IMG/VR virus record: IMGVR_UViG_3300027994_000001
Coordinates: 1-57,775 of that record
DNA from: a virus
Lineage: Duplodnaviria; Heunggongvirae; Uroviricota; Caudoviricetes
Strand: one strand, 5' to 3'
Length of the DNA: 57,775 bases
Within the stretch, counting starts at the first letter, position 1. Every line of letters starts with the position of its first letter. Below the pieces are notes generated by a model. It was not told the origin of the DNA. It worked only from the letters and a program-made list of their open reading frames with translations, and ran no database searches. Shown piece by piece: positions 1 through 57,775 of this stretch. The position numbers and the translations under genes are program-made.

Positions 1-2
1 AA

Positions 3-1934
3 TTAAAATACGGAATAACTATTGACGGTCTAGAGCTAGAGCCTTGGCTATATTTCCACATAAATCACTTTCAAACAGAAATTCCTATAACTGTTATAGA
101 TAAAGTGACGGGAGAAAAAAAAACAGGTAAAAAAGTAAAAGTTCCAGAACTTAGAGATAATGAGTATTATATAATACAAGAAAGTTACAGAACAGCAAGA
201 AAAGAAGAAAAGATGTTATTTATAGCGGCTACAAGACGTTTATTTAAATCAACAGGACTTGCTTCTCACTTATACCACATTGCTATAACAGGAGGAAAAG
301 AGTTAGTTGTAGCAGGGGGATCGGCAAAAGATTTAGGACAATTAGAAAAGAATATAAAAGTCTGCTCATTAAACATAAACCCTGCATTTGCTGTAAATAA
401 TATCAGTAATGACTGGACGAAGAAAATACCTTTAGGAATAAAAACCAAAACCAATAAAATTATTGCTCAGTGTATAATACACATCATCAACTTAGATGGT
501 GGAGCGGTAAGTAATTCTGAGATTCTAGCAGGTTTTACTCCAGATGCCTTTGTAATTGATGAGGTGATGAAAGCCCCTTTTATCGACCAGCTTAACGGGG
601 CTAAACCGTCCTTTGACACACCGGAAGGAAAACTTTGTACAGCTATATTATCTGGAACTGGTGGTAATGAGGAATTGTCAAGGGATGCCCTTACAGTACT
701 TAAAGATCCTGCTGACTATGATATTCTCCCAATGGACTGGGATAAATTAGAGAGAAGTATACCTAAAGAACATATCACTTGGAAAAGGCAGAATTTTGGT
801 ACTTTTGCGCCTGCTCAAATGTCAGCAAAAACAGGGATGGTAAAAATAGAATCTAATCTTGAAAAATATTTACAATTAGAAAATTGCCCTGGACTTAGAA
901 AAATAAAAATACTAGTAACAGATTGGAAAAGATGTAATGAAATAATACGAGAAGATAGAAAAAAGAAACAAAAACATAAACCTACATTAGTAAAAGAAAT
1001 TGTCTATTATCCTATATCTCCGGAAGAAATATTTTTATCAGGTAAAACAAACCCATTTCCTTATGAAGCCGCTACAATACATCTAGAAAGAAAAAGACTA
1101 GCTGGTGATTTAGGAAGAAAAATAGATTTAGTAAGAGATGGAACTAGAATAGATACTTCTTTATCCAGCAAAGAAATTCCAAATTTTCCATTTGAGGGGG
1201 GATTTTTTGATGCGCCAGTTCTTGTATTTGGAAGTATACCAGAGGAAAAACCACCAAGAGGATTATTTTGTATTTCACTCGATGATTATAAACAAGAGCA
1301 GTCAGGTACAGACTCATTAGGATGTTTTGTAGTATATAAAAGGCAATCTGGAAATGATGAATGGGGTGATAGAATTGCAGCGATATACACTGCCAGACCT
1401 GACCCCCATAGAAAGTTTCACTTATGGGGGCACATGCTCTGTGAATTATATAATGCAGAAGAAGCGGTATTGATGGAGAATGAGGATATGGAGTTTAAAG
1501 TGTTCTTAGATACCATAAGACAAACAGATAAATATTTAGTACCAACTTTTAATGTCGCAGCGGATTTAAATGTAAAAAGTAACGGAAGAAGACAGTTTGG
1601 TATTTCTCCACAAGGAAATAAATCCGCCATCATAAATAAAGCTATTAATTACTGTAATGAAGTAATTGTCACTCATCACGAAGATGGAACAGTGACTCAA
1701 ATATTAGGAGTTGAGAGAATTGACGATGAAATGTTACTAGAAGAAATCATTAATTACAAAGAAGGGGAAAACCACGATAGAATTACAGCTTTTGGTATCG
1801 TTTTAATTCAGGCTCATAAGATGGATGCTGAATTTGTACCTATTAGATTAACTGAACCTAAACATGAAATGAATAAACAAGTTGTAATAAATAGAAGTCC
1901 TATAAGAAGCAGTGGCAGAAGAATGAGACTCTAA
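3..1934 (+). CDS. terL: Terminase large subunit (5' end lies outside the window)
   Basis: The frame is open from position 3 (LKYGITIDGLELEPWLYFH...), so the GTG at 105 is not the true start. Walker A-like RRLFKST, Walker B FVIDEVMK, coupling motif GTGG, RNase H-like nuclease acids (ISLDDYKQE, ENED, HDRITAF). Lies directly upstream of the portal. Confidence 0.92.
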   Translation, partial: LKYGITIDGLELEPWLYFHINHFQTEIPITVIDKVTGEKKTGKKVKVPELRDNEYYIIQESYRTARKEEKMLFIAATRRLFKSTGLASHLYHIAITGGKELVVAGGSAKDLGQLEKNIKVCSLNINPAFAVNNISNDWTKKIPLGIKTKTNKIIAQCIIHIINLDGGAVSNSEILAGFTPDAFVIDEVMKAPFIDQLNGAKPSFDTPEGKLCTAILSGTGGNEELSRDALTVLKDPADYDILPMDWDKLERSIPKEHITWKRQNFGTFAPAQMSAKTGMVKIESNLEKYLQLENCPGLRKIKILVTDWKRCNEIIREDRKKKQKHKPTLVKEIVYYPISPEEIFLSGKTNPFPYEAATIHLERKRLAGDLGRKIDLVRDGTRIDTSLSSKEIPNFPFEGGFFDAPVLVFGSIPEEKPPRGLFCISLDDYKQEQSGTDSLGCFVVYKRQSGNDEWGDRIAAIYTARPDPHRKFHLWGHMLCELYNAEEAVLMENEDMEFKVFLDTIRQTDKYLVPTFNVAADLNVKSNGRRQFGISPQGNKSAIINKAINYCNEVIVTHHEDGTVTQILGVERIDDEMLLEEIINYKEGENHDRITAFGIVLIQAHKMDAEFVPIRLTEPKHEMNKQVVINRSPIRSSGRRMRL

Positions 1935-1976
1935 AATTAAGTAATTTGTAAAAACGTTTAGTTATGCGTAAATTTG
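1929..1976 (+). promoter_or_regulatory. Bacteroidota-type promoter for portal, with extended upstream element
   Basis: TTTG (1945-1948), 20-nt spacer, TAAATTTG (1969-1976). The 20-mer CTCTAAAATTAAGTAATTTG (1929-1948) is identical to 7841-7860. Confidence 0.8.
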
Positions 1977-1999
1977 CGGATTAACTATATCAAATATAC

Positions 2000-4786
2000 A
2001 TGAATCCATTTGACACCTCATTTTTATCTGGTTTTGGGCAAGGAGGAGATTTCTCTTCTGCCTTACCTACTCAGACACTCTTAGAAAGCCAAAAAAACGA
2101 GGCTTGGATAAAATTGTGTATGGATCGATTGGAAATGATAGCGGTAAAGCAATATAACAGAAATATTGAGTTCAACTCGTATTATGAAATGGTTAAGGGT
2201 AATTTAATATACTCCGATTACGGCTTAGAAGATTTCTCAAAAGAAGTTATAAGATTGCGAGGAGAAACGGATTACCCAGTTCATGCGAAACATTATGACT
2301 TCCTAGGAATTATATGCAACCAAATAGAATCAGATTGGATTACAAGTAAAGCTGCATTCAGAATAGACAATACAGACCCCATATCACAGAATGATTTTAT
2401 TCGCGACCAAAACGATAGATTACTAGAATACACACAGAAAAACTTCAATTTAGAATTAGAAAGAAAACTTCTAGCCAGAGGAATAATTGTTAATGAAGAA
2501 AGACAATTCCAATCTGAGGAAGAAATGCAGGCATACGCCCAAGAACTTCAACAACAAAAAGACCAGCTAATACCGCCGGAAGTAATACAGAAAACTTTAT
2601 TTAAAGACTGGAAAACCAATGCTACAGAATGGGCGGAAAAAACCTATGAAATAGACCAAGACCGTTTCGGAATGGAGAAAATGAGCCGTCAAGAGATGGT
2701 TGACAGACTCCTTACTGGAAGATGGTTCAGACACTATCATATAGGATATGACTACTACAAACCCGAAAGATGGCATCCCTGTCAAGTATCATTTTCAGAA
2801 GATTTAGATATAGAATATCCGCAAGATGCAGAATATGTATCTTTCTTAACACAAATGTCCCCATCTAAATTCTTAAATAGATTTGGCGATAAAATTGATG
2901 AAGAAACCCAAAAAAGATTAATGGGCTACTATAATCAGAACAAAGGTGGAAGCTATGGTGGCGGGGCATCAATAAACCAAGTAATACAAAACAACTTCGG
3001 ACAGGTACAGCAGTTACCATTTGCAGGATTCCACGATTATGAATTAGGACTAGAATTCCAGGAAACATTTGGAGTCCCTATGGGAGAATCAACAGTTCTT
3101 GTAGATGGAGAACAAAAAGTAGTTCCATCTTGGTATTCTCCATTAGCAAGAGGCGGGGGATTTTTAAGTCAAAACTCAATGAGCGAATTACGTTCAGATA
3201 TTGATTTAAGATCCGACACACTTCAAGTAACAGAATCATATTGGCGTTCATATAAAAGAGTGGGGATACTTAATTATGTAAACCCTGATGGATATATGGA
3301 TCAGGTCTTTACTACTGATGACTTATTGCCGGAATTCTTAAAAGAAAATGAAATCACCACACTTAGAAAAATCTCTTTAGAAGAGGCGGAACTAAGAATG
3401 GAAGCCAATACAATAGCATACACCTGGATACCAGAAATCAGGTGGGGGGTAAAAGCAAAATCACATAACAGCTACTTAGACAAAGATCTATATATTGGCG
3501 GAAAAGCACTACCATTCCAAATTAAAGGAACACTAGATGGAGGAAGTAATATATATGACGCTAAAATACCAGTGGCGGGATATATAGGAGACTCAATTGC
3601 TAAAAAGCTCCGTCCATATATAATCAAACATAATATTGTATTAAATCAAATATATTCACTTCTTGAAAAAGAATTAGGAACATTCTTTCTATTTGATATT
3701 AAATACTTACCTTCAGAATACAAAGGCTCAGGAAATACAAGACAGGCTTTAGAGCAGATGTATGACCTTATTCAGGATATAGGAATTGTTCCTGTAGATA
3801 CGTCGCGCCAAAATTTAGAAGGAGGACAGCCAGCAATGAATGCATTTGCAACACAATCTATTGATTATACAGGAATGATTAACAATAGAATGAATCTAGC
3901 TGTACAATTTAAATTACAGGCTCTAGAACAGATTGGAATAACACCACAAAGAATCGGAACACCAGATCAATATTCTACCGCGGAAGGAATAAAACAAGGA
4001 AATACAGCCTCATACGCACAAACAGAAGGACTTTTTGCAGTACAAGCGGAAGCAGATAAAAGAGCAGCTTTATTACATTTAACTGTAGCGCAATACTGCC
4101 AGAAAAATAATAAAGACTATTCTTTCCTTTATACTAAATCTGATGGAGAGAAAGCTTTTATAGAACTTTCGGACGAGTTTTTTCAATGCCGCGAATGGGG
4201 TGTTACAATGGATATAACATCGGATGGACGCAAACAAGTTGAAACATTGAAGAACATTTTGATTTCAAACAATACTATGGGAAGTGATGTACTTGACGTA
4301 GCTGAAATAGTGTCATCTAAATCAATGACAGCCATAATGTCACATGCTCGTCAGAATAGGCAAGATGCTCAAAAAGTAATTCAACAACAACAAGCCCACG
4401 AGAAAGAAGTTGCTCAAATGCAAATAGAAGCGGCCGATAAACAACTACAAGCTAAATACGCACAAGAGACTAAGATACAAGATAGCAAGAACTTTACTGA
4501 CATCGAGGTAAAACAGATTGACAGTTATGGTAAAATGTCAATAAATCAAAACGCAGATTCTAGCCTATATGATCGATTAGATAAAGTCACTCAACAAGCT
4601 TTAGATAACGATTATGCAAATGCTGATCTTCAGCTTAAAAATCAAAACTTGCAAATGAAGCAAGAAGATATGGATTTAAGAAGAGAAAGAGACGATAAAG
4701 AGTTCCAGCTTAAAGTTGAGCAACTTGCACAAAAGAAAAGACAAACAGAAGTTCAGCTTCAAACAAGTTTAATCAACAAGAATTAA
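2000..4786 (+). CDS. Portal protein (crAss-like, 928 aa)
   Basis: Position after TerL; size; crAss-type segments (KHYDFLGIICNQI, YNIVLNQIYSLLEKELG, ALEQIGITPQRIG); C-terminal Gln-rich coiled coil. Confidence 0.85.
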   Translation: MNPFDTSFLSGFGQGGDFSSALPTQTLLESQKNEAWIKLCMDRLEMIAVKQYNRNIEFNSYYEMVKGNLIYSDYGLEDFSKEVIRLRGETDYPVHAKHYDFLGIICNQIESDWITSKAAFRIDNTDPISQNDFIRDQNDRLLEYTQKNFNLELERKLLARGIIVNEERQFQSEEEMQAYAQELQQQKDQLIPPEVIQKTLFKDWKTNATEWAEKTYEIDQDRFGMEKMSRQEMVDRLLTGRWFRHYHIGYDYYKPERWHPCQVSFSEDLDIEYPQDAEYVSFLTQMSPSKFLNRFGDKIDEETQKRLMGYYNQNKGGSYGGGASINQVIQNNFGQVQQLPFAGFHDYELGLEFQETFGVPMGESTVLVDGEQKVVPSWYSPLARGGGFLSQNSMSELRSDIDLRSDTLQVTESYWRSYKRVGILNYVNPDGYMDQVFTTDDLLPEFLKENEITTLRKISLEEAELRMEANTIAYTWIPEIRWGVKAKSHNSYLDKDLYIGGKALPFQIKGTLDGGSNIYDAKIPVAGYIGDSIAKKLRPYIIKHNIVLNQIYSLLEKELGTFFLFDIKYLPSEYKGSGNTRQALEQMYDLIQDIGIVPVDTSRQNLEGGQPAMNAFATQSIDYTGMINNRMNLAVQFKLQALEQIGITPQRIGTPDQYSTAEGIKQGNTASYAQTEGLFAVQAEADKRAALLHLTVAQYCQKNNKDYSFLYTKSDGEKAFIELSDEFFQCREWGVTMDITSDGRKQVETLKNILISNNTMGSDVLDVAEIVSSKSMTAIMSHARQNRQDAQKVIQQQQAHEKEVAQMQIEAADKQLQAKYAQETKIQDSKNFTDIEVKQIDSYGKMSINQNADSSLYDRLDKVTQQALDNDYANADLQLKNQNLQMKQEDMDLRRERDDKEFQLKVEQLAQKKRQTEVQLQTSLINKN

Positions 4787-4886
4787 TTTAAAATTAAGCC
4801 TTACTTTTAAAACAAGGGCATAAGTTATTTTAAATTAAGGCTTTTTCATAAAAAACAAGAGATTTTTTAAAACCAATATAATAACA

Positions 4887-4894
4887 TAAATTTG
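4887..4894 (+). promoter_or_regulatory. -7 element TAAATTTG upstream of scaffold/MCP genes
   Basis: TAAATTTGC just before the ATG at 4903; the -33 position reads TTTT rather than TTTG. Confidence 0.55.
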
Positions 4895-4902
4895 CAACAT
4901 AA

Positions 4903-6030
4903 ATGTCAATAGAAAACCAAAATTCGTCAATCGACACACAAGTTTCTTTCGAAGATCTACAACAAGGATTTTCATTTACTCCACCAGAAGAGGTAAAAAC
5001 AGAAACCCCTGAATTAACTTTTGAACCTTTAGATTTAAGCGGAGAAAAAAAAGAGGAAGATAAACCAGAAGAAGTAATTCCGGCGGGAGAAAAACCTAAA
5101 GAAGAGGAAGAAGGATTCAAACCTTTAAATCTAGAAACACCTAAAGATAATTTTTACACTAACCTATTAAAGAAGAAACTTGAAAAAGGACTTTGGGAAG
5201 ACGTAATAATTAAAGAAGGAGAAACAGAAACAAAACTTTCTGAGATTGAAGACTTAACCGAAGAAGAATATTATAAGTTAGAAGAAGATCAGGATGCTAT
5301 CAAAAAAGAAGATATTAAAGATAAGTATATCTCTATTGATGGAATCGCAGAAGAAAAAAAGTTAATACTAGAAATAGTTAAAAACGGAGGAAACTTAGCT
5401 GAACTATTCCAAAACGAAAAACAATTAGAAAAACCTTTTGATGAAAGTAAGGGATGGGATTTGGAAAATGAAAACCACCAAGAATCAATAGTTTACCAAC
5501 ATTACTTAAGTCAAGGTAATACACCTAGTAGAGCTAAACTTTTAGTAGAGGCAGATAAAAAAGAGTTCGTACTAGACACTGCAGCAAAACAGATTGTAGA
5601 TTTTCATCAAAAAGCTTATAGCGACAACTTGAATGCTATAAACAAACAGCTTATTGAAGAAAAAAACGCGGAAAAAGAAAACTTAAAAGTATACCGCTCG
5701 GAACTTACAAAAACATACAAAGAAGCAAAAATACCAGAACACGATATTAAAAAACTGGTAGATGCTGCAACAAAAGAAGATTCAAATGGAGATTTCGCTG
5801 TAGACACAATCTACGAAACAAAAATGAAAGACCCAATCGAAGCCTCGGAATTAATTTTCTTCTTAACTAATAAAGAGCAGTATCTTCAACAGAAAATGCT
5901 GGAAACAAAAGTTAAAACCAATTTAACTACAATGCGTACAATTAATAGAGCACCAAAAGATGCCACACAAAAAGTCGCGCCAAAAGAAGAAAAACAAGAA
6001 TCAGGATTTAGATTTAATATACCAACATAA
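4903..6030 (+). CDS. Acidic head-assembly/scaffold-like protein
   Basis: Very E/K-rich, with a disordered N-terminus and helical C-terminus; sits between portal and MCP as in crAss-like phages. Confidence 0.6.
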   Translation: MSIENQNSSIDTQVSFEDLQQGFSFTPPEEVKTETPELTFEPLDLSGEKKEEDKPEEVIPAGEKPKEEEEGFKPLNLETPKDNFYTNLLKKKLEKGLWEDVIIKEGETETKLSEIEDLTEEEYYKLEEDQDAIKKEDIKDKYISIDGIAEEKKLILEIVKNGGNLAELFQNEKQLEKPFDESKGWDLENENHQESIVYQHYLSQGNTPSRAKLLVEADKKEFVLDTAAKQIVDFHQKAYSDNLNAINKQLIEEKNAEKENLKVYRSELTKTYKEAKIPEHDIKKLVDAATKEDSNGDFAVDTIYETKMKDPIEASELIFFLTNKEQYLQQKMLETKVKTNLTTMRTINRAPKDATQKVAPKEEKQESGFRFNIPT

Positions 6031-6047
6031 AAAACAAATAAAATAAA

Positions 6048-7763
6048 ATGAGCGTAACACAACTCCCTCCAAATATGCTGTACAACGGAGATATGATTGT
6101 ACAAAGAACAGATAGAAAAACTATCGCATCCATAGGAGGACACTTTGACACAAGTTCAATCTCGGACTGGTACAAACAAGATCCAGACAAGAACAACTTA
6201 GGATTAATTAAACTTTGGGGACAAGGTGCAATGGTAAACTATCCAATCTATACAGGATTACTTGAGAAAAAAGCAATGCTTGAAGTAGACGGTGCAGATG
6301 GTAAAGTTTACTATGATGTAGCTATTAAAGATTCAGGAAAATGCGTAACTGTAAGAGATACTTCTTTGGAATATCCTTTCGCAGGTTTGGATAATTCTGT
6401 ATTTAGAGTAGTTTTAAACAAACGTTATGAAGTGGGTGATGTATTGACACCATCTTTCTACAAATCAGGAGTTCAAATTATCGTATCAGACCGCGAAGAA
6501 ATTAACCAAGTAATCGGCGGATGGAGTTTACCTGTAACTTATGTTACTAATGATAAAAAAGCTACATATGATCAGCAATACCTAAAAAGCGGAAGACAAT
6601 ACTTTAAAGTGTCGCAAAATATCTTAGGAGAATACGGTACTAACTATGGTACAATTGACTTTCCAGATATGCCAACAACTATGAAATGTATGTTCCAATT
6701 AGGTAACATGTCAGGACACGAGGTTTCAGTTACAGGCCGTGCGGATATGAGAAAATTCTCAGGTGCTGCCTCAACAACTAAAGAATACTTAGATGAACTT
6801 TTAGGAGACATCGAAAGAAACGGAGAATTTGCTATTATGACCGAAGCTGTTAACGTAGGAGCTGGAGGAGTAATTAAAAAAGGAGCAAATTTAAGATTAG
6901 GTGCCGCAATGGAATTACTATTGCACAAATATCACCAAAAAGCATTAAATACTCAGTTCATGTTCCAAGATGCTGCTATTATACCAGGAGCAAATGGAAG
7001 TGGAATTACAAGATTGAATGAAGGTATCTACAAACAAATGCGTAGAGGTAAAATCATCACTTATGCTCGTCCAATGGGTATGACAAGAGCTGACGTTGCT
7101 GATGCAGTAGAATACTTATTCGTTAACAATCCTTTACCAGATGAACAAAGAGAGGTAACTTTCAGTGTAGGTAAATATATGCAGCAAAACTTCTTCGCTA
7201 TTTTCAAAGAAGAGGTAAAACAACAAAATGAAGGATTAGGTGTATGGAACGGCGCGGATAGAATTATTCCAAAATCTCCAGTATCAGGAACATCTTTAAC
7301 AGAATTAGAGTACAATGCGGTTAGATTTACTAAGGTTTATCTTCCGGGAATTGGAAACATCTCTGTAAAACATGACCCATCATTAGATTACAGACCAGGA
7401 GAAGATCGTTTCATCAGCGGAATGCACCAAGGCGGATTAGCTCATACGACCTACAGTGCGGTAATCTGGGATACAGCAGACCAAAAATTTTCCAACAATA
7501 GAAAAATGCCACAAGGAGCAACTTTAATTGAAGGGGGCGATAACGGCTCAAATGTGTATATCGTTAAGCCTCAAGGTGCTATGACATACTGGGGGTCAGA
7601 AAACGGACGATATGATAGCATGAAACCTTCAGATATTGTTTCCTCAAACAAGTTTCAAATGCAATCTTGGTTTATTTGGAGCGTAGTTGCGGGATTAGTT
7701 CTTGATAAAGGTAGATTCGTTATTATAGAGCTAGACGAAAAAGCCCAAGCAGGTTTTAATTAA
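6048..7763 (+). CDS. Major capsid protein (crAss-like HK97 fold)
   Basis: Own transcription unit ending in a terminator; synteny portal-scaffold-MCP; crAss MCP-like segments (GIYKQMRRG, VKHDPSLD, YWGSENGR). Confidence 0.8.
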   Translation: MSVTQLPPNMLYNGDMIVQRTDRKTIASIGGHFDTSSISDWYKQDPDKNNLGLIKLWGQGAMVNYPIYTGLLEKKAMLEVDGADGKVYYDVAIKDSGKCVTVRDTSLEYPFAGLDNSVFRVVLNKRYEVGDVLTPSFYKSGVQIIVSDREEINQVIGGWSLPVTYVTNDKKATYDQQYLKSGRQYFKVSQNILGEYGTNYGTIDFPDMPTTMKCMFQLGNMSGHEVSVTGRADMRKFSGAASTTKEYLDELLGDIERNGEFAIMTEAVNVGAGGVIKKGANLRLGAAMELLLHKYHQKALNTQFMFQDAAIIPGANGSGITRLNEGIYKQMRRGKIITYARPMGMTRADVADAVEYLFVNNPLPDEQREVTFSVGKYMQQNFFAIFKEEVKQQNEGLGVWNGADRIIPKSPVSGTSLTELEYNAVRFTKVYLPGIGNISVKHDPSLDYRPGEDRFISGMHQGGLAHTTYSAVIWDTADQKFSNNRKMPQGATLIEGGDNGSNVYIVKPQGAMTYWGSENGRYDSMKPSDIVSSNKFQMQSWFIWSVVAGLVLDKGRFVIIELDEKAQAGFN

Positions 7764-7776
7764 TAAAAAATAAAAT

Positions 7777-7810
7777 TCCCCTGACCTTAAAAATCAGGGG
7801 ATAATATTTT
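7777..7810 (+). terminator. Intrinsic terminator-like hairpin after MCP
   Basis: TCCCCTGA (7777-7784) / TCAGGGGA (7794-7801) inverted repeat with a weak T-rich tail and an upstream A-tract. Confidence 0.65.
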
Positions 7811-7840
7811 ACCTTCTTATTTTTTCAGTAAGGTTTGGTT

Positions 7841-7888
7841 CTCTAAAATTAAGTAATTTGCTGCTGTAAAAACATAGTAGTATATTTG
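7841..7888 (+). promoter_or_regulatory. Bacteroidota-type promoter with extended upstream element
   Basis: CTCTAAAATTAAGTAATTTG (7841-7860), 20-nt spacer, TATATTTG (7881-7888). Confidence 0.85.
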
Positions 7889-7914
7889 CAGAGTAAAACC
7901 AAAAAACAATTAAA

Positions 7915-8886
7915 ATGCAAGACGAATTATTAGTTTACAAAAACGGTAATCAAGAATATTCAATTAAAATAGGTACTGAAGATAAACCTTATACTTATCA
8001 AGTGATTCCAATGTATGATGCAAGTGCACCAGATGGTTTTCAAAAGATGAGATCAACTAAAATTATCGACCCAAATGTTTACAACAGAGTAAGATTAGGA
8101 ACATATGATCCTGCAAAACTTATGTACGATGTAGCATTTACAGAAAACTCTAGAATACTTACTAGACTATACCCAGACAAAAGTTTAAGACAAACGGCAT
8201 TAAAAAATATCACTAAGTATATTATTAATCCGATGCTGCAAATTTACACAAAAGAACAATTACTTGACTTTAAGAATTTTGATTTCTGGGATACACTTAC
8301 AGAAAATATTGAACTAGATAACAGCTACAATACTTCTGATCCCATGCAGCTTTTCAAATTATACTGCCTTATTTCTAAAGGCGACCTATGTCCGGCGGGA
8401 TTAGAAAGCGAGTCCTATTATTTAGGCTCAGCTCAATATGCAGTTGAAAATAAAGATTCAGTAGTTGACGTAGGACAAAAAAGAAAACTGGAAATCAGCC
8501 AGGCGACAAGTAAATTCATTACATTACTATCTACAGATAAAGAAGGCTTAACAGCTATTTTAGAATGGATGGGTATTACAGGAGTAGTTGACAGCGAAGA
8601 TGCTCTTCTTAATGACATCTTTACTACTTGGTTATCTAAGGATGACAACCAAAATCCAAAAGCTTTTCTTGAAACTTATGCTAACTATTACGAATCAGAA
8701 GCGGGTAAAAAAGAACTTGTCATGTTTAAGGATTTGAAATCATTACAACGAAAAAAGAAAATAGTAAAAGGAATGCAGGGATTTACTTTGAATGATCACT
8801 TACTAGGAAAAGATTTAAAAGACGCGGCGAAAAATGTTTTAAAAGACAATAGTTTATTAGAATTAGTTTATGCGGCATTAGATTAA
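7915..8886 (+). CDS. Conserved crAss-like structural/assembly protein following MCP (323 aa)
   Basis: Synteny with the crAss-like capsid module; no diagnostic catalytic motif. Confidence 0.5.
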   Translation: MQDELLVYKNGNQEYSIKIGTEDKPYTYQVIPMYDASAPDGFQKMRSTKIIDPNVYNRVRLGTYDPAKLMYDVAFTENSRILTRLYPDKSLRQTALKNITKYIINPMLQIYTKEQLLDFKNFDFWDTLTENIELDNSYNTSDPMQLFKLYCLISKGDLCPAGLESESYYLGSAQYAVENKDSVVDVGQKRKLEISQATSKFITLLSTDKEGLTAILEWMGITGVVDSEDALLNDIFTTWLSKDDNQNPKAFLETYANYYESEAGKKELVMFKDLKSLQRKKKIVKGMQGFTLNDHLLGKDLKDAAKNVLKDNSLLELVYAALD

Positions 8887-8890
8887 AAAT

Positions 8891-9556
8891 ATGACAACAG
8901 AACAGTTCTACCAAGGTGCAATTATAAAACTTAACGAGAACGCAACTACCGATAAAATCAGTCTAGATAAAGGAAGATTCTGCGTTTTAGCTAATAATGT
9001 AATGAACCGACTCATAGAAGTGTTTCTAGATAGGAAATTTGAAGATGATATACGATACATTCAGAAAATATTAATTCATGATTTATCTATACCATCTTCA
9101 AAAAAACTAAAAAACTTCACAGAATTCAGTCTACCTAAAGACTACTTTGATTTCTCTAATTTATTCGCTACAGGATCTAAAGATGTATGTCAGAATAAAA
9201 AAATAGACTGCTTTGAAATAAAAGACGACGACACAAATGGGATACTCAGAGATTCTAATAACAATCCGTCATTCAAGCACAGAGAAACACCTTTTCATTT
9301 AGCATCTGATAAAATTATTATCTACACTTCAGATGACTTTACCATCGATAGAGCAGTACTTTCCTACTATCGTTACCCAATCCAAGTTGGTCTTAAAGAC
9401 CCAGAAAACCCAGAGAGTGATTTCAATTCAAATGATCCTGAATTCGATGATAAATTTATGAACAGAGTAATAGATTTATTAGCAGCAGAATTCTTATTGA
9501 ATACAGATGACCCTAAATATCAAGCAGAAAAACAAAACGCAATAACAAAAAATTAA
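8891..9556 (+). CDS. Neck/ring (head-tail adaptor) protein, 221 aa
   Basis: Size, position and YYRYP motif typical of crAss-like ring proteins; resembles the 221-aa ORF at 20826 in layout. Confidence 0.5.
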   Translation: MTTEQFYQGAIIKLNENATTDKISLDKGRFCVLANNVMNRLIEVFLDRKFEDDIRYIQKILIHDLSIPSSKKLKNFTEFSLPKDYFDFSNLFATGSKDVCQNKKIDCFEIKDDDTNGILRDSNNNPSFKHRETPFHLASDKIIIYTSDDFTIDRAVLSYYRYPIQVGLKDPENPESDFNSNDPEFDDKFMNRVIDLLAAEFLLNTDDPKYQAEKQNAITKN

Positions 9557-9575
9557 TTTAAACAAAAACAATAGA

Positions 9576-11834
9576 ATGGCAACAGCGGGAGCATTAGAGA
9601 GAGACTTCTTCGTACTAGATGGTAAGACTCTAACAACAGGTGGTTCTTTAAATGTAACAAACGGAGTTTTGGCTATCGTAAGTAACGACAATAAAGAACT
9701 AACACAAAACGGAAGAAAAGTTTATTCAAATTTCACAGCACAATCAAAAGACAAATCATTTGATTTACTTTTAGGGGCATTTGATAATCCAGTTTCACAA
9801 TATACAACAAATAAAGCATATGAGAGCCAAGCTTTCAGAATTGCCGACATTGAAGATATTCGTGTAGAAGTACCAAATAGAACAGGTATTGAAGTAGACG
9901 ATTTCATCATAGGATACAATGGTAAACCAGGAACAGAAATCACTGTAGGAGAAAGAACCTCTACCGGAATCGATATCACCCTTAGTGGAGATCCTATTTT
10001 CAATTTAGGATACAAAGAGGGACAGACAACAATTAGACTTGATCTACAATATCCTTATCTTGACGATGATGATGTGTGTATTGACTGTGCTAACGGCGTA
10101 GTCACAATGCAGGAATTGGTAGAAAAAGCAGTGGCTGAATTTAACGCTACAAAATTATTGGGCGGTGTACCGGTTACAGATTATGTTGACGCATTGGTAG
10201 TTAACAGTTTGAATGGCACACTAGAAGATACAGTGGATTATCAGTATTACAACTTAACTTTATTTGATAATGGAGACTCAACAGCTTTAGCAAGAGTACA
10301 ATCTCAATATCCTTTATATAAAGTAGTAAGAACAGATGAAGTTTCAGGAAATCAAACAGTATATACATTACAAGCTCCAGTAGGAACTTCTATCCCTGCA
10401 TATACAACAAGTTTAGCTTCTACAATTAAGGGGTGCGATGCATGTCCAGCAGGTTACACTGAGATTCCAGCAGGTTTTGTTTATTCAATTGCTTTGGAAG
10501 ATGACGGTGTGAGTTTAGTAACTACTATTGACGACCTTCCAGGATATGTTGCTTCTTCAGCAGTTAAAATTGGAAATTCAGTAGCAGGTGTAGGAACATA
10601 CACAGTAGTTGTAACAGCAGAATTAACAGATGCACAAATAGCAACATTTAGAGCAATTTCAGCACCAGCTTCAACAGCGGTATTTGATTTGGCCGGAGAA
10701 GTTCAAGCAGTATGTTCTAATGCTACTACAGTATCTACTGCATGGACATTAGGAGATATCTGTCAATCAACTACAAAAGCTTATACAATTACAATTGCAG
10801 ACGATGAGTGCGGTGGAAATATCTTAGCAGATTTACAAGCAGCATATCCAGAATTGACAATTACAATCGATACAGTTAATTTATCAAGAACAGCTACCTT
10901 AACAGGAACGTCAGGAACAGCAACAATCACAATTGGAGGTCTTCCTTATACGGCTACATTCAACACTAACTTAACTACAACTGCTTCTGATTTCATTACA
11001 GCTAATAAGGCCGCGATTGAATTAGCAACAGGCGGAGTAATTACTTCTAGTGGAGCAACAATTATTTTAGTAGCACCATCTGATTCATATCCAGGATTCT
11101 CAATTGTAAACGCCACAGGAACTTTAGCAGGAACAGTTGCAGCAGCAGCAGGATCAGGGGCACAACTTTCTTCTTTATGTCAAACAACTTACAGAACTAA
11201 TGTACCAACAGACATTATCTGCGAAGAGTGTTCAGATGAATTCAGAGGATTATTTACAGCTGAAGCACCTAAAAATTACGGATTAAATGTATGGGAGACA
11301 GCTTCTGACACTTACGATGTAGACGCGAAAATGGGAATACGTTTCAGAGGTAAAGCATTTACAATGTCAGGATCAGAAGAATACAGAGATGATATGCCAT
11401 TTTACGCAACTTCTACTCGTATTTCTGTAGCAGGCGGACAAGCAACATACATTGCAGAAAACTGGGAATCAAGTAAATTTCCTTTCAAAGTAAAAGTGTT
11501 GTCAATTGCAGCAGATCCAGAAGCATTAGGAGGTTACTTATATAACAGAGAAGATCAAGCCAGATATAATTTAACTGGGGTTGAAAGATTTGAAGGTAAT
11601 AACTACGCTAAATGGTTATGGGGGCAAGAGTCAAGAGTGAGAGGATTAGCACAATACATCCAATACACGATCACCATCAGACCTCAATTCTATTACAAAC
11701 TGTTACCACATTCTTCAATTAAGACTAATCTTAATATCATTGTTGAAGTCGGCAGGCACAATGCGGTAGAGACGATTTTGAACAATTTGGCCGCCGCTGC
11801 CCAACTACCCGCAGTCCAAGCGTTCGCAAAATAA
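9576..11834 (+). CDS. Abundant virion protein, probable auxiliary capsid/decoration protein with inserted beta-rich domains
   Basis: Thr/Ala/Gly-rich, with paired Cys (CDAC, CEEC); third gene after MCP as in crAss-like modules; followed by a strong terminator. Confidence 0.55.
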   Translation: MATAGALERDFFVLDGKTLTTGGSLNVTNGVLAIVSNDNKELTQNGRKVYSNFTAQSKDKSFDLLLGAFDNPVSQYTTNKAYESQAFRIADIEDIRVEVPNRTGIEVDDFIIGYNGKPGTEITVGERTSTGIDITLSGDPIFNLGYKEGQTTIRLDLQYPYLDDDDVCIDCANGVVTMQELVEKAVAEFNATKLLGGVPVTDYVDALVVNSLNGTLEDTVDYQYYNLTLFDNGDSTALARVQSQYPLYKVVRTDEVSGNQTVYTLQAPVGTSIPAYTTSLASTIKGCDACPAGYTEIPAGFVYSIALEDDGVSLVTTIDDLPGYVASSAVKIGNSVAGVGTYTVVVTAELTDAQIATFRAISAPASTAVFDLAGEVQAVCSNATTVSTAWTLGDICQSTTKAYTITIADDECGGNILADLQAAYPELTITIDTVNLSRTATLTGTSGTATITIGGLPYTATFNTNLTTTASDFITANKAAIELATGGVITSSGATIILVAPSDSYPGFSIVNATGTLAGTVAAAAGSGAQLSSLCQTTYRTNVPTDIICEECSDEFRGLFTAEAPKNYGLNVWETASDTYDVDAKMGIRFRGKAFTMSGSEEYRDDMPFYATSTRISVAGGQATYIAENWESSKFPFKVKVLSIAADPEALGGYLYNREDQARYNLTGVERFEGNNYAKWLWGQESRVRGLAQYIQYTITIRPQFYYKLLPHSSIKTNLNIIVEVGRHNAVETILNNLAAAAQLPAVQAFAK

Positions 11835-11852
11835 TAAATAACTAAATAGAAG

Positions 11853-11886
11853 AGGAGAGAGAATTAAACAACCTCTCTCCTTTTTT
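11853..11886 (+). terminator. Intrinsic terminator
   Basis: AGGAGAGAG (11853-11861) / CTCTCTCCT (11873-11881) followed by a T-run. Confidence 0.85.
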
Positions 11887-11902
11887 AAATAAAGTATATT
11901 CG

Positions 11903-12142
11903 ATGAAAGAAATTATAAACCGATTACTCGGAAGAACACCTACATTTTTTAAAAACATAATAAATATAGCTATTTCAGTTTCTACCTTATCCACTCTAAT
12001 CTTAACCTCAGGACTTGTTATTCCAGATTCTACTTTAGGGTTCATAACTAAATCAGGGATCGTAGCAGGAATCGTAGCAGGGTTTGTGGCAAAATTAACT
12101 ACTTTATATGGAGTTAATAAGGACGGAGAAGTTATAAAATAA
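11903..12142 (+). CDS. Holin-like small membrane protein
   Basis: 79 aa, basic N-terminus (RLLGRTPTFFK), two hydrophobic segments, charged C-tail; upstream of the endolysin. Confidence 0.6.
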   Translation: MKEIINRLLGRTPTFFKNIINIAISVSTLSTLILTSGLVIPDSTLGFITKSGIVAGIVAGFVAKLTTLYGVNKDGEVIK

Positions 12143-12153
12143 TATTAAACTGA

Positions 12154-12576
12154 ATGGAGCTATTATCTCTTTTCGCGAAAGTCTACTTAATGAATTTAAT
12201 AGAATATTGGAGAGAGTTTGGGTTATTGGTACTACCTTTAGCAACATGGCTTACCACACGAAAAATGGCGGCCATTAAGTTAAGGACAGAGGGGGCAGGA
12301 TCAATCGCCGCAATTCAGAGTATATATGACAAATATCTTGAACATAACTCTGCAATAACACAAGAACTTGTATCTAGAGTAAACCAATTAGAAGAGCACG
12401 GAAGAGCCTTACAAAAGAACTTCAATGAAATGTCCATTTCCTACATGATAGTAATGGACGAAAATAAAAAAATTGAAGCTCAATATAAACAGCTTCTAAA
12501 AAATTATGAAATGTTAAGTGCGGATTATGAAAGACTTAAGCTAGAGTTCGATAAATATAAAAAATCAAATAAATAA
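12154..12576 (+). CDS. Membrane-anchored coiled-coil lysis protein (holin/antiholin or i-spanin-like)
   Basis: N-terminal TM (FGLLVLPLATWLTT) then a long heptad coiled coil; stop/start overlap with the endolysin. Confidence 0.5.
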   Translation: MELLSLFAKVYLMNLIEYWREFGLLVLPLATWLTTRKMAAIKLRTEGAGSIAAIQSIYDKYLEHNSAITQELVSRVNQLEEHGRALQKNFNEMSISYMIVMDENKKIEAQYKQLLKNYEMLSADYERLKLEFDKYKKSNK

Positions 12577-13172
12577 TGACTAAAGCAGAAGAATTAACGA
12601 AAAAGTATAAAACTCTTTTGAGTAAGTATGAAGTAAATACCCCTCTTCGACTGTCTCATTTTTGGGGGCAATTGGAACAAGAGAGTAAAATACAACCTAT
12701 TCAAGAAAACTTAAACTATTCTTATCAAGGGCTTCTAGATTATTTTAAAAGTGATTTTGATACTAATAATGACAGAGTACTATCACCAACTGAAAAAAAA
12801 GTTGCCGAACTATTAGCTAGAAAACCAGAGCAGATAGGGAACTTTGTATATGCAAATCAAAATGGAAATGGAGGAGTTAATTCAGGCGACGGATGGAAAT
12901 TCAGAGGGAGATATTTTATTCAAATCACAGGAAGAGAAAATTATAAAAAACTTCAAGAAGATACAGGAATAGATTTTCTAGATAATCCAGACAAACATCT
13001 AAATGAAACTGACAGCTTGATTTCTGCCCTATGGTATTGGAAAACTAGAAATTTAAATAAACTTGCAGATTCAGACGACGTAAAGGCGATAACTAAAAAA
13101 ATAAACGGGGGATATAACCACTTAAAAGAACGAATAGAATTCGTAAACAAATATAAAAAAATATTTAAATAA
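12576..13172 (+). CDS. Endolysin, glycoside hydrolase family 19
   Basis: GH19 motifs RLSHFWGQLEQES, FRGRYFIQITGRENY, SALWYW, ITKKINGGYN. Confidence 0.9.
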   Translation: MTKAEELTKKYKTLLSKYEVNTPLRLSHFWGQLEQESKIQPIQENLNYSYQGLLDYFKSDFDTNNDRVLSPTEKKVAELLARKPEQIGNFVYANQNGNGGVNSGDGWKFRGRYFIQITGRENYKKLQEDTGIDFLDNPDKHLNETDSLISALWYWKTRNLNKLADSDDVKAITKKINGGYNHLKERIEFVNKYKKIFK

Positions 13173-13336
13173 TGACAGAATTTATAGCAGGAGTAATACT
13201 GTTTGCAGTGATAGTTGTAATAATTATCATCAAAAATAAAAAACAAGTAAAAGAGGATGAAAAAATTGATACAGCATTAACAGATGATGAAACTCCTTTA
13301 CCAACACCTCCGATTCCTCCAAAAGGCACTCCGTAG
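13172..13336 (+). CDS. 54-aa single-TM protein with Pro-rich tail (not in the ORF track)
   Basis: MTEFIAGVILFAVIVVIIIIKNKK...PLPTPPIPPKGTP*; starts by TAATG overlap with the endolysin stop. Confidence 0.7.
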   Translation: MTEFIAGVILFAVIVVIIIIKNKKQVKEDEKIDTALTDDETPLPTPPIPPKGTP

Positions 13337-13697
13337 TATACTGTTAATATTATCAGCTTTAACTTTATTCTTTTGTAGAGACATAAGTGGATATACAAGC
13401 AATTATAACGCAGATATTTGGTTTTACCATTTTATAATTATTGAAAGACTATCCATGTTATTTTTACTGCTTTCAATATTCAAACACACTCAAAAAATAT
13501 GCTGGGTGGCTTCGGAGCTATTACTTTTCTTTTTAGTGCAGGACATCATAGACAGAACCTGGTTTAATGTAAAAGAGATAAACGTAAATGATTATATTAC
13601 AATAGGAATAATATTTCTTATTGCGGGAATAAAAATAATAACAAAATATAAAAATAAACAAAATGACAATTCCAGAACAAATCAAAAGACTATATAA
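13284..13697 (+). CDS. Multi-pass membrane protein overlapping the previous ORF
   Basis: About four hydrophobic segments; overlaps 13172..13336 in another frame; start codon uncertain. Confidence 0.55.
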   Translation: MMKLLYQHLRFLQKALRSILLILSALTLFFCRDISGYTSNYNADIWFYHFIIIERLSMLFLLLSIFKHTQKICWVASELLLFFLVQDIIDRTWFNVKEINVNDYITIGIIFLIAGIKIITKYKNKQNDNSRTNQKTI

Positions 13698-13953
13698 CTA
13701 CAATTCTGCAAGTAAACTAAAAAAACTTTTTTCAGATTTATATGAAGTTTTAGTAAAACCTTCAGCTACAATAGCTAAGATAACACCTACAACTAACTTA
13801 CCTGCCGTAGCCGGAACATATGCCGATTTAGCAGCAGCAAGAACATCGGTAGACGCACAAAGAACTGCAATAGAAGCAAGACTAGATGCTATTGAAACTA
13901 AGATAGATGAGTATAACACTAAGTTAAAAGCTTCCGGTGTAATAGCTGAATAA
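13663..13953 (+). CDS. Small coiled-coil virion protein (head-fibre/decoration-like)
   Basis: C-terminal AIEARLDAIETKIDEYNTKLKASGVIA resembles head-fibre trimerisation ends. Confidence 0.45.
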   Translation: MTIPEQIKRLYNYNSASKLKKLFSDLYEVLVKPSATIAKITPTTNLPAVAGTYADLAAARTSVDAQRTAIEARLDAIETKIDEYNTKLKASGVIAE

Positions 13954-13959
13954 AAAAAT

Positions 13960-14505
13960 ATGGAACTAGTTGGAAACATACATATAGATTTTGAAGTTTT
14001 TGAAACAGGTAATCCAAAAATTCTGTCCGTAGCGGACACAAGCAATTGGTTATATGCTGAAAATAAACCAAGCTATATATTAATAAAACTTCCTGGATCA
14101 AAGAAAGATAAAACACTCGCTTTTAAAAAATACGCTGTTAATAATTTTAATTCCCATGTTCTAGGGCTTTCTTGCCTAAAAGGAGATTGTACAGAGGAAA
14201 CTTATGTAAACTTACCTGATGGCATATATACCATAAAATTACTTAGCGGGTACGAAGACATAGAAAAAGAAAGATATTATCTTAAAACGGACGTAATTGA
14301 CTTAGAAATAGCTAAAGCACTCACTTTAATAGGGTTTGATTTTACAGAAGACACCGCAAGACAAATAAAACCTTTTCAAAAAGTAAAAACATTCCTAACT
14401 GTAGCTAAATCTTGGACTAAACAAGGAGACTTTGTAAAAGCGGATAGATACTTTCAAGAAGCTGTAACTTTATTTAATAAACAAAAATGGGGCAGGAAAG
14501 CTTAG
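13960..14505 (+). CDS. Putative virion structural protein (181 aa)
   Basis: Intact ORF with A-rich start in the structural module; beta-rich N-terminus, helical C-terminus. Confidence 0.45.
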   Translation: MELVGNIHIDFEVFETGNPKILSVADTSNWLYAENKPSYILIKLPGSKKDKTLAFKKYAVNNFNSHVLGLSCLKGDCTEETYVNLPDGIYTIKLLSGYEDIEKERYYLKTDVIDLEIAKALTLIGFDFTEDTARQIKPFQKVKTFLTVAKSWTKQGDFVKADRYFQEAVTLFNKQKWGRKA

Positions 14506-14822
14506 AAAAACTCAGTATAGGTAAATATCTATTGGAGTGGGAAAAAGGACTTAATGATGAAATAGACAAGCAGTACTTATTAGATCATTTTATGTTAGGT
14601 GAAGGAGGAAACAAAGATAAAATAGAATTCTATCAATTGTATTTAGATACTTTCTGCACAGATAATTGTGAATTGTCAAATTGGATATGGAAGAAAATAA
14701 ATGGGTTCTTTGAAGATGTTAAAATAACTAGAAGCGGAAAAGTAATACCTTTAAAGTACCAGCCTGTAGAGAATATAATGAAAGTTTATAACAATTGTTC
14801 TTGGAAATCAAGAATTTGGTAA
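14487..14822 (+). CDS. Hypothetical protein (111 aa)
   Basis: Intact ORF coupled to its neighbours; contains CTDNC. Confidence 0.45.
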   Translation: MGQESLEKLSIGKYLLEWEKGLNDEIDKQYLLDHFMLGEGGNKDKIEFYQLYLDTFCTDNCELSNWIWKKINGFFEDVKITRSGKVIPLKYQPVENIMKVYNNCSWKSRIW

Positions 14823-14832
14823 AAAATAAAAA

Positions 14833-17316
14833 ATGTCACAAGAAGTAAAAAGTTATAAATTAAAAGCACTACCTACGCGCCCTATTCCAGATGCCATTCT
14901 ATATATAAAAGCAGATGGTGATGCAAGTGTAAGTACTTATATAACAGATATAAATGGAATACCATATCCTTTAAAAGATACAGGTGGAAGTGGAGGATCT
15001 AGTATAAAAACTATAGTAAATACAGACGGCACTATATCAGTATTAGGGACAGATAATACAGTACTTAATTTATCTACAGCCATAAAAAATATAATAAATT
15101 CTGCACTTCAATCAGGCGACAACATTTCTGAATTGCTAAATGATGCAGGTTATATCACAATAGCAGATGTTCCTTCACAAGTAGTTAATTTACAAGCAAC
15201 ATCATCACCAACTGATGTTGTCATCAACAATACGAATGGTACAAATGCAACAATTCTTGCAGCAACAGCCACCGACGCAGGAGTACTTTTACCAAATGAT
15301 AAAACTAAATTAAATAACCTTAGCGGGGTAAATAGTGGAGATCAAAACTCTATAGTAGGAATTTCCGGCACAAAAACAGAATATAATACATCACTTACAG
15401 ACGGAGATTTTTTATTTGTAGGGGATGTAAGTGTTTATACTAATGAAGAGGCACAAGACGCAGTAGGAAGTATTTTATTAGATACTCCAACAATTGATTT
15501 AAACTATGACGATTCTACACCCAGCCTTTCAGCAAGTGTAAAACCAAATTCAATAACTTCAACAGAATTAGCCGACAACATAAACCTAACGGAATTTGTA
15601 AATAATGCGGGATTTGAAAATACTGCACAACTAAATATCCGAGATACAAATAATAGAAATAGAGCTAATCATACAGGAACTCAAGCAATATCTACAGTTG
15701 CTAACTTGCAAAGCAGTTTAGATGCAAAAGAAGATGTAGCTAATAAGACACAAGATATTGAAACCAATAAAACATCAACAACTTTATACTCAAGTGTAAA
15801 ACAGCTATATGACTGGGCAACCGCCAAATTTCAAGCAATTTTAGTATCTGGTACAAATATAAAAACGGTAAATTTTGGTAATTTGTTAGGGATTGGAAAC
15901 TTACCAATACAATTTATGAATGCTGCAACTTTTGAGGCTTATGGTGATAGTATAACAGTTGGTCAAAATTCGTCACCTACGAGCAATTCTTATGTAAACT
16001 TAACCGCTGGATTATACGCAAAGACTGTTACAAATAGAGCGGTTTCTGGAAGAGGTATTTGGGAAGCTACTAGACTTCATTTTGCCAATGTGGCAACTTC
16101 CAGCACAGTATTATCTATTGTCATGGCAGGTTTTAATGATGTTAGGAGAGGAGGATCTGCAATAAAAACCAGAAATAAAATAATAAATGGATATAAATCA
16201 ATTTTAGCAAATCAATTTTTAAGTTCATTTCTTCCTGCTAATCCTGCAAATGCGAGTATTGTTAAATCTGGAACATGGTCTTTATTCTCAGGATTAGCCG
16301 TCGGTGCAAAAACTAACACAGGCAGTTTTTCGAGTATTAGTGGGAACTACATAGAATATACATTTACCGATAATAATGTAGTTGTGGGCTTGGTAGGCGC
16401 AGATGGAGTAACACAAATTTATGCAGATTTCACAGTTTTAATAGATGGGGTCTCTCAAGGGACATTTACAGAGAATAATCAAACTGATGGAATAAGTGAT
16501 GGTGTGAATGATAATTCAAGGAGTGCTATGAATTTGATATTTAGCGGACTTTCAGAAGGAACTCATGTAATCAGACTAACAAACACAACAAATTTACCAT
16601 TAGTAATAGACTATTTTGGTCATATGAAGATGCCTAAATTTTGCTACCCTGTATTGATAATGCAAGCACCAAAAATGGACGCAACAGGTTACGCTACAGT
16701 ACCTAATCTGGCAAATGACACAGTAATTAACCAATTAAATGCAGACATACTGTCTTTAGTAGCCACCTTTCCGGCAGATTATCCAATAGTAGTAGGAGAT
16801 ACAAATACATATTATAATGTTGCCACAGGTCTTGATACTGCCGATCATATTCACCCTAATAATATAGGTCACAGACAAATTTACAGAGCTGCCTATACCG
16901 CATTAAAACCACTCCTCTTAGGAGGATCAACCACAACAGTTGTTGACGCAACCACAACTGTAAAGGGAATAGTCAAATTAGCTAATGATTTGGGAGGTAC
17001 AGCAGATTTACCTACAGTTCCAGGTTTATTACTTAAATTAAATGTGAACGCTAATGCAAGTTTAGCAGGTACAGGTACCAGAATGATGGAAGCTATTGCC
17101 GACGGAACTCCTATCGCTACCTATGTAAAATACCAAATGAAGGTTAGTGATAGCGATGTAATTACAGCTATTACAGGAGCAACGTATACAGGTGGCATCG
17201 CAACAATAACGCCGACAAGTAGTAAAGTAATGTATGAAGGGCAGGTTTACCAGGCAAGTACATACTTGTACAGAGCATATTCGGACAATGTAGTATTAAG
17301 AACAGCAATAGTTTAA
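14833..17316 (+). CDS. Tail fibre/spike with SGNH (GDSL) hydrolase domain
   Basis: SGNH blocks GDSITVG, AVSG, AGFND, DHIHPN; fibre motifs ISELLNDAGYIT, RANHTGTQ, DATTTVKGIVKLANDLGGTA. Confidence 0.8.
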   Translation: MSQEVKSYKLKALPTRPIPDAILYIKADGDASVSTYITDINGIPYPLKDTGGSGGSSIKTIVNTDGTISVLGTDNTVLNLSTAIKNIINSALQSGDNISELLNDAGYITIADVPSQVVNLQATSSPTDVVINNTNGTNATILAATATDAGVLLPNDKTKLNNLSGVNSGDQNSIVGISGTKTEYNTSLTDGDFLFVGDVSVYTNEEAQDAVGSILLDTPTIDLNYDDSTPSLSASVKPNSITSTELADNINLTEFVNNAGFENTAQLNIRDTNNRNRANHTGTQAISTVANLQSSLDAKEDVANKTQDIETNKTSTTLYSSVKQLYDWATAKFQAILVSGTNIKTVNFGNLLGIGNLPIQFMNAATFEAYGDSITVGQNSSPTSNSYVNLTAGLYAKTVTNRAVSGRGIWEATRLHFANVATSSTVLSIVMAGFNDVRRGGSAIKTRNKIINGYKSILANQFLSSFLPANPANASIVKSGTWSLFSGLAVGAKTNTGSFSSISGNYIEYTFTDNNVVVGLVGADGVTQIYADFTVLIDGVSQGTFTENNQTDGISDGVNDNSRSAMNLIFSGLSEGTHVIRLTNTTNLPLVIDYFGHMKMPKFCYPVLIMQAPKMDATGYATVPNLANDTVINQLNADILSLVATFPADYPIVVGDTNTYYNVATGLDTADHIHPNNIGHRQIYRAAYTALKPLLLGGSTTTVVDATTTVKGIVKLANDLGGTADLPTVPGLLLKLNVNANASLAGTGTRMMEAIADGTPIATYVKYQMKVSDSDVITAITGATYTGGIATITPTSSKVMYEGQVYQASTYLYRAYSDNVVLRTAIV

Positions 17317-17319
17317 GAC

Positions 17320-18141
17320 ATGTTAATAAACGGAAATAATAATATAATCACTGCTCCAAATATAATTCTTGAAAGAACTTCTAAAAGAATGAGTGATTTT
17401 ATAGACGCGGCAGATGATTCGAATAATATAAAAGGAAATAATAATTTATTACAAGCTATAAGGGTTTTTGATAATATAATGGAGACAAATGGTGTATATC
17501 CTTATATTTTAGCATTCTACCCCATGATAGGAGGTACAGCTTTTAGTCATAAATTTAATTTTATGAACCCTTCATTATATCCTATATTTTGGGATACAGG
17601 TTATGTACATAGTTTAGCAGGGGTTAAAAGTAATGGTATTCTAGGTAGCATATCTTATATACCTATTAATTTTACAGATTTAGTGTATAATAACACACAT
17701 TTACTTTTTGGTGAATTAGAATCCGTACTTTCTCAGGGAGTTTCTGTGGGTTTTGTTGACGCGGGTGTTACTTCGGTTAATAGATTTTTAATACATTCTA
17801 GATTTACAGATGGAAAAAACTACAGTGACCACTACAGTGGGACAACAAACAGAATGTCTTATGATAATGACCCGTCTTTAGGTGTTTACCTTACTCAAAG
17901 AAGCAGTGCTACTTATGCCGAAACTAGAAAAAATGGGATAATACAAGGGACAACTTTAAACACAGCTGTTGGAAACCCAACATCACAATTAAGAATAGCA
18001 AACGCGTATGCAATAAACAATAATTTCTATTATAATGGATTATTTAGTGGAATAGGGGTAGGCTCATCAATGCCTAATTCTCAAGCATTTGCTTATTCAA
18101 ATGCAGTTAATATTATGTTGAAAATTTGTGGTAAAAAATAA
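17320..18141 (+). CDS. Beta-rich virion accessory protein (possible lectin/ConA-like receptor-binding domain)
   Basis: Follows the fibre gene; Asn/Gly/Ser/aromatic-rich beta composition. Confidence 0.4.
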   Translation: MLINGNNNIITAPNIILERTSKRMSDFIDAADDSNNIKGNNNLLQAIRVFDNIMETNGVYPYILAFYPMIGGTAFSHKFNFMNPSLYPIFWDTGYVHSLAGVKSNGILGSISYIPINFTDLVYNNTHLLFGELESVLSQGVSVGFVDAGVTSVNRFLIHSRFTDGKNYSDHYSGTTNRMSYDNDPSLGVYLTQRSSATYAETRKNGIIQGTTLNTAVGNPTSQLRIANAYAINNNFYYNGLFSGIGVGSSMPNSQAFAYSNAVNIMLKICGKK

Positions 18142-18144
18142 AAT

Positions 18145-18573
18145 ATGAAAAATAAATGTAATAAAGTATCACAGACTTGCGGTACAAGACAAGTAGCTTC
18201 ATGTGTAAACTATGAAGGAGAAGTGAACGAACTTTCTCCATTATCAAATGACTGCTCCCTCTCTGTAGAAGAAGTATTAGATGATGTATATACACAATTA
18301 GAAGAAATAAACCTTTCAGAATTAGGAGAGAATTGCCTTACATACATTGAAAATGAAGAAGGCAGAATAGTGGTGAAAAATGCATTGATTAAATTCGAAG
18401 AAGAAATTTGCTCACTAAAACAACAAATAGAAATTTTACAATCCATAGCTATATGTGAGACTGATATTTCAGCCTGCGATTTAAATTTTGGCACACTTAC
18501 AACAGTTTGTTCAACTCAGCCAACCACACTAGCTGAAACTTTACAATTAATTTTAGATACAATACAACCTTAA
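18145..18573 (+). CDS. Cys-rich fibre/hub-type structural protein (142 aa)
   Basis: Many Cys, ASCVNY motif, central coiled coil. Confidence 0.5.
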   Translation: MKNKCNKVSQTCGTRQVASCVNYEGEVNELSPLSNDCSLSVEEVLDDVYTQLEEINLSELGENCLTYIENEEGRIVVKNALIKFEEEICSLKQQIEILQSIAICETDISACDLNFGTLTTVCSTQPTTLAETLQLILDTIQP

Positions 18574-18575
18574 TT

Positions 18576-18824
18576 ATGGAAAATTGCCCTAGTTCAATAA
18601 CACCCATTATAACTGAAGATCTTTGCCAAGGAAAGCAGTCAAGCACTAACTGTTTAATCTTTCCTAACGCCATTACCTATCTAAATTTACCCCCCAATAG
18701 TACAGCAACTGTAGTTATACAAGCACTATTATTGTCTTTGATAGACGCAAGAGCAAGACTGACTGAAGCCGAAGAAAGAATAGAAGATCACGAAATAAGA
18801 ATAACGGCGTTAGAGAACGCGTAA
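18576..18824 (+). CDS. Cys-containing short coiled-coil protein (82 aa)
   Basis: STNCL motif; C-terminal heptads (LTEAEERIEDHEIRITALE). Confidence 0.5.
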   Translation: MENCPSSITPIITEDLCQGKQSSTNCLIFPNAITYLNLPPNSTATVVIQALLLSLIDARARLTEAEERIEDHEIRITALENA

Positions 18825-18837
18825 AAATAAAATAATT

Positions 18838-20406
18838 ATGTGCAATAACTGCCATCAAAACAACTGCGGATGTAATGAGCCTGTTTATGATTTATGTAAT
18901 AAGTGCCCCCCACAAGAATGTGCATGCCCAATACAACTGTCAAGCAACTGTATTACTTTAGATTTAAGTGACCCTTTACCATGCAGTGGCATAGAAAGCG
19001 GATTAATACTGACAGAAGCGATACAACAGCTTGATGCTAATATGTGTGCAATCAGAGATGATATTGAAGCATCCATAAATTTAGTGAATGTGGGAACAGG
19101 GGCAGAGTTATATAAAGGAATAGATGGAATCGGCAGGAGAGAAATAAAATCAATTACTTCTACAGACAATAGTATTACAATTACAGAAAATACAGATTCT
19201 ATAAATATCGCTGTCCCAGCAGTGGATCAAAACAATTTCGTAAGACAGCTTTTTATAGATTATTTAGACTTACCTGACCCATACACACCGCAGGACATTT
19301 GTGACTATATTCTAGCTCTGCCTACAGGACAAAGAACAATAGCACCAACAGATAGTAAGTGGAATGTGATTCCTATTCAAGTAGGAGAAGGAACTTTATT
19401 TATAGAAGTGTATGAAATACAGAATAAAGGTAAAGGAATCATTACTGCACTAACCCCCGATAATCTATTATTAATTAAGGCAGAATCACCAGGACTTCAG
19501 GATGTACTATTAAAAGACAGTAACTTACCTTTTGGTAATACAATTACAGTTGAGCAAGAATTTAATATTTTCTCAGACAGTGGCACGCCTCACAATGGAA
19601 TTACGCTTAGACCATTAGCAGACTCATCACCAACAGTACCAATATATCAAGAAGGAGCGGGTATAGGAGTATCAAATCAAGAAAGAAGCTTAGCTTATTA
19701 CACAGACAGAACAGAATTTGCAGATGGTTTAAACTCCAGAGGAATTCAATATAAAGGTGACTACGAAGCTAACTTTGTAGCTAGAAGTCTAGTTACTAGT
19801 AAATACGTACTTGATAGAACCACAGGCGCAGAAACCAAAATTAACGCAGGAACTAATGTAACTGTCTCAGGAGTAGGAACAATTGCTTCTCCATATGTAA
19901 TAAATGCAAATAATGGCGGAGATGGGTCAGAAACAAAAATAAATGCAGGAACTAATATTTCTGTAACAGGTACAGGAACTATTGCAACCCCTTATGTAAT
20001 AAATAATACTTTAGTGGTAAATGGATCTGAGACAAAATTGAATTCAGGCACCACCACCACAGTTACTGGTAATGGTACGGTAGGTACTCCCTATGTTGTA
20101 GAGACAGTAAATCTTCAAAAGATTATACCTGCGACTAATTATGTTTTAACCAGCGCAGATAATAATTATGTAATTTTTATAAATAACGCATCTACGGATA
20201 TTACAATAACAGTACCTACAGGACTATCTTCTGGATTTCAATGTGGGTTTATGCAGCAAGGAGCAGGAATTGTAACTTTTACAGCTTCTGGGACAACTAT
20301 TAATACGCCAACAGGGCTTAAAATAAAAGGGCAAAACTACGATGCTTTTATAGAAAAAGTATTAGCAACTGAGGTTTACCATCTATCAGGGGACATAACA
20401 ACTTAA
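18838..20406 (+). CDS. Tail fibre-like protein with Cys-rich N-terminus and 33-aa repeats
   Basis: N-terminal Cys cluster (MCNNCHQNNCGCNEP...), SSNCI motif, three ETK(I/L)NxGT...GxGT...PYV repeats, C-terminal beta-domain. Confidence 0.65.
   Translation: MCNNCHQNNCGCNEPVYDLCNKCPPQECACPIQLSSNCITLDLSDPLPCSGIESGLILTEAIQQLDANMCAIRDDIEASINLVNVGTGAELYKGIDGIGRREIKSITSTDNSITITENTDSINIAVPAVDQNNFVRQLFIDYLDLPDPYTPQDICDYILALPTGQRTIAPTDSKWNVIPIQVGEGTLFIEVYEIQNKGKGIITALTPDNLLLIKAESPGLQDVLLKDSNLPFGNTITVEQEFNIFSDSGTPHNGITLRPLADSSPTVPIYQEGAGIGVSNQERSLAYYTDRTEFADGLNSRGIQYKGDYEANFVARSLVTSKYVLDRTTGAETKINAGTNVTVSGVGTIASPYVINANNGGDGSETKINAGTNISVTGTGTIATPYVINNTLVVNGSETKLNSGTTTTVTGNGTVGTPYVVETVNLQKIIPATNYVLTSADNNYVIFINNASTDITITVPTGLSSGFQCGFMQQGAGIVTFTASGTTINTPTGLKIKGQNYDAFIEKVLATEVYHLSGDITT
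19831..20103 (+). repeat. Three in-frame repeats with a 99-bp (33-aa) period
   Basis: Units start at 19831, 19930 and 20029: ETKINAGTNVTVSGVGTIASPYVIN / ETKINAGTNISVTGTGTIATPYVIN / ETKLNSGTTTTVTGNGTVGTPYVVE. Confidence 0.9.
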
Positions 20407-20409
20407 AGT

Positions 20410-20706
20410 ATGTGGAATTTTAAAAAACAAATCCTTAAAAAAGGAGCAGATACTGCACCATTAGGAGATTGTGTATCATTAGTTTCGTTTGACTATAAAG
20501 GTGTAGGAGATATAACTTTTAATTTTACTAACTGTGAAGGAGATCCAGATAGTTATACTTTTACAGGACTTCCAAATACAGGAGGAACATATGAGACATG
20601 GAGTACAGATGCCGCAATACCCCCTATGCCCTGCTACTTAAACGGCACACTTACAGCAAGTATAGTGAATGTAAATAATTATGTAATTGCAGAATGTATA
20701 CCATAA
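20410..20706 (+). CDS. Small beta-rich protein (98 aa)
   Basis: Intact ORF ending the fibre operon. Confidence 0.5.
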   Translation: MWNFKKQILKKGADTAPLGDCVSLVSFDYKGVGDITFNFTNCEGDPDSYTFTGLPNTGGTYETWSTDAAIPPMPCYLNGTLTASIVNVNNYVIAECIP

Positions 20707-20746
20707 AAGTTAAATATAGGTTTTTGGTCATCCTATATTAAGAAAG

Positions 20747-20773
20747 AGGAGCGTAGAAATACACTCCTTTTTT
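20747..20773 (+). terminator. Intrinsic terminator (preceded by a second hairpin at 20713-20739)
   Basis: AGGAGCGTA-GAAA-TACACTCCT plus T6; upstream AATATAGG/CCTATATT inverted repeat. Confidence 0.85.
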
Positions 20774-20782
20774 GTTTAAAAG

Positions 20783-20821
20783 TAAGTAATTTGTTAAAAC
20801 AAATAAATATAATTAAATTTG
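20783..20821 (+). promoter_or_regulatory. Bacteroidota-type promoter for the tail operon
   Basis: TAAGTAATTTG (20783-20793), 20-nt spacer, TAAATTTG (20814-20821). Confidence 0.85.
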
Positions 20822-20825
20822 CAAC

Positions 20826-21491
20826 ATGAAGAATTTAGAAATCACAAATATTATTTTAGATACTCTAAAAGCTAATTCAAAAGACAGCAGAATAAGCCGT
20901 AGACTTGTTTTATCTGTACTTGAGAGTAAAGCTAAATTTTACATAAGCCAGAAATTAAATGATAAGAGTTTATACAGGGAAGCAAATATTTATAAAGAAA
21001 TACCATGTGTAGAATTTATAAATATTGATGTTATAAAATGCCCTGTAATTGAATTTAGAACTTGTAAGACTTTAATGAGAAGTAAGTTAGAAGTTCCAGA
21101 ATTAGTATGGTCAAAATACGGACACACATTAAAAGAAGTAACAAGTATTGACGGAAATTCCACTTTTGACCCAATAACAGCAGCACAATACAGAAAAAAT
21201 AAGAGTCGAACAGGAAAAACAAATAAAAAGTATTTTTATGTTAAAGATAATTATGTTTATATACCTGATTATGAATTCTATACAGGAAACTTATATTTAA
21301 TATCACAAGATGGATATGAATTAGAGCAGTTATCTGAATGCAGTGAAAATAAATGTGACTCTGTTTGGGAGTTTGAATTTATATGCCCAAATAAAATGGA
21401 GGAAATTGTCATACAAGATACTTTAAAGCAGTTATCTCTAACAAAACAAATACAGGAAGACACAAATCCTAATTTGAACCCAAATGGCTAA
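20826..21491 (+). CDS. Ring/tail structural protein (221 aa)
   Basis: crAss-like ring-protein features (KYFYVKDNYVYI, Cys pairs); position in the tail operon. Confidence 0.5.
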   Translation: MKNLEITNIILDTLKANSKDSRISRRLVLSVLESKAKFYISQKLNDKSLYREANIYKEIPCVEFINIDVIKCPVIEFRTCKTLMRSKLEVPELVWSKYGHTLKEVTSIDGNSTFDPITAAQYRKNKSRTGKTNKKYFYVKDNYVYIPDYEFYTGNLYLISQDGYELEQLSECSENKCDSVWEFEFICPNKMEEIVIQDTLKQLSLTKQIQEDTNPNLNPNG

Positions 21492-22080
21492 GAAGTATTT
21501 AAAAAGAGATGCTGTAAAAAGAGTATTCAGATCCACCAATTACAAAAAACAAACAGCTCCAACTAAAAGGCTTCCAGAACCCATTTATGAAGTTTCCGAA
21601 AGATTCTTAAAATCGGAAATAATATTTTCTCCCAGAGCACATAAATTTTACAAACAGAAAACAAAATACAAAAAGTGCATAGCTAAGCAAAGATTATTTT
21701 TTTTAATGCGCGAATGCCTAAAAGAAATTAAAAAAAGAATGCTTGAAAATGAATCAGGAGTGTTTATAGAAGATTTTGGGTATTTTTGTATGATGAGACA
21801 TCCTGAAAGAAAGATTAGAAATTTTTACATAGATGGTAATGTATATAAAGGAAAATATTTATCAACTATGGGGTGTATGTTCAGTCCTGTATTTATGCCG
21901 ATAAGAAAGGATTACTCAATGCAGCAATGGACAATGGACAAAGCGTTTGATCAAAAATTGATTAACAGCTTGAAATACAAACTAAGAAAAAAAAATAAAA
22001 AATATCGAATGTCTTTTACTATATTAAATAATTTATATGGAAGAGAGACTTCTAAAATTGATCCCCCAATAGAGAGATGA
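21484..22080 (+). CDS. Basic IHF/HU-like protein
   Basis: Very Lys/Arg-rich; GVFIEDFGYF resembles the HU/IHF V-x-I-x-G-F-G-x-F signature; crAss-like phages carry IHF-like genes in the tail module. Confidence 0.55.
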   Translation: MAKKYLKRDAVKRVFRSTNYKKQTAPTKRLPEPIYEVSERFLKSEIIFSPRAHKFYKQKTKYKKCIAKQRLFFLMRECLKEIKKRMLENESGVFIEDFGYFCMMRHPERKIRNFYIDGNVYKGKYLSTMGCMFSPVFMPIRKDYSMQQWTMDKAFDQKLINSLKYKLRKKNKKYRMSFTILNNLYGRETSKIDPPIER

Positions 22081-22949
22081 TAACAATAGATAATGTAATT
22101 GCTGACATAACATCAGATTTAAAAATGTATGATGAGATGGGACTTATTGATGACATATCACTAGGTCTTCATTTATTAAATGAGGTTAAGGGATTTGGGG
22201 GAAACGTAATGGAAACTTATCCTGCAATACTGGAAATTAAAAATGGGCAGGCAACACTACCAGACAATTTTTTTTCTTTAGTAAAAGCAGTAAAAACAGA
22301 ACCTATAGGATGTGTTCCTGATGAAGATTGTAATGAACCTGAGCTTATAAACAGCTATTTTTACCGTGTAAGAAAAGAAGCTTCGGAGATATGGGATAAT
22401 GGCTCAAAAATACTAGAAGGAGATTATAAGTCAGTCACAGAAAAAACATATTTTTTTAATAAAGATTTAAAAGCAAATTTTCACTATGGAAATAACACCA
22501 TGCTTGAGCTAGTTCCTGGATTTGATAAAAGTAAGTTAGATTTAAAATGTGAAAACATATATGTCAAATCCTCACCCTACCATATTAATATTATAAACAA
22601 CACTTTACAAACTAATTTCTCAAAAGGATTTATATGTATGTGGTTTCAAGGACTACTTGTAGATGAAGAAACAGAAAGTGTGGTTTTACCAGAAGACCCG
22701 AATAAAAATATCTATAAGTATCTTATAGCTACAGGAAAAGCAAAGGTGTTTGAGTTGGTTTGGGCAAACGATGACGACGCGAATGTTCTAACCAAATTGC
22801 AGTTTTATAAAGGAGAAGCACAAACAGCAAAAACGCTGGCTTTAGCACAAGTCAGATTCAATTCAATAACAGGAGAAAACTGGGATGAGGGTTTAAAAGA
22901 AAGACGCGATAAAAGATTTAGAAAATATAATCACTTCGGAAGAGGATAA
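22077..22949 (+). CDS. Tail tubular/ring protein (P22 gp4-like position)
   Basis: Immediately upstream of the muzzle gene; motifs ATLPDNFFSL and YHINIINNTLQTNF typical of crAss-like tail-tube proteins. Confidence 0.55.
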   Translation: MITIDNVIADITSDLKMYDEMGLIDDISLGLHLLNEVKGFGGNVMETYPAILEIKNGQATLPDNFFSLVKAVKTEPIGCVPDEDCNEPELINSYFYRVRKEASEIWDNGSKILEGDYKSVTEKTYFFNKDLKANFHYGNNTMLELVPGFDKSKLDLKCENIYVKSSPYHINIINNTLQTNFSKGFICMWFQGLLVDEETESVVLPEDPNKNIYKYLIATGKAKVFELVWANDDDANVLTKLQFYKGEAQTAKTLALAQVRFNSITGENWDEGLKERRDKRFRKYNHFGRG

Positions 22950-22952
22950 GAC

Positions 22953-25900
22953 ATGGCAGTAAAACCAGAAATAAGAATAAACCAACCACAAAGAGGGCTT
23001 AATAGAGATCAATATAATTTAGGAGAAGCTGATTACTCAACTCTTTTGAATGGTCTTTTCGATGGTATAGATGGAGGCAGTTTCACCTTAACCAATGAGA
23101 TGTCTAACTTACTATCTTCCAGATTTAAAGCAGGATTTAAAGTAATACATGGTGTAAATGATATTTACTCAAATACCACTTATTTCTTCTTAGTTAATCC
23201 AGCTACAGGAGTAGGAGAATTTGGGCAGATAAGAAATATACAGCAAGTTCAAAACATAGAGGATATCCCCCATGATTGTGGAGACTGTCTGCAATATTAT
23301 GATTTAGCAGAACCTCTGGAAAACCAAACTCAAACTCCGTTAAACACTTATGAAACACTGTTAACTGATGAGTGCCACATAGAAAATAATGAGCCTGAAA
23401 AAGGTTTTCAGTTTTCTATAAATTCCCCTATAAAAAAATCTGTAATAAAAAATGAAAAGTGCGGAAAAACAATTTATTTTACAGATGATAACACACCTCC
23501 AAGATATATAGTTTTAGATAATTTACAGCAATATAAACAAACAGGGGATATAAATTGCGGAGTAGATGAAACAGTACCAACATGCTTAGATGCAGATAAA
23601 CTGCTTATCTTTAAAAAATATAATTTACCAGAAATAACACCTGTTTCAATAGAATTAGGCGGAAGATTAAAATTAGGAACTTATGAGTTTTTAATTGCAT
23701 ACACTGATCAATTAGGTAATGAGATATCTGAGTATACCTCAATCACCAACCCTATTCAAATATTTGATAGAAACAATGTAACATTAACTCAAAATGAGTT
23801 AGGAACACCTACTAATTTTTCTATTAAACTTAAAGTTGAAAATTTAGATAAAAGGTTTACACACTATAAAATTGCAGTTATTCAAACTACTTTAGAGGAT
23901 GTAGGAGTGACACGATTTTTCGTAGAAGGTATTCACAACATAAATGACACCACTATAATTTATGGAGGGGAACAAAATAAACAAGTTATACAATTATCTG
24001 ATTTAATAAGAGAAAATTTATACATACAACGTTGGGAATTCCTAACAGAGAGTAATAATTCTTTAATTGGCGCGGGAATAACAACAGAAAAAGAAATTAA
24101 CTTACAGCCTGTAATTAATTTCTTAGGCACTTTTTTAAAGTGGCAGACACACATAGCGAAAGAAGATTTATATAAAGACGGTGTTAAGGATGCCTTGTAT
24201 TTATCAGTGAACAGAGATGAAGTAGTTCCTTACTCTATTAGATTTCTATTGGAAGGAGGATATAAAACAGCTTTATTCCCTTTAATCAATAGAAGCGCAA
24301 AAGACAGCGACTTAGTTGAAGTAAGCGCAGAAAACAAGGATAGAAAATCTATAGAATCGAACAAAGGAGTCTGTAATAATACAGAAAGAACTAAATATTG
24401 GCAATATTATAATACAGCATCCGAAGATGAAGATTTTTGCTCTTCTGACTCATTGGAGATAATCGAAGTTCAGGAGGATATTGAAAAAAATTGCGTATAT
24501 CCAAACGTAGCAACAGTGCCTGGAACGACATTCAGTATTGAGACTACTCAAGATTATGTAGATTTAACTACTTTTATAGAAGACAATAAAGGTGAGTGTA
24601 TTACAGTTACAGATTGTAATGACATGAGTCAGGCCAATGTGTACCCTTTTTGTAATTACTTCGATCTTGACTGTTATACCGATTTAAATTGTGTACCTGA
24701 TTATAATAATTGCGACACTCCTGTTTTGCAAGAGGAAGAGCTTATTGTAGGTAAGATAGAGGGAGAATCTGCTGTTATGATAGACAGTATTTTTCCAGCA
24801 GAATATACTAAAACAAAACCGCCTCAGACTTGTAATATCTATGAGTTAGATCCAGAAACAGGAAAACCAAGAGTAGATACAGCGTTTAGAGAAGCATTCA
24901 TGGAATGTAACACTTTTCCTCCAATTCCTTTAGTGGCAGTTTTTAGAACCCAGCAATTTGAAAATCTGGAATGTGGTTATGCAGATTCAATCGCAGAAGT
25001 AACACCAGCCAGTACTTTTAATCAAGGATATTTTCATAATTACTATGGTGCTGCAACAATAGCAGAATTGCAGACTACAAAAAATACCACAGCTTCAGGA
25101 TCAGAGTGGACAAATAAACTTCATAAGGGAGTATTATGGTTCAAAGGAGATATTTTAAGCAGAGACCAATTTATTCTTGAAATATCTAAATTTAAAGAAT
25201 TAGAACCAGCAGATAATATTTCTGATGGAACAGATATACGTATATCTATTTATAATAAATGCAATTCATCTGCACCTCTTTATTCAAAAATAATTAATGC
25301 AGGAGTTGGTGAAATGCTTTTCTTTAAAAAAGATCCTACTACTTTTGAATGGACAATTACAAATGAAGCAGGCACAGTTACAAATATAGGTCAGATATCA
25401 GGTCAGAATTTTTACGTTGCAGCAGACGTAAAAATCATACCTCAAACTAATTGTGATGAAGCAGAAGTTTACAGAACTGCCCCTTTAGACGGGTGTTTTG
25501 CTGTAGTAATAAGAAACAGAGAATATTCAAGAATAGATGTGACATTCACTTCCATAAGAGTTGATAAAAAACAAACGTATATAGCAAGCTGTACTTTTAA
25601 TAAACCAGTTGCAAATGCATGCCGAGCAACACCATACAAAAAAGGAGATTTTGCTTACTGGGAGAGTCAGGAAATTTATCCAGATAATACGTCATTATAT
25701 GATTCTAGTGTAATGAAAATAAAACCTGCTGACATAAATATATTTCAGCGAGATAAATTTGAATTAGAATTTGTTGAAGGAACTACAATATCAGATGTAT
25801 TCACACCTATTTTAGATTCAGAGGGGTACTATCAGTGGAGAAAAGACGAGGTTGAAAAACCTTTAGTTAACTATACTTGCAGAAATATTCGTCATTTTAA

Positions 25901-28832
25901 ATTCCCTGATAATAAAATAAGCCCTTTTATGTATGAGAATCCTCAGTTAGCTCAGAGTGATTCAGTGATATACCCTTTAGGTATCACCATAGATGAGACA
26001 ACTATAAATTCATTTCTAGATATCGCTGTAAATAATGGTCTTTTATCACAGGAAAAAAGAAATCAAATAGCTGGCTACGAGATATTTCGAGGAGATATAA
26101 ATCAAGACAGGAGTATACTTTCATCAGGATTACTTTTTGATATGAGAAAGTACACCGATCAGAATGATCAAACACAATCTATATATTATTCCAGCTACCC
26201 ATATAATGATTTAGGAAGTGACATTTTGAATTACACAGACAGTAATAGAAATGCTTACATCCCTCATATTTACAATGGAATAAAGAATGAGAAGTTCACT
26301 TACCACAGCCCAGAAACCGACTATTACAGATATACCTTACCTACAGAAATGTCTGTACAGGGGTATGTATTCGGACAAACAGATAACAGCCACTTTAATG
26401 AAGTAACAGATCACCCTAAATTTGTAATTTTAACTAGAAAGGCTAAAGACTTAGCAGGGGTGTTAGCAGGACTAGAGGCAGCTACAGAGCTGGCGGTAGC
26501 TCTGGCAAATGCAGGAGAAAATTATCGAATAGATGCAGGGTTTGTTGTATCAGTGAATCCCGCAGGAATCGTACTTTCAATTATAGCAGCAGCATTAGGA
26601 GCGATAAGTTCTGTGGTAGTTAATTATGGGAGATATAGATTAGACTGGTTAAAAGCTTTTAGAGATTTAGGACAGCCTGAAAACTTTTCTTCTTATTTTC
26701 ATTCTAGTGCAAAATACAATTACTTACAATTATTACAGGAAAATCAAAATCAGTTAAGATCACTACACTCAGCAAAGTATTTAAAAGAAGGTAATTTCAC
26801 TCAGGTAGATGATGTGACGGGAGAAAAAATAACTATAAATAATTTAGACAGAGAAAAATCAGTTTTACTAACACTAGGTTTAGACAACGCTTTAGAATAC
26901 CCTGAAGAATATATAAGTTTTGATAACAACACAATAGATACAAATACAGCCTCTTTAACTACAGCGAGTCAGAATAATGCATGTACAACAGGAGTAAGTA
27001 AAATAATTAAAAAAAATGTAGCAAGTCCATACGTAGCTTTAAAAAACTACTTACCTTCTCAATATGGTACTGTGAATTCTATAAAATGGCTGTCAACAGG
27101 ATATCGCGGAGATTTAAAAAATCCTAAAACAACTTGTTTATCCATTTTTGGAGGAGATACCTTTATTTCAAGACATACCCTAAAAAGAAAAATGCCGTTA
27201 TTCACAACAACTGCATTCGGGGAAGCAAACTTAACACCATTTAATTATAAGTTCTATGCTAACATAGGGAGAGAGCCGAGATTTTATGTGGATTATGAGG
27301 TTATTACGGATTATAGAAGACAATCGGCCTTATTTCCAGATATTGATTATGATTTGAAATTTGATTGTGAAACTAAAAAAACTAATTATTACAGACCGCC
27401 AAGTAAATTTTATTTATATTATTATGGGGTACCTGATTTTTTAACTGAGACCAGAATAAATACGTGGAATAGAACAGCAGAACCAACATTAGAAAGAAAT
27501 TTTTATCCTAATACAGGAGACACTTCTGAATGGACGCAGGAAAAAAATGTATCAATAAAAAGAGGAGAATTCTTCTTCTATAATCAAATATATTCTAAAT
27601 CTGTAACAACAACTGCTTATAGAACATTATCGGACACCTTTGATCAGTCTCAGAGTGATTGCCGTAATGATAAACCTAATGGCATAATGTGGTCACAGCC
27701 AGACAACAGCGAAAACAATTACAATGACCCTTATTTAAGTTACAAACCCCTAGATTTTTATGAGTTTGACAGTAAGTATGGAAAACTGAAAGATATCCGC
27801 ACCATAGAAAGAGAGCAAATACTGGTTAGGCAAGAAAACGCAACTTCTTTATTTAATGCAATAGACGTAGCGGTAGATGACGGTAAAAGAGCAGAATATA
27901 GAAATTTAGCATCCGCATTTGCAAGAAGACCTATGACTTATTCAGAAACTGATTTAGGATTTGGAGGCACACAATCTTCACAATCTGTCAGCTGTGAATT
28001 TGGTCATTACTCTGTTGACGCTAAGAGAGGGCAGGTAATTGAAATACCAAGTGGAGGGCAGGGGATGAATGAAATATCCAGCCTTATAAATGGAAAACCA
28101 AGTGGAATGAGAAATTGGTTCAAAGAACACCTCCCATTTAAAATCCTAAAATCCCAAATAGCAAATATAAGCGATTTAGACACAGATAATGCAATAAATG
28201 GAGTTGGTATAGCAATGGGGTATGATAGTCGATTCAGACGCGTATTTATAACTAAAAAAGACTATATCCCTAAAGTTGATCCTTGTCTAAAGTTTGACAA
28301 AAATATTGGCTTTTATACGGATTGCGGGGAGTCAGTGATAACATGCCCTACAGGATACACTTACAACGTGGAAACAGAAATGTGTGAAAAAGTAACTGTC
28401 AGCGGAACAATCTGCCCTAATGGTTATGAATATGATATGGAAACGCAGACTTGTACTGTAACAACGCAGACACCTGCTAATTGTGATGATTTACCCAGAA
28501 CTCAATTACCGCTTGTAAAAGGATGCAGTGATGCTCCTGGTGATCCATTTATAGATATTTCAGGAATGACCCCTGCGGATGCAAAATGCGTTTACCTAGA
28601 AAATACATTTGGATTACAAAGTATTAGTGTATACATAAACACTGAACCATTATATGTTGGGCAGCCATTATACATAAGTTTAAGTACGGGAAATACTTTA
28701 CTTACAGATTTTGAAGGAACATGTGTTGTTTATTTTAGTAACCCGCCGACTAACTCAGCAGAAAAAATACTAACAGTAAGCGCAGGACATATTACGTCAG
28801 TGACAAATATTACTTCATTACCAACTTGTTAA
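22953..28832 (+). CDS. Tail stabilisation/muzzle protein, N-terminal part (P22 gp10-like)
   Basis: 1959 aa; crAss muzzle-like segments (GYEIFRGD, FGGDTFISR, TDLGFGGTQS, GYDSRFRRVFITKKDY); Cys-rich insertions. Confidence 0.75.
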   Translation: MAVKPEIRINQPQRGLNRDQYNLGEADYSTLLNGLFDGIDGGSFTLTNEMSNLLSSRFKAGFKVIHGVNDIYSNTTYFFLVNPATGVGEFGQIRNIQQVQNIEDIPHDCGDCLQYYDLAEPLENQTQTPLNTYETLLTDECHIENNEPEKGFQFSINSPIKKSVIKNEKCGKTIYFTDDNTPPRYIVLDNLQQYKQTGDINCGVDETVPTCLDADKLLIFKKYNLPEITPVSIELGGRLKLGTYEFLIAYTDQLGNEISEYTSITNPIQIFDRNNVTLTQNELGTPTNFSIKLKVENLDKRFTHYKIAVIQTTLEDVGVTRFFVEGIHNINDTTIIYGGEQNKQVIQLSDLIRENLYIQRWEFLTESNNSLIGAGITTEKEINLQPVINFLGTFLKWQTHIAKEDLYKDGVKDALYLSVNRDEVVPYSIRFLLEGGYKTALFPLINRSAKDSDLVEVSAENKDRKSIESNKGVCNNTERTKYWQYYNTASEDEDFCSSDSLEIIEVQEDIEKNCVYPNVATVPGTTFSIETTQDYVDLTTFIEDNKGECITVTDCNDMSQANVYPFCNYFDLDCYTDLNCVPDYNNCDTPVLQEEELIVGKIEGESAVMIDSIFPAEYTKTKPPQTCNIYELDPETGKPRVDTAFREAFMECNTFPPIPLVAVFRTQQFENLECGYADSIAEVTPASTFNQGYFHNYYGAATIAELQTTKNTTASGSEWTNKLHKGVLWFKGDILSRDQFILEISKFKELEPADNISDGTDIRISIYNKCNSSAPLYSKIINAGVGEMLFFKKDPTTFEWTITNEAGTVTNIGQISGQNFYVAADVKIIPQTNCDEAEVYRTAPLDGCFAVVIRNREYSRIDVTFTSIRVDKKQTYIASCTFNKPVANACRATPYKKGDFAYWESQEIYPDNTSLYDSSVMKIKPADINIFQRDKFELEFVEGTTISDVFTPILDSEGYYQWRKDEVEKPLVNYTCRNIRHFKFPDNKISPFMYENPQLAQSDSVIYPLGITIDETTINSFLDIAVNNGLLSQEKRNQIAGYEIFRGDINQDRSILSSGLLFDMRKYTDQNDQTQSIYYSSYPYNDLGSDILNYTDSNRNAYIPHIYNGIKNEKFTYHSPETDYYRYTLPTEMSVQGYVFGQTDNSHFNEVTDHPKFVILTRKAKDLAGVLAGLEAATELAVALANAGENYRIDAGFVVSVNPAGIVLSIIAAALGAISSVVVNYGRYRLDWLKAFRDLGQPENFSSYFHSSAKYNYLQLLQENQNQLRSLHSAKYLKEGNFTQVDDVTGEKITINNLDREKSVLLTLGLDNALEYPEEYISFDNNTIDTNTASLTTASQNNACTTGVSKIIKKNVASPYVALKNYLPSQYGTVNSIKWLSTGYRGDLKNPKTTCLSIFGGDTFISRHTLKRKMPLFTTTAFGEANLTPFNYKFYANIGREPRFYVDYEVITDYRRQSALFPDIDYDLKFDCETKKTNYYRPPSKFYLYYYGVPDFLTETRINTWNRTAEPTLERNFYPNTGDTSEWTQEKNVSIKRGEFFFYNQIYSKSVTTTAYRTLSDTFDQSQSDCRNDKPNGIMWSQPDNSENNYNDPYLSYKPLDFYEFDSKYGKLKDIRTIEREQILVRQENATSLFNAIDVAVDDGKRAEYRNLASAFARRPMTYSETDLGFGGTQSSQSVSCEFGHYSVDAKRGQVIEIPSGGQGMNEISSLINGKPSGMRNWFKEHLPFKILKSQIANISDLDTDNAINGVGIAMGYDSRFRRVFITKKDYIPKVDPCLKFDKNIGFYTDCGESVITCPTGYTYNVETEMCEKVTVSGTICPNGYEYDMETQTCTVTTQTPANCDDLPRTQLPLVKGCSDAPGDPFIDISGMTPADAKCVYLENTFGLQSISVYINTEPLYVGQPLYISLSTGNTLLTDFEGTCVVYFSNPPTNSAEKILTVSAGHITSVTNITSLPTC

Positions 28833-28842
28833 AATAAAAATT

Positions 28843-29781
28843 ATGCCTTGTACCTGTTTAAACGAATCCTGCACGCAGCAGACTATAGAAGGAATTGTTT
28901 ATTGTAATTGTGAGATCACTATTGAGGACATAGTATGCCCAGATGGTTGCGAAACAATTATTCTTCCTAATGGTAATGCAGTATGTTCATGTACAGAATC
29001 AGCTACACCTACATTAGAACCTGTAAAAACTCCTGTTTCAGTTACAGACCCAGAATATTTTGAGGATGTTAGCTGGACAATAAGCTATTCCCCAATAGAG
29101 CAAAAATGGATATCATGGCATTCATTCCATCCAAATTATTATATCCCGCACCAAAACTACTTCCAAACAGGCATAAACCAAAGTACAGACTCAACAGAAT
29201 TTGGATTGTGGTCACACTTACTCACAAATAGAAGTTATCAAGTGTTTTATGGTAAAAAGTATCCATTCTTAGTAGAGTACATGCTTAAAAGAGAGTACGG
29301 AGAAATACTTTTAAAAACAGTTGGATTTGAGATGGAAGTAATGCGATACCACAATGAATTTGATGTAGCGCAAATAGAAGACAAACCATTTAACAAAATG
29401 TGGATTTATAGTCCTTTCACAAATTCAGGAGAATTAAGACTTGTACCAAATACAGGACAGCTTTCGTTGATTTCAAAGTACCCAATAACAGCACCAGATG
29501 GAAGTTATCAAGAAGTTCTTACAACTAAGGTGCATAATGAATACACAACAAATTATTTTTACAACAGAATGATTTCTCACAAAACAAATCAACCAACATG
29601 GATATGGGATCGAAATCAAATAAATAAAACCATCAACCAAGATATTGTCAAATTTAGCGGTAAGAATGTTCTCGAACCAATGCGCAGCAACGTCTTTACG
29701 ATTAGACTAGAACAGTCTTTAGAAAGCAGGTTAAGATATGCAATTAATATGTTGTCAAGTAAAATAAATTTAGAATTGTAA
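28843..29781 (+). CDS. Tail stabilisation/muzzle protein, C-terminal part
   Basis: Contains SWTISYSP..WISWHSFHPNYY and YGKKYPFLVEY, which from recalled family features normally continue the same muzzle polypeptide after ITKKDY. Confidence 0.65.
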   Translation: MPCTCLNESCTQQTIEGIVYCNCEITIEDIVCPDGCETIILPNGNAVCSCTESATPTLEPVKTPVSVTDPEYFEDVSWTISYSPIEQKWISWHSFHPNYYIPHQNYFQTGINQSTDSTEFGLWSHLLTNRSYQVFYGKKYPFLVEYMLKREYGEILLKTVGFEMEVMRYHNEFDVAQIEDKPFNKMWIYSPFTNSGELRLVPNTGQLSLISKYPITAPDGSYQEVLTTKVHNEYTTNYFYNRMISHKTNQPTWIWDRNQINKTINQDIVKFSGKNVLEPMRSNVFTIRLEQSLESRLRYAINMLSSKINLEL

Positions 29782-29786
29782 TTTTA

Positions 29787-29818
29787 TTTGGCTATTTAAG
29801 AATAAAGTCGTATATTTA
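29787..29818 (+). promoter_or_regulatory. Promoter upstream of HNH/cargo genes
   Basis: TTTG (29787-29790), 20-nt spacer, TATATTTA (29811-29818; one mismatch). Confidence 0.6.
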
Positions 29819-29837
29819 CCAAAAATAAACTACAAGT

Positions 29838-30599
29838 ATGAGAAGTAAAATTAAAAACAGAGTTGGTGAAATACATACAAACAGTACTGGAGAAAATTTC
29901 ACAATTATTAAATATAGAGGTAATAAAGATCTAGACGTCCAATTTGAAGATGGGACTATTGTAAAAAATAAAGGTTATAGACACGTAACTAAAAAAAGCA
30001 TAAAAAATCCTAATGTTCCTAACGTTTATGGTGTAGGTTACATGGGAAAAGGTAAGTATTTAGGCTCAATTGAGGGAAAATCTACTAAAGAATGCAGTAT
30101 TTGGAGGTCTATTTTGGCTAGATGTTATGACAAATATACTCAGAAAAAACACCCAAGCTATATTGGTTGTTCAGTAGACGAAAGGTGGCACAATTTCCAA
30201 AACTTTGCAAAGTGGTATGAAGAAAATTACAATCCTAACTTAATGGAAGGATGGCACATAGACAAAGACATTTTAATCAAAGGGAATAGAATTTATTCAG
30301 ATAAAAATTGTTGCTTCATTCCAAAAGAATTAAACCACTTGTTCAAAAAAAGAATTAATCAAGGAAACAGTCTGCCTACAGGAGTGCACAAAAACCGTGA
30401 AAAATTTGTAGCATCATTTAGTAGAGGTAAAGGTTTTCCCGAGTATATTGGTACATTTAACACACCAGAAGAAGCTTTCCAGGCATATAAAATAGCAAAA
30501 GAAACTTATATCAAAGAATTGGCACACGAATGGAGACCTTTAATTGGAGAAAGAATTTATAATATAATCTACCACTATAAAATAGAAATAACAGACTGA
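29838..30599 (+). CDS. Free-standing HNH homing endonuclease with AP2-like C-terminus
   Basis: WHNFQNFAKW, WHIDKDILIKGNRIYSDKNCCFIPKELN, C-terminal YIGTFNTPEEAFQAY. Confidence 0.85.
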   Translation: MRSKIKNRVGEIHTNSTGENFTIIKYRGNKDLDVQFEDGTIVKNKGYRHVTKKSIKNPNVPNVYGVGYMGKGKYLGSIEGKSTKECSIWRSILARCYDKYTQKKHPSYIGCSVDERWHNFQNFAKWYEENYNPNLMEGWHIDKDILIKGNRIYSDKNCCFIPKELNHLFKKRINQGNSLPTGVHKNREKFVASFSRGKGFPEYIGTFNTPEEAFQAYKIAKETYIKELAHEWRPLIGERIYNIIYHYKIEITD

Positions 30600-32359
30600 T
30601 GACTCTAATTAAGGAAAAAATAAAACAGCAAAATAAAGAGGAATACGCTTATAATAAAATGCTTGGTTATGGATGGACTCCTGACCAAGCAGCAGGTATT
30701 GTGGGTAATTTGAAATATGAAAGCGGTTTTAATACTAGTGCTGAGGGAGATATAGGATATAAAGGTGGCTCTAGCTTTGGGATTGCACAGTTTCGCGGCA
30801 AAAGACTAGATAACTTAAAACAAAAGTACGGCTCAAATTGGAAAGATCTGGATAATCAATTAGATTTTGTAAATTGGGAGTTAAACAACACGCATAAGAA
30901 AGTAGGAGATAGATTAAGAAATACACAAGGAATATATAACACAGGCGCATTAATTTCTGATAAATATGAGATCCCCTCAAAAAAATTCCATGAAAACAAA
31001 GATAGACAGAAAGCTGTTTATAGTGTTTATGAAAAATACTCAGGTATGCCCTTTACACCAGAAGAATTTAAAGGAACAGCACAAAGAGCGATAGATAACT
31101 ACAACCCTTATCAAGAAACAGTTAGTCAGAATGCTCCAATATATACACCAGAAATAAGTAATTTGGTTACGTACACAGAAATACCTAACTTAGCAGAATC
31201 AAACGAAACAGAAGCTGTGAAAAAAGCCAAAGAAGAGTTAGATTACAAACAACAGCAACAAATTAACCAGCAGAGATTTATTCAAGAGTTACTAACAGCT
31301 TCACAGGTTCAGTATGTTGACCCAAACCAAGTACAGCAAGAAGATATTTATAATCAAGAACAGTATTTTCAAAGAGGAGGAAGTTATTATGACTTACCTA
31401 TGAATAATCCAGAAGTACTTACACCTGAGCAGTTCACAATAGATTATATAAACTCTCCAAAATATAAAGAACGATTAATAAATTCAGGATATAAAAATCC
31501 TAATCAAGTAATTAAAAACAGAGCCAACGAAGTTAATGGTGTACAAATAATTGACCAAAATGGAAAACCAAATGTATTCGAAAAAACTTGGTTAAAAATG
31601 CAGGGAGTCCCATACTCAACAGACGGTTCACAATATCATTCAGAGATAAACACAATTGTTATGGATAACATAACAGATAAAGCTAAAAAAGAACTGGATA
31701 AAATAGGGTATAATTCTGTAAAAGCACATGAACTGGGACATTCAGAATTAAAAGGCGCGCCCTTAAACAGAAAAGACCAAGACGAGCTATTTGACAGGCT
31801 AAAAGCTTATAAATTCGATGTTGATTTAACAAAAGAAGACATCAACGATATTAAGAATAGAGCCAAAGGAGAGTATAATAATGTACATCATGATCTCAGA
31901 CCACAAGAAAACAAGTCAGACCTGAACGGATTAAGATTTTTACTAAAAAAAGAAGGTATTTATGATGCAGGAAAAGAAAATTTCACAAAAGAGCATTTAA
32001 AAAAAGTAAAAAATAATTTTTTCAAAAAAAGACTCCAAGAGAATTACACAGATGAAAACTTGATATGGCTCATGAATAATGTCGCTCAAAATGAAGATGA
32101 GGGATTGATATACGTACAAAATGGCGGAGAAATTGTAAAAGATGATAATGGTTATTGGAATCCTGATAATTGGGGGAAAGTAGTTGAAATCAATAGCCCA
32201 AATATAACAATGAGAGGTGTGAATCAAAGCTTGATAGGCATATCTAATGAGACAGGGGAGGCCAAGTTGATGGTTCCTGGTCAAGAATATAATTTTACAA
32301 ATACAAAAAAAGTTACAGAATACCCAGTAAAAAGAACTAAAAACAAAAGATTTTCATAA
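30599..32359 (+). CDS. Virion cargo protein: phage tail lysozyme + zincin-like metallopeptidase + small C-terminal domain
   Basis: N-terminal QAAGIVGNLKYESG...GIAQF...QLDFVNWEL (tail lysozyme type); HELGH with downstream E (RPQENKSD); C-terminal ITMRGV...LMVPGQEY domain. Confidence 0.8.
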   Translation: MTLIKEKIKQQNKEEYAYNKMLGYGWTPDQAAGIVGNLKYESGFNTSAEGDIGYKGGSSFGIAQFRGKRLDNLKQKYGSNWKDLDNQLDFVNWELNNTHKKVGDRLRNTQGIYNTGALISDKYEIPSKKFHENKDRQKAVYSVYEKYSGMPFTPEEFKGTAQRAIDNYNPYQETVSQNAPIYTPEISNLVTYTEIPNLAESNETEAVKKAKEELDYKQQQQINQQRFIQELLTASQVQYVDPNQVQQEDIYNQEQYFQRGGSYYDLPMNNPEVLTPEQFTIDYINSPKYKERLINSGYKNPNQVIKNRANEVNGVQIIDQNGKPNVFEKTWLKMQGVPYSTDGSQYHSEINTIVMDNITDKAKKELDKIGYNSVKAHELGHSELKGAPLNRKDQDELFDRLKAYKFDVDLTKEDINDIKNRAKGEYNNVHHDLRPQENKSDLNGLRFLLKKEGIYDAGKENFTKEHLKKVKNNFFKKRLQENYTDENLIWLMNNVAQNEDEGLIYVQNGGEIVKDDNGYWNPDNWGKVVEINSPNITMRGVNQSLIGISNETGEAKLMVPGQEYNFTNTKKVTEYPVKRTKNKRFS

Positions 32360-35300
32360 TGAAGAGAGTAAAAAATAATAGATACCAAAACGGAGGAAAT
32401 CTGTACAACTATCAAAGAACAGGGGATAAAAAAATCACAGCATCAGATGTAGCAAGAATTAATCAAAACTCACCAGTTGAGTTCGTTCCTGATTTCGCCC
32501 AACAATATTTTTCTCAACAATCTACACCGCCTGCACAAGCACCTACTCAAAGTATGATTGACTTTACCACAACACCTGTAAAAGACATAACCTCTGACGG
32601 ATTGTTTACAAACAGAAAAGTGTGGTATACAGACAGAGCGGAAAACTTTTTAGGTAAGTCACCAGCTATTGAAGGTAAAGACTATCAAGTTATACCTTAC
32701 AGTCAATGGAAAGCTTATCAAAGTTCCCCAGCATATAGCCAATATCAAAATAGACAGGGCACTACAGCAACAGGTATGGCTTCCATGCAGATCGGAGGTA
32801 ATTTTACCGCACCAAGTAATATTGGATATACACCACAACCAATTACATTACCTACACAAACTAATCAATTTGATTTAAATCAGTTTGATACATACGGACA
32901 ACAGCTTCAGCAAAAATACCCTCTACCAGACACAAAAGTAAATGGGTTTACGTACAACCCTAATGAATTATCACCATACTCTCAACCACCTCAAATCACA
33001 GCTCCAAATAATTACAATGTAGACCCAAGTTCACAATATATTCAAGGAGACAATAATGGAGATGGGATTGTAAATGAGCAGGATCAATTTGACATGTACG
33101 GCAACCCGCTAAATAGTCAGCAAACAATCACACCAAACACGACAGAAAACTTTTCTTATTTCAATCAATACTCTGGATTTGATATCCCAAGTGCGGCTTA
33201 TAAATTAGGACAGGGAATTGGAACAGGAAATGCATTTGATATAGGTGTTTCAGGTGCAAAATTAGCAACAGGCTTAGGAAGAAATATAGTTTCGGGTTTA
33301 GGAACAGCTAATAGAAGAGAGAATATTCTAAACGAGTTCCAACAAAAAGCCAGACAAGCATCTGTACCAGCAACGCAGTCATTACAAAGAGGTGGCTATT
33401 TTCAGGATGGAGGACAACAAGCTCCAGATCCCACTCAAGTCATAGAGGCATATGCACAAGCAGTCGGTCAAGACCCGCAAGAAATTATAGCACAGCTTCA
33501 ACAACTTCCACCAGAACAACAGGAACAGGCAATTCAAGAAATGCTTGCCACACTACAACAAAGTCAATCCCCACAAGAACAACAAGCTTTCCAAAACGGC
33601 GGAAGATTAAAAAAAAAAGACGAAAATAAAATAGCTACGGGAGAATACGTAGGGGAAACACCAGAAGGAGATAAGGTCGCGGAAGTTGAAAAAGACGAGT
33701 ATATTAAAAAACCTGACGAAACAATTCAAAAAGTTTTAGGTCAAAGTCATGAGAATGGAGGTGTTGAACTTACAGCAGAACAATTACCCGATGACTCACA
33801 AATCATTTCTGACCACTTAAAAATAGGCAAGGGCGGTGCAAAAAAGTTTAACGATGATTTTGATTTAGGGGTAAAATCAACCAACACTTATGCAGATGTT
33901 ATCGATAAATTTAATAGAAAAACAGGGTTAGATAAAATTGTAAAAGAACAGGAAGAAACAGCTTCAAAACTACAGAAACAAGCTGATAAATTACTTCATA
34001 ACCCTAACTTAGAAGACACTATACGAATGAATATAGATTTTCTAACAGAAGAGTTTCAAGAACTTGAACAGGAAAAACTACCTATCATAGAGGCAAGGAA
34101 AAGCTTTTTCAATGAAGTATTTGATTTGCAAGAGAAGTCCAAAGTAAGTTTTAATGCTGATGAAGTTTTTCAAAATGGCGGTCTTTACAATGGTGATATG
34201 ATTATTGGATATTCAAAAAAATATAATCTGCCTGAGGACAGAGTAAAACAATTACTAAATGAGTTTCAAAACGGAGGACTAAGAGGGACAGTGAATGTAA
34301 CCAGTAATATAAACCCTTATAGCACTAACGCAAGAAATAAACAGAGTGCAAATGAGGAAGCTTATGGTATTGTAAGAAGTCAGCAGGCTCTTCAAAATCT
34401 ATATAATAACTTCCCTAATATTATAAACTCCGATCCTGGATTTAAAAATCTTATAGAAGTTGATGCAAAAGGGAATGTTAAATTAAAAGGAAACGTACCT
34501 TTAAATAAACAGTCAGAGGTTGTCGGAAATGTTCAAAGATTAATCGATGAGAATATGAAAGACTCTGCCCAGACTATTATTAACAATCCTGACAGTTTCT
34601 CACCAGAGGCAGTAAAAGAAGCCCAAAGATATTTTACAGAAGAGACATTTTTACCAGATGCATTATCAGAAACTGATCAATCAAGAGCTATTAGAGGGTA
34701 TGATGAAAAACTAGGAGATTTTACTTCTGGAAGATATTCAATGCAGATAAATCTTGTAACACCAGAAGAAAAACAATTATTGGCAGATAATGGGATACTT
34801 ACAGTTAAACAACTAAAAAATTCACCTTTACGAGCTAAATTATCTGCTTCGAGTATTAAGAATTTAGATAATGTAGAGGGGCTTATAAAAGATACAGCGG
34901 CAGATTATGGAATAGCAGAAGTCACTCCTGAGTCAAGGCCTTTGGCAACAACCCCATCTCCAACAAATAAATTACCATCATTTACAGGAAATCAAGAAGT
35001 GGTTAATACTTATGGATTATTGAACTTACCTGATCAAAGTCCTTTATTACCAGATAGTTTACAGGGAGCACTTAAAATTGACAGACGTTACGACAGAATA
35101 GAAGCACCACTGGTTTCTCCTGATGCGCAAGTAAATGAAATAAGAAGACAAGAGGCCGCAACAATGGAAAGCCTTAACAGCCTGCCAGATGCACAAAGAG
35201 CAGCAGCGATAGCCCAAGTTCAGGCTAACACACAAGCTAATCTTAATAATGTAATGGGACAGGTTGCGGGACAAAACCAAGCTTCCACTTTTCAAGCCAA

Positions 35301-35661
35301 CGCAGCAAATGCACAAATACAAGCCAGAGAGGAAGACGCAAGAGCCAATGATTTATTAAATTATGAAGGCAGAATATTAAAAGCTGATGCAATAACACAG
35401 CAAAATCTTAGAAATTATTACAATACCGCGCAAAAAGTAAACTTAGGTAATTACAACACAGTTAATTCAGTTAATCTAATTAATTCAATGTATGATAATG
35501 CCAGATATACACCTAATGGAATTGCAATGACTAACTTAGATACAGCACAAGCTTATGGAAATCAGGCACAAGACGAATATCAAAAATTATTAGACGCTAA
35601 AAAAACTATTAACAAATTAAATGTTCAGTCAAAAAAGAAACGTTTTGGTGGCAAAAAATAA
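32359..35661 (+). CDS. Virion cargo/ejection protein (1100 aa, Gln-rich, modular)
   Basis: Low-complexity Q/P/N segments, AEVEKDE...HENGGV module typical of crAss-like cargo, seven QxGG motifs. Confidence 0.65.
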   Translation: MKRVKNNRYQNGGNLYNYQRTGDKKITASDVARINQNSPVEFVPDFAQQYFSQQSTPPAQAPTQSMIDFTTTPVKDITSDGLFTNRKVWYTDRAENFLGKSPAIEGKDYQVIPYSQWKAYQSSPAYSQYQNRQGTTATGMASMQIGGNFTAPSNIGYTPQPITLPTQTNQFDLNQFDTYGQQLQQKYPLPDTKVNGFTYNPNELSPYSQPPQITAPNNYNVDPSSQYIQGDNNGDGIVNEQDQFDMYGNPLNSQQTITPNTTENFSYFNQYSGFDIPSAAYKLGQGIGTGNAFDIGVSGAKLATGLGRNIVSGLGTANRRENILNEFQQKARQASVPATQSLQRGGYFQDGGQQAPDPTQVIEAYAQAVGQDPQEIIAQLQQLPPEQQEQAIQEMLATLQQSQSPQEQQAFQNGGRLKKKDENKIATGEYVGETPEGDKVAEVEKDEYIKKPDETIQKVLGQSHENGGVELTAEQLPDDSQIISDHLKIGKGGAKKFNDDFDLGVKSTNTYADVIDKFNRKTGLDKIVKEQEETASKLQKQADKLLHNPNLEDTIRMNIDFLTEEFQELEQEKLPIIEARKSFFNEVFDLQEKSKVSFNADEVFQNGGLYNGDMIIGYSKKYNLPEDRVKQLLNEFQNGGLRGTVNVTSNINPYSTNARNKQSANEEAYGIVRSQQALQNLYNNFPNIINSDPGFKNLIEVDAKGNVKLKGNVPLNKQSEVVGNVQRLIDENMKDSAQTIINNPDSFSPEAVKEAQRYFTEETFLPDALSETDQSRAIRGYDEKLGDFTSGRYSMQINLVTPEEKQLLADNGILTVKQLKNSPLRAKLSASSIKNLDNVEGLIKDTAADYGIAEVTPESRPLATTPSPTNKLPSFTGNQEVVNTYGLLNLPDQSPLLPDSLQGALKIDRRYDRIEAPLVSPDAQVNEIRRQEAATMESLNSLPDAQRAAAIAQVQANTQANLNNVMGQVAGQNQASTFQANAANAQIQAREEDARANDLLNYEGRILKADAITQQNLRNYYNTAQKVNLGNYNTVNSVNLINSMYDNARYTPNGIAMTNLDTAQAYGNQAQDEYQKLLDAKKTINKLNVQSKKKRFGGKK

Positions 35662-35665
35662 TTAA

Positions 35666-35697
35666 TTTGCAAATATTAAATAAATAACTTAATTTCG
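35666..35697 (+). promoter_or_regulatory. Bacteroidota-type promoter for the large cargo genes
   Basis: TTTG (35666-35669), 20-nt spacer, TAATTTCG (35690-35697; TAnnTTCG variant). Confidence 0.7.
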
Positions 35698-35698
35698 C

Positions 35699-35729
35699 AA
35701 TTCCATTCTACTAAATGTAGGGTGGGATT
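35699..35729 (+). promoter_or_regulatory. 5'-UTR RNA hairpin
   Basis: 13-bp stem (35699-35711 / 35717-35729) with three G-U pairs and a UAAAU loop, starting at the predicted TSS. Confidence 0.6.
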
Positions 35730-35753
35730 TCGCGTTTTAAAACAATAACACAT

Positions 35754-38450
35754 ATGGCTAGTTACTTATCAACCCCTGATAGTCCACAACAATATCAGAG
35801 TCCAATAAACCTAAATCTTCTTAATCAAGCTCTTTCTACAAATCAGGGGAAGTATGATAATGGATTACAAAAATATCAAAATAATCTTGTACAATTAAAA
35901 GTACAGGAGAATTTACTTTTAAGGGATGAGGACAAACAGAGGTTTTCTCAAAATGTTCAGGGGCTTATTGACGAAGTAAACAAAGCAGGGAAAATAAATT
36001 GGGCAAAAAGTGGTTTGACAAATAAAATCAATACTTATACTAATTTAGCTATAGATGATTATACATTAGATCAGATAGGTATTTCTCAGACTATTCGTAA
36101 TTTTGATGCGGAAGTAAAAAAGAAAAGAGAGAAAAATGACGGCAGCTATTCTGACATAAACTATGCATTTGCACAAGAACAGGCAGGAATACAGCAATAT
36201 TTAGCAGGAGTGGATGCTCAAGGAAATAAGGTGGATAAAATTGGTGCATTGCAGTATACTAATCACATAGATGTAAATAAATCGGCACTGGAAAAAGCAA
36301 AAGCGTTTAAAGAACTTAAAGGGGAAGAAACAGTCGAGATACCATTTACAGACAGTGATGGAGTAAGAAGGACAAAAACTACATCGGTTAAAGGACTGAC
36401 AGAATCTGAGATACTAGCTTACATGCCTCAAATATTATCTCCAGAAGAAGGAAAACAACTTCAAATTAATGGATGGGCAAAATACCAAGGACAGGAAGGA
36501 TTAAAAGTAGCTCAGGAAGCATTTACTTCTTACACAAAAGCAGTAACAGATAATTTGGATCAAAATATTTCCAAATACGATGCAGAATATAACAATAAAA
36601 ATATAACCCAAGAGCAGAGAAACGAGGCGTATAGACACAAAACCGCAGAGCAGGATAGAAAAAATCAATATTTAAACAGTTTTAAAACAGTTAATCCCAA
36701 TAATTCAGCTTCTATTGGAGGATTTCTAGAGACAATGAACTGGAAAACAACTTTTGCCAAAATGGCAGGAGCAAAAACATCAGTTACTTATGATACAGAT
36801 GCTGCCTTTTATGATGCAAAAGAGCTGGAGTTAAAATACAGCGCGGAAGAAAGAGCTGTACAGAAACACGCCCTTGAAATAGCTAAACTACAACAGGAAC
36901 TTAATCCGACAGGTGTAAATGGAGTCTCAGGCGTATCTTTATCTAGTATACCAGACGAAAATGTAAGTGAGACTAACCCATATAATAGTTTGGTAAGAGA
37001 TTTCAACACAGAAAGTATGGGAATTGTTTCACAAGCAACCGCTGTTTTAGATGGGGGAGGTGTTGACGCAAATACAAAAAAAGCATACACAGATAATTAC
37101 AATGAAGCTCTTAGAAAAGGATATGCCCCAGCAACGGCGGCAAAAACTGCTTTTAGTAAATCAGGAATGTCAAATCTTTTTCCAGAACAATATTCTCAGA
37201 TGTTAGAAGCATATGTCCGCAGAAATGATATGGCATCAGTTATTAAAGAGGCAGATAAAAAAACTGTTGATGTATACAGAGCAGATCCTGCAAAATATAT
37301 TGACTATGCTAAAACCATAGCTAATAGATACGCTGTAAAAAGAGACGCACAAAAAGACGGATTAGGCGCAGATCTTAGAAGAACCTTTTCAATGTTTTTA
37401 CCAGACCCAGAAGACTCTGAAAAAATGATAAAAGAAAAAGCAGTGTATGACTTCATGCAGGCAAATGGCGGCGCCCAGGCATTACAGGCTAAACTGGCAG
37501 ATCCTGCAAATACATCTTTATTAAATACATTTTCTAAATTGACACAAGATGTTAAGGACGTAGAAAAAAATTCTTTTTCTTCTGATACTTTAGGAGATAC
37601 CCTCTTTAGATCAACAATTATAGAAGATTCTAAAAAAGATCGGGACAGCATTGTGATAAACAAAGGAAAAGGAATTGTAACTACAAATAAATTAGCTACA
37701 GTTACTAATGATAAAGTGAAAGAGCAGATTATAAACGCAATACCGCAGATTGAAGGAGAAGTTCCATTTGATGCTAAAAAAGGATTGAGTTTCAGAAGAA
37801 CACCAGAAGGTAACTTTGAAGTAATTCAATCGGGGGCTAAAGAAGGAGTAAAAGGAATATTCGGAAGTGCAAGAACTTATGTTGTAGAGAGAGGAGATGA
37901 TTTATATAATGTTTTAAATTCTCAGGCGTTAAATGAAGCGCAATCCAGAGAAGTAACAGCAGGAAATTATACTACACCTATAAATAATGAAAATATACAG
38001 TTTTTTGACATACAGCAAAAAGGAGCGTTAAACAAAGCCAGTAACTTCATTTCAGGAACATTAGGATCGGGTTTTCAAATGGGGTCTAAGGTAAACCCAA
38101 GTTATTTTTTAACACAGCCTACAACAGAGCAGGTTTATAAACAAAAACTACAAGGTGTAATACCTAATGAGAAAATTGAAGCTTTAACAACTTTAATGTC
38201 AAGAGATGCATACAACAAATTTACAGTTTCTGCCACACCTGTTCAAGGACAATGGACAACTTCAGTATCTCTTAAAAAAGGCGGAGCACCATTACTATTA
38301 AGCGAAACGGAAACAGGCAAACAAAATATGGACAAACAGCTTCTTTTATTTATAAAACAATATCCTCAAATATTAGTAGGCGAGGCAGTTTTAGAGTATT
38401 TACAACAAAACCCAAAAGAAATAGATACAGTTTTAAACAGACTAAGATAA
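35754..38450 (+). CDS. Internal virion/ejection protein (898 aa)
   Basis: Helical and Gln-rich; lies in the cargo gene block. Confidence 0.6.
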   Translation: MASYLSTPDSPQQYQSPINLNLLNQALSTNQGKYDNGLQKYQNNLVQLKVQENLLLRDEDKQRFSQNVQGLIDEVNKAGKINWAKSGLTNKINTYTNLAIDDYTLDQIGISQTIRNFDAEVKKKREKNDGSYSDINYAFAQEQAGIQQYLAGVDAQGNKVDKIGALQYTNHIDVNKSALEKAKAFKELKGEETVEIPFTDSDGVRRTKTTSVKGLTESEILAYMPQILSPEEGKQLQINGWAKYQGQEGLKVAQEAFTSYTKAVTDNLDQNISKYDAEYNNKNITQEQRNEAYRHKTAEQDRKNQYLNSFKTVNPNNSASIGGFLETMNWKTTFAKMAGAKTSVTYDTDAAFYDAKELELKYSAEERAVQKHALEIAKLQQELNPTGVNGVSGVSLSSIPDENVSETNPYNSLVRDFNTESMGIVSQATAVLDGGGVDANTKKAYTDNYNEALRKGYAPATAAKTAFSKSGMSNLFPEQYSQMLEAYVRRNDMASVIKEADKKTVDVYRADPAKYIDYAKTIANRYAVKRDAQKDGLGADLRRTFSMFLPDPEDSEKMIKEKAVYDFMQANGGAQALQAKLADPANTSLLNTFSKLTQDVKDVEKNSFSSDTLGDTLFRSTIIEDSKKDRDSIVINKGKGIVTTNKLATVTNDKVKEQIINAIPQIEGEVPFDAKKGLSFRRTPEGNFEVIQSGAKEGVKGIFGSARTYVVERGDDLYNVLNSQALNEAQSREVTAGNYTTPINNENIQFFDIQQKGALNKASNFISGTLGSGFQMGSKVNPSYFLTQPTTEQVYKQKLQGVIPNEKIEALTTLMSRDAYNKFTVSATPVQGQWTTSVSLKKGGAPLLLSETETGKQNMDKQLLLFIKQYPQILVGEAVLEYLQQNPKEIDTVLNRLR

Positions 38451-38454
38451 AAAC

Positions 38455-41400
38455 ATGGCAGAACCAACTACAGCAGGTTATAACCCAATAGACACTCAAT
38501 TATTAGCAGATACAATAGTACCTGTTATACAAACACCCACGACATTTATTGCGCAAGACGTAAGAAAAAAGGAGGTACAGCCTGATTTATCATCTAATCC
38601 TTTTGCACAAGCACCATCTTTATTTGGGTCTCAGTTCAAAGAAGAACCTAAAGCTCTAAAAGGATATGCAAATGATTCTTATAATGAGGCTTATACTCAA
38701 TTAGCGAGTGGAGAATATATTGGCCGTTATAAAGATTTTATTCCTGGAACAAATAATCAAGAAAGACTTGCGCAACAACAAACAACTTCTGAGAAATGGA
38801 CTAATGGTTTTGGAAAGCTTTTAGGTAAGACAGGTGTTGCTGTGATAGGGGGCACTTTAGGAATTGCTGATAGTTTAGTGGAAGGTATAGCTAAAGGCAG
38901 CTTATCAGAAGCATACAATACAGATTTCAATAATTATCTTGATGATTTAAATGTAAAACTCGATTACAAGTTACCTAATTACTATACAGAGCAAGAAAAT
39001 AATGCAAGTTTGTTTGGTCAAGCAGCTACAGTTAACTTCTGGGCAGATAAAGTTTTTTCAGGATTATCGTTTACAGCAGGTGCGCTTATTTCAGAGGGAA
39101 TATGGACTTATGCTACAGGAGGTGTTGGGTTATTAGCTCAGGAAGGCCAATTGGCAAAATTATCTAAGTGGACAGTAAAAGGAGCCGGAGGAGAAGCTAA
39201 GGCATATGAAGCATTAAGAACTGCTAAAAATTTATCTAAAGGCTCTTCTACAGCATTGCTTGAAGCAGAGACAACAGCTGTGGGCAGAAAAGTGAGCGAT
39301 CAAATACTTGGGACAATAGGAGAAGTGAATAAAACAGCTTCTATAAATGCGTATAAAATTAGAAAAATAGGGGATGTAGCTTTAGTAGCCACACGATCCG
39401 CAGGGTATGAGGCAGGTATGGAAGCACGCCAATATATGAACTCTACAGAACATGCATGGCTTGAAAACTATCAAAAAGTAAACGGAACTGATCCCACACC
39501 TGAGCAATACAGCGCTTTTAAAGATGAACTTGCAAATACAGGCAATTATGTTTTTGGAGCCAATATGATTATTGTTGGGGCATCTAATATAGCTCAATTT
39601 GGAAATGCATTAATAGGTAAAACTGTTAATCCCAATGTAGGCAATAATTTCTTAAAAAGAAGCTTATTAGGTATTGGTTTTGATAAAACCGTTACAGAAG
39701 AAGGGAAAATATTATATAAAGCTTTAGATGCCAGCAAAGGTCAGAAAATAGCAGGTAAAGTTTGGGGAGTACTAGGTGCAGCAATACCAGAGGCACAGGA
39801 AGAGATGGGACAAAGAGTAGTTTCAAAAACAGCTGAAAATTATATGCTGAATGCTTTTAATGCAGATAAAACAAAAACAACTTATGGTGTAGCAGATGCA
39901 TTTACAGAGGCTTTGAGTTCAACCTACGGTACAAAAGAAGGGCTGTCAGAAGGACTTATTGGAGCTATTGTAGGTGTATTAGGTGCAGGAGTACATTCAA
40001 GATTTAAATTCGGAGATGTAACAGCGCAGAGAGAAGACATACAGAGAACAGTTGATTATGCTAATGCGTTTACAGCAGATAACCATATTAATAACGTAAT
40101 TGCAAATAATAAAATTCAAGCGGCTCAGGAGTCAAAACAACAAGCAGTACAAAGGGGGGATTTAACAGGTGAATTACTGTCAGATGCAGAGTCTGCCATA
40201 GCGCACATAGAAAGAAATCAAGCTATTGGAAGCACTCAGGAAGGATTTTTTGATTTTGCCCGACAGATAAATGCGGTTAAGAATGACGAGCTTGCCAAAG
40301 AGTTAGGACTAGGTTCAGGCCAAGAAGCAGAAGAGCAGGCACAAGCTTTTAAAGAAGATAAAATTGCGGAGTATAAAGAGATATCAGATAAACACACTAA
40401 AAATCTTAATTACGCACAAGCATTATTAGGAGAAGTGCAAATTGCAGGATTAGATAAAACATCGACCCGCGAAGTTGTAAGAGCTATGGCTTACAACATG
40501 ACTATGGGAGAAACTGCTATGCGAATTAACCAAAACTTAATTTCACATGTAAAAGCTTTAGTTGCTGATTCAGTTAATTTAGAGAGTATTACAGAAGCTC
40601 TTGATGTACAACAAGTTTTAGATTTAGCACCAAAAGAAAAAACTTTAAAAATTTCGCAGTTAGATTTACATTTACAATCTTTAGACCGTCGAGAAAAAGA
40701 AATTTTAAACAGGCAATTTGAAGCAAGTAAGTTAACAGATACAGAAGATAACAAAGTCCGTGCGAATGCTTTAATTGACATCAATAAAGAGATTACAGCT
40801 TTACAAGAAGAAAGAACACAAGCACAAACAGAAAGACAATTAGCTTTAGATGCAATAGGTATTAAGAACTTTACTACAGCAAACATCACTATTGATATGT
40901 TTTCTGCACAAAATGAAAATCTTAATAAATTAAGAGCCACTTTAGCCGATATTAAATTATCTGATCCAGAGAAATATTTCGAAATACAAAAAGCATTACA
41001 AGCACAGTCAAAAGCTGTAGAGCACATTAAGAATTACCAAAAAACTACACAAGCTGTCGTAAACCCTAATACCCGCGTAAAAGTAATAAATGGGTGGATT
41101 AAAAATTTACTAAATAAAAACACAAAACTTAACGAAAGTACAGCTGCGTATTTTACTGATATTTTAGAAAAATGGAAAACAGATACAGTTGTAGTTTTTC
41201 AGGAAAATCAAAATTTAATTGAAAGAAGAGCGTTTGAGAATGGTGAGCCAGTTTCTGAGGCATATAAACAACAATTAGGAGAAGAAGTTAGAAAAGGAAT
41301 TCAATTATCATCAGCTGACCAAGCTATTTATGACGCATATCAAAAAGAGATTGAAGATAGTGCCGTAGCAACAATTCCTAATAATACTGTTGTACCTACA

Positions 41401-44400
41401 CCAACAAACCTAACTACTTTAGAGCAACTTAAAAATAAAGTCGCCGAGATTATTGGCTCAAATGACTACTTAACTCAATACTTCGGCACAGATTTAGTGG
41501 AACAGAATAAAACCAAGCCTTCTGAGTCCGACATAAAAACTTATGAAGAGCTTTTGTCCAAAATAGACAGAAGAGTTGAACCAAATACAGATAGGATTAT
41601 AAGCAGACCATCTGATTTCTATAAGAACTTAGGACTTACGATTCCTGAAATTGATCAGCTAAAAGTATTACAAACAAAGCTTAATGACTGGCTTACACTT
41701 GAAGGAACAGTTTCAAATGACGAGCAGAGTGTAGCAGAAATGTTAGATTTAATAGATGCTTTACAGACACAAGCGGTAAGAGATACAACAAAAACAGACT
41801 TATTAGATAAGGATTATAAAGCAGTAATTGATGCGCTTGATGAGCAGAGTAATTCTTTAGGTTCGTCTGTACGCGGACTTCAAACACCTACAAATGCATT
41901 AGCAACAATTAAAAATCAAAATATAAGGTTTAGTCATATTAGAACAGAAACTTTAGCAAGCTTTTTTCCTAATTCGAGTTTGATTGTTAATTCAAACAAT
42001 ACCTTTGAAATTGATTTAAATAACGGACAAAGAGTCGCCGGAAGAATAAATGAAAAAGGCGGTCAGGATATTCCTTTGAAAGAGTGGATGGCAGTTGCAC
42101 CTAACTCTACAGTTTTGATTAAGAATTTTGGAACTAATGCTTCGGCTATTTCGAAATTATTAGGATTAGACTCACAAGGAAATGAAATCTATGAAAATGT
42201 ACCATCTGATTTTGATTACCGACAAACTGACGGCACCAATTATTCGGTGGATGAACAAGCGGTAAATGCAGTAAAAAACGGAGATACTTTAGATCTATTT
42301 GTAAGTTCAACAGATGCTTTTAATCACAGCTTAACACCAAAAGAATTACCTAAACAGATTCATATTTATGTGATGAAGAATGGTAAGCTTTTAGGATCAC
42401 TCCCTGCGCCTTATGATAAGGAAAGTACGGAAGGTATCGGCATACCTTTAAGTGATTTGCGTCAATCAGCAGCGGAATTTACAAAAGGTAAAAAAGGGCT
42501 TATAAAACTCCCTCAAAAAATGACTGCTCAAATCATATTTATAGGAGCACCACAAATAACATTACAAAAGAATGAAGAAAACGTAATAACCAAAAACAAT
42601 CCTTTTACAAAAGAAAGTCTGCAAAATGTTGTTGGGCAAGGTTATATTGAGAACGGTAAAGTAGTTTCTTCTATTAAAATAGATGTAAACCAATTTATAA
42701 ACAAAGTAAGTACTTCCAACAAGGACGCTAAAATACCATTTGTAGTTTTTACATATAACGGTAAAACAATAGGGTTTCCTGTAAGTTTAAATTCCTCTAC
42801 AGTGGACGCATCTCAATCTGTATTAGATATATTTAATTCTACAGAATCAACTACAGCTATAAAAGCAAAAACACTTGTAGACGCTCTAATTCAAAATGGA
42901 TTAGATCCGCAGCAATATGGAATAGACTTCACAGACAAAGAAAACTGGATTGACTCAGAAGAAACAGCTAATGCTTTATCTGACTTATCTCAAATTAAAG
43001 TGTTTGTAGATTTGGAACAATTTGCGTCAAAAAATTATAGTAAAGAAAATCTAATTGCAGATGCCACAATAGCCATAAGACTGGACAACTCTCCATTCCA
43101 GACAAGCAAAATAATGCTTAGTATGTCTAATAAAATAGATACAGATGTTTTAGGATACAGAGAATTTTTGGCAGAAAATGAAGTAAGAGAAGTCGCAATA
43201 AGACAATCATTAAATACAGTCGCAAAACAATTGTATTCTGCTTATATCAATAATTCTGAGTTAGACAATAATTTCACTCAGACTTTTGATGAAAATCCTA
43301 TTTTACCAGGAGAAAGTGATATTATAATGCGTCAAAACATTAATACACTTAAAACAGCAGTAAAAGGAGCTTCGGCGAAAACCAAAAAAGAAATCGGAGC
43401 AGATTTGTTCAAACAAGCTAATGATTTAATAGCAGAGCTTACTTTTTCTACTAAGAAAACACAAGATGTAAAAGAGCAGATTAAAAACAGCGAATATTAT
43501 CAAGATGCAGATCCAGCTTTCATAACTGTTGATGAGAATGGTAGTCTAGAGAATCCTTTTATTAACGAACAGGAAGCTATTGCGGAACTTGGCGGAATAA
43601 AAACCGAAGAAGAATTCAAAGAAGCTTTAGATGCCAGCGATTTAGATTACTTAAAAACAACTAAAACACCGTTATTTCAAGAAATGTCTCAATTTAATGA
43701 AGTACCTGCAAAAATATTAATAGGGACAGACTTAGAAGACAAGACAAATACAGAAGTAAAAGACACCTTAGAAGCAACACTAAGAGAACCAACAAATAAA
43801 GGACTACAAACTAGTTTAAACAATATTGAAGGCTATACACCAGAAGTATGGAACTCATCCCCAGAAGCTATAAAAACGCTATTGAGAGATATAGAGAAAC
43901 AAGCTATAGATGTAAATGTTGATTTGACGGGACTCTCAGATTCATATGAAGTCAAAACACAAGAAGAAGTATTAGATGTAACCAGAGCTTTGGACTTTAT
44001 GATTACAAATCCCACAGAGGAATCAATGAGTCATTTTGTGAATACGTATCAGGATTTTACAAATGTTGTGGATGAAGTAGAACGCGAAGTAGTAAAAGTA
44101 GAACCTCAATATAGAGATTTACCGTTGATTGCTTTAGACACAACCGCTTCAGAATACAAATTATTTAAAGAAAACGGGTTATTGAAAGTTAAAGAAGGAG
44201 TGTACGTTAAAACTGACGGAAATACAAAATCTTTACAGGAAGTAGAGGATTTAATGGCAACTAACCTACAAGTTTTTCCTGCAAATACAATTCAAGGAGA
44301 CACAAATAATAAGGATATCGTCCTTGAAGACTTAAATTCTTATGCAGAAAGCCAGATGTCGGCTGTACTTACAAATGATTCAGAATTTGACAGTGAGTCA

Positions 44401-45081
44401 GTGAAGAAATTAATTTACTATAAAACTTATTTTGGCATAACAGAACAACCAAATCAAACCGTTTCTATAGATAGAATAAATGATGTGTTAGCTTTAGATA
44501 TTCCAAACGCAGACTATTTAATGACAGATTATATTGCAGAAGTAAGAAATCAGCAATTAAGACAAGTTCATCCAGTTTTAAACAACTTAGTTTTTAATCA
44601 AAAAGGTATTACTCTAAGGTATACGGATGAGATTAGTGTATCAGAAATGAATGACTACTTGAAAGACAATGAAGATTTACGTAACTATTTTCTGCTGTCT
44701 AAAAACACTAATTTTAATGTAGAGGTGGAAGCCACACAAGATGAAATTTCTACACAAGTTTCGCGTGATTATTATGCAAATGGCGGGAAATTAGATGCAT
44801 ATAAAAACGAGTATACAAGAATAAATACGGAAACTGTGCAGACTAAAACTACATATGATTTTATAAATATAAACGGGGATATGTATGAAAAAACAGCAGA
44901 CGAACTATTTTCAAAACTGCCTAAAACTAATCCTGATTTTTATGAATTAAATGTAGAATCATCACCTTTAAATGTAGATCCAAGTGAATATCCTTCTGTA
45001 AATTCTGTGTCAGAAATAAATAGAAAAAATATAATTACAAAAGCCGAAAGTGAAAATTTTGACGAAAATCAAGATTGTTAA
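38455..45081 (+). CDS. Giant internal virion/ejection protein (2208 aa)
   Basis: N-terminal Gly/Ala-rich hydrophobic helices (possible membrane channel), central coiled coils; no RNAP DxDxD motif found. Confidence 0.6.
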   Translation: MAEPTTAGYNPIDTQLLADTIVPVIQTPTTFIAQDVRKKEVQPDLSSNPFAQAPSLFGSQFKEEPKALKGYANDSYNEAYTQLASGEYIGRYKDFIPGTNNQERLAQQQTTSEKWTNGFGKLLGKTGVAVIGGTLGIADSLVEGIAKGSLSEAYNTDFNNYLDDLNVKLDYKLPNYYTEQENNASLFGQAATVNFWADKVFSGLSFTAGALISEGIWTYATGGVGLLAQEGQLAKLSKWTVKGAGGEAKAYEALRTAKNLSKGSSTALLEAETTAVGRKVSDQILGTIGEVNKTASINAYKIRKIGDVALVATRSAGYEAGMEARQYMNSTEHAWLENYQKVNGTDPTPEQYSAFKDELANTGNYVFGANMIIVGASNIAQFGNALIGKTVNPNVGNNFLKRSLLGIGFDKTVTEEGKILYKALDASKGQKIAGKVWGVLGAAIPEAQEEMGQRVVSKTAENYMLNAFNADKTKTTYGVADAFTEALSSTYGTKEGLSEGLIGAIVGVLGAGVHSRFKFGDVTAQREDIQRTVDYANAFTADNHINNVIANNKIQAAQESKQQAVQRGDLTGELLSDAESAIAHIERNQAIGSTQEGFFDFARQINAVKNDELAKELGLGSGQEAEEQAQAFKEDKIAEYKEISDKHTKNLNYAQALLGEVQIAGLDKTSTREVVRAMAYNMTMGETAMRINQNLISHVKALVADSVNLESITEALDVQQVLDLAPKEKTLKISQLDLHLQSLDRREKEILNRQFEASKLTDTEDNKVRANALIDINKEITALQEERTQAQTERQLALDAIGIKNFTTANITIDMFSAQNENLNKLRATLADIKLSDPEKYFEIQKALQAQSKAVEHIKNYQKTTQAVVNPNTRVKVINGWIKNLLNKNTKLNESTAAYFTDILEKWKTDTVVVFQENQNLIERRAFENGEPVSEAYKQQLGEEVRKGIQLSSADQAIYDAYQKEIEDSAVATIPNNTVVPTPTNLTTLEQLKNKVAEIIGSNDYLTQYFGTDLVEQNKTKPSESDIKTYEELLSKIDRRVEPNTDRIISRPSDFYKNLGLTIPEIDQLKVLQTKLNDWLTLEGTVSNDEQSVAEMLDLIDALQTQAVRDTTKTDLLDKDYKAVIDALDEQSNSLGSSVRGLQTPTNALATIKNQNIRFSHIRTETLASFFPNSSLIVNSNNTFEIDLNNGQRVAGRINEKGGQDIPLKEWMAVAPNSTVLIKNFGTNASAISKLLGLDSQGNEIYENVPSDFDYRQTDGTNYSVDEQAVNAVKNGDTLDLFVSSTDAFNHSLTPKELPKQIHIYVMKNGKLLGSLPAPYDKESTEGIGIPLSDLRQSAAEFTKGKKGLIKLPQKMTAQIIFIGAPQITLQKNEENVITKNNPFTKESLQNVVGQGYIENGKVVSSIKIDVNQFINKVSTSNKDAKIPFVVFTYNGKTIGFPVSLNSSTVDASQSVLDIFNSTESTTAIKAKTLVDALIQNGLDPQQYGIDFTDKENWIDSEETANALSDLSQIKVFVDLEQFASKNYSKENLIADATIAIRLDNSPFQTSKIMLSMSNKIDTDVLGYREFLAENEVREVAIRQSLNTVAKQLYSAYINNSELDNNFTQTFDENPILPGESDIIMRQNINTLKTAVKGASAKTKKEIGADLFKQANDLIAELTFSTKKTQDVKEQIKNSEYYQDADPAFITVDENGSLENPFINEQEAIAELGGIKTEEEFKEALDASDLDYLKTTKTPLFQEMSQFNEVPAKILIGTDLEDKTNTEVKDTLEATLREPTNKGLQTSLNNIEGYTPEVWNSSPEAIKTLLRDIEKQAIDVNVDLTGLSDSYEVKTQEEVLDVTRALDFMITNPTEESMSHFVNTYQDFTNVVDEVEREVVKVEPQYRDLPLIALDTTASEYKLFKENGLLKVKEGVYVKTDGNTKSLQEVEDLMATNLQVFPANTIQGDTNNKDIVLEDLNSYAESQMSAVLTNDSEFDSESVKKLIYYKTYFGITEQPNQTVSIDRINDVLALDIPNADYLMTDYIAEVRNQQLRQVHPVLNNLVFNQKGITLRYTDEISVSEMNDYLKDNEDLRNYFLLSKNTNFNVEVEATQDEISTQVSRDYYANGGKLDAYKNEYTRINTETVQTKTTYDFININGDMYEKTADELFSKLPKTNPDFYELNVESSPLNVDPSEYPSVNSVSEINRKNIITKAESENFDENQDC

Positions 45082-45092
45082 GAAATAAATTG

Positions 45093-45100
45093 TATATTTG
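45093..45100 (+). promoter_or_regulatory. -7 element TATATTTG before the 1920-aa gene
   Basis: Perfect TAnnTTTG 23 nt upstream of the ATG; no -33 TTTG at the 20-nt spacing. Confidence 0.5.
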
Positions 45101-45123
45101 CCAAATAACAAAAAATAAAATAG

Positions 45124-48100
45124 ATGAATTGCACAGTCAAAACAGACGAAAATAATCAAATAACAAAAGTTTTAAATCAACAAGGCACAGAAAGCAAGCT
45201 TTTTATAAGTGTAGCTTCACATCCGTTTATAACTTCAACAGAAGAAGCCTTGGGTGTATACAAAAACATCTATTCTTCTAAAATCGGCGAAGAAAATGAA
45301 AATAATATTCAATTCGTTCATGAAGTAAATGGAGAGCAATTCAGCTCATTAAAATCCGCATTAAAAGAAGCAGTGGAAGGCCAAAAAATAGAATTAGGTT
45401 TTTTATCAAATAATAAATTCACGCCTATTTTAACCACTACTAAAAACGTAGACAAATCTTCAGTGAATGGCTTTACGCAAGCTTCTATTTTAGAGGGCAC
45501 AATGGCTGAGAATAGGGTTAAGATAGGGAATGAGTATTTGTTGCAGAGTGAGGGTGAAAACCAAATGAGAAAAAACGTGTCTCTTGATTTACTTGCGAAT
45601 TCCGCTATGACTAACTTAGGATCTCTAGGAGTTGAAGTGTCAGGCACAACTGTAAGACTTAATGAAAACCTAGGTAAAACGACTGTTTTTACAAAAGCTG
45701 GAGAAAGAAAGATTATTGATGCGCAGGAATTAGATGAACTATCTATTGATGAACTTAAATCGCGCTATGAAAACTATGAGGAGATTTTCGCCGAAAGAGA
45801 ATATAAAAGAAATGTACCTCTTTACAGAGAAAGAGATGAGTCAGAAGCCCCAGAAACAGTAAAAACAGATGAAGAAATAAAACTCTCTCTATATAAACTT
45901 TTAAAAAATATGGGGGTTACGGTTACTTCTATAACAAATTACACAGAGAAGTTTCAGATAAGAAATTCTGTACCAATTCAGGCGGAAGCTTTAGCAGATA
46001 TCGCGCAAAGAGTTATTGCTTTTCAAACAGGGCAAGAAACACTTTCAAACTTAACAGAAGAAACTATTCACTTTATAGTAGAAGCACTTCCACAGGAAAG
46101 ACTTGAAAATGTTTTAAGAAACATCGATAAATCGGAAGAATATAAAGAATTTGCCCAAACATATAGAGAAGTTTACAGCCGTGAATATAACGCGGAAGAA
46201 ACTGAAATTGCTGTTCGTAAGGAGATTTTAGGTAAAATAGCTTTAAATGCTGTACAACAATCAACACCTGTTTCAGAAACGACACAGAATTTTTTTGACT
46301 CAGCTTTGCAGTTTATTCAAGAATTTTTTCAGGATATCGCTTCTTATTTAAAACCACAGTATATTTCAGATTTAAATTCAATTGTTGGAAATATTCAAAA
46401 TGTACTTAATACGGGAGATACAGGTGGACTTCAATTAGAAAATCTTGACAATAATAAATTTAGATTTTATTCACTTGATAAATCTTCAAATGCTAAGAAA
46501 ATCGCAGAAGAAACTAAAAAACAGATTGATATATTAAGTAGGGAAAATGACGATTTGTCAAGAAATCAGCAGGGGTCTCAATTTAATAAAAACAGATTAA
46601 TTGCAGTTCAAAAAGAATTAGACTCTAAACTAGAGGTACATGCTGTAGCTACTGTGGCCAGAATTGCAGATAATAATGTGAATAGACTTTTGGCCGCGAT
46701 AAAAGATTCAAAAGACAAAGGAAAAAATTACGATTTATCGCAAGAGGAAGTAATGATTTTTAAGAACCTTACAACTGAAACTACAAACACTCTCGGGGTT
46801 ATTAAAAAACTGATAGAAACGGATGAAGTCCTTAACAAACAAACAGTTTGGAATACATTATCAAACAGCATAGGAGAGTCAATACAAAGAATTTCTGATT
46901 TAAAAGCTCAAAGAGAAGTAACACAACAAGAAAGTATTGAAAAGCAGATTAATGCCGTCACAATTGACCGGGGACTTTCAAATCGAGAAAAAGAAGCTAT
47001 GATGCGTTGGGTAACATATGCAGAGAGTGATATTTCTTGGGTGGGAGCAACATTCCTAACACTGAATAATTCTCCAGATAGTTTAATGTCTCTATTTGCA
47101 ACTGTAAAGACAGGAATGATTTCGGAAGGCTCGCGCGCAGACCATAACCAAATCAAAAACTGGCAGAAAGTTATCTATGATAACGGATACGATGAAAAAG
47201 TAATCTCAACATTTGTTAAAGACGGTTATTTTCTATCTGAAAGAGATATTGCCGGATACCAAAAACAACTAGACCAGAACTTTTTACAGGAGTATAAAAA
47301 AGTATTCACAGATACCAAACTTAAAGACGAAGAAATTCTAAATAAAAGAAGTAAAGGTACACTAGAATGGTCGGACGAGCAAAAAGATTCAATTTATGAG
47401 GCTACAAGAAAGCTTAATGAAAATGAGTCAGAACGTCGCATGAAAGATGAGTATTATGCTGAATTAGAGCAAAAGTTTATTAACTTAAATATTTCTAAAA
47501 ATACTCAGAATATTCTTCAAGGACTTAACGCCGACAAAAGAAGAATCACAGAAAGAGCTAGAGATACTAATGGTAAAATAGATTTAACTTTACTTAGCGG
47601 TCAGGATATTCAACAACTTAATACTTTAAACTTAGAAAGAAAACAATTAAAATCGTTTGTTGATGAACTTGGTAATTTAAAAGAAGGATTAAGGTATTCC
47701 CAAGACAGTCAAGGTAAGATAACTATTGAAGCTATAGGGGACATTAATGAATTACCAGCACCATCAAGACAAGCTCTAGATTTAAATAAATTAGACAACT
47801 CATATGAGAACGTAACATCAGAAGGTGATATTGAATTACCTCAATCTTTTGTAGACCTTATTTTAAGCAAAGAAGACAGGGACACACAATTATTAGCACT
47901 ACAATTAAACTCTCAAATTGGATTCTCAGCAGAATTCTGGGACAGTTTTGGAAATAATAAAGGACTTGTAGATAAATTAGAAGATCTTGGCGGAAATGAA
48001 GATTTAATAGATGACATTAAAGCAAACAGCTTCCGTTTAAAAAACATCATAAAAGTATATACAAAGTCCTCTAACCCGTCTGAAACAGATGTGGAAAATA

Positions 48101-50886
48101 TGCCGGAGTTAGCAAAACAAACTGTGAGAGACATTCAGGAAAATCTGGAAGAATTATATGCAGAAGCTAGAGAATTAACAGCAGATATTACCTCGGAAGA
48201 CACAGAAAATCTAATCGAAGGAGTTTCCGGCGTAAATGAGTCCTGGAATAAAAGACTAAGAGATTTAGAATTAGATACTGCGGATATGGCTGGTTTAGAA
48301 CTTGAAATCACTACAAATAAACTTGCAGAGGAAGCAAAGTTAAATATGACGGCAAAAAATAGAAAAACCACACAACAAATGCAGGATTCTATAGACAGCT
48401 ATATAAAAGGATACAGAGAAACGCTTCCAAAGTCAGTTTTAAGAGCTTTAGAGGCACAAAATCTATCAAAGGAAGACTTACTATCACCTAATATTAAAAA
48501 TGCTTTTGTAAAGGAGTTTTCAGAGAGTAGATTACTTCCATATTATAGAAGATACACACCGCAAAGCTATATAGACTTTCAAAATGACTTGAACAGCGAT
48601 AAACCAATCAATGAAATACTTAATACAGAATATCAGTATGTAGAGATAAAACCTAACTACAGCTTTCAAGATGAAGATACTTCTCAGATAAACCCAAACT
48701 ATATTGTTAACTCCGGAATGGGAAGCCAACAGCCAAAAGTAACTAAGTATAATAATACTGAGTTTGAGCAATTATTCGGCGCAACCACAAGAGATAAAGA
48801 CGGAAATTACTTAACCGCTTCTAAAAATGAAAAACTATTTGAAGTATATAAAGCTACAATAAAGTTAAGAAAAGACCAGATTGCTTTAATGGATGGAGAT
48901 GCAAGTTATAACATCTACTTGACTCCGCAAATTAGAAAACAAGGAATTGAAAGGTATTTAGGTGGGTTAAAAAGTTTATCAGGGCAGTCTATAAAAGACA
49001 CATTCGAGAACATAACTACATACACAGAAGATGATCAAATCCAAGGAGATAACAGACTGGGAACAGCAAATAAAAGTATCCCAAAACCATTCTATGCCAG
49101 ATTAGAAAACCAGACAGATATCACAGAAGATATTTTTCATGGACTTGCTATGACTAATAAAGCTGCTAATATCTATGCTTCCAGAGTAAAGTATTTTGGA
49201 GATGCGATGGCCATTATTGATAAAGCGTCTACAAGAACAAATGCCGATGGAAAGATAGGAACAGCAACGAATAGGTTTAAAGCCTTAGATAGTGCTATGG
49301 ATAATGATTTCTTCGGTATTAAACAAGCATCTACAGCTACAATTGATGTTCCTTTTGTGGGTAAAGTGGATTCTGCAAAAGTTGTGGAGGGATTAGGTAG
49401 TTTTTTACGCTTCAAAGGTTTAGGTGGAAGTGTGATAATTCCTACAACTGCGTTCTTAACTGCGAAGACTGCACAAACAGTGGAGAGAATAGTGGGACAA
49501 TATATAAATAATGATTCCTTTAAAAGAGGGAGTGCTTTATACCATGAGCAAGTGGGGCAAGCTATGGGAGAAATAAATCATGTAAGAACCAAGTCTAAGT
49601 TAAACTCTTTGGGACAGTATTGGGGAGCATTTGATTTAGAGAATACATTATCAGGATCAAAATTTAGTGCATTGCCACGTTTACTCTCTAAGAGCAGTAT
49701 GTTGTTATATACAGCTGCTAACTATCCGCTATATGGTAAGGGGATGCTTACTGTTCTGAATGATTTTAGAGTAGTGGATGGGCGAGTAGTAAAATTTACA
49801 GACTTTCAGCGTAACCAAAGAACAGCAAATTTAAAAATTACAAACGCCCAAATAAAAGAAAAATGGTCTAATGAAAATATAGTAATTTATGATTTTCAAG
49901 ACGTTTCTGATAATGGAGAAGTAAATTTTAACAAAGAAAAATTAAAAGCTGTACTGAGAGACACAAATGGAAACGAATATACAGATGAAGCTTTAGATCA
50001 AGAAATTGAAAGACTTAGTCAGGATATTAGAATTCAGATTAAGAATCTCAATGTTAAGGTGGATTTACAGCTGTCTCCAGAAGATAAGGTTCAGGCGCAG
50101 CGCAACTTCTTGTTAAATTTTATCATGATGTTTAAGTCATTCATGGTTGTTTTATTTGAAAATCGATTTAAGTCACAAGGATTTAATACTCAATCAAGAC
50201 AACTGGAAAGCGGAAGTTATTCAGGTATCTATAGAATGATAGGAGACATTGTAAAAGAGTGGAAGCAAAATGGAAATAACTTTATTGAAGCTTTTAAAAA
50301 CCAATATAATGGTAACTTTACAGAGCAAGAAGGAAGAATATCAGAATTAGAAAATATATCAAATAGAACACCTGAGCAAAATCAAGAGTTACAAGATTTG
50401 AAAGAAGAGGTTGTTCAAGGGATAGAATTGTCCGAATTAAGAAAGGCAAATTTGAAAAGATTAGGTGTCGATTTACTCTTCGTCAACACTATAATGCTGA
50501 TTTCCATGTTATTACGTGGATTAGCAGAGGATGATGAGAAGAGATCAAATTGGGCTTTACAAATGAGTAATTTATTAGTTTATAGGTTAGTTGGGGAACT
50601 ACACGCAGCTAATACAGGAATAGCTGCGCAATACTGGCAGACAGCTAAAGAACCCTTACAAGCAATGGAGCAAATTATAAATCTTAATAAACTACTTGAA
50701 GAAAATTCATGGAAAGAGGGTAAGATTTTGTCAACAACAGGTAAGTTTATGCCTTTTGCCAATAGTTTTTCTCAGTTAACTGACCCAGCTCAAGCATTCG
50801 ATTCTAAGCGGTATTACCAGGAAGTTAAGGATAACACGTTCTGGAGCGTTCCCATGTTTTATTTTTTAAATAAAGATGGTAATTAA
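45124..50886 (+). CDS. Giant internal virion/ejection protein (1920 aa)
   Basis: Degenerate zincin-like LTEETIHF motif near the N-terminus, long helical body, hydrophobic C-terminal helices. Confidence 0.6.
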   Translation: MNCTVKTDENNQITKVLNQQGTESKLFISVASHPFITSTEEALGVYKNIYSSKIGEENENNIQFVHEVNGEQFSSLKSALKEAVEGQKIELGFLSNNKFTPILTTTKNVDKSSVNGFTQASILEGTMAENRVKIGNEYLLQSEGENQMRKNVSLDLLANSAMTNLGSLGVEVSGTTVRLNENLGKTTVFTKAGERKIIDAQELDELSIDELKSRYENYEEIFAEREYKRNVPLYRERDESEAPETVKTDEEIKLSLYKLLKNMGVTVTSITNYTEKFQIRNSVPIQAEALADIAQRVIAFQTGQETLSNLTEETIHFIVEALPQERLENVLRNIDKSEEYKEFAQTYREVYSREYNAEETEIAVRKEILGKIALNAVQQSTPVSETTQNFFDSALQFIQEFFQDIASYLKPQYISDLNSIVGNIQNVLNTGDTGGLQLENLDNNKFRFYSLDKSSNAKKIAEETKKQIDILSRENDDLSRNQQGSQFNKNRLIAVQKELDSKLEVHAVATVARIADNNVNRLLAAIKDSKDKGKNYDLSQEEVMIFKNLTTETTNTLGVIKKLIETDEVLNKQTVWNTLSNSIGESIQRISDLKAQREVTQQESIEKQINAVTIDRGLSNREKEAMMRWVTYAESDISWVGATFLTLNNSPDSLMSLFATVKTGMISEGSRADHNQIKNWQKVIYDNGYDEKVISTFVKDGYFLSERDIAGYQKQLDQNFLQEYKKVFTDTKLKDEEILNKRSKGTLEWSDEQKDSIYEATRKLNENESERRMKDEYYAELEQKFINLNISKNTQNILQGLNADKRRITERARDTNGKIDLTLLSGQDIQQLNTLNLERKQLKSFVDELGNLKEGLRYSQDSQGKITIEAIGDINELPAPSRQALDLNKLDNSYENVTSEGDIELPQSFVDLILSKEDRDTQLLALQLNSQIGFSAEFWDSFGNNKGLVDKLEDLGGNEDLIDDIKANSFRLKNIIKVYTKSSNPSETDVENMPELAKQTVRDIQENLEELYAEARELTADITSEDTENLIEGVSGVNESWNKRLRDLELDTADMAGLELEITTNKLAEEAKLNMTAKNRKTTQQMQDSIDSYIKGYRETLPKSVLRALEAQNLSKEDLLSPNIKNAFVKEFSESRLLPYYRRYTPQSYIDFQNDLNSDKPINEILNTEYQYVEIKPNYSFQDEDTSQINPNYIVNSGMGSQQPKVTKYNNTEFEQLFGATTRDKDGNYLTASKNEKLFEVYKATIKLRKDQIALMDGDASYNIYLTPQIRKQGIERYLGGLKSLSGQSIKDTFENITTYTEDDQIQGDNRLGTANKSIPKPFYARLENQTDITEDIFHGLAMTNKAANIYASRVKYFGDAMAIIDKASTRTNADGKIGTATNRFKALDSAMDNDFFGIKQASTATIDVPFVGKVDSAKVVEGLGSFLRFKGLGGSVIIPTTAFLTAKTAQTVERIVGQYINNDSFKRGSALYHEQVGQAMGEINHVRTKSKLNSLGQYWGAFDLENTLSGSKFSALPRLLSKSSMLLYTAANYPLYGKGMLTVLNDFRVVDGRVVKFTDFQRNQRTANLKITNAQIKEKWSNENIVIYDFQDVSDNGEVNFNKEKLKAVLRDTNGNEYTDEALDQEIERLSQDIRIQIKNLNVKVDLQLSPEDKVQAQRNFLLNFIMMFKSFMVVLFENRFKSQGFNTQSRQLESGSYSGIYRMIGDIVKEWKQNGNNFIEAFKNQYNGNFTEQEGRISELENISNRTPEQNQELQDLKEEVVQGIELSELRKANLKRLGVDLLFVNTIMLISMLLRGLAEDDEKRSNWALQMSNLLVYRLVGELHAANTGIAAQYWQTAKEPLQAMEQIINLNKLLEENSWKEGKILSTTGKFMPFANSFSQLTDPAQAFDSKRYYQEVKDNTFWSVPMFYFLNKDGN

Positions 50887-50918
50887 TTTGGTAGATTGAA
50901 AAACAATTTGTATATTTG
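50887..50918 (+). promoter_or_regulatory. Consensus Bacteroidota promoter
   Basis: TTTG (50887-50890), 20-nt spacer, TATATTTG (50911-50918). Confidence 0.85.
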
Positions 50919-50920
50919 CC

Positions 50921-51016
50921 TCGTTGGTTATTCGTTCGAGGTTTAATTAATTAAAAAGAAATTATTGTTACCCCACCTTTTAGGCACTCGAACTGCCCTA
51001 TTGGGTGGGTTTTTAT
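50921..51016 (+). ncRNA. Putative ~95-nt structured small RNA or attenuator leader
   Basis: No ORF between a consensus promoter and a terminator hairpin. The hairpin loop CTCGAAC (50987-50993) is the exact complement of GTTCGAG (50934-50940). Confidence 0.5.
50972..51016 (+). terminator. Intrinsic terminator with extended interrupted stem
   Basis: CCCACC (50972-77) / GGTGGG (51004-09), inner TAGGCA / TGCCCTA, followed by a T-run. Confidence 0.75.
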
Positions 51017-51043
51017 TTAAATGAAAAAATAAATAAAATTTAT

Positions 51044-51075
51044 CTTGCATAATAAAAATAAATAACCTAAATTTA
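51044..51075 (+). promoter_or_regulatory. Weaker promoter-like element for the RNA ligase operon
   Basis: CTTG (51044-47), 20-nt spacer, TAAATTTA (51068-75); one mismatch in each box. Confidence 0.45.
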
Positions 51076-51099
51076 CAAAAAATTAAAAACCAATAAAAT

Positions 51100-52068
51100 A
51101 TGAAAAAGTATAATTCGATTGAACAATTTCGAAACGTAATCAGAAAAGTAAAAGAAAATCACGATTATCAAGGTAAAAATGAGCTAGGAGAGGCAATTTA
51201 TAGTCATTCAACCCCTTACCCGACACTTCAATTTAAAGGCACAGTTAAGATTCATGGAACAAATGCTGCCGTTGTAAAGTATAAAGCAGATGAAAGAATA
51301 GAATATCAGTCAAGAGAGAGAGTTTTATCATTAGAGCAGGATAACGCAAATTTCATGCTTGCAATGTCTAATTTAAATTGGCACAAATTACTGAGAAGAT
51401 TTAACTTTACAGATTATGTTGCAATTTACGGCGAATGGTGTGGAGGAAATATTCAAAAAGGGGTGGCAATTAACGGATTACCTAAAATGTTTATTATTTT
51501 TGGAATTAAGATAGATGATATTTGGATTGAATTGCCTGCGGATTTTAAAGACAATGAGAATAACATTTACAATATTCTACAATTTCCAACTTATGAAATG
51601 GACATTGATTTTAATAACCCAGAACTCTCTCAAAACAAACTTATCGATTTAACTATTAATGTAGAGAATGAGTGTCCTGTCGGAAAATATTTCGGAGTGA
51701 GCGGCATTGGAGAAGGAATTGTGTGGACAAGTGCTGACAATGAAGATTTTAAATTTAAGTCAAAAGGCGAGAAGCACAGCGCATCAAAAGTAAAAACATT
51801 AAATGCAGTTGATACAGAATCATTAGAGGGACTTAAAGGATTTGTTGACTTGGCTGTAACAGAAAATAGATTGGAACAAGGTTTACAGTATTTAGCTGAA
51901 ATGGGATTTAGCTTAGATCAAAAAAGTACAGGCCAGTTTTTAGGATGGATGGTAAAAGACGTAATAAAGGAAGAAACAGATACAATTGTTTCTAATCAAT
52001 TTGATGTTAAAAAAGTTAAATCAGCAGTTAGTAACAAAGCCAGAATTTGGTTTTTAAATAGAGTATAA
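51100..52068 (+). CDS. RNA ligase, Rnl2 family
   Basis: Nucleotidyltransferase motifs I KIHGTN, Ia QSRER, III YGEWCG, IIIa FIIFGI, IV GEGIV, V FKFKSK; helical C-domain. Confidence 0.88.
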   Translation: MKKYNSIEQFRNVIRKVKENHDYQGKNELGEAIYSHSTPYPTLQFKGTVKIHGTNAAVVKYKADERIEYQSRERVLSLEQDNANFMLAMSNLNWHKLLRRFNFTDYVAIYGEWCGGNIQKGVAINGLPKMFIIFGIKIDDIWIELPADFKDNENNIYNILQFPTYEMDIDFNNPELSQNKLIDLTINVENECPVGKYFGVSGIGEGIVWTSADNEDFKFKSKGEKHSASKVKTLNAVDTESLEGLKGFVDLAVTENRLEQGLQYLAEMGFSLDQKSTGQFLGWMVKDVIKEETDTIVSNQFDVKKVKSAVSNKARIWFLNRV

Positions 52069-52069
52069 T

Positions 52070-52876
52070 ATGCCAGACAATACAGCATTATCAACAAGAA
52101 TGAAAGAAAACTACGAAAACCGTAGTAAACAATATTTAACAAGACGAACACCAACAATCATTAGATTAGATGGGAAGGCATTTCACACTTGGACTAAAGG
52201 ACTTGAGAAACCTTTTGATGAAGGGCTTATTGAAGACATGCAGGAAACTACTAAGTTTTTGTGCCAGAATATACAAGGCTGTAAGATGGGGTATACTCAA
52301 TCCGATGAAATCACTTTAGTTTTAACTGACTATGATACATTTGAAACTTCGGCTTGGTTTGATTATTCGGTACAGAAAATGGTCTCTATTTCAGCTTCAA
52401 TAGCTACGGCTAAGTTCAACCAATTGAGGATAATCAGGAGTATAACTGAGCATGAATACGGTGGAATGGCTACAGCTGATGAAATAGATGAAATTAATCT
52501 AGCTTTTTTTGATTCACGCGTATTCCAGATTCCCGAAAAAGAAGAAGTAGTTAACTGCTTAATCTGGAGACAAAGAGATGCGGAGAAAAATTCAATAGCA
52601 ATGCTGGCTCAATCTTTATACTCTCACTCAGAACTTTATAAAAAGAATGGAAACGATATGCAGGAGATGTGTTTTCAAAAAGGACATAATTGGAATGACT
52701 TACATTTCTCTAAAAAACGAGGGAGTTTTATTATAAAGAATATTTATGTAAATGGACAATTATATAAGAATGATAACCCAGAAGCATTAAAAACGGAAAC
52801 AGTAAGAAGCAAGTGGGAGATTATTGAAACTCCATTTTTTGGAAAAGATAGAAACTCAATTTTAGATTTAATTTAA
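52070..52876 (+). CDS. thg1: tRNA(His) guanylyltransferase family 3'-5' polymerase (Thg1/TLP)
   Basis: IIRLDGKAFH, YTQSDEITL, FDSR, WRQRDA, NWNDL: the catalytic Asp residues and family motifs are present. Confidence 0.93.
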   Translation: MPDNTALSTRMKENYENRSKQYLTRRTPTIIRLDGKAFHTWTKGLEKPFDEGLIEDMQETTKFLCQNIQGCKMGYTQSDEITLVLTDYDTFETSAWFDYSVQKMVSISASIATAKFNQLRIIRSITEHEYGGMATADEIDEINLAFFDSRVFQIPEKEEVVNCLIWRQRDAEKNSIAMLAQSLYSHSELYKKNGNDMQEMCFQKGHNWNDLHFSKKRGSFIIKNIYVNGQLYKNDNPEALKTETVRSKWEIIETPFFGKDRNSILDLI

Positions 52877-52882
52877 AAAATA

Positions 52883-53497
52883 ATGATAAATAACTTACAA
52901 ATAATATTACCTTTACTTAGTTTTGAATCAAAAGACGATTTTTATTATCTTCAAATCCTGCAACGTAAGAAAGAGAACCCCGAATTGGGAAGTAACAGCA
53001 GAGTAATCAAAAACTACTATATCAGTTCGGTGGAGTATTTAACAGAAAGATATCCCGAAATCATTAAATTATGCGAAGTGTTCAATGCCCGCGCCTCAAT
53101 AAGACTAAATAAAAGAAGTTATAAAAAAGTAGGAATGAAGGCTATGGTTAATCTTGCAAATACAATGATGAATGAAGAATACAGTTTCTTAAAAGCATCA
53201 TATGACAGAGCTTGCGGATTAGGACACAATGATAAAAATAAAACTTGGATTGTAGATATAGATAAAGATGAAGTTATTTGGTTAGAGCAGATTATAAACT
53301 CTATTCAATCATCTCAGCCAGAAGGAAATAAAATAGTAGCCCAAATACCAAGTAAAACAGGTATGCATCTAATTACAAAGCCTTTTAATACTTTAGATTT
53401 TAAAGACAGATTTACTGAGGAATTAACCGAGTATAAAATGAGTTATGTTGAACTAGAGATACATAAAGATAACCCGACTAATTTATATATTCCATGA
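52883..53497 (+). CDS. Putative AEP-fold (primase-polymerase-like) nucleotidyltransferase
   Basis: WIVDID (motif I hhhDhD), SKTGMH (motif II sxxGxH), IHKD (motif III). Confidence 0.5.
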   Translation: MINNLQIILPLLSFESKDDFYYLQILQRKKENPELGSNSRVIKNYYISSVEYLTERYPEIIKLCEVFNARASIRLNKRSYKKVGMKAMVNLANTMMNEEYSFLKASYDRACGLGHNDKNKTWIVDIDKDEVIWLEQIINSIQSSQPEGNKIVAQIPSKTGMHLITKPFNTLDFKDRFTEELTEYKMSYVELEIHKDNPTNLYIP

Positions 53498-53916
53498 AAG
53501 ACACACCATTTGAAGTAATAGAAGCACAATGTTATTTATGGGCTAAAAACCCAGTGGGAGGAGATACATACAATAGAATAGTTAAAACAGTGGAAAAATA
53601 TCCAGAGTATTTTCCTTGGGAAACTAAGTATAATTCTATTGATGAAAGTGTGCATAAGGCTTATGAAAATGAGAAAGAACTTCTTTATAAATCTTTTTTC
53701 CCGACAACACCAATGGATATTCAACCAGGAGAGGGAATTTATGCTTGGTCAAAACGTATAAGTGCAGAAGTAATTAGTTATAATAAGCCTGTAGATTGGG
53801 ACGAACTTTTTAAAAATATAAAGAACAGGCAAGAAAGACATGAAGATTTCTCAAAAGCTAAAAAGAAATTGTGGATTAAACACTATAAAAAATTTAATTT
53901 AAAATATCAGGAATAA
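53494..53916 (+). CDS. Hypothetical protein (140 aa)
   Basis: Coupled ORF (ATGA overlap). Confidence 0.6.
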   Translation: MKDTPFEVIEAQCYLWAKNPVGGDTYNRIVKTVEKYPEYFPWETKYNSIDESVHKAYENEKELLYKSFFPTTPMDIQPGEGIYAWSKRISAEVISYNKPVDWDELFKNIKNRQERHEDFSKAKKKLWIKHYKKFNLKYQE

Positions 53917-54497
53917 TGGAACAAATAATTAAAAAAGCTTGGAAAATATCTGTAAAAGATTTAAGTGAGCCTTGGTATTTTGAAGATGTTTACGTAAATT
54001 GTGAAACAAGAGGAGAAGCCAGAAGTCAAGGACTACAAGAAATGTGTAATCTCGGCGCGGAAAAGCTAAAAGAATCTCGGTACGACGATACAGATTTGCG
54101 TTACATAGACATCATAGCTCATAGAAGTAAAGATTATGACACTATTTTATTTGAGGGTAAAGAAATGAAACGGCATCAAATAGAAAAACATATTTGGTGT
54201 AAAGAACGTGATCAAAAAGCTTATGAGTTGACTGTTTCTAATCCAAATGATTTAGCTGTTGTCTATGCAGGAGTTTATGGTAGTTATTGGGGTTCTAATC
54301 GCAGTGGTTATTCTGATTCAATTGTTTTTGCCGGAAAATACGATGTAAGGGAGGCTTATGATATTGTAAGAGGAAGCGAATACAGCAGACAAGAAACTGT
54401 CAAACTTTTGAATGTAGAGAAATTTAATTTAGGTATTGAGGAAAAAATAGAAAAATTACAAAAAGAAATTGATAGATTAAAATCTCGTAAAATATAA
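53916..54497 (+). CDS. Hypothetical phage protein (193 aa)
   Basis: Coupled ORF; YWGSNRSGY...AGKY...EAY motif. Confidence 0.6.
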   Translation: MEQIIKKAWKISVKDLSEPWYFEDVYVNCETRGEARSQGLQEMCNLGAEKLKESRYDDTDLRYIDIIAHRSKDYDTILFEGKEMKRHQIEKHIWCKERDQKAYELTVSNPNDLAVVYAGVYGSYWGSNRSGYSDSIVFAGKYDVREAYDIVRGSEYSRQETVKLLNVEKFNLGIEEKIEKLQKEIDRLKSRKI

Positions 54498-54499
54498 TT

Positions 54500-54829
54500 A
54501 TGACACCAATTAAACACACATTAAAAAACAACATAGTTAGATTTGATTATAAATCCGAGCCTTATAATGAATGGCTGTCACAAGGAGTAAAAACAGGAGA
54601 TGTTGGTTTTCTATTAATGGGAATTGATTATGGTCTAGGTTTTTATTTATATGAGGGATTTGGAACAATTGAAGCTCCTTATAAAGAACTAAGGAAGATT
54701 GACATGCAACACGATGACGTTTATGACGGAAAAATATCAACAATAGAAGATATCATGAGTCCGCCAAAAACAAAACCAAACTATAATACAAGTTTTAGTT
54801 TTGCAATCTTAGATTTTAGTAAACTATGA
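54500..54829 (+). CDS. Hypothetical protein (109 aa)
   Basis: Intact ORF in the operon. Confidence 0.55.
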   Translation: MTPIKHTLKNNIVRFDYKSEPYNEWLSQGVKTGDVGFLLMGIDYGLGFYLYEGFGTIEAPYKELRKIDMQHDDVYDGKISTIEDIMSPPKTKPNYNTSFSFAILDFSKL

Positions 54830-55008
54830 CAACTAGGTATTTAATACAAGAGATAGACGGCACTGGATTTTGGTCGAAAGGTTACAGAAGATTTAAAGGT
54901 TTTCTTTTCGCCGACCAATTTGAATCAGAAGATCAGGCATTGATATATGCGAAAAAAGAGTGCATAGGAATTTTTAAAATAATCAAGATTTATGATACAA
55001 GAGAATAA
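54826..55008 (+). CDS. Hypothetical protein (60 aa)
   Basis: Coupled small ORF. Confidence 0.5.
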   Translation: MTTRYLIQEIDGTGFWSKGYRRFKGFLFADQFESEDQALIYAKKECIGIFKIIKIYDTRE

Positions 55009-55228
55009 AGAAATAATTTGGCAGTTGACTAAAGACTATAAACCTGAATATATCTGTGGTTTTGATGATTATCTGCCGGAAGAGGCTGTAAATTTCTGGA
55101 ATAAAATAAAAAAGAAAATCGGTTTAAAATACAAAGTAAAAGAATCAAACAGTTATGGGGCTATTGGCAAAATAGAAACGATAGATGGTAAACAAATTGT
55201 AAGTTATGACATCAAAAGAGATAGATAA
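54992..55228 (+). CDS. Hypothetical protein (78 aa)
   Basis: Overlapping small ORF. Confidence 0.5.
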   Translation: MIQENKEIIWQLTKDYKPEYICGFDDYLPEEAVNFWNKIKKKIGLKYKVKESNSYGAIGKIETIDGKQIVSYDIKRDR

Positions 55229-55751
55229 AGCACTTAGAAGTCATTTCCAAAATAACAGCCGTTACATGGTTTCAAACGTATATCCTTTTGACAGTTATTA
55301 TAAAGAAATTGATTTCTTAGTTGTTAAGGAAAATGGCATAATACTAGATATAGAAATTAAAGTAACACGTGCCGACTTTAAAGCGTATTTCAAGAAAAAG
55401 AAGCATGAAATATTAAGAAACGGCTACATTACTTTAAATCATTTTTCGGCAAGAACAGAAACAACAGGTTTAGTAAGATATGAAGCTGGAGAAAAAATTA
55501 ACATAGATACACCTAATAGATTTTACTTTTGCGTACCTGAAAATTTAATTTCTGTTGATGATCCATTACTTCCTGATTATGCGGGATTACTTTATGTAAC
55601 GGAATTCGGCGGGATAAGAAAAATAAAAGAAGCAAAACTATTACACAAAGAGAAAAAACTAAAAGAAATAGAATCAGTATTATGCAGAAAATTCTATTAC
55701 AGTTACTTAACACTTAAAGAAAAATCAAATGGAAATAACATGGACATATAA
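55206..55751 (+). CDS. MmcB-like PD-(D/E)xK nuclease
   Basis: EIDFLVV...DIEIKVTRADF, NRFYFCVP, YAGLLYV. Confidence 0.75.
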   Translation: MTSKEIDKALRSHFQNNSRYMVSNVYPFDSYYKEIDFLVVKENGIILDIEIKVTRADFKAYFKKKKHEILRNGYITLNHFSARTETTGLVRYEAGEKINIDTPNRFYFCVPENLISVDDPLLPDYAGLLYVTEFGGIRKIKEAKLLHKEKKLKEIESVLCRKFYYSYLTLKEKSNGNNMDI

Positions 55752-55857
55752 TTTTTTAGAATCAATCGCCTTTATAGGATTGGTAATACTAGGTATTTGG
55801 CTTGTAGCGGCAATAATAGTTTATTTAATAACATGGTTAGCATTTAGACCAAAATAA
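55729..55857 (+). CDS. 42-aa membrane protein (not in the ORF track)
   Basis: MEITWTYNFLESIAFIGLVILGIWLVAAIIVYLITWLAFRPK*. Confidence 0.6.
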   Translation: MEITWTYNFLESIAFIGLVILGIWLVAAIIVYLITWLAFRPK

Positions 55858-55858
55858 T

Positions 55859-56002
55859 ATGGAAGAACAAGAAATACCAAAACCAGTAGGCGATTTTATA
55901 ATAAATAATGCTGAGGGAATAGAACTACCAGACGGAGTTTACTATCATTACACAGAAGTAATTAAATTATTAAAATTATATGGGAACAGGACAAATACAT
56001 AA
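55859..56002 (+). CDS. 47-aa hypothetical protein (not in the ORF track)
   Basis: MEEQEIPKPVGDFIINNAEGIELPDGVYYHYTEVIKLLKLYGNRTNT*; tightly packed with neighbours. Confidence 0.55.
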   Translation: MEEQEIPKPVGDFIINNAEGIELPDGVYYHYTEVIKLLKLYGNRTNT

Positions 56003-56132
56003 AGAAGTGTTTGTAAAACATTGTCAGGATCAACTCAAAATACTGGATAAATTTTCAGATGAACATCCTGAATTAGATTTTAGACTAATAGAAATTGCTT
56101 TAGAACTTTTAATTAAAAAGGAGTATGAGTAA
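55980..56132 (+). CDS. 50-aa hypothetical protein (not in the ORF track)
   Basis: MGTGQIHKEVFVKHCQDQLKILDKFSDEHPELDFRLIEIALELLIKKEYE*. Confidence 0.5.
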   Translation: MGTGQIHKEVFVKHCQDQLKILDKFSDEHPELDFRLIEIALELLIKKEYE

Positions 56133-56475
56133 GATAGCGGTCATAGGTAGTAGATCATTTTTAGATTTTAATTTTTTCTCGGCGAAATTAGAGTACTTAC
56201 TTCAAAACACAGAGGAAATAGAGTTTGTATCGGGTGGTGCAATTGGGACAGATAGATTATGCAAAAGGTATGCTGAAGAGAACAATTATAAAATAACTGA
56301 GTTTTTACCTGACTATGAAAAATACTCTGGAAAAGTAGCCCCACTTAAAAGAAACCATCAAATAGTCGAAGCTGCTCAGATGTTAATTGCTTTCACAACA
56401 GGATCAAGTGGAACAGCTTACACAATAAAGCTGGCGGAGAAAAAAGGCATACCAATTAGAATAATAAAAGTATAA
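56125..56475 (+). CDS. SLOG-superfamily (YspA/DUF2493-like) nucleotide-binding protein
   Basis: IAVIGSRSF, VSGGAIGTD, APLKRNHQIV, SSGTAYTIKLA. Confidence 0.85.
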   Translation: MSKIAVIGSRSFLDFNFFSAKLEYLLQNTEEIEFVSGGAIGTDRLCKRYAEENNYKITEFLPDYEKYSGKVAPLKRNHQIVEAAQMLIAFTTGSSGTAYTIKLAEKKGIPIRIIKV

Positions 56476-56477
56476 AT

Positions 56478-56675
56478 ATGGAGATTAACTCAATATCATT
56501 AGAAACATCAAAGCATATTAAAAAATTGATCGAGATTCAAAAATTTTATAAAGAATTATTTTGGAAGGAAGTAGAAAAATGCGGGATACCAGAAGCATGG
56601 GGCGGCGCACCTTTAACAAATGAAGAGATAGAAATAATTCACAAAAAGTTTTTAATTAAATATGGACTATTATGA
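56478..56675 (+). CDS. Hypothetical protein (65 aa)
   Basis: Small ORF in the operon. Confidence 0.5.
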   Translation: MEINSISLETSKHIKKLIEIQKFYKELFWKEVEKCGIPEAWGGAPLTNEEIEIIHKKFLIKYGLL

Positions 56676-56860
56676 CCGAAAAACAAAAGAAACAGTTAAA
56701 ATTATTTGAACAACTAGGATTCTCTACACGTAACTTATCATATGAACAACTCGTAGATGAATTACTTGATAAATACATAACACTGGCAGATGCTTGCGAG
56801 TTCGATGACAGAGAGAGGCTTAAGAAAGGATTAGAAGATGCTAAAAAACCAACAAATTAG
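56672..56860 (+). CDS. Hypothetical protein (62 aa)
   Basis: Last ORF before the bidirectional terminator. Confidence 0.5.
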   Translation: MTEKQKKQLKLFEQLGFSTRNLSYEQLVDELLDKYITLADACEFDDRERLKKGLEDAKKPTN

Positions 56861-56869
56861 TTTAAACAC

Positions 56870-56913
56870 AAGAAAGCCCCCCGTCCTTAATTGGTTGGGG
56901 GGCTTTCTTTTTT
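56870..56913. terminator. Bidirectional intrinsic terminator between convergent gene blocks
   Basis: Perfect 13-bp stem AAGAAAGCCCCCC (56870-82) / GGGGGGCTTTCTT (56897-909) with a T-run. Confidence 0.9.
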
Positions 56914-57648
56914 AATAAAGTTTTCTAAATTAATATTCAACAGAGCACCGTAAGCTCTATCATCTAAACATTCTTTATATTTATTTGCAAGATTTTTAAA
57001 CTTTAACTTTTTACCTTCTACCCAAAAATTATGAGCTTCGTTAATATCTGCGAAATTCTTAGTACGTGTAGGGTATCCATCGGGAGTAGGTACAGCATAC
57101 CTGGAAAATTTTGTTTTTCTAGCTCCAACTTTTTGTCCAATTATTTCTTTAGTTTTAAATAATCTACAATTTATTTCTCTAGGTAGAAATAAACAAGTTT
57201 CTGGAGAATATAAGTTGCATGTAGCGCATAGAAGATCTTTATCAAGTTCCCAACCTTTCATTGTTTCAGGATTATAATTCTGTATAAACCAAGGAACAAA
57301 GTTTTGAAAACACTCCCATTGTTCACAAACATGAATTCTATCTTTATACGATAAATTATTTTTAGTATTTTGTTCGTAACATCTCTGCAACATGCTATGC
57401 CATGTCTTATATGCTTTTTTAGAATTTGTGTAATTATATTCACCATAACCTATGTAGCCAATATTGTAAATATTTCTTCGATTTAGATGTTTTACATGCC
57501 CCAATCTTAGGGATTTGTAATCTCTGTTATATAATATAACACCATCTTCAAATTGTATCGAAGAGTTCCTATTATTTATATATTTTATAATAGTGAATTT
57601 ATCGCCCTCCCTAGTATGGTGAACTTCTCCTGTTCTGTCTATATTCAT
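56887..57648 (-). CDS. Free-standing HNH homing endonuclease (paralogue of 29838..30599)
   Basis: True start is probably ATG 57648 (MNIDRTGEVH..., aligning with MRSKIKNRVGEIH...); WECFQNFVPWF, WELDKDLLC...YSPETCLFLPREIN. Confidence 0.85.
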   Translation of the reverse strand: MNIDRTGEVHHTREGDKFTIIKYINNRNSSIQFEDGVILYNRDYKSLRLGHVKHLNRRNIYNIGYIGYGEYNYTNSKKAYKTWHSMLQRCYEQNTKNNLSYKDRIHVCEQWECFQNFVPWFIQNYNPETMKGWELDKDLLCATCNLYSPETCLFLPREINCRLFKTKEIIGQKVGARKTKFSRYAVPTPDGYPTRTKNFADINEAHNFWVEGKKLKFKNLANKYKECLDDRAYGALLNINLENFIKKESPPTN

Positions 57649-57773
57649 ATCTCTACTTCTTTTATATCTTCCCAATGTGAGTCTTCCACCCAATTAGCTT
57701 GTGTTAGTTGTTGTAAAATCTGTTTCTTTCCTCTTTGTATTATTCTTTGCCCGCCGAAAGGGTGTTCGTCTAT
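57645..57773 (-). CDS. 3' end of an upstream minus-strand ORF (truncated by the window)
   Basis: ...IDEHPFGGQRIIQRGKKQILQQLTQANWVEDSHWEDIKEVEI*; its TGA overlaps the HNH ATG (ATGA). Confidence 0.6.
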   Translation of the reverse strand: MDEHPFGGQRIIQRGKKQILQQLTQANWVEDSHWEDIKEVEI

Positions 57774-57775
57774 AA

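Follow-up and report, generated by a model that had tools for sequence, protein, structure and literature searches.

A phage protein with a predicted AEP fold, encoded beside an Rnl2-like ligase and a Thg1-like protein, belongs to a family associated with RNA-repair genes

Introduction

Phages are already known to carry RNA-repair systems in which a ligase is combined with end-healing enzymes and with a transferase that restores nucleotides, and the pairing of a ligase with Thg1 is known as well. In T4, Pnkp and Rnl1 heal and seal tRNA cleaved by the host. Rnl2-type ligases favour duplex nicks, and Thg1-like proteins (TLPs) require a template strand. LigD unites AEP polymerase, phosphoesterase and ligase activities, by which broken ends are filled, healed and sealed, with the addition of ribonucleotides.

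Among the nucleotide-restoring enzymes, RlaP adds one or two NMPs to RNA 3'-OH ends, and heavily damaged tRNA cannot be restored without it (PMC12776372). It is a small stand-alone enzyme whose gene lies next to those of RNA ligases and Pnkp in the RNA-repair operons of phages and bacteria, and the nucleotides that it adds allow over-trimmed tRNA to be resealed and to stay functional (PMC12776372, PMC7824862). Thg1 has been found in association with genes for polynucleotide kinase and for RNA ligase, and sporadically in large phages (PMC2904730, PMC7824862). In a 2021 survey of jumbo phages by the Aravind group, the nucleotide-restoring enzymes listed for phage RNA repair were limited to RlaP, the CCA-adding enzyme and Thg1 (PMC7824862).

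Here, we analysed a 57,775-nt stretch of DNA (the window) belonging to a 138.6-kb phage genome (G000), the host of which is probably a member of the Bacteroidota. A preliminary description had presented three consecutive genes of the window as an RNA-repair triad, made up of an Rnl2 ligase, a Thg1 polymerase and a putative AEP polymerase. The Rnl2-like ligase, the TLP, the AEP fold predicted for the third protein and its link to RNA repair have held up in the present analysis; the co-inherited triad and the proposal that the third protein substitutes for end-healing enzymes have not.

Organization of the locus

The three genes are closely packed on the + strand, the ORF list giving gaps of 1 nt between the ligase and Thg1 genes and of 6 nt between the Thg1 and AEP-like genes (Table 1), and every motif quoted earlier for the three proteins was found in the translations. 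Placing the trio at the head of an operon, as had been suggested, is reasonable, since the upstream spacer contains a terminator-like hairpin (50993-51008, followed by a T run) and a promoter-like site (51072-51099, TTTACA-16-TAAAAT), both of them consensus matches only; the spacer thus appears to mark the start of a transcription unit. The run of + strand genes extends as far as 56860, and conflict-type genes, encoding a YAcAr SLOG protein (56125-56475) and a NERD-like nuclease, lie near the AEP-like gene.

Table 1. Features of the repair locus in the window
Feature	Position	Strand	Description
Intergenic spacer, 213 nt	50887..51099	+	Terminator-like hairpin, then promoter-like site
Rnl2-like ATP-dependent RNA ligase	51100..52068	+	322 aa; Pfam PF09414, PHROG 548
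Bacterial-type Thg1-like protein (TLP), predicted templated 3'-5' nucleotidyltransferase	52070..52876	+	268 aa; PF04446, PHROG 4717
Minimal protein with predicted AEP fold	52883..53497	+	204 aa; PHROG 14949, AlphaFold/VIA-align
Orphan gene	53494..53916	+	140 aa; family matches none
Conserved gene	53916..54497	+	193 aa; PHROG 35347, no function assigned

The orphan 140-aa gene overlaps the AEP-like gene by 4 nt, across the stop codon of the latter. Searches against Pfam, PHROG and NCBIfam returned no family for it, no homologue was found in the ~200 loci examined, and it is missing from the sister genome G001. The product of the following 193-aa gene is 71% identical to a 199-aa ORF located directly after Thg1 in L085/G001, and its homologues are present in L085, L086, L087 and L099. 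The AEP-like and 140-aa genes fill a variable slot after Thg1, a segment absent from the sister genomes, and the 193-aa gene, which directly follows Thg1 there, marks the right edge of this slot. The 199-aa ORF was also considered as a possible divergent AEP. This was rejected (hhalign probability 0.4%); given its 71% identity, it is a homologue of the 193-aa gene.

The Rnl2-like ligase and the Thg1-like protein

The ligase carries motif I at K50 (K50-I-H-G-T-N), motif III at E112, motif IV at E205 (E205-G-I-V) and motif V at K220/K222, all invariant across six homologues. It matches the Pfam RNA_ligase family PF09414 (1.3e-11, 45 bits, with a cut-off of 27 bits) and PHROG 548 (6e-57). When a profile of the six homologues was compared with the PDB, T4 Rnl2 (2hvq) was the sole significant match (E 1.6e-8, 37 bits), covering both the nucleotidyltransferase domain (residues 47-144) and the C-terminal domain (213-292, aligned with T4 Rnl2 229-299), in agreement with the earlier identification of the gene as Rnl2-like. 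The C-terminal helical domain that is specific to Rnl2 ligases spans residues ~225-320, and positions 224-312 of TIGR02307 match residues 225-313 at 1.4e-4. Because its score of 21.5 bits lies far below the 197-bit equivalog cut-off of TIGR02307, the protein is regarded as a member of a distant Rnl2-like family and not as an orthologue of T4 Rnl2. An AlphaFold model of the ligase, built from six sequences, was poor (pLDDT 57.8) and was left out of the fold search.

Gene 2 contains the Thg1 motifs R-L-D34-G and Q-S-D79-E80, with D34 and D79/E80 as catalytic carboxylates, and matches Pfam Thg1 PF04446 (2.5e-28, 99 bits, with a cut-off of 29.2 bits) and PHROG 4717 (6e-85); like those of the ligase, these family matches lie far outside what chance would give. 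Among PDB structures, it agrees best with 4kgk, a Thg1-like protein of Bacillus thuringiensis (2.4e-55), which aligns over the full length and places equivalent residues opposite D34 and D79/E80, whereas yeast and human Thg1 structures reach only 1e-3 to 1e-5, over the N-terminal part. Judged by its sequence, gene 2 belongs to the bacterial TLP subtype, associated with templated 5'-end repair, and not to the eukaryotic tRNA-His G-1 enzymes; a Thg1 protein for tRNA repair had also been proposed previously. The ligase-TLP pair is kept in the sister phages.

The third protein and its family

The AEP call for the third protein had been described as the weakest link of the original reading, and it is now borne out by the predicted fold and by motifs A and B. 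The AlphaFold model (pLDDT 96.7, pTM 0.90) contains the two-module core of AEPs, in which an N-terminal alpha/beta module is followed by an RRM-like module, here with the order beta-alpha-beta-beta-alpha-beta. All of the dozen VIA-align matches to the full model were AEP or AEP-like proteins (Z 4.9-7.5, 123-161 residues aligned), led by the plasmid primase RepB' (Z 7.5, rmsd 3.1, 128 aligned) and including human PriS (Z 6.3, 161 aligned), the P. horikoshii primase and S-2L PrimPol (Z 6.2 each), LigD-Pol (Z 5.4) and Prim-PolC (Z 4.9); the best Z of 7.5 is moderate and falls inside the 'middling' range of VIA-align. Matches confined to residues 121-195 were generic ferredoxin/RRM-like folds. Foldseek, which had been suggested as a check, produced nothing convincing against the PDB, its best matches, poly(A) polymerase and eIF4E (TM 0.2-0.3), being rejected as noise.

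In motif A of AEPs, a beta-strand ends in two carboxylates that bind metal (DxD/E), and motif B has the consensus c+ x s x H, in which the invariant histidine binds the incoming nucleotide (PMC10778844). The third protein contains D125-I-D127, S157-K-T-G160-M-H162 and H194-K-D196, and, in the modelled C-terminal module, the DxD ends strand 1, the GxH lies on strand 3 and an acidic residue is found on strand 4. Across 148 diverse members of the family, D125 (100%) and D127 (99%) are conserved at the C-terminal end of strand 122-127, and motif B (K158-T-G160-M-H162, strand 160-165) conforms to the published consensus, with K/R at 79%, G at 99% and H at 99%. For motif C, a third catalytic carboxylate was sought on a strand further along, spatially next to motif A. 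The HxD had previously been listed among the intact motifs, but only 58% of the members have D at the position of D196, against 39% with N, and on conservation it was rejected in favour of position 192 (E192 here, with hydrophobic flanks on strand 192-194). At this candidate position, 55% of the members carry D and 28% carry E, so that a carboxylate (83%) is frequent there and not invariant. Invariant residues in the N-terminal part are N4, R28, K30, R70, N76 and R78. The protein ends just after the candidate motif C, without downstream elements or an accessory domain.

At the sequence level, neither the third protein nor 60 relatives matched Pfam or NCBIfam, the family profile found nothing in the PDB, and profile searches did not find PF24387 or PF09250 in the genome. 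No profile match to a curated AEP family or to a solved AEP was obtained, the sole link of this kind being an embedding lead to PF24387 'AEP-like', the nearest named ESM Atlas cluster. A phmmer match to an adenylate cyclase GAF domain (1ykd, E 0.002) was dismissed as chance, because the family profile did not repeat it and the fold did not support it, and nothing supports the JGI label 'phosphoglycerate mutase' carried by a single family member (P0078). The family comprises 1,637 clusters at 50% identity, almost all viral, without a Pfam model or annotation; an exact-peptide-word scan, of low sensitivity, found no relatives in cellular genomes. Neither a partner nor a fusion of the helicase, zinc-finger or helix-bundle kind was found for the family, and apparent tandem copies in L175, L176 and L179 proved to be frameshifted fragments rather than paralogues.

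Genomic neighbourhoods of the AEP-like family

We surveyed 84 loci anchored on AEP-like genes, leaving out the 77-91%-identical relatives P0002-P0019. Recurrent co-directional neighbours were Pnkp (AAA_33+HAD_PNKP), a PF09414 ligase with an OB-fold domain, Rnl1 (PF09511), the CCA-adding enzyme (PolyA_pol+HD) and a calcineurin-like phosphoesterase, the last being the commonest neighbour although not RNA-specific. These genes occupy 14.4% of the positions at +-1 and 7.9% at +-2, against ~1% at positions 4-15 (odds ratio 12.7), and all of these partners (42/42) are on the same strand as the AEP-like gene. After collapsing at 70% identity, the link was seen in 16 of 52 lineages, while two thirds of the lineages have no recognisable RNA-repair neighbour; in some loci, the AEP-like gene has DNA-metabolism genes as neighbours, namely ribonucleotide reductase, DNA ligase and a 3'-5' exonuclease. 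These statistics show that genes for RNA-end enzymes lie next to AEP-like genes, and on their strand, more often than by chance, as the preliminary description had anticipated when it tied the third gene to RNA repair.

Ligases of three types adjoin AEP-like genes. In L144 and L155, the AEP-like gene directly follows a ligase without Thg1, and P0271 is a single in-frame ligase-AEP fusion. In Cellulophaga phage phi17:2, the gene after the AEP-like gene encodes a tRNA nucleotidyltransferase. RlaP, on the other hand, was present in none of the 84 AEP-anchored loci, compared with 9 of 59 loci anchored on Thg1.

The end-healing enzymes that seemed to be missing, and for which the third protein had been offered as a stand-in, are not missing: a second locus at 96-99 kb of the genome encodes Rnl1, Pnkp and two nucleotidyltransferase-like genes, and Pnkp is an immediate neighbour of the AEP-like gene in other phages.

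Separate gain and loss of the three genes

The ligase, Thg1 and AEP-like genes are modules, each of which is gained or lost independently of the other two. The complete sister genomes G001 and G002 have the ligase and Thg1 and lack the AEP-like gene, as does the ligase-Thg1 pair of L087, whereas the complete genome G005 has the AEP-like gene and lacks both others. G004 combines a TLP, RlaP and a divergent AEP-like gene, with RlaP adjoining the latter. Thg1 adjoins the AEP-like gene in a single AEP-anchored locus out of 84, which is the window itself, and an AEP-like gene lies within three genes of Thg1 in 1 of 59 Thg1-anchored loci. Looser clustering of the three is found elsewhere only in the lineage L120-L123, where Thg1, a ligase, a PNK kinase and the AEP-like gene lie inside 6 kb. 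Co-occurrence in other phages was one of the points on which the triad had been staked, and this pattern refutes it as an obligate unit. The AEP-like gene moves between unrelated phages and behaves as an accessory gene, its identity between two genomes being 71% where their average is otherwise 38%.

Proposed function and alternative explanations

On balance, we consider it probable that the locus is a modular cassette for the repair of RNA, most likely tRNA, in which the AEP-like protein adds nucleotides at RNA 3' ends; its RNA substrate, the 3'-end addition and its cooperation with the ligase are what we infer. The hub would be the Rnl2-like ligase, sealing 3'-OH/5'-phosphate nicks. One partner, the TLP, would rebuild lost 5' nucleotides by templated 3'-5' addition, and the other, the minimal AEP-fold protein, would act as a metal-dependent nucleotidyltransferase that lengthens RNA at its 3'-OH end, through templated fill-in or the addition of one or a few nucleotides. 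By analogy, it might do the job of RlaP with a different fold. End-healing, by 5' kinase and 3' phosphatase activities, could be supplied in trans by the locus at 96-99 kb. More tentatively, the family may represent an RNA-dedicated type of AEP, a minimal RNA 3'-end polymerase that fills broken tRNA and, together with a TLP and a duplex-nick ligase, would rebuild a gap from both sides; such two-sided filling followed by sealing is possible.

The AEP-like protein may alternatively be linked to RNA repair without being a polymerase, through other DxD/His-metal chemistry, for instance end processing of the phosphoesterase type, or as a subunit that binds RNA ends or recruits the ligase. A neighbourhood link is an association that says nothing on chemistry, the candidate motif C carboxylate varies among members, the protein has no accessory domain, and the invariant R28, K30, R70 and R78 could contact RNA phosphates. 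Besides, RlaP, a proven 3' adder, adjoins the divergent AEP-like gene in G004, which suggests that the two roles are non-redundant and not simply interchangeable. We nevertheless find this explanation rather unlikely: motifs A and B, the elements with which AEPs bind nucleotide and metal (PMC10778844), are 99-100% conserved, a mere scaffold would need no invariant DxD...H, and a second healing enzyme would be redundant, since Pnkp or a metallophosphoesterase often adjoins. It is less likely still that the protein is a DNA primase or primase-polymerase of phage DNA replication or repair, its repair neighbours reflecting the clustering of early genes. The AEP fold, with RepB' as best structural match, fits this idea, as do the lack of a detectable DnaG-type or Prim-Pol primase in G000, the ribonucleotide reductase, DNA ligase and exonuclease genes of some loci, and the precedent of LigD, an AEP working with a ligase on DNA ends. 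However, G001 and G002 share with G000 the replication-module layout and an ORF-free gap and manage without the AEP-like gene or any recognisable primase, so the gene is not the essential primase of the lineage; a complementary pattern of primases between G000 and G001 was looked for and none was found. The accessory behaviour of the gene and the absence of a helicase, zinc-finger or helix-bundle partner or fusion also speak against a primase, the zinc finger of PrimPol being needed for primer formation (PMC5934617), and the enrichment is confined to positions +-1-2 and concerns the RNA-specific enzymes Rnl1, Pnkp and the CCA-adding enzyme.

The strong form of the original model, an obligate, co-evolved trio in which Thg1 fills the 5' side, the AEP-like protein fills the 3' side and heals the ends and Rnl2 seals, draws on the short gaps between the genes, the grouping in L120-L123 and the preference of Rnl2 ligases for duplex nicks, which, with the need of TLPs for a template, would suit two-sided templated filling. 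It is very unlikely in view of the single Thg1-AEP adjacency in either set of loci, the separate inheritance seen in G001, G002 and G005, and the encoding of Pnkp elsewhere in the genome, as well as beside the AEP-like gene in other phages. A counter-defence role outside repair, such as the production of short oligonucleotide decoys or signals, with the gene travelling as anti-defence cargo, appears the most improbable. The AEP-like gene is accessory, horizontally transferred and located in a variable slot with the SLOG and NERD-like genes nearby, but nothing is specific to this explanation, and the close, same-strand association with RNA-end enzymes in particular, the direct ligase-AEP pairs and the fusion favour a shared pathway. 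We therefore retain 3'-end addition within a modular RNA-repair cassette as the preferred reading.

Comparison with known systems

Burroughs & Aravind 2016 (NAR 44:8525) reportedly described a distinct family of prim-pol domains with RNA as its substrate, in systems that arose from RNA repair. If that family is the AEP-like family, the link between AEPs and RNA repair had already been predicted computationally; the phrase 'RNA-acting prim-pol domains' was not found in the literature searched, and Burroughs & Aravind 2016 lay outside that search. Within the literature searched, what appears new is a very abundant, unannotated phage family with a primase fold, its occupation of the position usually taken by the nucleotide-adding enzyme of an RNA-repair operon, and its range of partners (three ligase families, Pnkp, the CCA-adding enzyme and Thg1). 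Should the protein act on RNA, AEP biochemistry would reach beyond the priming and repair of DNA to the repair of RNA, a compact enzyme of 200 residues would become available for extending RNA 3' ends, and phages would have an added answer to tRNA-cleaving anticodon nucleases of the PrrC/RloC type, toxin ribonucleases and Cas13. If the reading as an RNA-dedicated AEP is true, this would be the first enzyme with a primase fold to have a demonstrated role in the repair of RNA, and LigD would have a counterpart acting on RNA. The modular presence and absence of these genes in sister phages provides natural knock-outs for identifying the host nucleases that each module counters.

T4 provides the same kind of heal-and-seal repair as the T4-type Rnl1/Pnkp operon at 96-99 kb, and T4 Rnl2 is the only PDB relative of the window ligase, although a distant one (37 bits; far below the TIGR02307 cut-off); unlike the window, T4 has no Thg1-like or AEP-like partner. 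Gene 2 is a full-length relative of bacterial TLPs such as 4kgk, for which neighbourhoods with ligase and PNK are known, whereas the window pairs its TLP with an Rnl2-like ligase in a phage and adds an AEP-like gene. RlaP occupies the same kind of genomic position as the AEP-like family, but its Pol-beta fold is unrelated to the predicted AEP/RRM-like palm; its activity has been demonstrated, that of the AEP-like protein is predicted, and the two, adjacent in G004, need not be equivalent. LigD-Pol, RepB', S-2L PrimPol and Prim-PolC share the two-module fold and the order of motifs A and B with the modelled AEP-like protein, which has no sequence-level similarity to LigD or other AEPs and is devoid of the helix-bundle or zinc-finger primase domain. 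The combination of ligase, AEP-like protein and phosphoesterase or Pnkp parallels the logic of LigD; the targets of LigD, however, are DNA double-strand breaks and its ligase is a DNA ligase, whereas the partners of the AEP-like family are RNA ligases, Pnkp, the CCA-adding enzyme and Thg1.

Layout of the cassette and identity of its first two genes

The window covers nucleotides 1 to 57,775 of a complete virus record (138,623 nt, with direct terminal repeats); its G+C content is about 33%, and the + strand carries almost all of its genes. An RNA ligase gene, a gene for a Thg1-like protein (TLP) and a gene resembling those of archaeo-eukaryotic primases (AEPs) follow a 1,920-aa structural gene and a 213-nt spacer. 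The coordinates of these consecutive ORFs and the gaps between them, 1 nt after the ligase and 6 nt after Thg1, are exactly those of the preliminary description, and all the motifs that it quoted were found. There is a 4-nt overlap with the next gene, and the co-directional run from the cassette extends to 56860. Two conflict-type proteins are encoded downstream in the same transcription unit; the domain class of one, YAcAr-type SLOG, has been tied to NAD+/ADP-ribose chemistry in a jumbo-phage survey.

Features of the cassette region and of the second RNA-repair locus in the phage genome (G000)
Feature	Position	Strand	Remark
Terminator-like hairpin and T run	50993-51008		in 213-nt spacer ahead of ligase
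Promoter-like site	51072-51099		in 213-nt spacer ahead of ligase
RNA ligase ORF (gene 1)	51100-52068	+	
Thg1-like ORF (gene 2)	52070-52876	+	
AEP-like ORF (gene 3)	52883-53497	+	
NERD-like/PHROG 2776 nuclease-type protein	55206-55751		181 aa
YAcAr-type SLOG domain protein	56125-56475		116 aa; PF10686, 5.9e-11
Second RNA-repair operon	G000:C1:96061-99305 (L084:4062-7306)	-	outside window
Rnl1-type ligase	98313-99305	-	330 aa; second locus
Protein with weak Pol-beta nucleotidyltransferase similarity (HalB/MntA-like)		-	221 aa; second locus
Unknown protein		-	225 aa; second locus
T4-type Pnkp	96061-96984	-	307 aa; second locus

The ligase matches Pfam RNA_ligase (1.3e-11) and PHROG 548 'RNA ligase' (6e-57). 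Its single sequence found no match in the PDB; a profile of six homologues had T4 Rnl2 as its sole match (2hvq, E 1.6e-8), and the alignment takes in motifs I to IIIa as well as the C-terminal domain. At its end, the TIGR02307 Rnl2 model also aligns with the C-terminal 90 residues, far under its cut-off. The protein is therefore a distant Rnl2-like ligase, and the earlier assignment to Rnl2 was right as to type. In the sister phage genome G002, the ligase lies in two ORFs (residues 1-78 and 71-322; G002:C1:90499-91463, L086:5031-5998), reflecting either a frameshift/pseudogene or an assembly error. The Thg1 assignment was well founded (Pfam Thg1, 99 bits; PHROG 4717): the Bacillus thuringiensis TLP 4kgk can be aligned with the whole protein (2.4e-55), and eukaryotic Thg1 structures match it only weakly, which places it with the bacterial TLPs. 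TLPs mend 5'-truncated tRNAs through templated 3'-5' addition.

It had also been proposed that the third gene might replace a missing Pnk. However, the second RNA-repair operon encodes a T4-type Pnkp, so this substitution is unnecessary, and other loci, which have the AEP-like gene beside Pnkp, contradict it; end-healing is present in the G000 genome. A reverse transcriptase gene adjoins this second operon, and the whole operon block is missing from the sister genome G001.

Modular gain and loss of the three genes

Among the AEP-anchored loci (80 from IMG/VR, 3 from deposited phages and the window), the window alone has Thg1 within 8 kb of the AEP-like gene, and an Rnl2-like ligase is present in no more than a handful. 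In the 59 viral loci anchored on Thg1, those closest to the window (L085, L086 and L087) keep the ligase-Thg1 pair and lack the AEP-like gene. Whole-genome searches of complete genomes agreed: no AEP-like gene occurs anywhere in G001 (ligase 89% and Thg1 89% identical) or G002 (split ligase 93%, Thg1 88%), and the comparison phage G005 has the AEP-like gene and neither of the others. The triad envisaged earlier is thus not conserved, and the genes of the cassette are gained and lost modularly.

Directly after Thg1, both sister genomes have a gene homologous (71% identity) to the one that encodes 193 aa at 53916-54497 in the window; therefore, the stretch 52883-53916, comprising the AEP-like gene and an orphan 140-aa gene, is an indel, and the slot that holds it is variable. 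In G004, a genome fragment with 91% identity in Thg1, this slot is filled by RlaP (364 aa, PF10127, 1.7e-22) followed by a 236-aa divergent AEP-like gene (L182:351-2142, also L099). Against the family alignment, hhalign gave the latter a probability of 75.6%, with RKK, NxR, DxD and KxGxH aligned, and it may represent a second subfamily partnering RlaP. The AEP-like proteins of the window (52883-53497) and G005 (G005:C1:108358-108966) are 71% identical, whereas the two genomes have only about 45 genes in common with a mean identity of 38%, which points to an accessory gene that moves horizontally and was recently transferred. The ligase and Thg1 (89%) are well over the average identity of 64% between G000 and G001.

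Fold, motifs and extent of the AEP-like family

Searches of Pfam, NCBIfam and the PDB sequences gave no match for the third gene, which falls in PHROG 14949 (no assigned function). Its family comprises about 1,000 clusters at 90% identity and 1,637 at 50% identity, is 92-100% viral in the ESM Atlas and, among deposited phages, occurs only in those of Bacteroidota (Cellulophaga phi17:2, Prevotella Lak phages, Tenacibaculum pT24 and a crAss-like phage). An AlphaFold model computed from 60 diverse members reached a pLDDT of 96.7 and a pTM of 0.90. Foldseek returned no solved relative, while in exhaustive VIA-align searches the whole-model matches were all AEPs: RepB' (Z 7.5 and 7.4), PriS (human, yeast, Tetrahymena and archaeal), cyanophage S-2L PrimPol, LigD-Pol, archaeal NHEJ polymerase and Prim-PolC. 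Matches confined to residues 121-195 were generic ferredoxin/RRM-like domains.

In the model, the C-terminal module is beta-alpha-beta-beta-alpha-beta, with D125-x-D127 at the end of strand 1, K158-x-G160-x-H162 on strand 3 and an acidic residue, 192, on strand 4. Across 148 diverse members, D125 is conserved in 100%, D127, G160 and H162 in 99% each, and K/R158 in 79%; an acidic residue (D or E) occupies position 192 in 83%, and D196, the residue chosen earlier for an HxD motif, is D in just 58%. The second of these motifs agrees with motif B of the AEPs (consensus c+ x s x H), in which nucleotide binding requires the histidine (PMC10778844). Of the named ESM Atlas clusters, Pfam PF24387 'AEP-like' is the closest, a link that profile searches did not confirm. 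The AEP call, considered the weakest part of the preliminary description, thus appears right for the predicted fold, at a moderate Z-score, and for the conserved active-site motifs A and B.

Some members are irregular. In P0252, a predicted protein of 286 aa in the representative library, residues 42-171 of the AEP-like family are fused to a ribosomal protein L4 domain (residues 17-141), the likeliest cause being a chimeric contig or gene-calling artefact. In metagenome contigs L175 (1995-2579), L176 and L179 (4614-5088), the AEP-like gene is split between two or three short ORFs, which are either decaying copies or sequencing frameshifts.

An AEP could simply serve as the phage primase, and neither a DnaG-type nor a Prim-Pol primase was detectable in G000, G001, G002 or G005. 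G001 has an ORF-free gap placed as in G000, yet no AEP-like gene; the AEP-like protein is therefore not the essential primase of this lineage. It also lacks the accessory primer-starting domains of AEP primases, such as the PrimPol zinc finger (PMC5934617), and no longer forms bearing such domains were found.

RNA-repair genes beside the AEP-like gene

Neighbouring genes were clustered, recurrent clusters were annotated, and profile HMMs built from them were used for counting. Two kinds of RNA ligase are among the genes most often adjacent: one, of PF09414, carries a PHA02142 OB-fold domain at its N-terminus, and the other is of the T4 Rnl1 type (PF09511). The others encode a T4-type polynucleotide kinase-phosphatase (AAA_33 and HAD_PNKP), found at +1 in 7 loci, a CCA-adding enzyme with PolyA_pol and HD domains, and a calcineurin-like phosphoesterase. 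The share of positions taken up by RNA-repair genes falls from 14.4% at ±1 to 7.9% at ±2, 3.1% at ±3 and some 1% at 4-15 (odds ratio 12.7 for ±1-2 versus positions ≥4; p ~1e-17, inflated by locus relatedness). At 70% identity, 16 of 52 lineages have an RNA-repair neighbour within two genes, and all partners (42/42) are co-directional.

In L144 and L155, the AEP-like gene directly follows an Rnl2-like ligase, with no Thg1. Taken with the window and the sister pairs, these arrangements mean that the same ligase family pairs with a TLP, an AEP-like protein or both; conversely, the AEP-like protein partners three different ligase families. Gene context can offer no stronger kind of evidence than changing partners with one common function. 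An in-frame ligase-AEP fusion of 469 aa carries little weight because it was seen on a single 3.2-kb contig.

A separate lineage (L120-L123) has DNA ligase, Thg1, OB-type ligase, PNK kinase and AEP-like genes within about 7 kb. The full order (L120:4610-12645; contigs of 165-175 kb) is ATP-dependent DNA ligase, Thg1, two unknowns, OB-type RNA ligase (456 aa), VWA protein, sigma-70 factor, PNK-type kinase, small ORF, AEP-like gene and 3'-5' exonuclease; the VWA protein recalls Ro/VWA-type repair scaffolds. In Cellulophaga phage phi17:2, the gene after the AEP-like gene is annotated as tRNA nucleotidyltransferase. There (gp033-gp031, L001:6001-8509), the AEP-like gene stands behind a structural gene homologous to the 1,920-aa one in the window, and past it there is also a gene whose product has a catalytic domain of the PARP type (PF00644).

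Proposed role and relation to known systems

The analysis established the identities of the ligase and TLP, the AEP fold and motifs, the linkage to RNA-end enzymes and the modular gain and loss of the genes. We infer that the AEP-like protein would use motifs A and B to bind an NTP together with the 3' end of an RNA, to which it would add nucleotides. It would thereby restore what host nucleases have cut away, after which the Rnl2-like ligase would seal the nick; the TLP would do the equivalent restoring at 5' ends. Where both are encoded, as in the window, two-sided filling would be possible and is not required.

Our literature search found no publication assigning an RNA-repair role to an AEP. 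The abstract of Burroughs and Aravind (2016) reportedly mentions RNA-acting prim-pol domains, and a computational prediction of an RNA-repair AEP may already have been published. The family is well defined, abundant and readily testable at the bench, and phi17:2, a cultured phage, opens it to study. Phage RNA-repair operons themselves were already described, including Thg1-ligase-PNK neighbourhoods (PMC2904730), and the nucleotide-restoring enzymes given for phages are RlaP, the CCA-adding enzyme and Thg1 (PMC7824862). RlaP has been shown to restore nucleotides lost from RNA; the job proposed for the AEP-like protein is the same, but its fold is different (PMC12776372).
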